Assembly (NCBI GenBank): GCA_963833985.1
Contig: CAWIAD010000002.1
Coordinates: forward strand, 5,376,001 to 5,440,000
Reading direction: 5' to 3'
Length of the DNA: 64,000 bases
Origin: an uncultured Planctomycetaceae bacterium
GTDB lineage: Bacteria; Planctomycetota; Planctomycetia; Isosphaerales; Isosphaeraceae
Shown here one piece after another: positions 1 through 64,000 of this stretch; the stretch's first letter is position 1; each line of letters opens with the position of its first letter. The notes under the pieces were generated by a model. It was not told the origin of the DNA and did no database searches. It saw only the letters and a program-made list of their open reading frames with translations. The position numbers were made by a program, and so were the translations under genes.

Positions 1-728
1 ACCGTGCGGCTGACGAAGGCGTAGAGGCCGTAGTAGTCTTGCTGGCTGTAGCCGTCGATGAGCGGGTGGTCGTGGCACTGGCAGCACTGGAGATCGACGC
101 CCAGGAAGAGCCGGCCCAGGTCGCGGGTGATGAGGTTCGGGTCCCCCTCGCGGGCCAGCAGGAAACGGGCGACCGGCCGCGTGGCCGGATCGGTGCCGTC
201 GGCCGCCAGGATCTGCCGCACCAGCACGTCGTAAGGCCGGTTCTCGGCGAACGCCTGGTGCAGGAACTCGCTCCAGGGTTTGGCCTCCACGAACAGGTCG
301 GGCCTGCGCTCCATGAGCATGACGTCGAAGACCTGCTGCATGCGCCGGGCGTACAGCGGGGACGAGAGCAGCCGGTCCACCAGCGCCTGCCGCTTGTAGG
401 GCGTGGGGTCGTCCAGGAAGTCGCGTGCCTCGTCCGCGCCGGGAATCATGCCGGCCAGGTCGAGCCAGGCGCGGCGCAGGAACTCGCCGTCGGTCGCCGG
501 AGCGGCCGGCGCCTGCCCCGGCAGCTCACGCGCCAGCTTCGCCTCGATGAGCCGATCGATCCGCTCGTGCAAGGGCACGGCCGCCGGCGCGCTTTCTGAC
601 ACAGGGCCGGCCGCCGCCCACGACGCCAGCACGGCCGGGCCAGGGGTCAGGGCCAGGGCCAGGGCCAGAATCCTCACCAGGGCCGGCGCCGGAACGGGCC
701 GCGTTTGCCTTCGGGGTGTCGTGCTCAT
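1..728 (-). CDS. DUF1549/DUF1553 (PSD1-type) planctomycete protein, runs off the window start
   Basis: My translation from ATG at 728: signal-peptide-like LVRILALALAL, then IDRLIEAKL...DGEFLRRAWLDLAGMIP...KRQALVDRLLSSP...FLGVDLQCCQCHDHP...QDYYGLYAF, all DUF1549 hallmarks. Not in the ORF track because it has no stop inside the window. Confidence 0.9.
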   Translation of the reverse strand, partial: MSTTPRRQTRPVPAPALVRILALALALTPGPAVLASWAAAGPVSESAPAAVPLHERIDRLIEAKLARELPGQAPAAPATDGEFLRRAWLDLAGMIPGADEARDFLDDPTPYKRQALVDRLLSSPLYARRMQQVFDVMLMERRPDLFVEAKPWSEFLHQAFAENRPYDVLVRQILAADGTDPATRPVARFLLAREGDPNLITRDLGRLFLGVDLQCCQCHDHPLIDGYSQQDYYGLYAFVSRT

Positions 729-783
729 GATGCACCCTCATGTGGCATGCAGGTTCGCAACGCGATGTTCATCGGTTGTTAAA

Positions 784-1884
784 CTAGTGTCCTGAGTTAG
801 AAGTTCGCTCACAAACACTCGTCACTCGATCTAAGATCATATCAGCATCTGCCGTCCATACGAAAGGCTTGGGATTTACGTTGTGTTTTGCCAGGAATTC
901 ATGGATCGCCTGTTCCAACGCCGCCACGCTCCGGAATACTCCACGGCGAATTCGCTTCTCGGTAATCTCCGCGAAGAATCGTTCAACCTGGTTCAGCCAA
1001 GAGCCGCTGGTGGGAGTGAAATGCAGATGATACTCGGGATGGCGAGCGAACCACCGCTTCACGGCTGGAGCTTTGTGTGTGCCGTAGTTGTCCATGACGA
1101 GGTGAATCTCGACGCCTGGTGCTTTGGCGATCTGGCTATCGATCTCGTTGAGGAATTTGAGGAATTCTTGTTGTCGATGGCGACGGTAGCATTTGCCAAT
1201 CACACGACCTGTCGCGACGTCCAAGGCGGCGAACAGCGAAGTCGTCCCATTGCGTACATAATCCGGAGTTCGCCTCTCCGCCTGGCCAGGCCCCATGGGA
1301 AGCAACGGCTGGGTACGGTCCAACGCTTGCACCTGGCTCTTCTCGTCGATGCTCAAGACGATAGCGCGCTCCGGCGGGCTCATATACAACCCGACGATGT
1401 CGCGGACCTTCTCGATGAAAAAGGGGTCCGTGGAAAGCTTGAACGTCTCGCTGCGGTGAGGCTTCAACTCGAACGCTCGCCAGATACGCGAGATCGCTGT
1501 CTGAGACAAGCCGACGGCTTCCGCCATGCCCCGAGTGCTCCAATGCGTGGCGGCCTTGGGTTTCTCCTCCAGAGTCTTGGTCACAACGGCCTCGACCATT
1601 GCGTCCGTGATTTTGCAGGGCGCCCCCGGCCTTGGCTCGTCGGACAGGCCGTCGAGACGATCGAGGAGGAAACGTTTCCGCCATTTCCCGACCGTCACGA
1701 CATTCACCCGGAGCTGTGCGGCGACTTCCTGATTATCGAAACCTTGAGCGCAAGCCAAGATGATCCGCGAACGGAGGGCGAGACGCTGGCTGGTCTTGGG
1801 CCGGCGCGACCACGCTTCGAGTTTCTGGCGCTCGACATCATTCAAAGTGAGAGTAGCCTTGGGGCGACCACCTTTATTCATCAT
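784..1884 (-). CDS. IS630-family transposase
   Basis: N-terminal HTH, then DDE motifs [11 protein letters not shown] / [11 protein letters not shown] / [10 protein letters not shown]; stop codon TAG is formed by the CTAG end, typical of IS630. Confidence 0.95.
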
Positions 1885-1961
1885 AAATCTCCTTTGAGAG
1901 ATTATATGACGAATACATGATAAGTCAAGGTTATTTGGCGAATTTGTAACTCAGGACACTA
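785..1961 (-). mobile_element. IS630-family insertion sequence with TA duplication (CTAG target)
   Basis: Terminal inverted repeats CTAGTGTCCTGAGTTAGAAGTTCGC (784-808) and GCGAATTTGTAACTCAGGACACTAG (1938-1962), 2 mismatches; TA at 785-786 and 1960-1961. Confidence 0.95.
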
Positions 1962-2106
1962 GCGAGCGCCCGGGGAGCAATCAACCCGATTTTTGAAGAA
2001 TTGTTTGAGAATCTGCTCGGGTGCAAATGCCGAGGGGCGTGCCTGGCCGATGATGCCGGGCACGCCCCTGGTGGTCCGCTTGCGCGGAATCGTATGCATG
2101 TTCCGA

Positions 2107-2460
2107 TCAGCAGTCGATCATTTCGACCCGATGGCGGAGCGAGCTCACGTACGGGAGCATGGGGAGCAGTTGCTGCGTCTGGAGCTCCGCCTCGAGACGG
2201 CGCAGGGCGACACGCAGCTCGTGCAGCTCGGCCCGCAGCGACTCGTCTCGGTGCTGCAACGAATTCTTGAGCGCCCTGTCGGCGCGGACGGCCAGGGAGC
2301 GCAGCGACACGGCCAGGTCGGCCGGGTCCGTTCCAGGCTCGGAGTCGTGCCGCAACACGCGGCCGTTGTGCGCGTGCGCGTGGCCGTGCGTCGCGGCGGT
2401 GTTGGTGTTCGTGTTCGTATTGGTGGTTCGGTGTGTTCGCTTGGAAAGTGTATGGGTCAT
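2107..2460 (-). CDS. hypothetical protein (~117 aa, coiled-coil, TN/HA low-complexity N-terminus)
   Basis: Strong RBS AAGGAGG before ATG at 2460; GC3-rich codons. Confidence 0.65.
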   Translation of the reverse strand: MTHTLSKRTHRTTNTNTNTNTAATHGHAHAHNGRVLRHDSEPGTDPADLAVSLRSLAVRADRALKNSLQHRDESLRAELHELRVALRRLEAELQTQQLLPMLPYVSSLRHRVEMIDC

Positions 2461-2911
2461 GGCTCGACCTCCTTGTTTCTCTCTCGTATTCCGCGTCAGC
2501 CTGGTCCCGACCGCGCTCCCGAGAGCGAGGCGGTGCGTCTTGGCCCCGGCGATCCGTACCATCGAGCCGACCGACGACTCACAGACACGCAACGCGTCGG
2601 TTTTGTTCGCTCGGGTATTCGCTGGTTGAGAAGGAAGCTTGAGGAAGGAATATGACGAAGCGGCTCACGGCCAGCGATCAAGGGTGGGAGAGTCCCGTTC
2701 CAGCAGCGTGATCGCCGGTCGGCTCTCACGCCGTCCCTATCCTATACGAAAAACGAATCATCGACAATTGTCAGATCCGGGCTTTCTTCAAAAGTTCTTC
2801 GGGCCGGAGCCACGAGGGGAAGACGCAACGGCTTGGTACGACGTTGTTTGTGCGCCTAGGTTCCGGCATCTCTGGCGACGGCGGACCAGGCCACGGCCCG
2901 GAACGGCCAGT

Positions 2912-3033
2912 CTGTCCATCCTGTCCATGGTACCTGGTCGGTATTTCATTTCAGTGGAGTGGGATGAGAGCGTTTTCAGGGTTCTCTACGTCTCCCGCGT
3001 AATTTGAGAAAAGACCGTGGACAGGGTGGACAG
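2912..3033. repeat. inverted repeat pair, each arm with tandem CTGTCCA heptamers
   Basis: CTGTCCATCCTGTCCATGGT (2912-2931) versus ACCGTGGACAGGGTGGACAG (3014-3033): 18/20 complementary. Confidence 0.6.
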
Positions 3034-3163
3034 GAAAGGAGCGGAGACGAGGGGAGAGTCCGAATGGGGAACTCAAAGCCTTTCCATGGGAAATGCGAAA
3101 GAGGAACTCAAAGCCTGTACTATGGCGCATGGGGAATGAATGAATGGGACAGGCTCATCAGGC

Positions 3164-5164
3164 TCAGCGGCCGCTGGCCAGGCTCAGGGCGCCGGTTTGC
3201 TGCGCGTGCACCGCGGCGTAGTGGCCGGCGCGCGCCAGCAGCTCCTGGTGGGTGCCCTGCTCCACGATCCGGCCCCTGTCCAGTACCACGATGCGGTCGC
3301 ACCGGCGGACCGAGGAGATCTTGTGCGAGACGATCACGCAGGTGCGGCCGGGGAGGTGCCGGTCCAGCGCCTGCTGGATCCGCGTCTCGGTCTCGGCGTC
3401 CAGGGCGCTCGTGCAGTCGTCCAGCAGCAGTACCGCCGGCGCCGCCACGAACGTACGGGCGAGCGCCAGGCGTTGCCGCTGGCCGCCCGAGAGCGAATAA
3501 CCGCGCTCGCTGACCGGCGTCTCCAGGCCCTGGGGAAGAGAATCCACGAGCGTTGCCAGATCGGCAATCTCCAGCGCCTGGCGGATCTCGGCCGCGCTGG
3601 CATCGGGCCGGGCATAGAGCAGGTTCGAACGGATCGTCCCCTCGAACAGGAGCGCCTGCTGCGGCACCAGCGCCACGGCGCGGCGCAGGTCGGCCAGCTT
3701 CAGGTCGCGGATGTCCACGCCGTCGAGCCGGATCGAGCCCGCGGGCTGCGCGTCCGCGGCGCCGGGGTCGGGGTCGTCGGTCAGGTCGTAGAGCCGCTGG
3801 GCCAGCGCCATGAGCGTGCTCTTGCCCGCGCCGCTGGGGCCCAGCAAACCCACGCGCATGCCCGGCTCGATCCGCAGGTTCACACCCTGGAGCACCGGCG
3901 TGAGCGTCAGCGCGGGCGCGGGCGCGGGCGAAGTCAAAGCTGAGGGCGTGAGCATGAGCCGATCGGTCGCGGGACCGTTCCGGTCATGGTCTCTCCCCGT
4001 GCCCCCGGGCCGGCTGTACGCGAAGCGGACGTTGCGGAACTCCAGGGCGCCGCGGGCGTTCGTGACCGGGCGGGCGTCCGGGCGGTCGCGCACCGGCTCG
4101 GGCTCGTCGAAGACCTCGTAAAGCCGCTCGATGGAGACCTGCGTGGCCACGGCCGTGGCCTGAAACTGGGTGAGCCGGACAATCGGCGCGTAGAGCTGCG
4201 TGACCAGCGCGTAGAAGGCCAGCAGCGCGCCCACGGAGATGACGCCCCGGCCGACCAGGACCACGCCGTAGCTGATGACGAAGACGGTGCCCACCCCGCT
4301 GATGAGCGTGGCGAGCGCTCCCAGCGTGGCCGCGGCCCGGGTGTTGGCCCAGGAGAGTGCCCGGTGGGTGTCGATCCGCTCGTCCAGCGCGGCCAGCTCG
4401 GCGTCTTCCCGGGCGAACGACCGGACGACCCGCACGGCCGAGACCCGCTCGCTCAGGAGCGCGTACAGGGCCGAGATCTGGGCGCGGATCTCGTCGGAGA
4501 GCTTGCGGAGCCGGCCGAAGAAGTACCTCTGGTTCACCGCGTACAGCGGCACCACCACCAGGGCCACGAGCGCCAGCCGCCATTGCAGCCAGACCAGCAG
4601 GCCGGCGATGGCCAGCGAGAGGATCAAATCGCTGGCAAGCTGGATCACGCCACTGCGCAGGAACATGAGAATGCTGCCCACGTCGCTGGTCACGCGGGCC
4701 ATGATCCGCCCGGTCTGCTGGGCGTCGAAGTAGGCCATCGGCAGGCGCATCAGCTTGCGGTGCAATGCGCCGCGCAGGGCCACGACGACCTCCTGGCTGA
4801 TCCGCCCCATCACGGCCGCGGTCCACCAAGAGATCGCCGAGCGGGCCAGGTGCAAGGCCACGGTGCCGGCCAGGGCCAGGCCGATGGCCAGGGCCACCTC
4901 GCGCCGGGCCTGATCCGTTGCGCCCGCCGCGCCGGCTCCCGCGGCCGCCAGCGCCACCAGCCGGTCCAGAACCCAGCCCTGCAAGAGGGGCACCGGCAAG
5001 AGCAGCACCGACTGCACCAGCAGCCCCGCCAGCCCGATTCCGATCGCCCCGCGATAGGGCCGCAGGAAGTCGGCCTCCAGGCGGTGGAGCGAGGACGAGC
5101 GGGCCGCGTCGGCCGGCGGTCCGGGGTCAGTCATGGGTATGGTCCTGGGGCGGAGGATGGTCAT
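3164..5164 (-). CDS. ABC exporter TMD-NBD half transporter (degenerate Walker B)
   Basis: Multi-TM N-terminus; GPSGAGKST, LSGGQRQR, LLLDDCTSALD. Confidence 0.92.
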   Translation of the reverse strand: MTILRPRTIPMTDPGPPADAARSSSLHRLEADFLRPYRGAIGIGLAGLLVQSVLLLPVPLLQGWVLDRLVALAAAGAGAAGATDQARREVALAIGLALAGTVALHLARSAISWWTAAVMGRISQEVVVALRGALHRKLMRLPMAYFDAQQTGRIMARVTSDVGSILMFLRSGVIQLASDLILSLAIAGLLVWLQWRLALVALVVVPLYAVNQRYFFGRLRKLSDEIRAQISALYALLSERVSAVRVVRSFAREDAELAALDERIDTHRALSWANTRAAATLGALATLISGVGTVFVISYGVVLVGRGVISVGALLAFYALVTQLYAPIVRLTQFQATAVATQVSIERLYEVFDEPEPVRDRPDARPVTNARGALEFRNVRFAYSRPGGTGRDHDRNGPATDRLMLTPSALTSPAPAPALTLTPVLQGVNLRIEPGMRVGLLGPSGAGKSTLMALAQRLYDLTDDPDPGAADAQPAGSIRLDGVDIRDLKLADLRRAVALVPQQALLFEGTIRSNLLYARPDASAAEIRQALEIADLATLVDSLPQGLETPVSERGYSLSGGQRQRLALARTFVAAPAVLLLDDCTSALDAETETRIQQALDRHLPGRTCVIVSHKISSVRRCDRIVVLDRGRIVEQGTHQELLARAGHYAAVHAQQTGALSLASGR

Positions 5165-6408
5165 GGAGCTGCAAAGCCTCGAGCTTCGTCGTCCGGATCA
5201 TCGGTCTGGATCCTGCGGACGATTTCCTGAGCCAGGTAGATGCGGTTTCGGGCCTTGCCGGTGACCTCCACGAGGATGTTCCGAGCCTCGAAGTCCGCAA
5301 CCGCGAGACTTGCCGAACGGAAGGTCACCTGGAGCGCCCTGGCGACCTGGTTGACCGTGACCGCGGGTTGCTCGAAGAGCAGATCGACCAGGCGGCTTGC
5401 CGTTGCGGAGCGTGAGGAGGCCCGCACCGCTTCGTGATACTCTTGCCGCAGCGCCAGCAGGTCATGGGCGCGGCGGATCGCCTGCCGCGCCTGGCCGCTC
5501 ACGCCGGTGAGGAAGAAATCGATCCAGGCCGGCCACTCCCCGCGCTGGCTCACGGCCAGCAGCAGGTCCGTGTAGGTCTCGCGATGCCGCTCGAAATACG
5601 TGCTCAGGTAAAGCACCGGCTGGTCGAGCAATCTTCGTTCGCGGAGCAGCAGCGAGATGAGCAACCGTCCCACCCGTCCGTTGCCGTCCAGGAAGGGATG
5701 GATCGCCTCGAACTGGTAATGAATGAGCGCCAGGTCCACCAGGTCAGGCAAGCCGGACGGGCGGGCCAGGTACTTTTCCAGCGCGTCGAGCGCCGCGTGC
5801 ATCTCGATCACCGGCGGCGGCACGAAACGGGCTTCGGCCGGCGTCTGCCCGGCGCGGCCAATCATGTTCTGGCGGCTCCGGAACTGGCCGGGCATCTGGT
5901 CCTCGCCCCGGACTTCGGCCATGAGCCTCTCGTGCAGCTCACGCAGCAGCCGGAGCGACAGGGGAAGCTGCTCCAGCCGCTTCAGCCCGTAATTCAAGGA
6001 TTCAACATAATTTTTGACTTCCTGCGCGTCGTCGTCTTCCGCGGGCTGGCCCGAAGGCTCTGCCTCGAAGACGACGAGCTGCCTCAGGTCGGTGATGGTC
6101 CCTTCGATCCGGCTGGAAGCCACGGCTTCCCGGCGCACAAACGGGCCGATCAGCAGGTGCGGATTCGGCAGCATCCGGCCAATGCCCTTCAGCTCGCCCA
6201 GCGCCACCGCCGCGTCAGCGAGCCGGCGGATCGTCCCCATGTCCAGCACCAGGGCCGGAGGCAGCGGCTCTGGCACATAGGCGTAAAACTCCCCCTGGCT
6301 GCCGCTCTGGCGCACCAGCCGACCCGGTGCAGACGTCGCGAAATCCAGGGTTCTCATTCTCAAGGAGTCCACTCCGCAGCCCAGCCTCGAATCAATCGTT
6401 GCACCCAC
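5161..6408 (-). CDS. Fic/DOC family protein with N-terminal Fic_N region and C-terminal wHTH
   Basis: Canonical HPFLDGNGRVGR motif and EAVASSRIEG inhibitory-type helix; alternative start ATG at 6357. Confidence 0.93.
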   Translation of the reverse strand: MGATIDSRLGCGVDSLRMRTLDFATSAPGRLVRQSGSQGEFYAYVPEPLPPALVLDMGTIRRLADAAVALGELKGIGRMLPNPHLLIGPFVRREAVASSRIEGTITDLRQLVVFEAEPSGQPAEDDDAQEVKNYVESLNYGLKRLEQLPLSLRLLRELHERLMAEVRGEDQMPGQFRSRQNMIGRAGQTPAEARFVPPPVIEMHAALDALEKYLARPSGLPDLVDLALIHYQFEAIHPFLDGNGRVGRLLISLLLRERRLLDQPVLYLSTYFERHRETYTDLLLAVSQRGEWPAWIDFFLTGVSGQARQAIRRAHDLLALRQEYHEAVRASSRSATASRLVDLLFEQPAVTVNQVARALQVTFRSASLAVADFEARNILVEVTGKARNRIYLAQEIVRRIQTDDPDDEARGFAAP

Positions 6409-6725
6409 TCATCACGTCACGCCACGACGGCCTCTTCGTCCCCGGAGACTCGCCCTCTCAGACCAATGATACTCCGAAGCTGAAAAGTACAATAAGATTC
6501 CCGCTATGATCGCCAGGTATCATGACCAACACCGTGATGATACTTTGGGCGAGAAAAGTACCATGACCAGACTCGATTCATCCATGCATGCCACCATACA
6601 GGTTTTCAAGTTTTCCCGGAATGCCATGTTTTCTTGAATGAGAAAAGAACCGAAATCAGGAAAACGTCTGACCGGGGCAGACGAGCCAGCGATGCGTGTC
6701 CTCATCCGCCTTGCGACTTACCGCT

Positions 6726-8550
6726 TCATGCACTCAATTGCCGGGCTCTGCGGGCCGGCTGCGGCTTGCGCGGGGCGGCGGATGGTGAGGGTGCCGGGGC
6801 CGGGTCGCCGAATTGCTTCTGGCAGAGGCGGCGGTAGAGGCCCGTGGCGTCGGCCAGAAGCTGGGCATGCGTGCCGGCCTGGACGACCAGCCCCCCTTCC
6901 ATGACGACGATGAGGTCGGCATCGACGGTGGTCGAGAGCCGGTGCGCGACGACAAACGACGTCCGGTCGCGCAGCAGGTTGGCGAGTGCCGCCTGGATGA
7001 GGGCTTCGCCGGCGGTGTCGAGCGAACTGGTGGCCTCGTCGAGCACGACCAGGGCGGGGTCCTTGCAGAGTGCCCGAGCGATCGCCAGCCGCTGCCGCTC
7101 GCCCTGGCTAAGCTTGAAGCCGCCCTCGCCCACCAGCGTGTTGTAGCCCTCGGGGAGGGCCTGGGCGAACGGGTGCACGAGGGCCGCGCGGGCGGCGGCC
7201 TCCACCTGGGCATCGCTCGCGTGCGAGGCTCCGTAGCGGATGTTGTCCGCCAGGCTGAGCCGGAAGACGACCGGGTCCTGGAGCACCACGCCGACCTGCT
7301 GCCGCAAGAGGCGGGTGGGCATGCGCTTGATGGGTACGCCGTCCAGGCGGATCTCGCCCCAGGTCGGGTCGTAGAACCGCAGGAGCAGGTTGACCAGCGT
7401 GCTCTTGCCGCAGCCGGTGGGGCCCACGAGCGCCACCTTCATGCCGGGCTCGACGTGGAGCCGGACATCCCAGATCACCGGCTGGTCGGGCAGATAACCG
7501 AAGCCGACGCGGTCGAACTCGACGCGCCCGCGGAGCTGCTCTCGACCCGCGCATCGGGGTAAGGCCAGCACCTCGGAGGCCGCGGGCTCGCGGACGTCCG
7601 CTTGCAGGTCCAGGATGTCGCCCAGCCGGGCCACGCTGGCCGCGGTCTGCTCGAACACGTAGGCCAGGTCGGCCAGCCGGGCCACGGGCCCGAAGACCAT
7701 CCCCGCCAGCGCCGCGGTGGACACCACCTGCCCGGGCGTGAGCCGGCCGCGCAGCACCTCGTACGCCCCCACCGCGAAGACCAGCGCCGTGCCCACGCCG
7801 CCAATCGCGCCGCTGATGTTCGCGAAGGCCGCGCCCAGGTTGCTCTCCTTCACCCGCGGCACGTGCGCATCGTCCAGTTGCATGGCGAAGTCGGCAATCT
7901 CCTCGGGCTCGCGGGCGTAGGCCTTGATCACGATCGTGCCGTCCAGCTTGGCCTTGAGGTTGCCGAAGAGCAGGTCCATCTTCTCGCGGATCACCGTGCT
8001 GGTGGCGCGGATCTGCTTCATGAAGTGGCGGAAGTTCACCGCGAAGAGCGGGGCGACGCCCAGCACCACCAGGGCCAGCCGCCAGTCGCGGGCCAGCAAC
8101 AGCGCCGAGATCGCCACGGTCGTCCCCAGGTCGGTCAGGATCGTGAATGTCTGGCTGGTGACGAAGACCTGGATCGCGCCCACGTCGTCCATCACCCGGG
8201 AGAGGATGGCACCGCTGGGCGTCTTGTCGTAATAGGCCATCGACAGCCGCTGGAGCCGTTCGTAAAGGCGGTGCCGGAGGTCGCGCACCACGCCCTGGCC
8301 AATCCGCCCGATGAGCAGGCTGTTCCCCAGCGCGAGCGCGGCCTGGAGCGCGAAGACCACCAGCAGCCCCAGCGCATAGAGCGGCAAGGCGGCCCACTGG
8401 CCGCGCAGTGACCACCCGGTCCACCAGTCCTTGAACGATCAGCGGTACGGGTAGGTTGCCCAGAGCCGCCAGCGTGGTCAACGCCAGCGCAATGCTCATC
8501 GACAACCGATACGGGGCAAGCCAGCCCGCGATCCGGCGAAGTGTATCCAC
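6726..8550 (-). CDS. ABC exporter TMD-NBD half transporter (one frameshift near 8400)
   Basis: GPTGCGKST, LSQGERQR, VVLDEATSSLD. N-terminus (M)DTLRRIAGWLAPYR...LVDRVV is in another frame from GTG 8550, with RBS GGAGGAGG. Confidence 0.88.
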
Positions 8551-8741
8551 AGCGCACAACCCCCTCCTCCGTGGCTGGGGAGCTCCTCTTCTGCGAGACT
8601 GGATCAGAGCATCCGGAGAGCTGACGTGGCGGCCCCGGATTTCATCCTCCACATGTAGTGTAGACAATCGCCCCGGTCCTACCAAGCGTGTTCTGCCAGA
8701 TGGTGCACTCAGCGGCGCCAGGGCCTGGCCGCCCCCATCTC

Positions 8742-8910
8742 GTGGAACACGATTCCAGGCGATACCCGCGGCGGTTATAACTCTTGACCCCCATCTCGTG
8801 GGACACGATTCCAATCTTGTCATGACGTAATAAGTTCATGATAACGCTGTTTAACGAATAGAGAGGGTTATCAGAGAAATACAAGCGACAAGATTGGTAT
8901 CTTGCCCCAC
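8742..8910. repeat. REP-like GTGG-hairpin repeat cluster (doublet plus a partial copy)
   Basis: GTGGGACACGATTCCAATCTTGTC (8798-8821), AT-rich spacer, inverted GACAAGATTGGTATCTTGCCCCAC (8887-8910); partial copy at 8742-8757. Confidence 0.8.
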
Positions 8911-9065
8911 GGGGGAGGCTTGCGGGGCCATGGGGGGGGGCGGACCGGCGGTAGCGGCCGGCCGGCTGGCGGTGGCTTGCCTGCGCGTCTGGCAGGTGGG
9001 ACACTTGGGGTTCCTGCCGCACTCCATTCCAGACCTGTAACCTTCCCACCCAGGACAGCACTCCC

Positions 9066-12000
9066 ATGACAGGCTTCGCTGCGTTGCGATGGCACCCGCG
9101 CCGGCTCGTGCGGATCATGGCGGCCATGGCTGGCCTCTGGCTGCTCGCGGCCGATCCCGCGGCGCGGGGCCAGGAACCGAGGGCCCCGCTGCCGGGCTTC
9201 GACTTTCAAAAGCCGGGGTCAGCCGCCGGCTGGGGCGAACTCCCGCACGACGTCGCCCGCACGGAGACCACGCCGGAGGGCCTGGCCGTGCACATCGGCG
9301 GGCCGGACCCCTACATCCACGGCCCGGCCCGCGATTATCCGGCCGGCGTCCCGCTGTTGCTGAAGATCCGCCTGAAGTCCTCCGAGGGCGGAACGTTCCA
9401 GGTCTTCTACTTCGGGCCGCGGCACGACACCAGCGAGGCGCATTCGGCGCGCTTCGCCGTCCGCCGCGGTGCCTGGCAAGAGCAGATTGTGCCGCTGCCG
9501 CCCCTGGGCGCGCAGGCACGCCTGCGGCTGGACCCGCCCGGCGACCGCGGCGTCTGCGTCATCGCGTCGATCACCTTCGTCCCGCGGCCGCAGATCGCCG
9601 CGCCCGCCTGGCCACAGCCCAGGCCCGGCAGCGACGAGCCCGGTCCGGACGCCCTGGAGATCACCTCCGGCGCCCTCGTGCTGCGGCACCATCCGGCGCA
9701 CTGGCAGCATTTCACCGTGACCGCCGCCCGCCGCCTGGTGGCCGCCGGCCATGACCGGCCGATGATCGGCTATCTCCACCCGCGCGGCACCAGCCAGAGG
9801 CCCGGCTCAGGCCCAGGCTCAGGCCCAGGCACCAGCCCTGCCCCAGCCCCTGCCCCTGCTCCTGCCCCAGGCGCCGCGGCCCCGGTGCGCTGGATCGACG
9901 TCGCCGCGGCCGCGACGGTCACGGCCCGGCGCGACCCCGCGGCGCAGGCGATCGTGGTGGAAGCCAGCCTCCGCGACCCCGACGGCGGCACCTGGCGGCT
10001 GCGCCAGGAGTTCCGGCCCGGCGCGGCGGGCTCCATCGACGTCCGCGCCGGCTGCGCGGTGGACGCTCCGCGCGACGTCGTCTTCCTGCCGCTCTTGCTG
10101 GTTCTGCCCGGTCACGGCTCGTTCGGAGCGCTCAAGGGCCAGGCACTCTTCGCGGGCATCGAGTACCTGGAGAACGAGCCCAGCAGCTCGACGGCCGACC
10201 TGAACGGCCCCGGCGCTGCGGCGCGTGCCCGACCCGGCCAAGCTCACCTTCCCGCTCATGGCCGTGCAGGCCCATGGCCGGTACATCGCGCTGGCCTGGG
10301 AGCGCGCCGCGGAGGTCTCGGCCCTGTTCGACTCGCCCGACCGCACGTTCGGCACCGATGGCCACGTGCTGGGCCTGATCGCGCCGGGGGCCAGCGGGTC
10401 GCGCCGGGTCGATGGCGAGCTCTTCCCGCTGGAAGGCCTGCACCTGACGGCCGGACAGAAGGTGGAAGCGCGCCACGATCCTCGGCGGCCCGGCCGACAG
10501 CGTGGTTGCGGCCGTGCGCAAATACGTCGCGCTGCGCGGCCTGCCCCCCTGCCCCGCGGTCCCGCCGCTGGCGGACTACACGCGGCTGGCGGCCGCGGGC
10601 TGGCTCGATTCACCATTGCGCGTGGGCGCTCACTTCCGCCACGCCGTGGGCGGGTCGTTCGGTGCCCATCCGGCCGCGGATGCCGCCTGGATGATGGATG
10701 AGCTGGCCGCGCTCTGCGCTGATCCGGCCCTGTCCGGACGCTTGCGGTCGACCGCGGATGCCGCGGCCGCCGAGGTTCCCATCGAGGCGCGCTGGCACGC
10801 CGCGGTCACCACCAGCCTGCACCAGGCCGCGCCCTTGCTGCTCTCGGCCGTGCCGTACCGGCCCCGGGATGGGCGCTCGCCTTTGCCATCGTCAGCGGCA
10901 GCGGTAGCGGCATCGGCGGCGGAGGCCCCTGCGCTCGCGGTGCTCGCGGGCATCGAGCAGGCGCGGGGGCTGGCACAGGGGCTCTTGCGGCGGTTCGAGC
11001 CCGACGGTTCGGTGCGCTACCAGGCCGCGGGGGAGATGGATTACGGCCGCACGCACTTCTCCGCAGAGGCCAGCGGCTACACCGCCGAGCCGGTCTTCCG
11101 CCTGCTGGAAGCCGCCGTTTTCGCGGGCGACTCGAACCTGGTCCAGGAGGGCCTGCGCCTGGCGCGGGTGCTTCAGCGGCGGTTCGGTCACGGCGTGCCG
11201 CGCGGCGCCCAGACCTGGGAGATCCCCCTGCACACGCCCGACATCGTGGCCTCGGCGTACATGGTCAAGGCGTTCGCCCTGGCGTTCGAGCTCACCGGCG
11301 AGCCAAGGTTCCTGGACGCGGCCCGCTACTGGGCCTGGACCGGCGTGCCGTTCGTGTACCTGGTCAACCCGGTGGAGATGACAGAAGGGCAGCAGCCGCA
11401 GGAGGAGCCGGAGCAGCAGCCGCAGCAGTCCGGGGCGAACCGGGTCGGCCCGTACGCGACCATTCCCGTCCTGGGCGCCACGCAGTGGCAGGCCCCCAAC
11501 TGGATTGGTCTGCCCGTGCAGTGGTGCGGGCTGGTCTACGCCGACAGCCTGAGATCGCTGGCGCGGCTGGACCCGCGTGGCCCCTGGCGCAAGCTCGCGC
11601 GCGGCATCGCGGCCTCGGGCATCTTGCAGACCTACCCGCTCGACCACCCGCACCGCGGTCTGCTGCCCGACTCGTTCAGCCTGGCGGCCGAGGCGCGCAA
11701 CCCGGCCGACATCAACCCCGGCCTGCTCCAGCCCGCGGCGCTCTGGCTGCTGGCCGGCGACCACCCCGGCGCAGTCCCTTACGCGTTTGTCGCCCTCCGC
11801 GCCAGCGGCCTGTGGGTGCACAGCCCCGGCGCGATCTCGGTGACGGCCGACCGGCCCGGCAGCGCCCGCTTCACCATCAACGCCTGGAGCCAGCGGCCCT
11901 CCTTCGCGGTCATCCACGGCCTGAAACCGCGTGGCAAGACGGCTCCCCAGGTTCGCCTGGACGGCCAGCCCCTCCCGCTCGGCGCCCCCCAGCTTTATCT

Positions 12001-12073
12001 CCCCGAACGCGGCACGCTGATCCTGCTATTGACCGGCGGCACCCCGGCAAAGCTGGAGATCGAGGCGCATTGA
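9066..12073 (+). CDS. large secreted hypothetical protein (~1000 aa, two frameshifts near 10215 and 10480), possibly a carbohydrate-active helical-barrel enzyme
   Basis: Signal peptide; ORFs 9066, 10225 and 10502 join into one coherent protein; C-terminal half has PRGAQTWEIPLHTPD and YWAWTGVPFVY. Function is inferred only. Confidence 0.6.
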
Positions 12074-12140
12074 GCGGCGTGGCAGTTTCACGAATAGAGA
12101 TGCTTTCAGTCCAATAGAGAGCCATGATAGGAATTGAAGA

Positions 12141-12201
12141 GACACGATCGGAATCGTGTCCCACGGGGGATGGAAGAGACGAGATGGGCAGCTTGTCCCA
12201 C
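12141..12201. repeat. REP-like GTGG-hairpin copies (reverse orientation)
   Basis: GACACGATCGGAATCGTGTCCCAC at 12141-12164 with flank AATTGAAGA, identical to the 38745 copy; degenerate copy at 12178-12201. Confidence 0.8.
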
Positions 12202-12356
12202 GGGAGATGGAAGAGACAGGAAGTGAAACAGTGCGGCTTCCTCGGCATCGTCCCTTGCTTCCGCCGGCCCGCGTGGCCTAGGATCAAGGAGACGGCCGCG
12301 GCCCGATCAGGGGATTGCGGCGCAGGTTCATTACCAGGGTGCAGGAGACTGGCTCC

Positions 12357-12647
12357 ATGGCGGGCATTGGCAAGTTCAAGCTGAGCGACGCGCTGCCGAA
12401 GACTCAGGCGAGCTTCGAGGAGGAAGTGCCCGGGGCGGTCCTGGGCGGCAAGAATACGAGCAAGGCCAAGCCGAAGAGCAAGAAGGCCACCAAGGGCAAG
12501 GCCCAGGCGCCGCACGAGCAGGCGGCCGAACAGGTACGCGAGGCCCGGGAAAGCACCCGCGCACGGAACAACGAGGCCTCGATCCGCGGCCACATGGTCG
12601 ATATCGGCCGGGGCAACCAGCAGGCCGGCCGCCAGAAGGCCAAGTAG
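12357..12647 (+). CDS. small basic (Lys-rich) hypothetical protein
   Basis: RBS GGAG before ATG 12357; strong codon bias. Confidence 0.7.
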   Translation: MAGIGKFKLSDALPKTQASFEEEVPGAVLGGKNTSKAKPKSKKATKGKAQAPHEQAAEQVREARESTRARNNEASIRGHMVDIGRGNQQAGRQKAK

Positions 12648-12675
12648 CCCCGGCCGCACACGGACGCGACCGGGC

Positions 12676-13713
12676 TCACCCCGAAACGGTAATGTACGCC
12701 GGCACCGTGCCGCTCACGTTGGCGCCGAAGCGGTTGCTGGGAACGTTGCCCGCCACGCGGATATGCCCGGCATAAACCTGCGACACACCATTGAGCGTCT
12801 GCGTGAGCGACTGCTGGATCACCGCGGCCACGGTATTGTTGTAGATTTGCAGGTCCGTGCCCGTCGTGGTCGGCAAGGGGATTGCCAGGAGCAATTGCTG
12901 AAGGCTCGTCGCCGGAATGTTGTTCGTCGCCGGGACGGTCTGCACGGCGCCGCCTGTGCCGCCTGTGGCTCCCGTGCTGCCGGACGCACCGGCGATGGAC
13001 TGGTACACGTACGTCTGGACCGCCCCGCGATTGTTGGGCGTGTGCGGGGCCACGTTGAGCCAGGGCAGCCGCTGAGGCAGGCCATTGAAATACTGCACGA
13101 GCTGGATGGCCATCTGGTTGGTGCGGTTGGTGATGTAGCTGGGAAAGATGCTCCCCGCGCTGCTCTGGCTGCTGGTGCCGACGGTTGCCGACAAGATGGC
13201 GCCCGTGCTCAGGTCGGTCGGCGTCGAAAGCGTGGGGCTGACAAACAGGGTGTTGCCGGCATAGCCGGTGAGGTAGAACGCGCCGACCGGGAAATTCCCC
13301 TGGCTGGCCTGGGCGGTGACCGGCGTGGTCGACCCGTTCGGAAAGAAGGCCGACGCGTTGTCCACCTGCATCGACGAGCCTCCCGAGGTATAGTCCGCCG
13401 TCACCTTCGCCGTGACGCTGCTGGTACTACTGGATTGCTCGTTGATCGAGGTGACATACAGCGCCTCGACGGAAGCGAATTCCTTGGCGAACGTGTTGTA
13501 CGCGCTGACGATGGTGGCGGCGGGCAAGGACCTTGGCGGATAAACCCGCGCGTGCAACGCGACACGGTGGACCGCGGCCGCGGCCCGCGCGCTCAGGAGC
13601 ACTCGCGGCTCCAGCACGCAGAGGGCCGCACACCCGGCTCCCGTGCTCCATGAGTCCGGGCGAAACCGTCGCTCGCGCCTGCGGCCACGTGTTTTGGACT
13701 TCTGCATCCCCAT
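12676..13713 (-). CDS. planctomycete extracellular protein with LEPR-XLL motif
   Basis: Arg-rich N-terminus then LEPRVLLS; S/T/G/N-rich body. Confidence 0.8.
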   Translation of the reverse strand: MGMQKSKTRGRRRERRFRPDSWSTGAGCAALCVLEPRVLLSARAAAAVHRVALHARVYPPRSLPAATIVSAYNTFAKEFASVEALYVTSINEQSSSTSSVTAKVTADYTSGGSSMQVDNASAFFPNGSTTPVTAQASQGNFPVGAFYLTGYAGNTLFVSPTLSTPTDLSTGAILSATVGTSSQSSAGSIFPSYITNRTNQMAIQLVQYFNGLPQRLPWLNVAPHTPNNRGAVQTYVYQSIAGASGSTGATGGTGGAVQTVPATNNIPATSLQQLLLAIPLPTTTGTDLQIYNNTVAAVIQQSLTQTLNGVSQVYAGHIRVAGNVPSNRFGANVSGTVPAYITVSG

Positions 13714-13866
13714 CCGCCCGATTCCTCATCGAATGCCAGGAGGCCTGCGCTTTCTCAGCAAGTATCGGCTTTTCGGCGAGTTCTCACCACTTGCTTCCGT
13801 CCCTGGGGCGAGACACGATCGGAAGCATCGACCGTGACTCAGCGGCCTACCGAGGAGCATTCTCCC

Positions 13867-14655
13867 ATGGACCTTGAGCTGACCGGGCAGGTTGTTGTGG
13901 TTTTCGGAGCGGCGCGGGGGATCGGCCGGGCAATCGCGGAGGCCTTCCGCGCCGAGGATGCCCGCGTAGTGGCCGTCGATCGAGACCGCGGCGTGACGGA
14001 CCTCTTCCCGCCCCCCGCGCTGGCGCTCGTGGCCGACGTCACTGATCTTGCGGCGGTCGGCCGCGTGGCCGAGGCGGTGCGCACTCAATGCGGGCGGTGC
14101 GACCATGTCGTCTTCGCGGTCGGGGTGGGCTCGGGCAAGTTCGGCTTCCCATTCTGGAACCTCGATCCGGCCGACTGGGAACCGGTGCTGCGGGTGAACC
14201 TGCTGGGCGCAGTGCACGTGGCGCACGCGTTCGCACCGCTCCTGGTGGCTGCTGGTGAGGGCTCGCTGCTGTTCCTCTCATCGGTCGCCGGCCAGATCGG
14301 CTCGCAGAGCGACCCTCCCTACAGCGCCGCCAAGGCCGCGCTCATCAACTTCGCCCAGTGCGCCGCGAAGGACCTGGCAAGCCACGGCGTGCGCGTGAAT
14401 TCCGTCTGTCCCGGAATGGTCAAGACCCCGCTGAACCACTCGGTCTGGCAGGCCTGGAACAGCCGCCAGAGCGAGGCGGACCGGCAATCGTACGAGGAGT
14501 GGACGGCCGAGAAGATCCACAAGCTCATCCCCTTGAACCGCTGGCAAGAACCCGAGGACATCGCCGCGATGGCGGTTTTCCTCGCCTCGTGGCAGGGCCG
14601 CAACATCACGGGCCAGACCATCAACGTGGATGGCGGCTATGTGATGCACTGGTAA
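13867..14655 (+). CDS. SDR family oxidoreductase
   Basis: FGAARGIG, YSAAK, VRVNSVCPG, TGQTINVDGG. Confidence 0.93.
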   Translation: MDLELTGQVVVVFGAARGIGRAIAEAFRAEDARVVAVDRDRGVTDLFPPPALALVADVTDLAAVGRVAEAVRTQCGRCDHVVFAVGVGSGKFGFPFWNLDPADWEPVLRVNLLGAVHVAHAFAPLLVAAGEGSLLFLSSVAGQIGSQSDPPYSAAKAALINFAQCAAKDLASHGVRVNSVCPGMVKTPLNHSVWQAWNSRQSEADRQSYEEWTAEKIHKLIPLNRWQEPEDIAAMAVFLASWQGRNITGQTINVDGGYVMHW

Positions 14656-14689
14656 CCACAGCTCATCTCGGCTCGGCCGCGAACGGTCC

Positions 14690-15872
14690 TCAGCGGGCAC
14701 CCATCCGCGACAGCAGTGAGAGCAAGGCCTTGCGCAGCTCGGTCATGGTGCCGTAGCGGTCGGCCGGGTCCTTCTTCAGGCAACGCTGGACGAGCTGGTC
14801 GATGGCCGCGGCATGACGCACATGCGCACGCGGAATGGACGGGACCACCGAGGGGGGCTCGGCTCGGGAGTGCTGGCGATCGAGCAGCTCCATCGACTTG
14901 CCCCGGAACGGCAGGTTCCCGGTGATCATCTCGAAGAGGACCACCCCGAAAGCGTAAATATCGGCCCGGAAGTCCACCGCGGCGGGATCGCGGAACTGCT
15001 CAGGCGCCATGTACGCGCCGGTGCCCAGCCGCGCCGGAGCGGGTCAGCCGCGGGTCGGAGGTCTCGCCCAGCGCGATGTAGTCAGCGGTTTCCAGCTCGG
15101 CTTCCTTCTCCAGCGTGCTCGGAGTGGGCACGGCCCGTCCACCCGGGCGGACCGGCACCTTGGGAACCGGCGAGCCCGCCTTCGGCACGCCCCGCGCCTG
15201 TGCCGGCGCCTGCACCCGGCCGGATCGTGCCAGCTCGGCATGCGACAGGCCGATCGGCCGCACCTGCTGCTGGTCGCGCGGATCGGTGAAGATGATGCGC
15301 TGGGGTGCCTGCGGTGCGTCGGCCAGCGGAATGGAGCCGTCGGGCAGCTCGGGGCGCACGGCCACCATCTCCTCGCAGATCCGCGCCAGGCCGAAGTCGG
15401 TGATCTTGAGGACCCCGTCCTCGGTGATGAGCAGGTTCCCGGGCTTGATGTCGCGGTGGCAGCTGAGACCTTGCCGGGCGGCGTGCTCCATGCCTTGACA
15501 AAACTGCACCCCGAATCGCAAGGCCTGTGCCAGATCGAGCTTGCGTGTGCCGATCCAGCGCGACAGGTCACCCCCCTGGACCAGCTCAATGACCACGAAG
15601 GGCTTGCCTTCGATGATCTCCACGGAGTGGGCCTGGACGATGTTCGGGTGCTGGCCCAGTTGCACCCAGAGCCGGCACTCGGTGGCGAACCGCGAGCGCC
15701 TGATGCGGTGGCTGAGCAGTTCGTCCTTGAGCGTCTTGAGCGCGACCACCATCCGCCCGGACTTGCCCAGGTGGTCGTGGACCACGTAGACCAGGCTCAT
15801 TCCACCTTCGTGCACGACGAAGATTTCGAACCGGTCGCCGATCCAATCACCCACGCTCCGGGCGCCCGCCAT
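14690..15872 (-). CDS. Hanks-type Ser/Thr protein kinase (frameshift near 15035)
   Basis: GGMSLVY, VALK, HPNIV, HRDIKPGN, DFG, then GTGAYMAPEQ and DIYAFG in the next frame. Confidence 0.9.
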
Positions 15873-16072
15873 GAATCCTCACCTCGACTGCGGCCCACGC
15901 CACCGCCCGCTCAATACAAGGCGGCCATGCTGGCTTCATTATACGCGGAGAAAAACCAGAAGCTGGCCGCGCGTGCCGGTTGCTGAGTGAGAATTCAGGA
16001 CATAGCCCGGCGCTCATCGGTACAGGAGACGGCAAGGGGAGGGGTCAGGAGAAGCGGGGCGGAGGGTGCCGC

Positions 16073-16654
16073 TCACGCGCTGCGGAGATGGCGATCGGCG
16101 TGCCAGTCGGCGGCCGTCAGCCGGTAGAGCCTGTGCAGCAGTCCGGCGAAGACCGTGTCCGTCTCGTAGGAAAAGCCGAGCTTCTGCATCACTCGCTGGG
16201 AGGCGATATTGAAAGGCAAGGTCCAGCTTGCCACCTCATCCAGGCCAAGCTGCTCGAACCCGATGCGCAGGCTGGCCGCGGCCATCTCGGTGGCCAGGCC
16301 GCGGTTCCAGTGGTCAAAGATGACGGCATAGGCCAGGCCCACCACGTCCTGGTCGTCGATGGTGTACCACTTCAGGCCGCAACGGCCCAGGAACGTTCCG
16401 GTGTCCCTGGCCCGGAAGATCCAGAAGCCGAACCCATGCTCCGCCCAGTGGGTGTCGTTCTGGATCAGGCCGTCCTTGGTGACGTTGTCGGGCAGGATTT
16501 GCCCATCGCGGGAGAGTGTCTTCATGACCTGGGGATGCAGATGCAGCCGGCGAATCTCCGGATAATGCGTGGACGTAAGACGCTCTGCCACCATCCGCCG
16601 CGTCGTGAAATGATCAATCCCTGACCGAACCAGGTCAGCCCTTGTGGAAACCAT
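16073..16654 (-). CDS. GNAT family N-acetyltransferase (RimJ/RimL-like)
   Basis: HWNRGLATE, NIASQRVMQKLGF. Confidence 0.9.
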   Translation of the reverse strand: MVSTRADLVRSGIDHFTTRRMVAERLTSTHYPEIRRLHLHPQVMKTLSRDGQILPDNVTKDGLIQNDTHWAEHGFGFWIFRARDTGTFLGRCGLKWYTIDDQDVVGLAYAVIFDHWNRGLATEMAAASLRIGFEQLGLDEVASWTLPFNIASQRVMQKLGFSYETDTVFAGLLHRLYRLTAADWHADRHLRSA

Positions 16655-16884
16655 GGCCCCCTGCTCTTTCTGCGTCGAAAGATGAACGACTCATCACAGG
16701 ATATTCTACGATCTTTCGATGCCCGGGTCGATCGGAATACCGAAAGATGCGCACCCAGAGCGAGCGGCGCACCCAGATCCAGGACCCGTGAAACAGGCAC
16801 AGTGAGTCCAGCTTTCCCTCCCTGCATTGCGGCCGGGCGGAAGTCGCGGTCGGCCGCTGGACCGGCACTGGTGGTGCCGATCCA

Positions 16885-17406
16885 TCACTCCGACGTTGTG
16901 ATCCGGGGACGTCCCCTGCCTCTACGAGGCATTTCCACATCCAGCGCGGGAACGAAGTTGCGGCTTGGCTCCGGCTGGGAGGCTATGCTCGGCGGAGGAA
17001 TAATGGGCAGCAAACGGAACGATTCCTCGACGATCCGAGCAATTCCGTCCGCCAGCGGAGAGCTCAGGAGCATCCGGAACTTTTCGATCAGCTCGTCGGC
17101 CCGATCGGTCGAGAACGATCGCTCCAGGCTGCCGCTCACCATGGTATGGGCGTAAGCCGCGCCCTCGCCCGGCCCTTCCGCGACGGCCCCCTGCTCGCCG
17201 AGCACCGGTGTGGAATCCAGCAAGATCTCCAGGGGCACGCCCAGCGCTCGGGAAATCCTGCGTAGCGTACCCGCCTGCGGCTTGCTCGTATTGCCCCGTT
17301 CAATCTGGTAGAGCGCGGTCCTGGAAATCTTGGCGCGGTTGGCCAGCTCGTCGGGCCCCCACCCCTTGGAGTAACGCAGGTCGCGGATTCGTTTCGCCAG
17401 ATTCAT
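16885..17406 (-). CDS. XRE-family HTH transcriptional regulator
   Basis: RIRDLRYSKGWGPDELANRAKISRTALYQIERG...LGVPLEILL. Confidence 0.9.
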   Translation of the reverse strand: MNLAKRIRDLRYSKGWGPDELANRAKISRTALYQIERGNTSKPQAGTLRRISRALGVPLEILLDSTPVLGEQGAVAEGPGEGAAYAHTMVSGSLERSFSTDRADELIEKFRMLLSSPLADGIARIVEESFRLLPIIPPPSIASQPEPSRNFVPALDVEMPRRGRGRPRITTSE

Positions 17407-18725
17407 GAACCGCCTCGTTTCTAAATGGATTGAACCAGATGTCTCAAGGAATTATACGTAATCGAGACGTCCCGCCCGTCGATCAACAAGATTTTTTTCC
17501 GTGAATTCCGAGCATAATTCGTCCTCAAAAGAAAATCAATTACGAACCGAGGATTTTCGGTTCAACAAGGCCGTACTCGCTCGCAGTGTGTTTTATTGAG
17601 CTTCCCGGGCCCGATCGTACTCTCGATTCCACACCTTGCATGATTCGCGCATCCCGCCTCGCACGCGGGAATGGGACCAGGGATGGACCTACCGCCTGGC
17701 GTGTCCGTCAGCACCCGGCCCTCCGATCGACGTGTGACGGGCCCGCCTGCACGAGATCCATCCGGATCCCTCAACCATGGCAGAAAAGACTGGGAGTGAG
17801 TCCACGTGGGAAGTCTGCGAGCGGAAGCTAAAGCCATTCTAAACGCCTTGCGGCGTCGGGACATGAAACGGTAGGCAGATATTGTCGGAGCGAGAGGAGC
17901 GTTCGATGAATCATTCATCACAAATACGACACGCAAGTAAACAACTTCGTCAACTTCGCACATGCTCCCAAGCGATCACAACAGGATGTTCCGGCCGGTT
18001 ACCCGGGTTCCCGGCCTGATCGCAAGTGTCACAGCCGGTTCGCGGCCCACCGCGGCTGGAACGGAGTGCGTACGGAATCGACCCGGAAGCCGCCACGGGA
18101 CAGCCGGGAGCGGAAGACAACGAACATTTCTGGAAAAACAAGGCCATTCCCGTTGCTGCCGGCCATTCCGCCCGTCAGGTCCTGCCCAACCCGTACGCAC
18201 GCCCAAGAATCAGCCATTGATTGCTTGCATGTTTCCAAAAAAGGACAGGAGCGGGATCTCACCACGTCGGGAGGCCCTGTGACCGGCTGATCCGTGCAAC
18301 ATTATGGCTGTTGCGTTCCGTTCCGCATCGAAATCTGAGCACGCCAATTCCCATTCTTGTGAGAATCCGGTAGAGCCTCTTGAGCTTGACGACGAACCAT
18401 GTATAGTGTCACTCTTGTGCAATCAAGGATATTGTCTCGCATCCAAGCATAGAGGTGATCGGTTCTCTGGCGGCCTGCTTGATCGTGGCTTTCTCCGTTT
18501 TGCGCTTGCTGCCTGCACGGCAGTTCCTCTCCGTACCCTTGGTCTCTCCAGGTTGACTGTCTTTTTTTAGCGAACGTTCGTCGCATGCCAGGCACACGGA
18601 ACAGTTCACGCCAGCCGCGCGAAGTACGCAGTCCGCGTGCGTGAGCTGAGGCTGCCTGCGGATTCTCGGTAGACGGGCCAACGATAGGCCCGCAGCCAGG
18701 AGCCCCGGACCCGCCTGGCACACCA

Positions 18726-19448
18726 TTGATGGTGAATGCAACGCAGAGCGGCACCGAATTGCCAGCGATCGGCTCAAACCTGAGGCTCGTCTCTCATTTC
18801 GTCAAGGTGCGTGGGAGCTATCACGCGATGAATCTGCCTTCTCAAGATTTCGACATGTTCTGGGTGTCCTGCGCCACGCGCAAGCCAGTGCCGCCAAGCC
18901 GCCCGGTGGTCCCCGTGTATCGCGTGGGTGAACCGCTCCAGCGGGGCCGGCGGCAGTGGCCGTGCGGCGCCCAGTTCATTCATGGCCGCAACGGCCACGA
19001 GCTGACGTTGTTCCTCCCCGAGATCGACCACCGCCACGTCCAGGACGTGAAAAACGGCGAGGGCGAGTTCGCCGTCATCACCCTGCACCCTCTCATCGTC
19101 CTGGCTTATCGCTTTGGCCGCTCGGTTCCCTGGAACGACGTTCCCTACTGCTGGCACATGCAGCCGCCGCCCTACCGCGTCCTTCCTCCCCAGGAAACGT
19201 CCCCCGAGACCCGGGCCCTGCTCTGGGTCACACTCGTCGGCGCCGAGGACGGCATCATCCATGCCCAGCGCGGCATGACCCTGGCCCCCGAATTTACCCG
19301 CATTCTCAACGCCGCCATCCGCTCCCAGGCCCGCTCCACCTTCGACCCGGACGCCTGCGCCGAGGCGGTCAGCCACCTGTTCATCGCCCACCCGACCATC
19401 TCCGACCGTCTGGCCCTCGCCCAGTCCCGCACCATCGGCAACCAATGA
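18726..19448 (+). CDS. hypothetical protein (true start probably 18828 or 18855)
   Basis: Strong GC3 bias from about 18850; globular aromatic-rich sequence. Confidence 0.7.
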   Translation: MMVNATQSGTELPAIGSNLRLVSHFVKVRGSYHAMNLPSQDFDMFWVSCATRKPVPPSRPVVPVYRVGEPLQRGRRQWPCGAQFIHGRNGHELTLFLPEIDHRHVQDVKNGEGEFAVITLHPLIVLAYRFGRSVPWNDVPYCWHMQPPPYRVLPPQETSPETRALLWVTLVGAEDGIIHAQRGMTLAPEFTRILNAAIRSQARSTFDPDACAEAVSHLFIAHPTISDRLALAQSRTIGNQ

Positions 19449-19508
19449 AAACGTCCGGATTGCCAAAGATGCGAGCCACCATCATTGAATGATAGCTTGC
19501 ACTGAAAG

Positions 19509-20674
19509 TCAAGGGTCCTCACAGCCCAGCACTCGATTCCAGAGCCGCTCGTAGGCGGCCACAGCCTGGCCGAGCGAAAACTCCGCGCCGACGAGCGTTC
19601 TTCCCCGGGCTCCATGGCTGCGGCAGAGTTCTGGAGCCTGCGCGGCGGCCAGCAAGCCGGCCGCCAGGGCCTGGGAATCGCCGGCGGGGACCAGCCAGCC
19701 GGTCTGGCCGGGCACGACCAGTTCCTCGGTGCCTTCCACGGCCGTTGCCACCACGGCGCGGCCGGCGGCCATGGCTTCCAGAACCACGTTGGGCATGCCC
19801 TCCCAGAGCGAGGCCAGCACCAGCACGTCGGCCGTTTTCAGGAGCGCCGCGACATCGTCCCGCTGGCCCAGCCAGTGGACCCGGCCGCACAGCACGGGTG
19901 ACGTGGAGATCTGCTCCAGCAGCCAGTTGCGGAGCGGGCCATCGCCGGCGATGGCCAGGTGCCAGCAGGGGCACCGGCCGATCACCGACGCGGCTGCCTC
20001 GAGCAGTGGGCCGACGCCTTTCTGCACGTCCAGCCGGCCGACGGCGAGAGCGAGGCGTGCGTCCTCGGGAACTCCCAGCGCGGCCCGGGGCACAGGCGCT
20101 GCGCGGTCGAATGGCCCGGGATCGATCCCGTTGGGAATGACCACGAGCCTCCGCGGGTCGATCCGGCCCACGTCGCGGCCATGGCGCAGCACCCCCTGCG
20201 AGACGCACACGGAGCCGGCCGAGAGGAAGGCGGTCCAGCGGTCGAGCGTCAGGTGCCAGGACTTCTGCCGCTCGGCCACGCGCAGGCCGCCGATCACCCA
20301 GGGGCGCCCGGCCAGGGCGCCGCCAGGCGGCTGGCCAGGTTGGCGTGGAACAGGAAGCTCTGAACCAGGGCGGGCCGGCAGCGCCGCAGCGCGCGTACCA
20401 GCCGCGCGACCACCTGGAGCGGCCGGCGCGGGCTCCCCTCCAGGCACTCGCAGGGCAGGCCGGCCTGGCGCAGCACCTGCGCGAGGCGGCCTTCGCCGCC
20501 CAGGGCAATGATCGTGGGGGCCCAGCGGTTGCGGTCCAGCCGCAAGGCCAGGTTCACCAGGGCCTTCTCGGCACCGCCGACGTCCAGGTCGGTGATCACC
20601 AGAGCCAGCGGCAGGGGCCGACCCGGAGCCGGACGATCTGGTGCACGGGCAAGGCGGTCGGCCAGGGTCTGCAC
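19509..20674 (-). CDS. glycosyltransferase family 4 (frameshift near 20315)
   Basis: ITDLDVGGAEK, VIPNGID, VGRLDVQKG, EGMPNVVLEAMAAG. Confidence 0.9.
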
Positions 20675-20742
20675 GGCGGCAAGAGTTCCTTCTGCGAAGG
20701 TCGCGACCTGCTTATGATACGAAGGAACGAGGAGCTTCGCCC

Positions 20743-21805
<1,063 letters not shown>

Positions 21806-21957
21806 ACCAATGGCCGGCGGATGTGAATTGCGGGCATCATACTGCGCAGGGCCGCGTGGTGTGGCGTTATGCTCGATTGCCTTGAGGCCAGTCCGTGCCG
21901 GGGTCGGCCCCGGGGACCCGCCTCTTCGTAGGTGGTGGACGAAATCACGTTCTGATC

Positions 21958-22464
21958 ATGATGACCGAGCCATCCGCAGAGTCACCACGTCCTGGCGCGC
22001 CGGCGCCCCATTCCCCTTCCATTCCGCCGCGGCGCGGGCAGGCAGATCGCCGGCGTGTGCCCACCCGGCCCCTCGACGCGTTCCGGCTTGCCGGCCGGCG
22101 CGGGCACGTGCGCCGCCAGGCGGAGCGGACAGGCGCCTACTTCACCGACCGCTGGGGCGTCTGCACCTTGCTGCTCATTGTCCTGGTGCTGGTGCTTTCC
22201 CTGGCCGACGGCATGCTCACCATCGAGCTTCTGGACCGGAGCGCTGTGGAGCTCAACCCCTTCATGCGGTTCTTGCTGGAGCGGGGCCACCAGCCGTTCC
22301 TGATGGGCAAGTACCTGATCACGGCCGCGGGCCTGCCGTTCCTGGTCGTCTACCAGAACTGGCCGCTCTTCGGCACCCGGTTTCGGGCCGGTTTCTTGCT
22401 GCCGATCTTCGTGGGGCTCTATCTCGGGCTCTTGACCTACCAGGTGCGGCTGCTGGGCTCTTGA
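21958..22464 (+). CDS. DUF5658-like membrane protein
   Basis: DRR/GRR-rich N-terminus, LSLADGMLTIELL...ELNPFM, several TM segments. Confidence 0.75.
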   Translation: MMTEPSAESPRPGAPAPHSPSIPPRRGQADRRRVPTRPLDAFRLAGRRGHVRRQAERTGAYFTDRWGVCTLLLIVLVLVLSLADGMLTIELLDRSAVELNPFMRFLLERGHQPFLMGKYLITAAGLPFLVVYQNWPLFGTRFRAGFLLPIFVGLYLGLLTYQVRLLGS

Positions 22465-22770
22465 ACCGACGCGGCGATCGTCGCTGGATTCCTGAACCGG
22501 GAGAGCATCCGCTGGCCATCGGGCCGCACCGGCCGATTCACCCCGGAGAATGGCAGGCAACTGGTGAACCGACCGGGTCTCAGACCGTGGATACGGCCCG
22601 CCGTGAACCTGGCAGCCGACCAGTGGATCCGCGACCTGGCGGACGAACTGGGCGTGGGCTTCCGCCGAATCAAAGATCGGTTGGCGAGGGGCTCTCTCCA
22701 TGCCCGACGAGTCGTCAGCCGGAAGCATCTGGTCGTCCGGGCTGATGCGGAGCAGCGCGATCGACCCCGT
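22465..22770 (+). pseudogene. probable C-terminal remnant of a serine recombinase
   Basis: No start codon; reads IVAGFLNRESIRWPSGRTGRFT...WIRDLADELGVG...LHARRV..RKHLVVRADAE, resembling tails of planctomycete recombinases (from recall, not searched). Confidence 0.4.
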
Positions 22771-23061
22771 CCGGGTGTTGATGGAGGCCTGTGCGGCAGA
22801 GTGGCAGCGGCTGGCCGCGTGGCATGCCGATCTCGCGGAGAAATACCGTCACGCCGCGCAGCGACCGTGGGAGACGTTGCCGCTGGGCCCACGTCCGCCA
22901 CTCCACTCCGTCCCGCTGGCTGAAAGGTTCCCGCGTGAGGCGGAGGAACTCCAACGCCTCGAGCGAGGCCAATGAACGGCGTAAGGCCTGAAGTGCTATT
23001 GAAACCTCACGCTCAGGCTTCGGCGCGGTAGGAAAGCGTACCGGTTCGCCCGAAGGCATCT

Positions 23062-23215
23062 GAGCGCCTCCGAGCGAGCGACGTTGCGGCGGATCACCCG
23101 CGGTCGGCCGCATCTCAGCCGCCTGCGCAAGCTGATGGACGAGGCCTACCGGCTGTTCAATCGCTGGTGCCGGATGGCCATGGCACTCGCCAGGCTGGCA
23201 GCGCTGCGCCGCCGG
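23062..23215 (+). pseudogene. probable transposase fragment
   Basis: LRRITRGRPHLSRLRKLMDEAYRLFNRWCRMAMALARLAALRRR resembles an internal segment of planctomycete transposases (from recall); no start or end. Confidence 0.35.
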
Positions 23216-23496
23216 AACGGCGCAACCGCTGAGTGTTCCGACTCATGTCCATGCCATCACCGTGTTTCGGCGCTGGCGTTCTTGCGAGGGAATCGGCTGA
23301 GTTCGCCTCGGGGTCGTCCGAGCCCCTGGAAGCCGGGTGCATGATGACGAGCGGCTGGCGCACCCGGCAAAGACGTTGGCACCGACGGTTGACTTCCTTT
23401 TTCTTGACTTGTACTATTGCAGTAGAACAATAGGCGATTTTTGTTCACTTCAGACTTGATCTCGAATCGTGAAAAGTTCTGGGGGGCTTCGCAACC

Positions 23497-25165
23497 ATGT
23501 CTTCCCTGACCATCGAGGATCCGGCCTTCGCCCGACGATCCGACCTGGACGCCCTGCGGGCCTTCGCCATGCTGCTGGGGATCGTCCTGCACGCCTCCAT
23601 GTCGTTCATTCCGTCGTTCTGGGTGGTCACGGATCGCCAGGTGAATCCCGCTTTTGGGATCGTCTTCCACGCGATCCACGGCTTCCGGATGCCGCTCTTC
23701 TTTGTCATGAGCGGCTACTTCAGTGCAATGCTGCTACGCCGCCGAGGTCGTGTGGCGCTGATCAAGCACCGGTTCTTCCGGGTGTTCCTCCCCTTGCTGC
23801 TGGGGATGGTCACCATCGTCCCGGCCACGATGTGGATCTCCGCCGTCGCGATGTCGTCCGCTTCCCGGAAGGCCGGCGGCGCGTCGCCGGCCGGGGAGGA
23901 GTCGGACATCTGGGCGGCCGCGGATGTGGGAGACCTCAGCGCCATCGAGCGGCACCTGGCGAATGGGGCGGCGGTCAACGGCTCGGGCGGCAAATTCGAC
24001 TCAACTCCGTTGCACCGGGCGGCGGTGGCGGGTCGCGCGGAGGCCGTGGAGCTGCTCATCCGCCGCGGCGCGGAGGTGAACACCGGCGATCGGGACGGCA
24101 GCACGGCCCTGCACGCGGCGGCCTTCCTGGGCCACGAAAAGACCGTCCACGTGCTCGTTCAGAACGGCGCGGACGTCAACGCGATGAACACCCGCGGTGA
24201 GACGCCGCTGGGTGTCGCGACCATTGACGAGGGGACGACACGTCTCTTCGCCTCGGTGTTGAAGATCAAGCTCGATGAGGAGGGGCTGGGGAGCCGTAAG
24301 GCCGCAATCGCGGAGTACCTGCGCCAGCATGGCGCGACGGCGGGGAAAACGTCGGGCGTGGCGGACATGCTGATGCAGATGCCGCTCTTCAGCCACCTCT
24401 GGTTCCTCTGGTTCCTCTGGTGGTTGGTGCTCGGGCTGGCGGCTGTCTCTGCCCTGGGCGCGCGATTGCCGTCGATCCGGCTGCCCGCGTGGCTGGTCGT
24501 CTCGCCCACCCGCTACCTCTGGCTGGTCCCCCTGACGATGATTCCCCAGTGGTTCATGGGTGCCGGGGACGCTTGCCTGCCCTTCGGGCCGGACGGCTCC
24601 GCCGGCCCGCTGCCGATCCCGCACGTCCTGGGGTACTACGTAATCTTCTTTGGCTTCGGGGCGCTTTTTTTTGGGTTCGACGACCGGTACGGTCGCGTCG
24701 GCGAGCGCTGGTGGCTGCCGCTTTCGCTCGCACTTCTGGTTGTTTTCCCGCTGGGGATGGTCCTCATGCAGGGATGGCCCGGACCTCTGGGCGTCAGGCC
24801 CGACCCGCTACCGCTCCGGGTCCTTGCCGTTTTCTTGCAGGCGGCCTACCCCTGGCTCATGACGTTCGGCCTCATGGGGTTGTTCCGGCGGTTCTGGCCG
24901 GCCGAGAGCCCGACGATGCGTTACCTGTCGGACTCGGCCTACTGGCTTTACCTTGCACATCTGCCGCTGATCATCGCGGGCCAGTACGTCGTGCGGGACT
25001 GGCCCTTGCCGGCCCTCGCGAAGTTCCTGATCATCGGCGCGGTCGTGACCTCCTTCCTGTTGTGGTCGTACCAGAACCTGGTGCGCTGACACCTGGCTCG
25101 GGCGCTTCCTGAACGGGCCGCGTGTCCGGCCCGCGCGGGCCGGTGCGCCCGCGGTCGTCGTATGA
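23497..25165 (+). CDS. acyltransferase family 3 (OpgC/MdoC-like) with inserted ankyrin repeats; 1-nt frameshift near 25087
   Basis: RRSDLDALRAFAMLLGIVLH, FRMPLFFVMSGYF, HLWFL, SAYWLYLAH; ankyrin TPLHRAA, TALHAAA, GETPL; tail YTWLGRFLNG continues in the shifted frame to TGA 25165. Confidence 0.88.
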
Positions 25166-25394
25166 GCATGAGGTGTGGCCGCGCCGAGGCTTCCCAGGCT
25201 CATTGCCCTCGCCTTGATGGGGTCGAATCCCTGATGCGAGTGGTTCGCGCCGGCGGCGATCTCGAACCGCGTCGGGCCGGTACGCCCAAGGGTGGTCCAT
25301 TCGAATATCGTCATCCCAGCCGCACCAGGATCGCGACCCTGAATTCCAGATATCCGCTTGCATTCGACCCACGAAATCGGGTTGTGTTCCCCGT

Positions 25395-26254
25395 TCATCC
25401 TCCCGCGGGTCCACTGGCGCTGGTCAGGCCGTGAGTCAGCTTCTGGATGGCCTGGTTCTCGAGCTGGCGCACCCGCTCACGCGTGAGCCCCAGGTTCTCG
25501 CCCACCTCGCGCAGGGTCATGGGGGCAAAGGGCTCCAGGCCGAAGCGCATGCGGATCACCGCGGCTTCGCGCTCTTCCAGATCGTCCAGGCGTCCGAAGA
25601 TGCGATCGAGGTCGTCGGCCTCGATCATGATTTGCTCGGGTGCCTTGCTGCGGTCGTCGGTGAGCACGTCGTCCAGCATGGTGCCCTCGTCCTCGCCGCC
25701 GTCCGGATGAGGGATCAGGTTATTCACGCGGATGGCCTTGGCCACGATGCCGATCTTCTTCTTCGACAGCCGCAGCGCCTTGCCCACCTCTTCGGGCGTG
25801 GGAGCGCGGCCCAGGCGGTCGGTCAGGATCGACGAGGCGCGCTTCCATTTGGAGAGCAGGCTGACCATGTAGGCCGGCAGCCGGATGGGCTTGCCGTTGT
25901 TCATCACGGCGCGGCGGATTGATTGCTTGATCCAGTAACTGGCGTAGGTGCTGAAGCGCGTGTCCATCATGCCGTCGAAGCCCTCCACGGCACGCATGAG
26001 ACCGAGATTTCCCTCCTCGATCAGGTCTTCCAGGCTCAGTCCCTTGCCCAGGTACCCGCGGCGATGTTAACCACCAGGCGCAGGTTCGCCTTGACCATAT
26101 GCTCACGGGCGTAGGGGTCGCCGGCGGCAACCCGCTCGGCCAGCTCGCGCTCCTCTTCAGGCGAGAGCAGGGGCGTGTCATTGATGTCGTGCAGATAGAT
26201 CTGCAAGGGGGAGGCCGCGTTCAGCTCGCGGCGGTCGGCTCGATGGGAAATCAT
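25395..26254 (-). CDS. RNA polymerase sigma-70 factor, RpoD/RpoS-like without region 1.1 (frameshift near 26060)
   Basis: YLHDINDTPLLS, ANLRLVVNIA, DLIEEGNLGLMRAV, RFSTYASYWIKQ, TLREVG...TRERVRQ. Confidence 0.92.
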
Positions 26255-26561
26255 GAAGGGTCGCTCCTGGTGCTTCGAGCTTTTTGCGCTGCCTGGCACG
26301 AGCGCGGCGATCGTGGCGGCAGTGTGCCATGAGTAACCTAGAACACCGCTCCATGATGTCAATTCAGGCGACAGTTCCGCTCATCGTCGGGGCCGGGACC
26401 GGCCGATGAACGTTGTAGTGGCTTCAGCGCGGGCTGTGCGGGCGTGCGAGTCTTCTCCGCCCCGGCTCGTCGCGGCCGCCTGGTTCCTGGAGGGACCTCC
26501 AGGCGGTTCCTGGCCCAGGTTGGATCACCCGGGCCATTCGGGGAACGGAAAGGATGCGGTC

Positions 26562-26969
26562 ATGGCAAGGATTCGAGAGGCGCTGCTGGCCGTGGCGGTC
26601 CTGGCAGGGGGTGCCGGCTGCGCCACGTTTTGTGATGAGTGCGACAACTTTCCCATCCCGGGCGGCCCACAACACTTCGAGATGATGCCCGGCTCGTACA
26701 CGGGCCCGCCGGTGAATGCCGCACCCGACCTTGGCCCCGGCGGATCGCCCGCGCCGGCGGAGGCCGCGCCGTCTCTCCCCACGCCGCCCAGTCCAGGCGC
26801 GGGCGCGGGAGAAAGCGAACCCGCGCCGGAGGCCGCGCGTTCTGTCCCCACGCCGCCGGCACAACCGCCGGCATCGGCCCCCGCGCCGGAGGCCGTACCG
26901 GCTGCTCCAGGCCCCGCGGCAGCCGCGCCCGAAACGATCCAGCCGTTCAATTCACCAGCCCCGCGCTGA
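26562..26969 (+). CDS. Pro/Ala-rich putative lipoprotein
   Basis: Lipobox-like AGGAGC, then CDECD and a Pro-rich tail. Confidence 0.7.
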   Translation: MARIREALLAVAVLAGGAGCATFCDECDNFPIPGGPQHFEMMPGSYTGPPVNAAPDLGPGGSPAPAEAAPSLPTPPSPGAGAGESEPAPEAARSVPTPPAQPPASAPAPEAVPAAPGPAAAAPETIQPFNSPAPR

Positions 26970-27031
26970 GTGCGCTGGTGCGACTCGACTCCACAGTCCG
27001 ACCAACCCCCAGCCTTTTCAGGAGCTTGACG

Positions 27032-27217
27032 ATGGCGAGGATCGCTCTCGGGCTGCTCTCGGTAGCCCTCTTGCTGGGCACTTCCGGCTGTACGTGGACG
27101 CAGACGCGCCGCGATTACCCGCCGGACGTGCGTACGTACCATCCACAGGGCCAGCCGCAGCCCTCGGTGCCGATGCAGCCCATGGTGCAGCCGCAGCCCC
27201 CGGTGACGATGCAATAG
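27032..27217 (+). CDS. small putative lipoprotein (61 aa)
   Basis: RBS AGGAG; lipobox GTSGC; PQ-rich tail. Confidence 0.65.
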   Translation: MARIALGLLSVALLLGTSGCTWTQTRRDYPPDVRTYHPQGQPQPSVPMQPMVQPQPPVTMQ

Positions 27218-27251
27218 GGGCCGCACACCTGGGCGCACCGGTGCAGGGCCG

Positions 27252-28223
27252 TCAGAACTGGTCGGCGGAGAGGACCTCGCCGCCGGCCTTGGTGGCGATG
27301 GCCTGGAAGATGGTGAAGCCCACCAGCTCCTTTATGAACCGGACGCTGCCGTCGGCGAACAGGAAGTTGGCGCCGCCGGGATGCAGCGACCAGAACTGGT
27401 CGCCGTGGGCCAGGCCGGAGGGGGAGTTCGGCCCGTGGCCCTCGCCCGTGTGCGAGAGGATCAAGGCGCCGCCGCCCTCGGGGTCGAGCCCCGCTTCCGC
27501 CTGGAGCGCAATCAGCGGCACCGCGGCGTTGGTGACCGCGCCGGTCCAGGTGGCGCGCGACAGGTTCTGGCTCCGCTCGCCCACGGCAATGGTCTGGCTG
27601 GTGCCGTCCGTGATCTGCGCGATCCTCACCGAGCGGTTGCGGAAGAACAGGCCGTTGCCGTTGTCGCGGCCGGGCGGGCCGTTGTCGGAGTCGATGATAT
27701 AGGGATAGAGGCTGGACGGATCGCCGCTGCCCACCGCGCCCACGTAGTTCGACGACGCCACGGTGCAGATCGGCGCGCCGGCAGAGGTACTGGACGTCGT
27801 GGAATCGACCACGGTGAACGTGTCTTGCCGCCAGGCATCCGACGGGCAGAGAAAACTGCTGATCAGGGTCACCCGGGCCGTCTGGTTGGCCGGGTAATCG
27901 ATGCCCAGAACGAAGTTGATGCTGCCGTAAATGGGCGATGCCTCCATCTGGGCCAGCACGAACGAGGCCCAGCCCCAGCCCGGACCGTCGTTGTCGTAGG
28001 TCACCGGGTCCATGATCGAGAGGTAGCCTGGAGGAAAGCCGCTCAGGGCGTCGTGATAGTTGTGCAGGGCGATGCCGATCTGTTTCAGGTTGTTCAGGCA
28101 CTGGGCGCGGCGGGCCGCCTCGCGGGCGGATTGCACGGCCGGCAGCAAAAGGGCGATCAGTACCGCGATGATGGCGATGACGACAAGAAGCTCGATGAGC
28201 GTGAAGGCGCGACGGCGCGGCAT
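27252..28223 (-). CDS. DUF1559 prepilin-type protein
   Basis: [67 protein letters not shown]. Confidence 0.95.
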
Positions 28224-28381
28224 CTTGAGGATGACCTCCATTCAGAGGGGTGTGTGAACCGGGGCGCAAGCGGGCGATGCACGGCGGCGCAACGCGCCGG
28301 GGCAACCCGCGATCAGGCGAGTGATGAGACAGCCGGGGTGAGCAAGGGTGCGTTGCGTTGCCTACCCTTGCTCTGCACTGC

Positions 28382-28852
28382 TCAGATCAAGGCCTGCCGC
28401 CAGGGAGGTCGGGAAATGCGCTCGGGCCGCCGCTGTGGACGGCCACAAGGTGAATGCGGAGGGAGGGAGTTGATCAGGGGGGCGAGGCAACGAGCATCCC
28501 GCTGGGCCCACGCGACGGTATCATGCAGTCGCGGCCCGGCGCGGGACGGGAGACCCGGACCGCCGCAGGGCGCGTCCTCGAGGCACGGCCCAGGGGAAGC
28601 GGAGGTTGTGCCGGAGCGTCGCGGCGGTGTGGCCTGGCGCGGGGCCGGGTGCTCCGTGTCGCTGGCCCGGCCGCAGCAGCAGGCCGAATGCCGGCATCGC
28701 GACCCGCACTTGCAGACCAGGGAGTGCGCCTCGGCGTCGAAGGCTGGCGATGAGTCCGACCCGGCCAAGGCGGCTTGGGACGGCCACACGAGGCCGAGCA
28801 CCAGCACCAGCCAGCCGGCCTTCGGTCCAGGATGATGACGCGTCATGCTCAT
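28382..28852 (-). CDS. Cys-rich exported hypothetical protein
   Basis: Signal peptide, CKCGSRCRHSACCCG cluster, C-terminal RISRPP. Confidence 0.6.
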   Translation of the reverse strand: MSMTRHHPGPKAGWLVLVLGLVWPSQAALAGSDSSPAFDAEAHSLVCKCGSRCRHSACCCGRASDTEHPAPRQATPPRRSGTTSASPGPCLEDAPCGGPGLPSRAGPRLHDTVAWAQRDARCLAPLINSLPPHSPCGRPQRRPERISRPPWRQALI

Positions 28853-29105
28853 GGGTTGGCAAGTCAGCGGGTCAGGTCGGGGCAGGTCGGGTCAGGCCGG
28901 TCGATGGTACCCCAGCGGCGAAAACCGCACGCGAGGCGGATCGAAACAAACAGTATAATCACCACCTGAGCCGGAACCAGCGAAATCGATTATGAATTTT
29001 TGCTTGGGTGGAAACCGCTTCGCCGGTTGACGGCGGTCGCGTCTCTGCTGGAGAATCAGGGCGCGTGGGAGTATCCGCCAAGGGAGTCCTGTCGAGAAAC
29101 CTTCG

Positions 29106-29453
29106 ATGAAACTGATCATCGCGATCATCCAGCCCACCAAGCTGGAGGCGGTCAAGGAAGCTCTGTCCAGGGTCGAGGTGTTCCGTCTGACCGTGATGGA
29201 CGTGCAGGGCTTTGGCCGGCAGAAGGGCTACACCGAGGTCTACCGCGGCCACGAGGTCACGGTGAACCTGCTGCGCAAGATCGAGCTCCAGATCGCGGTC
29301 AACGAGGACTTTGTCGAGCCGACGGTGAACGCCATCCTGGAAGCCGGACGGAGCGGGCCCGACGGCAAGATTGGCGACGGCAAGATCTTCATCATGCCGC
29401 TCGACGATTGCATCCGCATCCGCACCGGCGAACGCGGCCCCGAGGCGATCTGA
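29106..29453 (+). CDS. P-II family nitrogen regulator (GlnB/GlnK-type)
   Basis: MKLIIAIIQP, GFGRQKG..EVYRG, GKIGDGKIF, RIRTGERG. Confidence 0.95.
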   Translation: MKLIIAIIQPTKLEAVKEALSRVEVFRLTVMDVQGFGRQKGYTEVYRGHEVTVNLLRKIELQIAVNEDFVEPTVNAILEAGRSGPDGKIGDGKIFIMPLDDCIRIRTGERGPEAI

Positions 29454-30541
29454 TGACCGAGCCAGAAGGCCTGATCCGGGCCGTGATCTTCGACTTCAAC
29501 GGCGTGCTGGTGGACGATGAGGACGTCCACTTCGAGCTCTTTCGCGAGGTGCTGGCCAGCGAGGGCGTGGCGATCACCGACCAGGATTACCACGAACGCT
29601 ACCTGGGCTATGACGACCGCGGCTGCTTCGCGGCAGCCCTGGAGGACGCCGGGCAAGCGTTCGATGGGGCCCGGCTGGATGCGCTCATCGCCCGCAAGGC
29701 AAGGCGTTACGTGCAGGTGGCCGATGCCGGCTTGCGGTTCTTCCCGCACGCAGCCGAGGCACTCGCCGCCATCGCCGGGCGCTGGCCCGTCGCCATCTGC
29801 TCCGGTGCGCTGCGGTCGGAGATCGAGTACGCCCTCGACCGCCTGGACCGCCGCGGCCAGGTGGCCGCCATCATCGCCGCCGAGGATGCCCACGCCTGCA
29901 AGCCCGACCCGGCCGGCTACCTCCAGGCCCTGCACGCGCTGCGCGAGCACGCGCGGGTTCCCCCCGGCAGCGTGCTGGAGGCGGGCGCCTGCCTGGTGAT
30001 CGAGGACAGCCTGGCGGGCATCATCTCGGCCAGGGGGGCGGGCATGCACGCCGTGGGCATCAGCCACACCTACACCCCCGCGAAGCTGCGCGAAGCCGGG
30101 GCCGAACGCATCATCGACGGCCTGCAATCCTTGACTCCCGCGTGGATCGATACGGAGTTCCGGCGCACTCCCGGCGCGGCTGGAGCGATGGGCATCCTCC
30201 TGAGCCGCGATCTGATCTTCACATCCAAGATCACCGGCACGGCGCGGGCCATGGGCCAGCGCGTGCTCGTGGCCGGTACTCCGTCGCAGGCGCTGGCGAT
30301 GATCGCGCAGTGGCAGCCCCGCGTGGTCTTCGTGGACCTATCCGGCGGCGATCTGGCGGCCCCCGAGGCCCTGCTGGCCTACCAGCAACAGGCGCAGCCC
30401 ACGACCGCCTTCGTGGCCTTCGGGTCCCACGTGGACACCCAGGCGCTGGAGAGTGCCCGCGCCGCCGGCTGCGACCCGGTCTTGCCCCGCAGCAAGTTCA
30501 CGGCCGAGCTGCCCGAGCTGATCACGCGCTATCTTGGCTGA
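29453..30541 (+). CDS. HAD-family phosphatase fused to a receiver-like C-terminal domain
   Basis: AVIFDFNGVLVD, KPDP, VIEDS; C-terminal GILLSRDLIFTSKI...VFVDL...FGSHVD. Confidence 0.8.
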   Translation: MTEPEGLIRAVIFDFNGVLVDDEDVHFELFREVLASEGVAITDQDYHERYLGYDDRGCFAAALEDAGQAFDGARLDALIARKARRYVQVADAGLRFFPHAAEALAAIAGRWPVAICSGALRSEIEYALDRLDRRGQVAAIIAAEDAHACKPDPAGYLQALHALREHARVPPGSVLEAGACLVIEDSLAGIISARGAGMHAVGISHTYTPAKLREAGAERIIDGLQSLTPAWIDTEFRRTPGAAGAMGILLSRDLIFTSKITGTARAMGQRVLVAGTPSQALAMIAQWQPRVVFVDLSGGDLAAPEALLAYQQQAQPTTAFVAFGSHVDTQALESARAAGCDPVLPRSKFTAELPELITRYLG

Positions 30542-30592
30542 GGTTGCGGGCGGCTGGAGAGCGGCGGCCCGCTCCAGGTGTGGCGCGGGAGC

Positions 30593-32326
30593 TCATTCTT
30601 CATCGGCCGTGACCGTGAGCGCGGCTTCCAGGCTGGTGAGGCCCTGGCGGACCTTGTCCAGGGCGCTGTCGTAGAGCATCTTCATGCCGTCCTCGCGAGC
30701 GCCCTTGCGAAGCTGATCCAGCGGCACTCGCTTCTGGATCAGGTGCGTGAGGCGGGGGGTGATGCGGATCACCTCGAAGACGCCGAGCCGGCCGCGGTAG
30801 CCGAGCCGCCGGCAGTGCAGGCAGCCCTTGGGGCGATAGAAGACCTCGCCGGGGGTGAGGCCGTGCCGCGCGGCAAGCTCGGCGTCCACCTCGTAGGGCT
30901 CCTTGCACTTCGGGCAGAGCCGGCGGACCAGCCGCTGGGCCTCCAGCACGCGCAGGGTGCAGGACAGCAGGAACGGCTCGATGCCCATGTCTTGCAGCCG
31001 CGTCACGGCCGAAAGGGCGTCGTTGGTGTGAATGGTGGAGAGCACGAAGTGGCCGGTCAACGCGGCTCGCAGGCAGATCTCGGCGGTCTCCTGGTCGCGC
31101 ACCTCGCCCACCATGATGATGTCCGGGTCCTGCCGCAGGAAGGCTCGCAGGGCCGAGGAGAACGTCAGGCCCACCTGGGCCTTCACCATCACCTGGTTCA
31201 TGCCCTTGAACTTGTATTCGACGGGGTCCTCGACGGTGCAGATGTTGTGCCGGGGCTCGTTCAGAAGGTTCAGGCAGGCGTACAGCGTGGTTGATTTACC
31301 GCTGCCCGTCGGCCCGGTCACGAGCGCCAGGCCATGCGGCGAGCGGATCGATTCCAGGAGATCGTTCGATTGTCGCTCGTCGAGGCCCAGCCCGGTCAGG
31401 TTCAGCGGGATGGCGTCCTTGTCAAGAATTCGCATGACCATCTTCTCGCCGTGCACGGTGGGAACCGTGTTCACGCGCAGGTCCACCCGCTTGTCGCCCG
31501 ACCGCAGCGCGATGGCGCCATCCTGCGGAATGCGCTTCTCGGCGATGTCCATTTTGGCCAGCACCTTGAGCCGCGAGAGGATCATGATGAAGACCGCCTT
31601 CGACGGCGAGGGGAGCTCGTGCAGGACGCCGTCGATGCGGAGCCGAAACTTGCAGCCATCCTCGAAGGGCTCCAGGTGGATGTCGCTGGCTCCGTTGCGC
31701 AGCGCCTGCTCGAGGATCTGGTTGACGAGGCGGACGATCCGCCCGTTCTCGTCGTTGGGCGGAGGCGTATCCAGGTTGAGGATGCTCTCATCGAGCTCGC
31801 CCATCTCATCGCCGGTGTCCTGAAACGACTCGCTCCCCTCGCCGATGCCCTTGCTCTCGCGATTGGCGCGGTAGAGCGCGTCGAGGTGTGCTTCCACATA
31901 GGAGAGCGGGGCGATCAGCGGGTTGATGCGCAGGCCGGTGAGGAGCTGGAGCTCATCGACGACGCCCATCGTCTCGGGCGAGACGAAGGCCACGTCGAGC
32001 ACGTCGTTGCGGACTCCGATCGGGCAGATCAGCTTGTCCATGCAGAGCTTTTCGGGCAGCAGGCTGGCCAGGTCCTTGTCGATCTCCGCCCCCTCGGCCA
32101 GGGGGTGCACGAGGGGGAGATACAGGTCCTCGGCGTAGAGGGTGGCGATCTCCTGGTCGTCCAGGTAGCTGTTCTTGATGAGCCAGACCTCGGCAACGGT
32201 ACCTGGTCCGGACTTCTCAATCTGGTCCGCGAAGTCCTCGATTTGCTTGGGCTCGAACCGCAGGCGGCGGGCCAGGAGCTCCAGGATCAGGGGCTGAACG
32301 CCGGTGGTGTCGAAGACGGTGTTCAT
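30593..32326 (-). CDS. GspE/PilB family assembly ATPase
   Basis: ASDIHLEP, GPTGSGKST, TVEDPVE, LRQDPDIIMVGEVRD, tetra-Cys motif. Confidence 0.95.
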   Translation of the reverse strand: MNTVFDTTGVQPLILELLARRLRFEPKQIEDFADQIEKSGPGTVAEVWLIKNSYLDDQEIATLYAEDLYLPLVHPLAEGAEIDKDLASLLPEKLCMDKLICPIGVRNDVLDVAFVSPETMGVVDELQLLTGLRINPLIAPLSYVEAHLDALYRANRESKGIGEGSESFQDTGDEMGELDESILNLDTPPPNDENGRIVRLVNQILEQALRNGASDIHLEPFEDGCKFRLRIDGVLHELPSPSKAVFIMILSRLKVLAKMDIAEKRIPQDGAIALRSGDKRVDLRVNTVPTVHGEKMVMRILDKDAIPLNLTGLGLDERQSNDLLESIRSPHGLALVTGPTGSGKSTTLYACLNLLNEPRHNICTVEDPVEYKFKGMNQVMVKAQVGLTFSSALRAFLRQDPDIIMVGEVRDQETAEICLRAALTGHFVLSTIHTNDALSAVTRLQDMGIEPFLLSCTLRVLEAQRLVRRLCPKCKEPYEVDAELAARHGLTPGEVFYRPKGCLHCRRLGYRGRLGVFEVIRITPRLTHLIQKRVPLDQLRKGAREDGMKMLYDSALDKVRQGLTSLEAALTVTADEE

Positions 32327-32502
32327 GGAAGTTCCGCAAGGTCCCGGAGTGCCGATCAGCGACGCGTCGTGAACCGCTTGTCCCCTTGGGAAACCAGAGC
32401 CATGGTCAGGTCATGGCGACGGGACAGGAAACGCTCCCGCCGCCGGAGGTTGCGCAAGGGGGCCAAGCAAGGGGGCAAGCCAGTTGAGATTCATGGGCGC
32501 GT

Positions 32503-33147
32503 TCAGTCCTGCTGGAGCACCCGGGCCGCCCGGGAACGCCTGTCCGAGCGCCACCGGCCAGTCCGGGCAGAGCTTCCGGCCGCGCTCCGCGGGGGGGCGG
32601 CACCGGCGCGCGCGCCTCCGCGCGATCGGGCGGTGGCCATGAAGCGGCTCGGGTAGGCCAGCGCATAGCGTTTGCCATTGGCTTCCAGGGTGGCCTGGTT
32701 GGGAGTGACGTCGGCAAGGATGAAGGCCAGGGCCTTGCCGTCGCTGCTCTCGAGTGGCTGACCCTGCCGGTAGAGCCTGCCATTGATGGACGCGTACCTG
32801 GTGTGGCCCTGGATGAACGTGGCGTTCAAGGTGAGGTTGCCGACGAACGTGGCGAACGGGTCGACCGGGGCAGCTACGGTCCCGGCGAGCTTGCCGCCGG
32901 CCTTGCGAGTGGGCTGGACGATGGCCACAAACGGATTTCGCCGGCGCGCGCCGGAGGGACCGCCCGGCGCGGCGGTGGCCGCCGCTCCCGCGGTGTTAGA
33001 CCCGGGCCGGGCGCTCGTGGATTTCGCCTCCCCCGGTTGGGGTTGCGGCGAAGCCGGCCTGGCAGGCTCGATCGAGTAGGCCGCATAGGCCATGACCGCG
33101 GCCATGATCAGGGTGGGGGCCAGCTTCAGTAGTGCCGAGGTGTTCAT
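32503..33147 (-). CDS. PilP/GspC-like assembly protein
   Basis: N-terminal TM, RNPF motif, ASINGRLYRQG; position between PilO-like and ATPase genes. Confidence 0.55.
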   Translation of the reverse strand: MNTSALLKLAPTLIMAAVMAYAAYSIEPARPASPQPQPGEAKSTSARPGSNTAGAAATAAPGGPSGARRRNPFVAIVQPTRKAGGKLAGTVAAPVDPFATFVGNLTLNATFIQGHTRYASINGRLYRQGQPLESSDGKALAFILADVTPNQATLEANGKRYALAYPSRFMATARSRGGARAGAAPPRSAAGSSARTGRWRSDRRSRAARVLQQD

Positions 33148-33734
33148 CGCCGGGCCTCCGGCCTGGCGGACGTGGCCGCGTCGGGGGCCGGACCGGTTTT
33201 TTCCTTCTCCGCCAGGCAGAGCAGGTCCACCTGGACGTTGAGCCTGCCGTCCTTGGCCGGGTCGACCCGCAGGGTGTCGATCCGCAGCAGCCGGATGTCG
33301 TTCTCGACCCAGCGCAGGAACCCGTCGAGGTTCTCGTACGACCCTTCCATTTGCAGCCGCATTCCAATGTTGTCGAACGCGCCGAGATCCCTGGTCTTGA
33401 TGGGCCTGAGGTCAATGATCTTCAAGGGCGACTGACGGACGTGCTCCAGCACGTACTGGTTGAGCTCGTTCTGGCCCCAGTGCTCGGGGATGCGCACCTG
33501 GTAGGGGGAGAGCGTCGCGCGCAGCGCCTCGATCTGGTGGGCGATGGCGGCGCGCTTCTGTTCGCTCTCGGCGCGGGCCGAGGTCAGGGTGATCTGCTCG
33601 TTGGTCGGGCCGTAGAAGCCGAAGTACCATGAGGCCAGCAGCGCTGCGCAGACCAGGAACCGCAGCCGGATGGGGTTGCGTAACTGGGCCAGCGCCTTGC
33701 GCTTCAAGGGTGTGCCCGACGCCTTCTCGCTCAT
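33144..33734 (-). CDS. PilO/GspM-like protein
   Basis: Single TM, coiled coil, LQMEGSYENLDGFLRWVENDIRLLRI. Confidence 0.75.
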   Translation of the reverse strand: MSEKASGTPLKRKALAQLRNPIRLRFLVCAALLASWYFGFYGPTNEQITLTSARAESEQKRAAIAHQIEALRATLSPYQVRIPEHWGQNELNQYVLEHVRQSPLKIIDLRPIKTRDLGAFDNIGMRLQMEGSYENLDGFLRWVENDIRLLRIDTLRVDPAKDGRLNVQVDLLCLAEKEKTGPAPDAATSARPEARR

Positions 33735-35257
33735 CGCGGTCTGGCTCCCTTGGCTGGTTCCACCCGGGGCATGCAGACCACGCTGAACTGGGCGGCCTTG
33801 CCCGAGCCGAAACCGCTCGAGCCAGTGCGCAGGCCGGAGACCTCGATGCTGGGAAACTCGCGCAGGATGGTCGCCTCGGCGCGGAGTGCCGAGAGGAACG
33901 TGTCGATCTCTCCCGGCATGGCGCCGTCCTCGGCCAGCGGAGTGGAGAAGTTGACGACCAGTTGCAGCTTGCCCTTGTTCTGGTTCCCCTTGGTGGGGGC
34001 CTCGAACTCACCGCTGCCGTTCAGGGAGGTGATGATCGTGGTCGGCGGCGCGGCCGCGGCAATCGTGTGCAGCTTGCCCGACCAGAGGACCCGGGATTTC
34101 TGGAACGCTTCGAGCACGCGGATCCGCTCCTCCAGCCCCCGCTTCTGGGTTTCGAGCTTGGGCTGGTCCTGGTCCTTGAGCCAGGTGAAAGCCTGGACCT
34201 TGGAGCTGGCGTTCCTGAGCAGCGTATCCGCGTCGGCCGCCACGCCGCCGACCATGAGCGAAACGCCGGCCGCCAGCACGGCCTGGAAGGCCAGGTCGGC
34301 CCAGGGGAAGATCTCGTGGATGGGGACCTCCGGCCGGAACTCCCGCGCCAGGTTGTGGCCTCCGGTCTCGGCCAGGGGGTTGTTCAGCGCCACGCCCAGG
34401 GCCGCGGCAGAAAGGCTGTAGTCGGGCGCTCCGGCGCGCACCAGGCGGGCGCTGTGCGCTTGTGGAAGTCGTCCGGGTCGATGGCGAGCGTCAGCTCGGG
34501 CCGGCCGTGGATGAACACGGTGTCGATCGGGGTGCTCACGCGCGTATGCCGCCCCAGCATCCAGAGCGTCGAGTAGGACGCCAGGATGGACGCAGCCTCA
34601 TCGCCCTCGGACAGGTCGAAGGCATGCCAGAAGAGCGGCTGGGCGCCGGCGACCTCCATGCCCAGGGCCTGCTTCGGGCCCAGGAAGAAGCGGAGGCAGA
34701 GCTTCGAGCCGCGGGGGGGCGGTGCCGTCGCGGCCGCGGAGCGCAGCAGGCCCATGGGGGCCGGTTCGATCACGGCCACCCGGGTGTCAAGCCGCGCCAG
34801 CAGCTCGGCCAGGGGGACGATCACCGCCCGGGGACAGGCCGACAGGCAGGCCAGCGGCTGCTTGTTGCACTCAACCTTCAGCAGATCGATGATCCGATCC
34901 TCGGCGCGGAGGTTGGTGGCCTGCACGGCCTCGAGGAAGAAATTCTGGGGCGGCGCCAGGCGGTTGGCCGGGGTGATCGGCACCGTTGCCTGGAAGAGGC
35001 GCGACTCGGCCAGGCCGACCTGCACCCAGGGCCGGTGTCCCTTGCCGCTGGCCCGAGCCCGCGCAGGCGGCAGCCAGGGCTCGAGCATCGGCCGCAGCGT
35101 CTCCTCAATTGAATCCGCAGTGCATTCGCGCAGGCTCGTGCGCGATCTCCCGGCGGCCCGCCAGCGTCGTCGCCACGACGCTCATGGCCACCTGCTGTTG
35201 ATCGATCACCAGGCCGATCGCCGGCCGGTAGCGCAGCCATTTCGAGGGGACGTTCAT
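33731..35257 (-). CDS. PilM-PilN-like (GspL-like) fusion, frameshifts near 35120 and 34450
   Basis: Start MNVPSKWLRYRPAIGLVID (actin-like PilM opening), internal NLARE motif, TM, coiled coil and PilN-like C-terminus. Confidence 0.6.
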
Positions 35258-35547
35258 GATCAGGCTTGTTCACGAGAGCGACCGGGGCCAGTGCGCAACC
35301 TCTTGGTCCGCGCAGTGCATCCATCTCAGAAGCCTAGGACAGATTCAGAACCCGTCAAATCGACGGCCCGCGCTGTCCGCCCGCAGCGCTCGGGGCGTAC
35401 GAGGCAAGTCAGGTCGCCCGGGTGCGACATTCCTGCCGCAGCCGCCGGGGCGTGGCCTACGCTTGAAATGAGAGCCGCGCTGGCCGTGAGTGCCACGTCG
35501 TTGCGCCGGCATGATCATTTCGACAACCCGAGCTGGGGAGGTGCCTC

Positions 35548-36642
35548 TTGCCGTTTGAGGAATGGGTGGTCGCGCATGCCCGCGTCTCCAAGAAGCCGCA
35601 CAGGGGGGCCAAGCTGGAGGACACCCTCGCCTTCTTCCACCAGCTCTCCACCCTGGTGACCTCCGGGACACCGCTCTTGCAGGCCCTGAAGATTGCCTCG
35701 GCCCAGTGCGAGAGCACCAGGCTGCGCGCCATCCTGGAGCAGATCACCATCCGGGTGTCGTCCGGCAGCACCTTCCACTCGGCGGCGGCGAGCTATCCGC
35801 AGATCTTCGAGTTCCAGTGGATCGAGGCCATCCGCACCGGCGAGGTGACCGGCAAGATGTCCCAGGTGCTGGTGGAGCTGAACAAGCAGATCCGCGACGC
35901 CCGGGAGACCAAGCGCAAGGTGAAAGCGTCGCTCATGTACCCGATGATTCTCATCTGCGTCGCGGTGATCGCCGTGACGGTCATGCTCTGGATGGTGGTG
36001 CCCACCTTCGCCAAGATGTTCAAGGACATGGATGCCAAGCTTCCGGCCATCACCCAGTACGTGGTCGACGCGTCGGACTTCATCGTTCATTACGGGCTCT
36101 ACATCCTGGTCACCGTGGTGGTCGTGGTCCTGGTGTTCAAGAAGTTCATGAAGACCGAGAACGGCAAGCGGTACGTCGGCGGGTCGCTCATGGTGCTGCC
36201 CAGCGTGGGCGAGCTGATGGTTCAGATGGCGATGTACAAGTTCGCCTCGAACCTGTCGCTGCTCTTGAAGAGCGGCGTGCCAATGCTGGAAACGATCAAC
36301 ACCGTCAAGGGGATCTTCCAGAACGATCCGCTCTACCGTGACGCCCTGGAACGGGTCAGCGCCCGGGTCGCGGCCGGCAAGGCGCTCTACCTCTCGCTCC
36401 AGGAGACGGGTCTGTTCCTGCCGATGCTCACCAGCATGGTCCAGGTGGGCGAGGAGTCGGGCCAGCTCGCCGCGGTCATGGAGCAGATCGCCCCCTTCTT
36501 CAAGGAGAAGATGGAGACAATGGTGCTGAAGGTGACCAAGATGCTCGAGCCCATCATCATCATGTTCATGGGCATATCGATCGCCGGCTTGATGCTGGCC
36601 ATCTACATGCCCATGTTCGAGATGGCAGGCAACGTCAAGTGA
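35548..36642 (+). CDS. GspF/PilC platform protein
   Basis: QLSTLVTSGTPL, GEVTG, LMYP, GEESGQL, MLEP, AIYMPMF. Confidence 0.93.
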   Translation: MPFEEWVVAHARVSKKPHRGAKLEDTLAFFHQLSTLVTSGTPLLQALKIASAQCESTRLRAILEQITIRVSSGSTFHSAAASYPQIFEFQWIEAIRTGEVTGKMSQVLVELNKQIRDARETKRKVKASLMYPMILICVAVIAVTVMLWMVVPTFAKMFKDMDAKLPAITQYVVDASDFIVHYGLYILVTVVVVVLVFKKFMKTENGKRYVGGSLMVLPSVGELMVQMAMYKFASNLSLLLKSGVPMLETINTVKGIFQNDPLYRDALERVSARVAAGKALYLSLQETGLFLPMLTSMVQVGEESGQLAAVMEQIAPFFKEKMETMVLKVTKMLEPIIIMFMGISIAGLMLAIYMPMFEMAGNVK

Positions 36643-37124
36643 GCGGCGATATTGAACACGGGGAACACCGGTGGAGCACGATTCTCTTGCGATGCGGTAG
36701 CAGAATCCTGGCAGGTCGAAGAGCGTACACGCTGGTCGAGATGACCATCGTACTCACCGTGATGGCGATCCTCATCTCGATGGCCATGCCGCGGTTCTCG
36801 CGGTCGCTGGAATCGGCCAAGGCGGACGTGGCCGGCGCCAACCTGCGAGCCATCTGGGCGGCCGAGCGGCTGTACTGGCTGGATCATCGCAATTACACCA
36901 GCAGCCTCGACACCCTGGTCAGCCAGAACCTGCTAGACCCCTCGATCACGGCGAACACGTCCTATAGTTACCTTGTCACCACGGCGGACAGCGCCACGTT
37001 CAGCGCGACGGCGCAGCGACTGAACGGCTCGTGGTCCGGATCGTTCACGATTGATCAGACCGGGGCGATCAGCGGCAACCTGACGTGCCCGGGCCAGGAC
37101 TCCATTGTGGTTGGCTTCCAGTGA
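36639..37124 (+). CDS. type IV (pseudo)pilin
   Basis: RRA|YTLVEMTIVLTVMAILISMAMP. Confidence 0.85.
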   Translation: MSGDIEHGEHRWSTILLRCGSRILAGRRAYTLVEMTIVLTVMAILISMAMPRFSRSLESAKADVAGANLRAIWAAERLYWLDHRNYTSSLDTLVSQNLLDPSITANTSYSYLVTTADSATFSATAQRLNGSWSGSFTIDQTGAISGNLTCPGQDSIVVGFQ

Positions 37125-37137
37125 TGCCGGGAGACTC

Positions 37138-37590
37138 ATGAAGCGCGCAGGCGGTTTCTTTGCAGGTCCAGGCCGAGGGCGGCGCCGCGGGGCATCGCTG
37201 CTGGAGGTCCAGATTGCCTTCGCCGTGCTGGGCATCGGCCTGGCGGGGCTTTGCCCGTTCGTGGTCACGCAGCTGCGGCAAGTGACGCGGCTGGAGTCGC
37301 GACTGGCCGCCAACAGGTATGTCTCCACCTATGTCTACGAACCGAGCGGGCCGGTCGTCAGGCCCGGCTCGGGTACGGTGTATTACCTGGTTCCCTGGAA
37401 CAACCCCTGGACGCAGAAGCTGACGACGCGGGCCCAGCTGCTCACGTCCCCGGCCAACTCCGGCGACCCGGCCGTCTCTACCCGGCCGGCCAGCGGCTTT
37501 CCCCACGTGACGCTGCCCCAGGCGGTCTCGCTCTCGCTGGACGGCAACGGCACCGTCACGAGCCTGACCGCCGTGGTCCAGGTGCAATGA
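37138..37590 (+). CDS. minor pilin (PilV/GspI-like)
   Basis: RRRG|ASLLEVQIAFAVLGIGL. Confidence 0.75.
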   Translation: MKRAGGFFAGPGRGRRRGASLLEVQIAFAVLGIGLAGLCPFVVTQLRQVTRLESRLAANRYVSTYVYEPSGPVVRPGSGTVYYLVPWNNPWTQKLTTRAQLLTSPANSGDPAVSTRPASGFPHVTLPQAVSLSLDGNGTVTSLTAVVQVQ

Positions 37591-37614
37591 ACGAAACACA
37601 ACGGCGACACAGCG

Positions 37615-38211
37615 ATGCACCTGAGCTGGCAACGCAAGAAAGGCCAATGCCCGCGATGCCGCGGCTTCACCATCATCGAGATGGTCGTGGCCACGTTCCT
37701 GACGGCGCTCCTGGCGGTGCTGCTGGCGGTGGCCATGGCCACGTTCGCCCGCCCGGCCGCCGAGGTCGACGGCCGCACCAAGCTGGCCCTCGAGGCAAGC
37801 ATCGCCGCCGAGAGCCTGGCCCGCGACCTCGGCGGCTTCCTCGCCGACAACTCGGGAACCCCCGGAACTCTCAACCAGTACCAGTTCACGAGCTGGTCGT
37901 TCTCGACCGATGGCTCGACGCTCTACCTCAACTACCAGGGAGCCTCCGGGCCCCCTCTGATCGTGACCTACCAGCAAGATCCACAGCACTACCAGCTTAT
38001 CCGCAACCAGCTCAGTACCGGCGTGCAAAACGTCGTGGCCCAGCATGTCACGTCGTTCCATGTCGCGGCCGATACCGCCAACCCGAACAACGTGCGGGTC
38101 CAGCTTGGCCTGACCTATCCGGACCCGTCGAGCACCCGCCTTTATCCCAGGTTTGAAGGCACCTACGTCTTGATCGGAGTTCCACCGCCGCCATGTCCCC
38201 CGCCCCGCTGA
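37615..38211 (+). CDS. minor pilin (PilW/GspJ-like)
   Basis: RG|FTIIEMVVATFLTALL...LARDL. Confidence 0.8.
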   Translation: MHLSWQRKKGQCPRCRGFTIIEMVVATFLTALLAVLLAVAMATFARPAAEVDGRTKLALEASIAAESLARDLGGFLADNSGTPGTLNQYQFTSWSFSTDGSTLYLNYQGASGPPLIVTYQQDPQHYQLIRNQLSTGVQNVVAQHVTSFHVAADTANPNNVRVQLGLTYPDPSSTRLYPRFEGTYVLIGVPPPPCPPPR

Positions 38212-38216
38212 GAGCC

Positions 38217-38576
38217 ATGCTGCGCCGCGGCTACTCGCTGACGGTCGTCCTGCTCTTCCTGGTGCTCCTGTTCTGCCTGTGGGCCGCGGTCTACCGCACC
38301 ACGGCCAGCTTCCTTCGCACCGAGACCGTCCGCGTGAAGCGCAACGACCTGGACGAAGGGATGACGGCCGCCCTGGGCCAGGCGCTCTGGTACCTGGAAA
38401 CCAACCCCACGCTGGCCCGCAATGCCGTCACCTACGGGGTCACGGTCGCGGTGAGCCCAAGCAATCCCAATGGCCCGGATTACACCCTCACGTTCACTCC
38501 CACCAGCTCGCCCAGCAACGGCTGGAGCATCACCGTGAAGCCCGGCACGTACCCCACGCCCTTGCCAGGATCATGA
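38217..38576 (+). CDS. minor pilin lacking Glu5 (PilX/GspK-like)
   Basis: MLRRG|YSLTVVLLFLVLL. Confidence 0.7.
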   Translation: MLRRGYSLTVVLLFLVLLFCLWAAVYRTTASFLRTETVRVKRNDLDEGMTAALGQALWYLETNPTLARNAVTYGVTVAVSPSNPNGPDYTLTFTPTSSPSNGWSITVKPGTYPTPLPGS

Positions 38577-38687
38577 GCCCGCCGCGCGCGGCACCCAGAC
38601 TCAGACCCGGCCGCAACGCGACGACCGCTCTGGCCGGCAACGCGTGAGAATCAGGGGCTCACCCCCGGGGACGCCTGGTCTCCTTGC

Positions 38688-38900
38688 GTGGGTCAAGATT
38701 CCAATCTTGACATTAATTGAGATAATCATAAATTGAATTGAAGAGACACGATCGGAATCGTGTCCCACGACAGAAGTGACACGATCGGAATCGTGTCCCA
38801 CGACAGAAGTGACACGATCGGAATCGTGTCCCACGACAGAAGTGACACGATCGGAATCGTGTCCCACGACGGAGGAGACACGATCCCAGGCTTGTACCAC
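38688..38900. repeat. REP-like doublet with a tandemly amplified arm (33-bp unit x4 plus one degenerate copy)
   Basis: GTGGGTCAAGATTCCAATCTTGAC (38688-38711), AT-rich spacer, then GACACGATCGGAATCGTGTCCCAC at 38745, 38778, 38811 and 38844 with linker GACAGAAGT; degenerate copy at 38877. Confidence 0.9.
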
Positions 38901-39139
38901 GAGGGCAAAGACGTGGTGTTTCCTCAGTTTCTGATTGTTCTCCATTCGGGGCGAACTTCCGGACTCAGTTTCCGCACAACCGGAACTATCATTGAAGGCC
39001 GCAGAGCCGTTGTGTCGAAATCAAGATCAGTTTTCGGTACGCCGCGCCCGTGATCGCGGCCGCCTGGTCCAACCGCGTTGCGAGCGGGCGGTCCCGGGAC
39101 GGCCCCTCGGAGCGCCGGTTCTGGAGGCAAGCCCGGGCC

Positions 39140-39865
39140 ATGCGTCAGTGCAAGCACATTCCACTGTTCGCCCTCATCGGTTCCAGCCTGCTGGCCAGCG
39201 GCTGCGGTGCGCTGGGATGGTATCGCGCCGTCGGCGACTTGCCCGGAATCGCCCCCAGCGACTACGCGTTCTACCGGTTCTGCGGCACATCCTCGCAGGT
39301 CTTCCAGTTTTCCTTGCCGCAGGTGCAGACCGCCGCGGTCCAGGCCCTTCTGGACCTGGGGTTCTACGACCTCGGACCTGCCAAACCGTGCGCTGACGGA
39401 GCGCTGGCGATGTTCGCACGGACCCAGGACGGCCGGCCCACCCGGATCACCTTCACGCCACAGAACACCATGACGAACATGCGGATCACGATCGGCCCGG
39501 CGCATGTGGGCGACGAGCTGCTCTCACGCGATGTGCTCCGCCGGGTGGCCCTCAATTTCGGCACGCTGCCGCGAGATTACATGCCGCTGGAGCCAATCCT
39601 GGCGCGGCGCATCAATCCACCGCGCATGGCGCGGCCCCTGGTGCAGCCTGAGCAGCCCATCACGCTTCAGGGCGAGGCTCTCCAGCCGGGCGAGACCCGC
39701 GCCCCTCAGCCGGAATTCACCGCACCCGTGACCGGAACCGGCTCCGGTGCCATCCCGCCACCCTTCGACCCGTATCGTTACGGGTATCCCATTCCGTTCT
39801 ATTCCCCCACACTTCCCTATCCTTACGGCAACCCCACCCCCGAGCAGACGATGAATCCGTACTGA
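39140..39865 (+). CDS. putative lipoprotein (DUF3568-like), candidate pilotin
   Basis: Lipobox LASGC; directly upstream of the secretin. Confidence 0.6.
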   Translation: MRQCKHIPLFALIGSSLLASGCGALGWYRAVGDLPGIAPSDYAFYRFCGTSSQVFQFSLPQVQTAAVQALLDLGFYDLGPAKPCADGALAMFARTQDGRPTRITFTPQNTMTNMRITIGPAHVGDELLSRDVLRRVALNFGTLPRDYMPLEPILARRINPPRMARPLVQPEQPITLQGEALQPGETRAPQPEFTAPVTGTGSGAIPPPFDPYRYGYPIPFYSPTLPYPYGNPTPEQTMNPY

Positions 39866-40079
39866 GCATCCGAACAGATACCCTCAAAGTCGCTTTTATC
39901 GGAACCATCCTTAAGTTCGTCAGAGCGGGTGCCGACTTCTAAGAAAGAGAAAGCAAATCCCTCTTGCCGGGAGGCCGGCCCGACGCGGCCGGATCGATCT
40001 GCTCCTGGCCTCAAGGCGAGGCAATGTTGCCGGCCCATCGAGGTACGGACGTGTCCCGAATCGACAAGGATCAGTTCCC

Positions 40080-43053
40080 TTGAACCGGATGATCATCGCG
40101 GGGATCAAGCGACTGGTGCTGAGCCTGGGCCTGGTGGGCATGAGCCTGGCCGCGGCCGTGTTCGCCAAAGAGCCGGCGGCCACCGCCGGGGACGACGCGT
40201 CCACGGCACGTTCGCTCACTCTGCTGACCTCGCTCCTGAGCCAGGAAGGAGCGGCCGGCAGCCAGAGCCCGGGCCAGACGCCGCCACCTGCTCCGATGCC
40301 GGCGGCCGGCGCCGAAAGCGGCAGCGGCGCGGGCGGCCAGGTTCCCGGCGCGGCGCCCTTGCCTGTTCCAGAGCCGGCGCAGGCCGGTGCGGGAGCACCC
40401 GGTGAACCGGCCCAGCGCGCCACGCCCCCTCCTCCCGAGCCCGCGCCGCCGGGACTTCCCGAGAGACCGGCCGGCGCCCGGCGCGGGCCCAGGCTGCCAG
40501 CGACAGCCAGCCGCAAGAGGTCAAGTTTGATAACGAAGGCCTGGTCACCATGCACACCAGCGAGCTGGACGTCCGCCAGTTGCTGGAGCTGATCAGCCGC
40601 CGGAGCGGCCTGAACATCCTTATCTCTCCCAAGGTGAGCGGCACCATCACGGCCAATTTCGAGCGCGTGACGATCCAGGAACTGCTCCGCTCCGTGCTCA
40701 AGCTGGCCGAGCTCGTGGAGAAGGTGGAGGGCGGTATCCACTTCATCTACTCGCGCGAGGAGCTCAAGGCCGCCGCCGAAACCACCAAGAAAGAGCGGAT
40801 CGTCACCAAGGTCTACCGCCTGAACTATGTCCGTGCGGACGAGCTGATGGTCATGATCAGCCCGTTTCTGAGCAACGACGTGGGCAAGAAGCGATTCGCC
40901 ACGTCGGCGAATTACCTCTTCGGCATCAGCGAATCCTCCACGCTGGCCACAGGCGGCACCGGCGGCGTGGGCGGCTCGGCGGGCGGAGGCGGTGGCGGCG
41001 GCGCGGCGGGCGGCATCGCACCGGGCGGCGCGGGAACCATCCAGCGCGGCACCCAGCCCATCACGGGCGGTGCCTCGATGGCCAGCAACGACGTCGTCGT
41101 CATCCAGGATTACGAATCCAATCTCAAGATCATCGACCAGATCATCCAGCGGCTCGACGTCCAGCCGGTACAGGTGCTGATCGAAGCGGTGATCATCAGC
41201 ATCGAGCTGGATATCGACAAGCAGCTCGGCGTCAACTTCGCCCTGGTGGACAACCTGGGTCAGCAGCTCGGCACCATCGGCGCCGGAACGGCCATCAACG
41301 GCAATGTGGGATTCACGCCGGCCTCGGTGCTCACAGCCGCCGGCAAGCTTGCCGCCAGCACCACCGCGCCGGACCCCAGCGGCTTCGCATCGCCCGTCAA
41401 CGGCATCAAGTACGGGTTCGTCTCGAACAATATCACCGGCTTCATCCGCGCCCTGGAGAGCATTGGCAGCACCAAGATTCTGGCGAGCCCGCGGATCCTC
41501 GTGCTCAACAAGCAGCGTGCCGAGATCCAGCTTGGCTCGCGCCTCGGCTTCCGCTCGACGGTCACGCAGAACATCATCGGCACCACGCAGGCCGTGCAGT
41601 TCCTCAATACGGGCACGCTCCTGCGGCTGCGCCCCTTCGTCTCCAACGACGACGTCATCCGCATGGAGATTCACCCCGAACGGAGCGCGGGCGTTGTCGA
41701 TGCCACAACGGGCCTGCCCAGCCAGACGCTCGCGGAGCTGACGACCAACGTCATGGTTCCCAACGGTGCCACCCTGGTCATCGGCGGCCTCATGGAAGAC
41801 AACGACAATTACCAGATCACCGGCCTGCCCGGTCTGTCCAAGCTGCCCATCCTGGGATACCTGTTCGGGCGCGCGAGAAGATCGACCAGCGCCGCGAGCT
41901 GGTGGTCTTGCTCACGCCGCACATCTGGGCGCCGGCGCACGCGGGAACCAATCCGATGCCGCTGGCCATCAAGGACAGCAAGGGATTCGCGGAACGTCCC
42001 GGTGATGCCGCAACGGGAACCGCCAATGCTCCGGCCACAGCCACGGCCACGGCCTTCGCGCCCCAGCCGGCCACCGGAGACGTCTCATGGGCAAGGCCAG
42101 GCCAGGCACCGGCCGCCAGGCCCGCGCCGGATCGTGCCAGCGCCACGGGTCCGGAGACGCTCGATCCCGCCCCGGGCCTGGCCGTGGCCGACACGCTGGA
42201 GGCCCCCCAGGAGCTGCATCCGGCGGATCTGCTGGCCTCGTCAGCGGAGAAGACCGCGCCCGGCGGTGCCCGTGTCGACCCCATGGTGGCCCCGGCGTCC
42301 CTGGTGACCGCGCAGCCCACAGCGAACGTTGCGTCTCCCATGCCGTCAGCGGCGAACCGGACGCCCTTCGTTTCCTTGCCGGCCGAACCTTCCCTGAGAA
42401 TGCATACCGTGCATCGCGGTGAGGATTTCTCGTCGATCGCCCGGGCTTACTACGGCTCATCCCGCCTTGGCCGGTCGCTCTGGTGGGCGAACCGCAAGAC
42501 GGTCCCCTGGCCCGGCGCCCTGGCCGTGGGAACGAGGATCCTCATTCCGCCGCAGGAGCAGGTGGAAGGCCGCTCCTCCGGACGCTGGCCCGGCCGCGCG
42601 CAGGCATCCGCGCAGCCCCAGGTACAGTCCGGGCTTCCCCCTCAAGCATTGGCCCAGCCGCTGCCGCTGGCCCAGCCTCCACCGGAGAGCCGACCCCAGA
42701 CGTTCGCCCTGCCCAGGCCAGACATTCAACCCAGGCCGGCCCTGCCCAGGCCGGCCCTGCCCAGGCCGGACATTCAACCCAGGCCGGCCCTGCCTCAGCC
42801 GTCCCCGCCCGTGCACTCTCCGGTCCAGGCCGTGGCCGGCAGCGCCGCGCCCGAGGGCGGTTACGCCATCCACGTGGTCCGGCCGTACGAAACCCTGCGC
42901 GGCATCGCCCGCGACCGGCTGGGCGACCCGGCCCGGTTCGCCGAGATCGCCGAGCTGAACCGTGACTTGCTCGCCGCCGGCCGGTTCACGCCCGGCATGC
43001 GGCTCCTGCTCCCTCAGGACGCGCGCCCGCTTGCCCGCTCGGCAGACCGGTAG
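40080..43053 (+). CDS. secretin (GspD/PilQ family) with C-terminal tandem LysM domains; frameshifts near 40480 and 41870
   Basis: Signal peptide; YRLNYVRA, QVLIEAVI, ILASPRILVLN, NTGTLLRLRP, TLVIGGLM, LPILGYLF, then RELVVLLTPHI in the frame that continues to two LysM repeats. Confidence 0.85.
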
Positions 43054-43205
43054 ATTGAATCGCGTTCAGGATTGAGGCGGCCAGCGGGATTCACCTTTAC
43101 GGCCCGTCCCGCCGAGATATGATCCTGTCATCTCCTCCTTGAGCCGCACGTCCCACGTGAGCGCATTCCAATCAACTCGACCTGAACCTGGTAAGGGGCA
43201 AGACC

Positions 43206-44114
43206 ATGGCTCGGATCACGTTGCGCGCGGATCGGTTCGCCACCGAGGCGAGCCGCCAGGAATACCAGCAACTTGAAGGCGGCAACATTCTCTACTTCCC
43301 CACGGCGCCGCCGCTGGTCACGGCCGAGGAACGAACGTTCCTGGTCACCCAGCGGCAGATCGACGGCGGTCTGTTCAAGAACATCAGCTATCGGCCGATG
43401 GAAGACCGGCTGCGGGGCATTGACCAGAAGGACACGGCGAAGCTCAGGCGTGTTCACGAAACGATGCGTGCATTCTCCAGCCGAGCCGCCGGCTTCATGG
43501 AGTCGTTCCTGGGCCACTACGCGACGAGCTGGAAGATCGACTTCGCGAGCTTCCGACCCATCGAGGAGCAGGGCCGCAAGGCTTCCTTGCATGCGCACAA
43601 CGACCTGCTTCACTTCGACTCGTTCCCGACCCGGCCCTCGCACGGCGACCGGCTCTTGCGGATCTTCGTGAACATCCACCCCGAGCGGTCGCGGGTCTGG
43701 CTCACCTCGGACCCGTTCGAGGCGCTGGCGACCCGGTTCGCCGGCAAGGTGGGGCTGCAACGGACTCCGCGTCTGCTGGATACCTGGAAGCGCGCGGCCG
43801 TGAAGCTGGGCGCGGGAGTCGGCTTACCGGTGATCGATCGGCCGCCCTACGACGCCTACATGCTCAGGATCCATCATTCCATGAAGGAAGACGCCGCCTT
43901 CCAGGCGACTTGCCGCAAGGATCGCTGGGAGTTCCCTGCCGGCTCGGCCTGGATCGTCTTCACCGACGGCACCAGCCACGCTTGCCTGAGCGGCCAGTAC
44001 ATGCTGGAGCAGACCTTCATCATCCGCCGTTCCGGGCTGACCAGTCCCGAGCTGGCGCCGATCTCGATCCTGGAACGGATCGCCGCCTACCCCCTCGCCC
44101 GCCAAAGCGCCTGA
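43206..44114 (+). CDS. Kdo hydroxylase (KdoO-like) family protein
   Basis: LEGGNILYFP, KNISY, ASFRP, LLHFDSFPTRP..GDRLLRIFVNIHP, YDAYMLRIHHSMK, HACLSGQYMLEQT. Confidence 0.85.
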   Translation: MARITLRADRFATEASRQEYQQLEGGNILYFPTAPPLVTAEERTFLVTQRQIDGGLFKNISYRPMEDRLRGIDQKDTAKLRRVHETMRAFSSRAAGFMESFLGHYATSWKIDFASFRPIEEQGRKASLHAHNDLLHFDSFPTRPSHGDRLLRIFVNIHPERSRVWLTSDPFEALATRFAGKVGLQRTPRLLDTWKRAAVKLGAGVGLPVIDRPPYDAYMLRIHHSMKEDAAFQATCRKDRWEFPAGSAWIVFTDGTSHACLSGQYMLEQTFIIRRSGLTSPELAPISILERIAAYPLARQSA

Positions 44115-44235
44115 GACCGAGATCGGGTCGCTGCCGGGACGGCGTTTCCCGGACCTAAGCAGATCCGCAGAAGTCTTTGGACAGGATTGCCGTTCGCTTG
44201 CCCAGGGCTGAGAGCCCTGCCTGGCCGCTCTCCTC

Positions 44236-44364
44236 GTGGGGTACGATTCCAATCGTGCCTTCCCATTCTCGTGGGCTACGATTCCAATCGTGCCTTCCCA
44301 TTCTCGTGGGCTACGATTCCAATCGTGCCTTCCCATTCTCGTGGGCTACGATTCCAATCGTGCC
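44236..44364. repeat. tandem REP-like array (35-bp unit x4)
   Basis: GTGGG(G/C)TACGATTCCAATCGTGCC plus linker TTCCCATTCTC at 44236, 44271, 44306 and 44341. Confidence 0.92.
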
Positions 44365-44563
44365 TTCCCTGATCCATCAGATCGAAGAAGTGGCACGAAG
44401 TAGGGTCGAGGTGTGGCGCGGTGGGCTCGAGTCGATGGCTCGGCTGGGCCTCGTTTCCACACCCCGCTCATCAAACTGGATCGGCGGTTTTCCCGCATCC
44501 AGCTTTCGGACAAGGCTTGTCTCATCGGTTGAGTTCACACGTTCGCTCACGAAACCATCGCGG

Positions 44564-45163
44564 CTAGGTTCGTTGCAGCTGGTAAAGATGCAACTCCTGG
44601 TGCAGGTATCTGTCAGGGTAGCGTCTGAGCCCCTGACCCGGCACCTTGAACTTCGCACACAACCACTGACGTACCCGGTAGCGGACGTGGTGGTTGACTT
44701 GGCGATAGGCTGGGCTCACCGTTCCGATGCGAAAATAGTTGGACCAACCGCGTAACTTGCGATTGATCCGACCAATCTGCATCTCGACGTCCTGTCCAGT
44801 GGTCTGGCGCGTCGTCATCGCACTGATCTCGCTGCACAGCCGAATGATCTTCTTCCGCGATGGGCGTGACCCTATGTAGGATCGGCCCGTTCGTCGGTCG
44901 TAGTTCCGGCCGAGGGTATAACCCAGAAAGTCGAACGTCTCCTCAGGCAGGTGGCACAGCCGCGTCTTGGTCTCGTTCACCGTTAACTTCAGCCTGGACA
45001 TCATCTTCCGCATCACCGTCATGGCCTCTTCGGCCGTGCCGCGACAGCAGATGACGAAGTCGTCCGCATAGTTGACGATTCGCGCGACCAGACGCCGCTC
45101 GTGTCCACCAGTCTTCCATCCCTTCACAAATCGTCGCATGTAGATGTTGGACAACAATGGTGA
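44564..45163 (-). pseudogene. ltrA: group II intron RT/maturase, 3' half
   Basis: SPLLSNIYM, IVNYADDFVI, NETKT, FDFLGY, domain X LRGWSNYF. Confidence 0.92.
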
Positions 45164-46817
45164 GATCACGCCCCCAACAATGTTGCGAACTACGTTGTTG
45201 GGGGCCTTTCTCAAAAGGGGACGGACTGACCCGATACACGATGCGGACCTCCTGCTCGTCGATCTCGACCTTCTTCACCAAGGCCCGAACCACCTCCCGT
45301 CGCGTGGCCCAGTCCGGCTCTTGCAACCCTTGCGAGACGCGACGTGCGAACTCCTCCAACTGACCGATCACCAGTCGCAATTCCGCCTCTTGGGCGGCCT
45401 CGCCGATTCGTTGTCGATGCTCCTCCGCCAATCTCGAGAGGCGCGTCCTTGCCGCCGAGATCCGGGGCTCGAACTCCGATTTGTCGAGCAACCCGTCGCC
45501 GTAAGCATCGATTAATCGAGAAATCATCTTTTTCACATTATTTATCAATTTGCCGAGATGCTCCACCTCCTGATTCGGCCCGCCCTGGGCACCCTGCAGC
45601 CGCCGCTCGTACTCCTCCCGGACCCGCTCCGGCTCGGACAGGAGACCTCGTAAGTCCTCCCAGACGGCAGCGTCAAGGATATCGGTGCGGATCTGCTTGT
45701 TCCAGCAGAGGCGCTGCCCGCCGAAACGATAGGCGTCAGAGCCCGTGCAACGGTAGTACGCGTAGCGGACCCTACCCTTGCCCTCGAACGCGGCTCGGCT
45801 CGTCGGCTTGCCGTAGCAGCCGTAGCCGCAGCGCTTGCAGACGACCAGGCCCTGGAGCAGATATCGGCCACCGCCGGGCCGGTCGCGACGGCGTTGCCGG
45901 TTCTCTTCAAGCTGGGCCTGGACAGCCAGGAAGAGGTCTTCGCTCACCAGCCCGGGGACTTCAATGAAGATTTGATCTTCCGAGGATGTATCAACCCGTG
46001 AGACCGGTCGCCGGGAGTGTTCGGGGCGGCCTCGCTGCGGGCGGAGGCGTTGAGGTTTGAACTCACCTGAGCGCGTCTTGCCGAAGGCCGCGGTCCCCTT
46101 GTAGGCAGGGTTCTTGAGGATCAACCAGACCGTCGCGCGATCCCAGGCCGATTTCCCGGTCCGCGTCGGGATACTGTCGCGCCGGAGGCGTCGGCACACC
46201 TCGCCGATCGAGCACCGTTCCTGACCCACCCATTCGAAGATCTTCCGCACGACCCGGGACTCTTCAGCGAGGACCTGATAACGCGCCTCGCCACCTCCCT
46301 CGTGCTTGCCGATGTAACGGTAGCCGTACGGCGCGCCGCTGAGGACGTTGACCGAACCGCGGCGGGCGGCGTGTTGCTTGCCCCTGCGGCAACGCTCCAT
46401 GATCTTGGCGCGCTCGTATTCCGCGATCATTCCCTGGACCTGAAGCAGCAGGTCGGCTTCCGGACTGCGGCCGACGGGGTTGCGCAAGAAGACGACCTCG
46501 ACACCGCACCGGATAAGTTCCTCAAGGATCAAGACCTGATAGGCATACTTGCGTGAAAGTCGATCCGGATCGAGCATATAGAGGCGGTCGATGGCTCCAG
46601 CGGCGGCTTGGTCCCGAAGTCGCTCGAGTGCCGGTCGGGCCAGGATGTAACCGCTGACGCCGTCGTCCACGAAGTGCAGTTCGGGCTCGCATTCCAAGCC
46701 ATCAGTGGCGATCCGCTGAGTGACCGCCTCGAGCTGGCTGGCGATCGTGTCCTCCTTCTCCTGCTGCTCCCCCGAAACCCGGGCGTAGAGCGCCACGCGG
46801 AGATTGTCCGTGATCAT
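44943..46817 (-). CDS. large serine recombinase (resolvase, recombinase and Zn-ribbon domains); reads through the element end
   Basis: ALYARVS catalytic Ser, DRLSR, APYGY, LLQGLVVCKRCG...YYRC, coiled coil; element-encoded part ends CWGRD at 45165. Confidence 0.93.
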   Translation of the reverse strand: MITDNLRVALYARVSGEQQEKEDTIASQLEAVTQRIATDGLECEPELHFVDDGVSGYILARPALERLRDQAAAGAIDRLYMLDPDRLSRKYAYQVLILEELIRCGVEVVFLRNPVGRSPEADLLLQVQGMIAEYERAKIMERCRRGKQHAARRGSVNVLSGAPYGYRYIGKHEGGGEARYQVLAEESRVVRKIFEWVGQERCSIGEVCRRLRRDSIPTRTGKSAWDRATVWLILKNPAYKGTAAFGKTRSGEFKPQRLRPQRGRPEHSRRPVSRVDTSSEDQIFIEVPGLVSEDLFLAVQAQLEENRQRRRDRPGGGRYLLQGLVVCKRCGYGCYGKPTSRAAFEGKGRVRYAYYRCTGSDAYRFGGQRLCWNKQIRTDILDAAVWEDLRGLLSEPERVREEYERRLQGAQGGPNQEVEHLGKLINNVKKMISRLIDAYGDGLLDKSEFEPRISAARTRLSRLAEEHRQRIGEAAQEAELRLVIGQLEEFARRVSQGLQEPDWATRREVVRALVKKVEIDEQEVRIVYRVSPSPFEKGPQQRSSQHCWGRDLTIVVQHLHATICEGMEDWWTRAASGRANRQLCGRLRHLLSRHGRRGHDGDAEDDVQAEVNGERDQDAAVPPA

Positions 46818-47182
46818 GGTTTGTCAAACCCCCCCGACCTTGGACTGGATAGTGTGGACCACAGTCGCGTGGTTGCGGCTGGGTCGCGGCCGATCCAGGC
46901 GCTGCGAAACGACCGGGATCAAGACCTGATATGCACGCGCGATCAATTGCTCCTGAAGCCGAGTGAACTCGAAGTGGCGGGTGACAGGAGGACTGAACGT
47001 GGGCCTCCGTGGGGACGTGATCATGTCGACTCCTCCTCTCCGAGAGCGCGGCCGCCAGCCTGCCTTGGATCGGGATCGAGTCGGGGCTGCCATCCGTGCC
47101 CGTACTTCGGTCGAAGCCGCGATCTGGAAATGACAGAGTCAGGAATCAGGGACGATTTTGCAACATTGTTGGGGGCGTGATC
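45164..47182 (-). mobile_element. compact large-serine-recombinase integrative element (2011 bp between duplicated GATC cores)
   Basis: GATC at 45164-45167 and 47179-47182; perfect 19-bp inverted ends ACGCCCCCAACAATGTTGC (45168-45186) and GCAACATTGTTGGGGGCGT (47160-47178); removal restores the RT reading frame. Confidence 0.93.
46824..47024 (-). CDS. small 66-aa protein of the recombinase element (candidate directionality factor or regulator)
   Basis: RBS GAGGAGGAG before ATG 47024; ends 6 nt before the recombinase start. Function is inferred. Confidence 0.6.
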   Translation of the reverse strand: MITSPRRPTFSPPVTRHFEFTRLQEQLIARAYQVLIPVVSQRLDRPRPSRNHATVVHTIQSKVGGV

Positions 47183-47877
47183 GGTGCACCTTGCGGTGTA
47201 CCCATCCCCTGGTCTTTATTCCGGGTCGTTCGATGGCGCTGCCCCTTCCCGTCGGTTTCTTCCACCGGTGTTTCCAGCCACATCTTGATCAGCCGCAGGA
47301 CGCGACCGTCGCTGATGCGCCGTGACGCCGATTTCATTAACTCGGAATGGGGTATGCTATCGAAATATCCAGATAAGTTCGCGTCCACCACCTCGGTGTG
47401 CCCCGTCTTGAGCAGCCGTTCGACTTCGCGGACGGCGTCCAGGGCGCTGCGCTCCGGGCGGTAGGCGTGTTGTTCCGGCTCCAGGTCGGCCTCGAAGATC
47501 GGCTCCAAGACCAGCACCGCAGCCATCTGCACCACACGATCCTTGATGCAAGGAATGCCCAGCGGCCTTTGCTTGCCATCCCCTTTGGGGATGTACACGC
47601 GCCGCACCGCCTGGGGTTGATACGTCTCCTTACGAAGTTGTTCCGCCAGTTCGTCCAGCCATCGTTCCTTCCCGGACGCCTCGATGTCGGCGAAACTCTG
47701 GCCGTCGATCCCCGGCGCGCCGCCGTTGGCACGGCAGCGTTCGTAGGCGAATCCCAGAACGTCACGTCGATAAATCTTGTCGTACAGGACGTAGAACCGA
47801 TAGTTGGGCGCGTTCTTCGCTTTGGTGTGCAACGCCGTCTGCAACTTCCCGACCTTCAGTGGAGGTGATAGACTCAC
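47179..47877 (-). pseudogene. ltrA: group II intron RT/maturase, 5' half
   Basis: GAPGIDG, RRVYIPKGDGKQRPLGIPCIKDRVVQ, LEPIFEAD, AYRPERSA, YFDSIPH, GTPQGAPI then cut. Confidence 0.92.
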
Positions 47878-48534
47878 GCCAATCTCCCGGCTGTCTGCCG
47901 CTTGTTGCGTTGACCTTGAACCAAGGCCCCTTCCCTCGACCGGAGTTACCCGGCGTCGACGGTACTACGGGCCTCTCCGCCACCCCAGGCAGCCCGGCCG
48001 GTCCCTCGCGGGCGTCCGGTTGAGGGTCACGCGCCCTCACCGCTTGGGGTTTCCCGTGTTGTGTTGATCTCCGTGTGCCGACATGCCGTCGTCAATACCC
48101 CGGTGGCCCGCTGGGTTCTGATCGCTCGTGGGGCGGCCTATTCCAACCGTTTCCCTTTCATCCCCAGCGACGGCGGCCTTCCCCATATTCCAGCAAGGTC
48201 GGCGACCACATTGGACTTTTCGAGGCCTGCTCAACGTTCACTCGCGTTACGGCCTGTCGGTTCGCTGCATCGCCAAGCGACACATCTGTCTCGAAGGCTC
48301 CGACGGTTTCGTCTCCTCCACCGCCGCTCCGATAGCTACCGGCTGGAGCGACCCAGTTGCCGGGTGGGAGTTACACCCACTGAAGACCAACACCTTTCCA
48401 CGGCGCACTGGAATCATGTCCCAAGAAGAGCGGCCTCCCGGCCATCCAGGATCGCATCAACCTGCTGAATGCCTGTCAAAGAACTATTGCGAACCTGCTT
48501 AGAGCGGTTATCACTCGGATCGCAGACTGAGACC

Positions 48535-48597
48535 GGGGGCAGGCATTCCTGCCTGCCGGAGCAGGCCTACCCTGGCAGACAGGAATGTCTGCTCCCC
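48535..48597. repeat. second REP-like doublet or terminator-like stem downstream of the adhesin
   Basis: GGGGGCAGGCATTCCTGCCTGCC ... GGCAGACAGGAATGTCTGCTCCCC; each arm is self-palindromic and the arms are mutually inverted. Confidence 0.65.
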
Positions 48598-48691
48598 TTC
48601 CAGGATCTCAGAAACCGCCTGCAACCCGTCAGAAAACCGCCCTAATGCGTTGGCCGGACCAGCACGGCTTTCTTGACCGGGACGCGGGCCT

Positions 48692-51600
48692 TCATGAGCG
48701 TCCGGGCGCGGGGGCCGCGGCCACCCTGGGCCGCGCCACGGGCACGACCCTGGGCCTGGGCTTCGGCTTGGGCCTGGGCGCCGGGGCCACTGGCCTGGGC
48801 CTTGGCTTTGGCTTGATTACGGGCCTGGCCGTCGACCTGGGATGAACCGCAACCGGCGCAGCGGACTTGACCTGGGGAGCCGGTGCGGTCGTTAAAATCA
48901 TCTGATCAATGGTGGCCGTCGCCGACGTCGCGTAATTGGAATCGCCCACGTAGACCGCGTGAACCATGTAATTGCCGGCGGTCAGAGTTGAGATCGTCAG
49001 GCTGGCCTTGCTTCCCGAAACCGGCACAGCGCCGATCATGCCGAACTGATCGTAGAAGACCACCGTTCCCGTCACGGGAATCGCCCCCAGCGACGAGGCA
49101 TTCACGTCCGCGGTGAACGTCACCGGTGCGCTGATCGCGGAGCGCAGGATCGCTCCTTCCAGCAACGACGCGGTGGGTGCCCGCTGCACCGTGTAGGTGC
49201 CGCCCTGGTACGAGATCGTGTAGTCCGTGGCGGCGGCGCCCGAGACCGAGATCGGGTAGCTGCCGGGCAGGCTGTTGACGTTGGCCGTGGTGGACAGGCT
49301 AGGCAGGACCGGCAGGCTGGCGGCCGTGTCGCCGTTGACCAGCCCGACGTAGCTGGCGCTCAGGCTCGGCCTGGTGCCGTACCCCTGGCTCGTGTTGTTG
49401 GCCTTGATCAGGAGGGGCGTCGGGGTGACGGCCAGCGTGGCGGATACGAACGTGAGCAGATAGTTCGGGGAGGCGAGCGTGCCCGTGCTGGGCGTGAGCG
49501 TGTAGGTTCCCACGTGGCTGGTGGTGAGGGCTGTCGTGGTGAACGAGGGCGCTCCGGCGACGCCGCTGTTTGCCAGGTCCTGCCCCTGGATGAACCCGGT
49601 CAGCGTGTACCCGAACGTGGGATTGGCAGCGCCGTAGGCCCGGCTGGCGTTCTGCGCCGTGATCGTCAGCGTGGCCCGGGTGACTGTGAACGTGCCCGTC
49701 TGGAAATTCGCGATGTCGAGCAGGTAGTTCGGGTTGGCGATCGTGAGCGTGCCCAGGGCCGCGGTGATCGGGTAGGTCCCCACCGAGTTGCCAATGTTGA
49801 CCTGTGTGCTCAGCGCGGGGGCCCCGGATAAAAGTGGATCCGGATCAGTGGCCGAGATCGCGGTCTGGGGCGGATCTTCCCGCACCAGGCTCCATCCCAG
49901 CCTTGGGTTTGGCGTGCCGAACGACCGTGAGACGTTGCTGGCCACCACGATCAGACGGGCCGAGAGCACCGTGAGCGTGGCGGGTTTCGTCGCGATCTGA
50001 AACGTATAGTTGCTCGCCGCCAGCGTGCCCTGGCTGATCGTGATGCCATACGTACCGACAGGACTGTCCGCCGTGGCTGTCGTGAACAAAAGCGCGGCTC
50101 CGGTCACGCCGCCGGTCGTCGCGTTCTCGCCGTTGGCGTAGCCGGTAATCGTGGACGGCAGGGGGATCGGGTTGGGAAGGCCGTAGTAGCGGCTGAAGTC
50201 GCTGGGCGTGACGGTCAGGGTCGCCTGTGTGATTTGCAGGGTCGCCGCTCCAGGCGCGAACGCGAAGGTGTAGTTCGTGGACTGGAGCGTTCCCTGGCTG
50301 GGAGTCCCGGCATAGCTGCCGACGGGGCTGCTCGCCGTGGCCGTGGTCGTGACGCCGGGCGTGCCTTTCACGTCGCTGGTCGCCTGCGTCTCGCCGTTGG
50401 CGAAACCGCTGATCGTGTACGATTGCGTGGTGGCCGTGGACGAGCCGTAGGGGCGGCTGGCGACCACGTCCGAGACGGTCAGCAGCACGGGCGTGACATT
50501 GAGCGTTCCGGACTGGAACGTGAACGTATAATTCAGCGCCCACAGCGAGCCGACCTGAATCGTGATCGCATAGGTCCCGACCGGGCTGGTGAGGTTCGCC
50601 AGCGTGGACACGCTGGGCAGCCCCGACAGCACCGCTTGATCCTGGCCGTTGACAAAGCCCGTGTAATCAAAGTCGGCCAGGGTCATGCTGGCCAGCTTGG
50701 CAGGATTGGCCTGGCCATAAAGACGGGTCAGGTCGGACGACGGCAGGTTCAGGGCGATCGTCAGAGGCGCCTGGGTGACCGCCAGCACGCCCCCGCGGAA
50801 CAGCGTCGGGTCCAGGGTGTAGTTCGCATTGGCGTAGGCCAGCGAGCCGGGCGCGATGTTGATTGCGTAATTGCCCACCGGGCTGGCGGGGCCGGCCGCG
50901 GTGGTCGTGAAAACGGGCGTGCCAGAGAGCAGCGACTGGTCCAGGAAATCACTCCCCACGAACCCCGTGATCCTGTACGTGAACGCCGGGTTCACATCGC
51001 CGTAGCTCCGGCTCTGGCTGACCGCCGTCACGACCAGGGGCGCCGATGTGATCTGGAGCGTCGCTGCTCCGGGTGCGAACGCGAAGCTGTAATTCGTGGA
51101 CTGGAGCGTTCCCAGATTGGGCGTGGCGGCATAGTTCCCCACGGGAGTGCTCGGGGTGGCCGTGGTCGTGAGGCCGGGCGTTCCCGTCACACCGCTGGTC
51201 GCGAGCGTCTGCCCGTTGGCGAACCCGGTGATCGTGAACGACTGCGTGGTCACCGTGGACGAGCCGTACACCTGGGTCGCAAGCACATTCGAGACCGTCA
51301 GTTGCACGGGCGTGACGTTGAGCGTACCGGTCTGGAACGTGAACGTGTAGTTCGGTGCCCGCAGCGAGCCGACCAGGAGAGTGATCGCGTAGGGCCCCAC
51401 CGGACTGGTGAGGTTGGCCACTGTGGAAACGCTGGGCGTGCCGGTCAGCACCGAGGGCATATCCTGATTCTCGCCGTTGACGAAGCCCATGTAGAGGAAG
51501 TTGTCCTTGGTCAGGCCGGTCAGGTCCGGATTGGCCTGGCCATAGGGCGCGTCAGGCTGGTGGGTGGCAAGTTGAGGGCGATGGTCAGAGGCGCCGGGAG

Positions 51601-53379
51601 GACCGTGAGCATGCCGCCCTGATACAGCGTCGGGTCCAGGATGTAGTTCGCATTCGCGTAGGCCAGCGAGCCGGGCGCGATGTTGATTGCGTAATTGCCC
51701 ACCGGGCTGGCGGGGCCGGCGACGGTGGTCGTGAAAACGGGCGTGCCCGAGAGCAGCGACTGGTCCAGGAAATCACTCCCCACGAACCCCGTGATCCTGT
51801 ACGTGAACGCCGGGTTCACATCGCCGTAGGTCCGGCTCTGGCTGACCGCCGTGACCGCCAGCTTGGCGGGCGACACGATCAGCGTGGTCGCGACCGAGGT
51901 GCTGGGCTGGAGGTCGTCATTGCCCGTGTAAACCACCACAACCTTGTGTATGCCTGCCGCCAGGTTATTGGGAGTGGTGCCGGTGCTGTTCAGGTTGACC
52001 GGGTTGCCGAAGGCCTGGCCGTCCACATAGACCTGGCAGGTGCCGGATGTGCTCACGTCCTGAGGGACAATGCCGGTCGACACGGTAAAGGTCAGAGTGA
52101 CGGGGCTGCCATAGGTCGTCGTCGTGGTATTGAGCTTGAACGACGTTGCGGTCGAGTATTTGAGACCGAGCAGCACGGCAGCCTGGGCATCCGACGGGTC
52201 GACGGTGGCCAGGTCGAGCCGCGGGTTGCCCAGGGAGGTCAAGTCGCCGTTGAAGTTGCCGACCGCCATTGCCGTGGGATTCGCGCTCGCCACGTAATCG
52301 ACCTGGGTGGCGAAGGTTCCATCACCATTGCCCGGAAGGACACCGATGGCGCCCCGCTTCGGTTCGGTGAACGCGATACTGACCTTGCCATCGCCGTCCA
52401 GGTCCGCAGCCACCACGGCGGACGGGTTATCCTTGAGCGACGTCTTGGTGTCGACCGGGACGTTCTGCTGGATCCCGAAGCTGCCGTCGCCATTACCGAG
52501 CGCAACGGTGACGCTGGCGGTCGCGGAATTGGCCGTGACGAGATCGAGCCGGCCGTCGCCGTTGAAGTCGCCCAGGGCCACACCGACCGGCCTGGAAACG
52601 GTGGAAACCAGGCTGTCCACGACCACGGTGATGGGCACGTCGAGCGTGGGCCGCAAGGTTCCGTCGCCGTTGCCCCGCAGCACGCTCACCGAATTCCCCA
52701 GCGTGTTCGCCGTGACCAGATCCAGCTTGCCGTCGTTGTTCAAATCGCCAATGGCCAGGGCGACGGGGTCCACGCCTGTACCGTAGTCCTGGTGGGGATG
52801 GAACGTTCCATTGCCATGACCTACCAGGACACTGACCGTGTTGTTGCCCGAGTTGGCGGTGATGATGTCGTTCTGGCCGTTGCCCAGGTTGGCCACCGCC
52901 ACGGCCTGCGGCGCCGAACCGGTTCCCGTGCTGTAGGCCACCGGCGCTCCAAAGGTGCCGTTGCCCTGGTTCAGCAGCACCCAGACCTCGTTCTCGGCAG
53001 GATCGGCCGCAATGATGTCCAGGCGGCCCGAGCCATCCACACTGGCCAGCGTGAGCCCGGAGAGGGAACTCGCGAACGGGGCGATGGACTGAAGCGTTCC
53101 GAACGACCCGTCGCCGTTGCCCGGGGCGATGGTGATCCCGCCGGCCGTCGTGGCGGTGACCAGGTCCGCCATGCCGTCGCCCGTCACGTCCCCCACGGCC
53201 ACGGCTGCGTTGCTGGCGCCGGTGTTGGACAGCCAGGGCGAGCCAAAGCTGAGCAGGCAGCGGTCTTCCAGAACGTCCAGCAGAGGCCGGACGCGGAACC
53301 GGCTGCGCGGGGTCCCGCGGGCGCTCTGGCTGTGCTGGAAAGGATACGCTGTCCTCGTTCTGGCGGAACGCCCTGACAT
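48692..53379 (-). CDS. large surface protein/adhesin: LEPR-XLL, FG-GAP/VCBS repeats, Ig-like and many MBG domains (frameshift near 51540)
   Basis: LEDRCLLS; repeated GDxNGDGxLDLVTAN...GNGDG; repeated SRxYGxxNP...GFV...SPVGxY; PK/PR-rich tail. Confidence 0.88.
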
Positions 53380-53586
53380 GATGCAACCCCTGCGGCAAGA
53401 AGCCGTCTTCGCTTCCCCGGCGCGCGCTGCGCCCTCGCTTCAAGCCTAGGTCACGTCCTGGCGCTTTGCGCATCGAGCGAGGCCCGAAGGGACTGCCTCG
53501 ACTCAATGGCCTCCCACGGCGAGGAGCGCTTTATTGACCGGGAAGGGGCTGTGGATACGGAATGCCGGCCAGCCGGCTCTCGGGAT

Positions 53587-53829
53587 TCACAGGAGTGAGT
53601 CCTCGCGCCCTCGGCTACCACGGACACGAAGAAGCGTCATCAGCGGGTGGCTGGCAAGCTCGTCGTCCGGAATTGGCCTCTGGAGCAGTTCAAGGACCTG
53701 GGGGAGCGCACTGTCGAGATACATCTCCTCGGCCTCGTCCCAGTCTTTGGCCTTCCCTTCCAGGATGAGGCGAAGAACCGGATCGTCTGTCACTCCGGGC
53801 ACTGGCTCGCTCTCTTGAACGTTCTCCAT
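53587..53829 (-). CDS. small acidic hypothetical protein
   Basis: 80-aa ORF with plausible codon usage, divergent from uvrA. Confidence 0.6.
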   Translation of the reverse strand: MENVQESEPVPGVTDDPVLRLILEGKAKDWDEAEEMYLDSALPQVLELLQRPIPDDELASHPLMTLLRVRGSRGREDSLL

Positions 53830-53937
53830 GACTCGTCCCCCGGGCGCCGCTAGCAGCGTCTTCCGTCCATTGTACGCAGGTCTGGGCTCCAGCCGAACCA
53901 GTCTCCGCGCGTCCTGGTTACAATGGGTATCTCTCGG

Positions 53938-53966
53938 TGGACATCCCTCGAAGACAGGCGTATACT
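53938..53966 (+). promoter_or_regulatory. putative sigma-70 promoter of uvrA
   Basis: TGGACA-N17-TATACT, 59 nt before ATG 54025. Confidence 0.55.
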
Positions 53967-54024
53967 ATTCCTTCCTGGCACTGAATCGTCGAACCGCGGC
54001 AGAATCGAAAGGGACCTTCCAGGG

Positions 54025-60672
<6,648 letters not shown>

Positions 60673-60918
60673 CAGAAAGCCACCGCCCGGAATGCGTGCC
60701 GTTGCCCGGCCGCCGTGCCCGCAATCCGCTGGCCTTTCCGACCAGTGGCCGCTTGGCGTATCATTCAAGATGTCGGGATACGTGCGGGAAGGACCGGACC
60801 GGGAGAGGGAGATCCTTCTGGAACGGCGAACTCCGACGGCGGCGGGAAGGTTGGCACGGCCGTTCCAGGGCGCTGATTGCGCGGCACGCCGCGGGCCTGA
60901 TGCAGAGGTTAGCTGATC

Positions 60919-61428
60919 ATGACGCGACGCTCCCGAGGCCGTGAAGTCGCACTCCAGGTGCTCTACCAGGTCGAGCAGAACCCTGGGATGCCCGTCGCCG
61001 AGGTGCACCAGTTCATCAATCGCCGGACCCTCGGCGAGCCCAGGCTCGTCGAGTTCACGACTGCGCTGGTGGGCGGTGTGCGCGAGCATCAGCCCAGCAT
61101 CGACGCGATGATCCAGCAGGTCGCCGAGAACTGGCGCATCGACCGCATGGCCGCCATCGATCGCAATATCCTGCGGCTGGGGGCCTACGAGGTGCTCTTC
61201 TGCTCCGAAGTTCCCGCCAAGGTCGCCATCAACGAGGCCCTCGAGCTGGCCAAGCGGTACAGCACCTCGCAATCCAGCCGGTTCGTCAACGGCATCCTCG
61301 ACCGCGTGCTCCAGCTCCACGCCGGGGCCGCCGCCACGGAAGGTTCCGAGCACGCGGCCGCCGACACCCCGCAGACGCCTGAGCAGACGCCCGGCGACAC
61401 CGGGCTCGAAGACGAAGCCCCGCGATGA
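60919..61428 (+). CDS. nusB: transcription antitermination factor NusB
   Basis: RRSRGREVALQVLYQ, IDRNILR, VAINEALELAKRYS, FVNGILD. Confidence 0.95.
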   Translation: MTRRSRGREVALQVLYQVEQNPGMPVAEVHQFINRRTLGEPRLVEFTTALVGGVREHQPSIDAMIQQVAENWRIDRMAAIDRNILRLGAYEVLFCSEVPAKVAINEALELAKRYSTSQSSRFVNGILDRVLQLHAGAAATEGSEHAAADTPQTPEQTPGDTGLEDEAPR

Positions 61429-62298
61429 ACGGCCACTGGCGCGGCTTGCGAACAGTCCCCACGCGCGCAGGCCTGCGCCGAGTTCAGGGTGCGGACCTGC
61501 ACGTGCACACCACGCACTCCGACGGTGCCTGCGCCGGGCGAGGTGGTCCGAGCCGCGGCCGGCGTGGGCCTGGCCGCGCTGTCCATCACCGATCATGACA
61601 CGGTCTCTGCCCTGGCGACGGCCCGGCCGGAGGCCGTGCGGCTGGGTATCGAGCTGGTCAGCGGCGTGGAGCTGACCTGTGGCTTCGAGGGCCGCGAGGT
61701 GCATCTGCTTGGACACTTCGTCCGCGCGCAGGACGAACCGCTGGCGGCCGCACTGCACTGGCTGGCGGAAGGACGCCAGGAGCGAATGCGGTCGATGGCC
61801 CAGGCGCTTCGCCAGCAGGGCCTGGCCGTTGATCTGGACATGCTCAACCGCTGGTTCCCCCGCGCGGTCCTGGGCCGGCGGCACGCCGCCCTGTACCTGG
61901 TCCGCACCGGCCAGGTGGCCAGCGAACGCGCGGCGTTCCTCCAGTTCCTGGCGGATGGACGCCCGGCCGACGTGCCCAAGCCGCGGCTCGATGTGTACGC
62001 CGCGATCAACCTGGTGCGGGCGGCCGGTGGAGTGCCCGGCCTGGCGCATCCGCCGTTCGACCTGCGGCTGACCCAGCTTGATGCCCTGGCGAGAGCGAGG
62101 CTGGGGTCGATCGAGGTCGACGGACCGGGGATCTCGGCCCGTCTCGGCCGCCGCTTTTGTGACTGGGCCGCTCAGCTCGGCCTGGTCCCGATCGCCGGCA
62201 GCGACTTCCATGCTCCCGACCGGTCCGGGCGCTGGGTGGGCTCGATCGCGACGACCACCGTGAACCTGGAACGCCTGCGCCAGGCCTGCCGCGGTTGA
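61425..62298 (+). CDS. PHP domain phosphoesterase (frameshift near 61530)
   Basis: DLHVHTTHSDG, ITDHDT, GVEL, LAHP, GSDFH. Confidence 0.9.
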
Positions 62299-62378
62299 GC
62301 CCTGTAGCGGTACCGGAACCGCGAGTCAACGGGGAAGACGCCCCGGTCGCTGGCCGCTGGCCGGGCCCGCGTGATTCC

Positions 62379-62792
62379 TCAGCGCACTCCGAGGGGGATC
62401 GTGGTCGATTTGCCGTTCAGGTCCACGGTCAGGAGGCCGTCCACCTCTCCCTTGGGAAAGAGGGCCGGGCCTGGCGGCGTGACCAGCCCGTCGCCCTCGC
62501 TCTTGAGCGTCACCTTCTTCTTGCCCACGGTGAGCGTTCCGGAGCTGGGTGCCGGCTCGAGGGGCGAGTTCATGTCCTTGAGGAAGTAGAACGTCGCCTC
62601 GCCGCTGACCGGCTCCTTGCTCGAGCCGGCCGTCTTCTTGACCACCTCCACGAAGCCCTGGTTGCCCGGTATCTTCACCAGGCTTCCTCCGTGCGGAGGA
62701 GGAGCGCCCGGGTTGGAAGTGTCAACGCCCTGGCTGCAACCGGCAACCAGCGCGGCGATGAGGACGCAGGCAGCGCGATGGGATCGGATCAT
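62379..62792 (-). CDS. putative lipoprotein downstream of DUF1559 gene
   Basis: Lipobox LVAGC, PPHGG motif. Confidence 0.7.
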   Translation of the reverse strand: MIRSHRAACVLIAALVAGCSQGVDTSNPGAPPPHGGSLVKIPGNQGFVEVVKKTAGSSKEPVSGEATFYFLKDMNSPLEPAPSSGTLTVGKKKVTLKSEGDGLVTPPGPALFPKGEVDGLLTVDLNGKSTTIPLGVR

Positions 62793-62917
62793 CAGTGGAG
62801 TCTCTCCGTGTGCGACGCAAAAAAGCAAGCAACGCGGGACGGCCATGAGGAACCTGGCCATTCCCGGGTTGCTTGCTGAGGTTGAGATTGCCAGCCCCGC
62901 GGCCCGGCACGGTTTTC

Positions 62918-64000
62918 TCAGTAAGAGTCGCCGCTGATCACCTCGCCACCGGCGCGGGTGGAGAGCTGCTGGTAGACGCCAAGCTGCGCGGGAGTCGGCG
63001 GCGTGGTCGAGTTGTTCATGTTCAGCAGGTAGCTGCCCGTCTTGGAAGCGGGGGGCACGGCGGACACGGAGATGAACGTCGTGTTATCGGGCAGGGCGTC
63101 GCCGTAGCTGTCGGCATTGGCCAGGTTGAAGGTCCAGCTGCTCACCGAATTCTTGATGAACCGGACCGAGCCGTCGCAGAAGGCAAAGTTGGCCCCGCCG
63201 GGATGGAAGCTGCCGGCAACCGTCGGGAAATAGTAGCTGTCGTTGGTGTTGCCGCCGAAGGAGATGTTGTTGCCATTGCCGATGTTCAGCGGATACATCG
63301 TGGCGAAGAGGCTGTCATACCAGCGGCCCGAGTTCCACGCGTTGTCCGAGACGGCGTAACCGGGATCGAGCTTGTAGAGCAGCCCCTTGCTATGCTCGCC
63401 AAAGAGGAACGTGTTGCTGGTGCCGTCGGTGATGCTGGCGATCCGCACGGAGCTATCGTTGTAGATGGTGCCGTTGAAGTAGCCCAGCACCGAGCTCATC
63501 ATCAGGTGCGAGAAGCCGAAGGTGAACGTCCCCGCATTGCCGGCATAGCTGGTGTAGGCCTGCTGCCAGTTGCCCGGGATGAGCGTGCTGGAGCTGGTGT
63601 AGGGGGAATCAATGCCGCCGGAGGGGATCAGGTTCCAGCTCCAGCCGGGTGTGATCGAGGAGGAGCGGCTGCCGGGAATCGGGATGGTATCGTTCTGGAC
63701 ATCGCTCGGGCAGACGAGCGAGGCGACGCGTACGCCGCAGATGGTCAGGTTATTGACGTCGGCGGACATCAGGTTGAAGTTCACCGATGTGTACATCGGC
63801 GCCTGCTCGAGGTACGGGAGCATGAACACGAAGCAGCTCCAGCTCTCGGGGTAGGTGCCCCAGTGCGGGGGGTTGAATAGCTGGCCGGAGAACGAGCCGC
63901 CCGGGAAACAGCCGTTGGCCGACTCGTAGTTGCTGGCGGCCAGGGCAAGCTGCTTGAGGTTGTTGGTGCACTGCGCGCGGCGGGCCGCCTCACGGGCCGA
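62918..64000 (-). CDS. DUF1559 prepilin-type protein (5' end outside the window)
   Basis: [45 protein letters not shown]. Confidence 0.93.
   Translation of the reverse strand, partial: SAREAARRAQCTNNLKQLALAASNYESANGCFPGGSFSGQLFNPPHWGTYPESWSCFVFMLPYLEQAPMYTSVNFNLMSADVNNLTICGVRVASLVCPSDVQNDTIPIPGSRSSSITPGWSWNLIPSGGIDSPYTSSSTLIPGNWQQAYTSYAGNAGTFTFGFSHLMMSSVLGYFNGTIYNDSSVRIASITDGTSNTFLFGEHSKGLLYKLDPGYAVSDNAWNSGRWYDSLFATMYPLNIGNGNNISFGGNTNDSYYFPTVAGSFHPGGANFAFCDGSVRFIKNSVSSWTFNLANADSYGDALPDNTTFISVSAVPPASKTGSYLLNMNNSTTPPTPAQLGVYQQLSTRAGGEVISGDSY

Follow-up and report, generated by a model that had tools for sequence, protein, structure and literature searches.

A two-gene large serine recombinase element at conserved reverse transcriptase codons of group II introns

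Several described systems share features with the element reported here. The Tn5053 res-hunters, IS1111-attC and IS4321/IS5075 are mobile elements that target other mobile DNA, and the sites they use are non-coding. In Tn4451 a single large serine recombinase, TnpX, carries out both integration and excision at a central dinucleotide. The available sections of PMC4430133 describe the same arrangement for TndX of Tn5397, and they also describe a preference of TndX for a conserved coding region, the Fic domain. Both transposons have a fixed GA core, and Tn5397 is 21 kb in size. Phage-type large serine integrases (Listeria LI/A118, phiC31, Bxb1 and SPbeta SprA) have a Resolvase, recombinase and zinc-ribbon layout and depend on core identity, one site and a fixed orientation. 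For the Listeria integrase, a 5-bp shift is the attP/attB rule in the available part of PMC3783163. In the multi-targeting large serine recombinases (LSRs) of Durrant et al., as described in the available portions of PMC10083194, one recombinase cluster uses many target gene clusters with a common DNA motif, and DUF4368 is present in 63% of the multi-targeting clade. The IS607 family consists of IS-sized elements with a serine recombinase.

The element was found in a window of 64,000 nucleotides, the whole stretch of DNA that was analysed, from an uncultured Planctomycetaceae bacterium (Table 1). The whole insert occupies window positions 45164-47182, has GATC at each end and has 26-nt inverted ends that are complementary at 25 of 26 positions. 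The initial annotation described a 2011-bp element, and this is the distance between the two GATC. GATC is not the crossover or duplicated core. A 4-bp target duplication was rejected in favor of a 2-bp AT core because an off-target copy at C1:1741772 keeps AT only at both ends and related elements have AT, CT or GT cores; the element proper is thus 2,013 bp. Two ORFs make up the entire coding content, one for a large serine recombinase and one for a 66-aa protein, and no cargo, mobilisation or conjugation genes are present among the ORFs within the element. At 2 kb and with no conjugation or resistance genes, it differs from Tn5397. It also differs from the phage-type integrases in having no phage or cargo genes, in its many copies per genome and in its target, which is a gene of another mobile element. 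In RNA form the arms are able to pair with each other (-46.6 kcal/mol). A search of the element for terminator-like sites on the intron strand gave none, and a sigma-70-like promoter was not found either.

Table 1. Features of the element and its host intron (window coordinates)
Feature	Position	Strand	Basis or remarks
Element proper	45167..47179	-	2,013 bp between AT cores at 47180-47181 and 45165-45166; 11 copies at 99.95-100%, same ends
Left, attL-like end, made up of inverted arm, core and adjacent target base	47157..47182	.	Inverted pair
Right end (attR-like): inverted arm; also encodes recombinase C-terminal HCWGRD	45164..45189	.	Inverted pair
Large serine recombinase	45165..46817	-	551 codons in element; lacks a stop of its own and continues to 44943; PF00239, PF07508 and PF13408 above cut-offs
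66-aa ORF directly upstream of recombinase	46824..47024	-	AGGAGG site; family-wide homologues; 26-row alignment
Host group II intron	44400..48408	-	4,009 nt with element, 1,994 nt without; 5' GTGCG, 3' CTAC; ends fixed by 13 genome copies
Reverse transcriptase (RT) 5' half, codons 1-233, ends PQGAP plus AT of Ile233	47180..47877	-	Rejoined ORF, Pfam/TIGRFAM matches
RT 3' half: ISPLLSN, YADD, maturase domain	44564..45166	-	Rejoined ORF, Pfam/TIGRFAM matches
Intron domains V and VI, presumed (AGC triad, bulged stem)	44400..44520	-	Fold z = -3.78
Rfam RF02003 (domain I) match inside intron	48242-48382		98.9 bits
35-bp REP-like repeat array beside intron 3' exon; target family of the intron	44233..44369	.	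17 empty sites matched in genome

The host is a group II intron, with a GUGCG start, a match to the domain I model, a domain V/VI end and an RT with YADD and a maturase domain. The names domain V and VI are those we assign to the 3' end from general intron anatomy; Rfam RF00029 gave no match there. Both RT halves match RVT_1/TIGR04416 and the 3' half also matches GIIM, and no endonuclease domain was found in the 3' half. The claim that the RT is restored when the element is removed together with one GATC proved correct: the result is a single 432-aa ORF (233+199 codons) containing PQGAP-ISPLLSN and YADD. The intron is inserted in a dispersed REP-like repeat between genes, and a strict pattern of this repeat, for which the intron flanks are window positions 44233-44400 and 48409-48430, finds 17 empty intron target sites in the source genome. 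An ORF translation at window positions 38700-38900 has a short tandem repeat that resembles the same REP-like family. The 13 intron copies with exact ends imply past mobility. Bacterial group II introns often carry broken RT genes.

The recombinase has the Resolvase (PF00239, 102 bits), Recombinase (PF07508) and zinc-ribbon (PF13408) domains in Pfam, the same layout as the phage-type integrases. The catalytic residues S15, D85, R86 and R89, which are the Ser nucleophile and the D-R-x-x-R motif, and the zinc-ribbon residues C327, C330, C357 and C371 are invariant in 26 homologues. Weak sequence matches were obtained to the structures of phiC31, YokA/SprA and TP901-1. The length of the protein depends on the site because there is no stop codon inside the element and the reading frame continues through the right end. 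It is 624 aa in the window copy, 598 aa in the inverted copies and 573 aa at an off-target site, and would be 603 aa in the computed circle. Only the three Pfam domains were detected and DUF4368 is absent, a difference from the multi-targeting LSRs (PMC10083194, available portions) that is not decisive because DUF4368 is present in only 63% of that clade. Although the element is IS-sized like members of the IS607 family, its recombinase is large, scores 25.9 bits against a cut-off of 110 with the IS607 transposase model NF033518, and is not accompanied by TnpB.

The 66-aa ORF belongs to no Pfam family and its Atlas matches (0.87-0.88) are hypothetical proteins only. It is considered real because it is conserved in homologues, with identities of 17-94% across a 26-row alignment of selected homologues and with R22, A31 and Y32 invariant. 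Its position and conservation make it a candidate directionality factor or regulator. A 20-nt direct repeat (19/20) at 46526-46545 and 46916-46935 encodes the peptide AYQVLI in both the catalytic domain of the recombinase and the 66-aa ORF; the A and Y of this peptide are invariant in both families.

The source genome contains 11 full copies of the element at 99.95-100% identity, which shows a recent multi-copy spread. Nine of the 11 are located at the same intron RT codon, seven along the RT direction and two inverted. The other two are off-target, and one of these is frameshifted; the ORFs are intact in the remaining 10 copies. An additional element arm is present at the start of contig C2, and both contigs of the genome start inside a copy of this repeat. 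The 13 intron 5' ends comprise nine invaded copies, two intact copies, one decayed intron in which an 81% relic of a different element lies at the same RT site, and one copy at a contig break. One intact copy, C2:2152284-2154277, has an N239S change in SPLLSN at a target base that 31 of 32 invaded sites keep, and is a possible escape allele. A third, unrelated intron RT has a good-scoring site that is empty. One element-bearing intron copy has in addition been entered by an insertion sequence of 1.3 kb whose ORF is transposase-like (C2:2147542-2148836; three genome copies). The GC skew of the source genome gave no clear replichores.

Homologous elements were collected in a species-genome scan, the best 80 of 548 related stretches of which make up 79 loci with recombinase identities of 41-97%. 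An element end was located in 69 of these 79 loci, and 48 of the 69 lie at the RT site PQGxx^[I/L/V]SP. The expectation that flanks of homologues rejoin to the RT PQG motif was therefore borne out for 48 loci and for many unrelated RTs, but the corollary that homologues keep to this target was not, as 21 of the 69 lie elsewhere, including 4 of 23 with at least 70% recombinase identity. The placement is not due to chance, since only 412 of 200,000 random genome positions (0.2%) pass the same junction test. The share of RT-site loci is 19/23 at identities of at least 70%, 28/38 at 50-70% and 1/8 below. The 48 loci come from 38 genomes in five phyla (Planctomycetota, Chloroflexota, Pseudomonadota, Acidobacteriota and Spirochaetota) and are related, hence not independent. 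Fifteen are co-oriented with the RT, 17 are inverted, six are head-to-head with two like RT halves and ten have one end only. The 24 rejoined RTs of at least 300 aa fall into 13 clusters at 50% identity, and Rfam group II intron matches are present at 13 of the 16 RT-site loci scanned. The central proposal of the initial annotation, a cargo-free serine recombinase element with the PQGxxISP codons for a target, is thus upheld across 13 RT clusters. Of 20 plasmid matches, the two that were examined, on the TOL plasmid pDK1 and on a Cupriavidus plasmid, are homologues at the same RT site. The pDK1 homologue (NC_014124.1, P. putida) is frameshifted and adjoins a two-recombinase element.

At loci outside the RT site, a scan of 28 selected frames with Pfam confirmed transposase targets of the IS256 type (L108, L112), the IS3 type (L083) and the IS200 type (L085), together with a few chromosomal genes (sulfatase, Fic and acyl-CoA ligase-like genes). 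A clade with 47% identity in genome G002 is located inside a REP-like repeat and has CT cores. Sister elements with near-identical ends (L108, L112, L113, L083, L085, L118, L057, L061, L062 and L038-L048) have IS256, IS3 and IS200 transposases, apparent intron domain V and REP-like repeats as their targets. We take the L118 target to be probable intron domain V from its sequence shape and a nearby Rfam domain I match. The L100 peptide, which has no Pfam match, presumably resembles an IS5 transposase, and the L105 peptide presumably resembles a GIY-YIG nuclease. In a quick tree with open forks, which establishes no root, RT-site elements are found on most branches; four of the RT labels and all non-RT labels on this tree were assigned by hand from the flanks. 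A second, unrelated large serine recombinase element of 2.75 kb, with a 750-aa enzyme that is 27% identical, was observed at L153:1551-4300 (G041:C1) and also at L154, L155 and L156. Its insertion site in these same RT genes is a different conserved motif, near Y-F-D-T-I-P-H.

The target offers an account of why this codon is used. Read in the RT frame, the element arm beside the core gives Gly-Gly-Val-Ile, and this arm is nearly mirrored by the codons across the core. The inner 9 bp of the two target arms match the element arm at 65% and 49%. On the SPLLxN side the outer 9-mer of the arm fits best at a 5-6 bp inward shift (0.54 and 0.53, against 0.10-0.41 at other shifts), whereas the PQG-side arm shows no clear 5-bp shift, its best value being 0.42 at a shift of 4. 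The element resembles the phage-type integrases in having inverted arms of about 24 bp around a 2-bp core, and the 5-6 bp shift of the outer motif on one target arm may correspond to the attP/attB shift of the Listeria integrase (PMC3783163, available part). With a matrix for which other genomes served as the training set, the two intact intron copies come first and second and the unrelated intron RT third among 20.3 million positions of the source genome; the two off-target sites score only in the top 0.35% and 2.7%. Both the matrix and the arm matches are partly inflated by conservation of the RT protein and count as support, not proof, of the target mechanism.

The cores indicate that identity between element and target is not required. 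In 32 two-ended loci the cores are alike in 23 (14 AT/AT, 8 CT/CT and 1 GT/GT) and mixed in nine. With 9/32 mixed cores and with 15 co-oriented and 17 inverted loci, the element departs from the core identity, single site and fixed orientation of the phage-type integrases; with AT, CT or GT cores and an RT motif in five phyla as its target, it also departs from Tn5397 and Tn4451. The Cupriavidus plasmid NZ_CP073678.1 carries four elements that are 100% identical over 2,009 nt in four different RT contexts, all in one orientation. The right junction has CT in all four and the left junction has AC or AT. Since CT cannot start the target Ile/Val codon, it must have been supplied by the element, and a core mismatch was tolerated. 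This plasmid is the strongest case for independent, core-mismatch-tolerant integration. It follows that excision need not restore the RT. Excision from a mixed-core site could leave a two-base scar, and the window copy, with AT at both ends, could be restored exactly.

From these data we propose, with a probability of about 0.85, an IS-sized mobile element that is moved by its own large serine recombinase and targets the RT motif codons. The recombinase would excise the element as a circle whose junction (attP) consists of the two inverted arms around the 2-bp core. This circle would integrate at the DNA motif spelled by the codons of P-Q-G-x-x-[I/L/V]-S-P-L-L-x-N, which form a near-palindrome with bases one and two of the I/L/V codon at its centre and resemble the element arms. 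One protein could therefore bind both half-sites and insert the element either way round. A core match is not needed, as one junction can keep the dinucleotide of the element and the other that of the target. Insertion splits the RT before YADD, so that an invaded intron copy cannot make its own protein. Since different intron lineages conserve the motif and the introns are multi-copy and dispensable, many harmless landing sites are available. Identical copies of the element in turn serve as sites of recombination at which introns exchange RT halves. The anatomy, the target, both orientations, the recent multi-copy spread, the independent insertions, the mixed cores and the mosaic flanks are evident from the sequences. 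The circular form is predicted by analogy with the enzyme family, and we infer the catalysis and the role of the 66-aa protein.

The element would thus operate much as a recombinase transposon of the TndX/TnpX type does, but on the scale of an IS, with a single large serine recombinase that presumably serves both integration and excision at the central dinucleotide (for TndX, PMC4430133, available sections). The nearest precedent for a conserved coding motif as a target is the preference of TndX for Fic-coding DNA in the same source. Like the multi-targeting LSRs, it joins one recombinase group to many targets with a common motif, but its targets are homologous positions of one protein family (PMC10083194, available portions). 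The term "reverse transcriptase" has 0 occurrences in the main text and eight supplements of PMC10083194. In targeting another parasite the element is similar to Tn5053, IS1111-attC and IS4321/IS5075, but the enzymes differ and conserved RT codons are used instead of non-coding sites.

The circle junction was looked for in metagenome contigs with two search patterns, and also in viral contigs, in 401 genomes of the phylum and in the contigs of four sequencing runs (among 15 of 27 joints listed), and none was found; the matches in the source genome are ordinary right junctions, which fit the predicted attP pattern with two mismatches. None of 20 sequencing runs contained half of the query words, and they gave no evidence of expression or excision. 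Assemblers are unlikely to recover a long palindrome when the circle that carries it is rare. The initial annotation had suggested that the element switches the mobility of the intron off and, after excision, on again. The first part agrees with an RT that is broken in 9 of 13 intron copies; for the second part, the search for the junction of an excised circle gave nothing.

It was also suggested that the element, lying in the intron, could move together with it. The element may have entered the intron once or twice in this genome, after which most copies spread as a 4-kb retroelement whose splicing and reverse transcription relied in trans on the RT of intact copies. We regard this as tentative, and it would add to targeting by the recombinase, not replace it. 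Each of the seven co-oriented composites measures 4,009 nt and has exact intron ends, and they are located at different sites whose flanks share the repeat only. Intron position 1245, which is 16 nt from the core, is C in all seven, and the two inverted and two intact copies have A there (Fisher p = 0.028 when 7 are compared with 2 and 0.003 when 7 are compared with 4), although SNPs in these repeats may be polishing artefacts. The existence of two intact RT copies, the lack of a terminator-like site and the pairing of the arms also favor such movement. However, the seven composites have nine variable sites in the intron part and two in the element (p = 0.065), and two SNPs are common to composites and copies that are not co-oriented. 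Element SNP 851 and intron SNPs 1641/1905 occur in all four combinations, so no single tree fits. The argument that seven copies in one direction prove co-movement was rejected because the independent insertions on NZ_CP073678.1 are equally uniform (4/4); a shared orientation is therefore weak evidence. Identical elements are also found in unrelated RTs elsewhere, and in genome G041 three doubly invaded introns have three different RT segments between the elements. Large cargo lowers retrohoming. The suggestion that C at +16 steers orientation was also rejected, since across the family this base does not follow orientation (C in five co-oriented and five inverted).

The G041 introns are three copies of one intron that hold this element and the different 2.75-kb recombinase element, with a 170-nt RT segment between them that comes from three RTs. 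Together with the reciprocal chimeric flanks at L022 and L023 in genome G007 (G007:C63), they indicate that RT halves are shuffled by recombination between copies. RT flanks that are reciprocal chimeras or stand head-to-head were also observed at L058, L060, L063, L065, L092 and L103, and such flanks imply inversions or deletions between element copies. The element could have passed from an occupied intron copy to others through homologous recombination or gene conversion, perhaps after the recombinase had cut the empty site. The sole perfectly linked SNP lies 16 nt from the insertion while the distal SNPs are mosaic, and the flanks in other genomes show recombination between copies, as this explanation would have it. 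But conversion should delete the element as easily as insert it, and it cannot account for copies that are inverted or off-target, or for identical elements in RTs whose divergence precludes an alignment. Among the modes of spread, composite retrohoming is thus a doubtful candidate and conversion a slightly weaker one, and the rest falls to integration by the recombinase alone. It is improbable that the element is a transposon of relaxed specificity whose RT insertions survive only because they are harmless. There are off-target copies, 2 of 11 in the source genome and in relatives those in sulfatase, Fic and acyl-CoA ligase-like genes, but survival bias would not place 48 insertions at one RT codon boundary, and intergenic DNA and the remaining intron are equally harmless. 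One might suspect, from the two contigs that begin inside a copy of this repeat, that the element is an error of assembly or all that remains of one decayed prophage or island. This is the least credible explanation: it is refuted by isolate or complete records of Singulisphaera acidiphila, P. putida pDK1 and Cupriavidus KK10 with the same ends and a size of about 2.0 kb, and by ORFs that are intact in 10 of 11 copies.

A full-text literature search found no published description of the element; closed-access papers, ISfinder and the group II intron database lay outside its scope. The element is real and probably undescribed in print, and gene callers label such elements only as "recombinase family protein". 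A recombinase element in the RT of a group II intron is a parasite of a parasite. The work names a specific and widespread agent that breaks group II intron RTs at one codon, and the source genome catches a burst of it, with nine of 13 intron copies invaded and two intact. It gives a mechanistic account of target choice, in which conserved codons form a near-palindrome, shows that targets have switched to IS transposases and repeats inside one recombinase family, and indicates a route to mosaic RTs. The system is open to testing, since its ends are known, the target is defined and empty sites are present in the same genome. The enzymes are candidate integration tools whose paired sites can be read from sequence. 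A bolder and much less certain reading is that two-gene recombinase elements whose attachment sites are conserved codons of other mobile elements may form a widespread class, and that in group II introns they both ride intron retrohoming in trans and swap RT halves between intron lineages. If true, such elements would naturally hold back the spread of introns and give rise to chimeric RTs, and their integrase would be compact, core-tolerant and predictable in its target.
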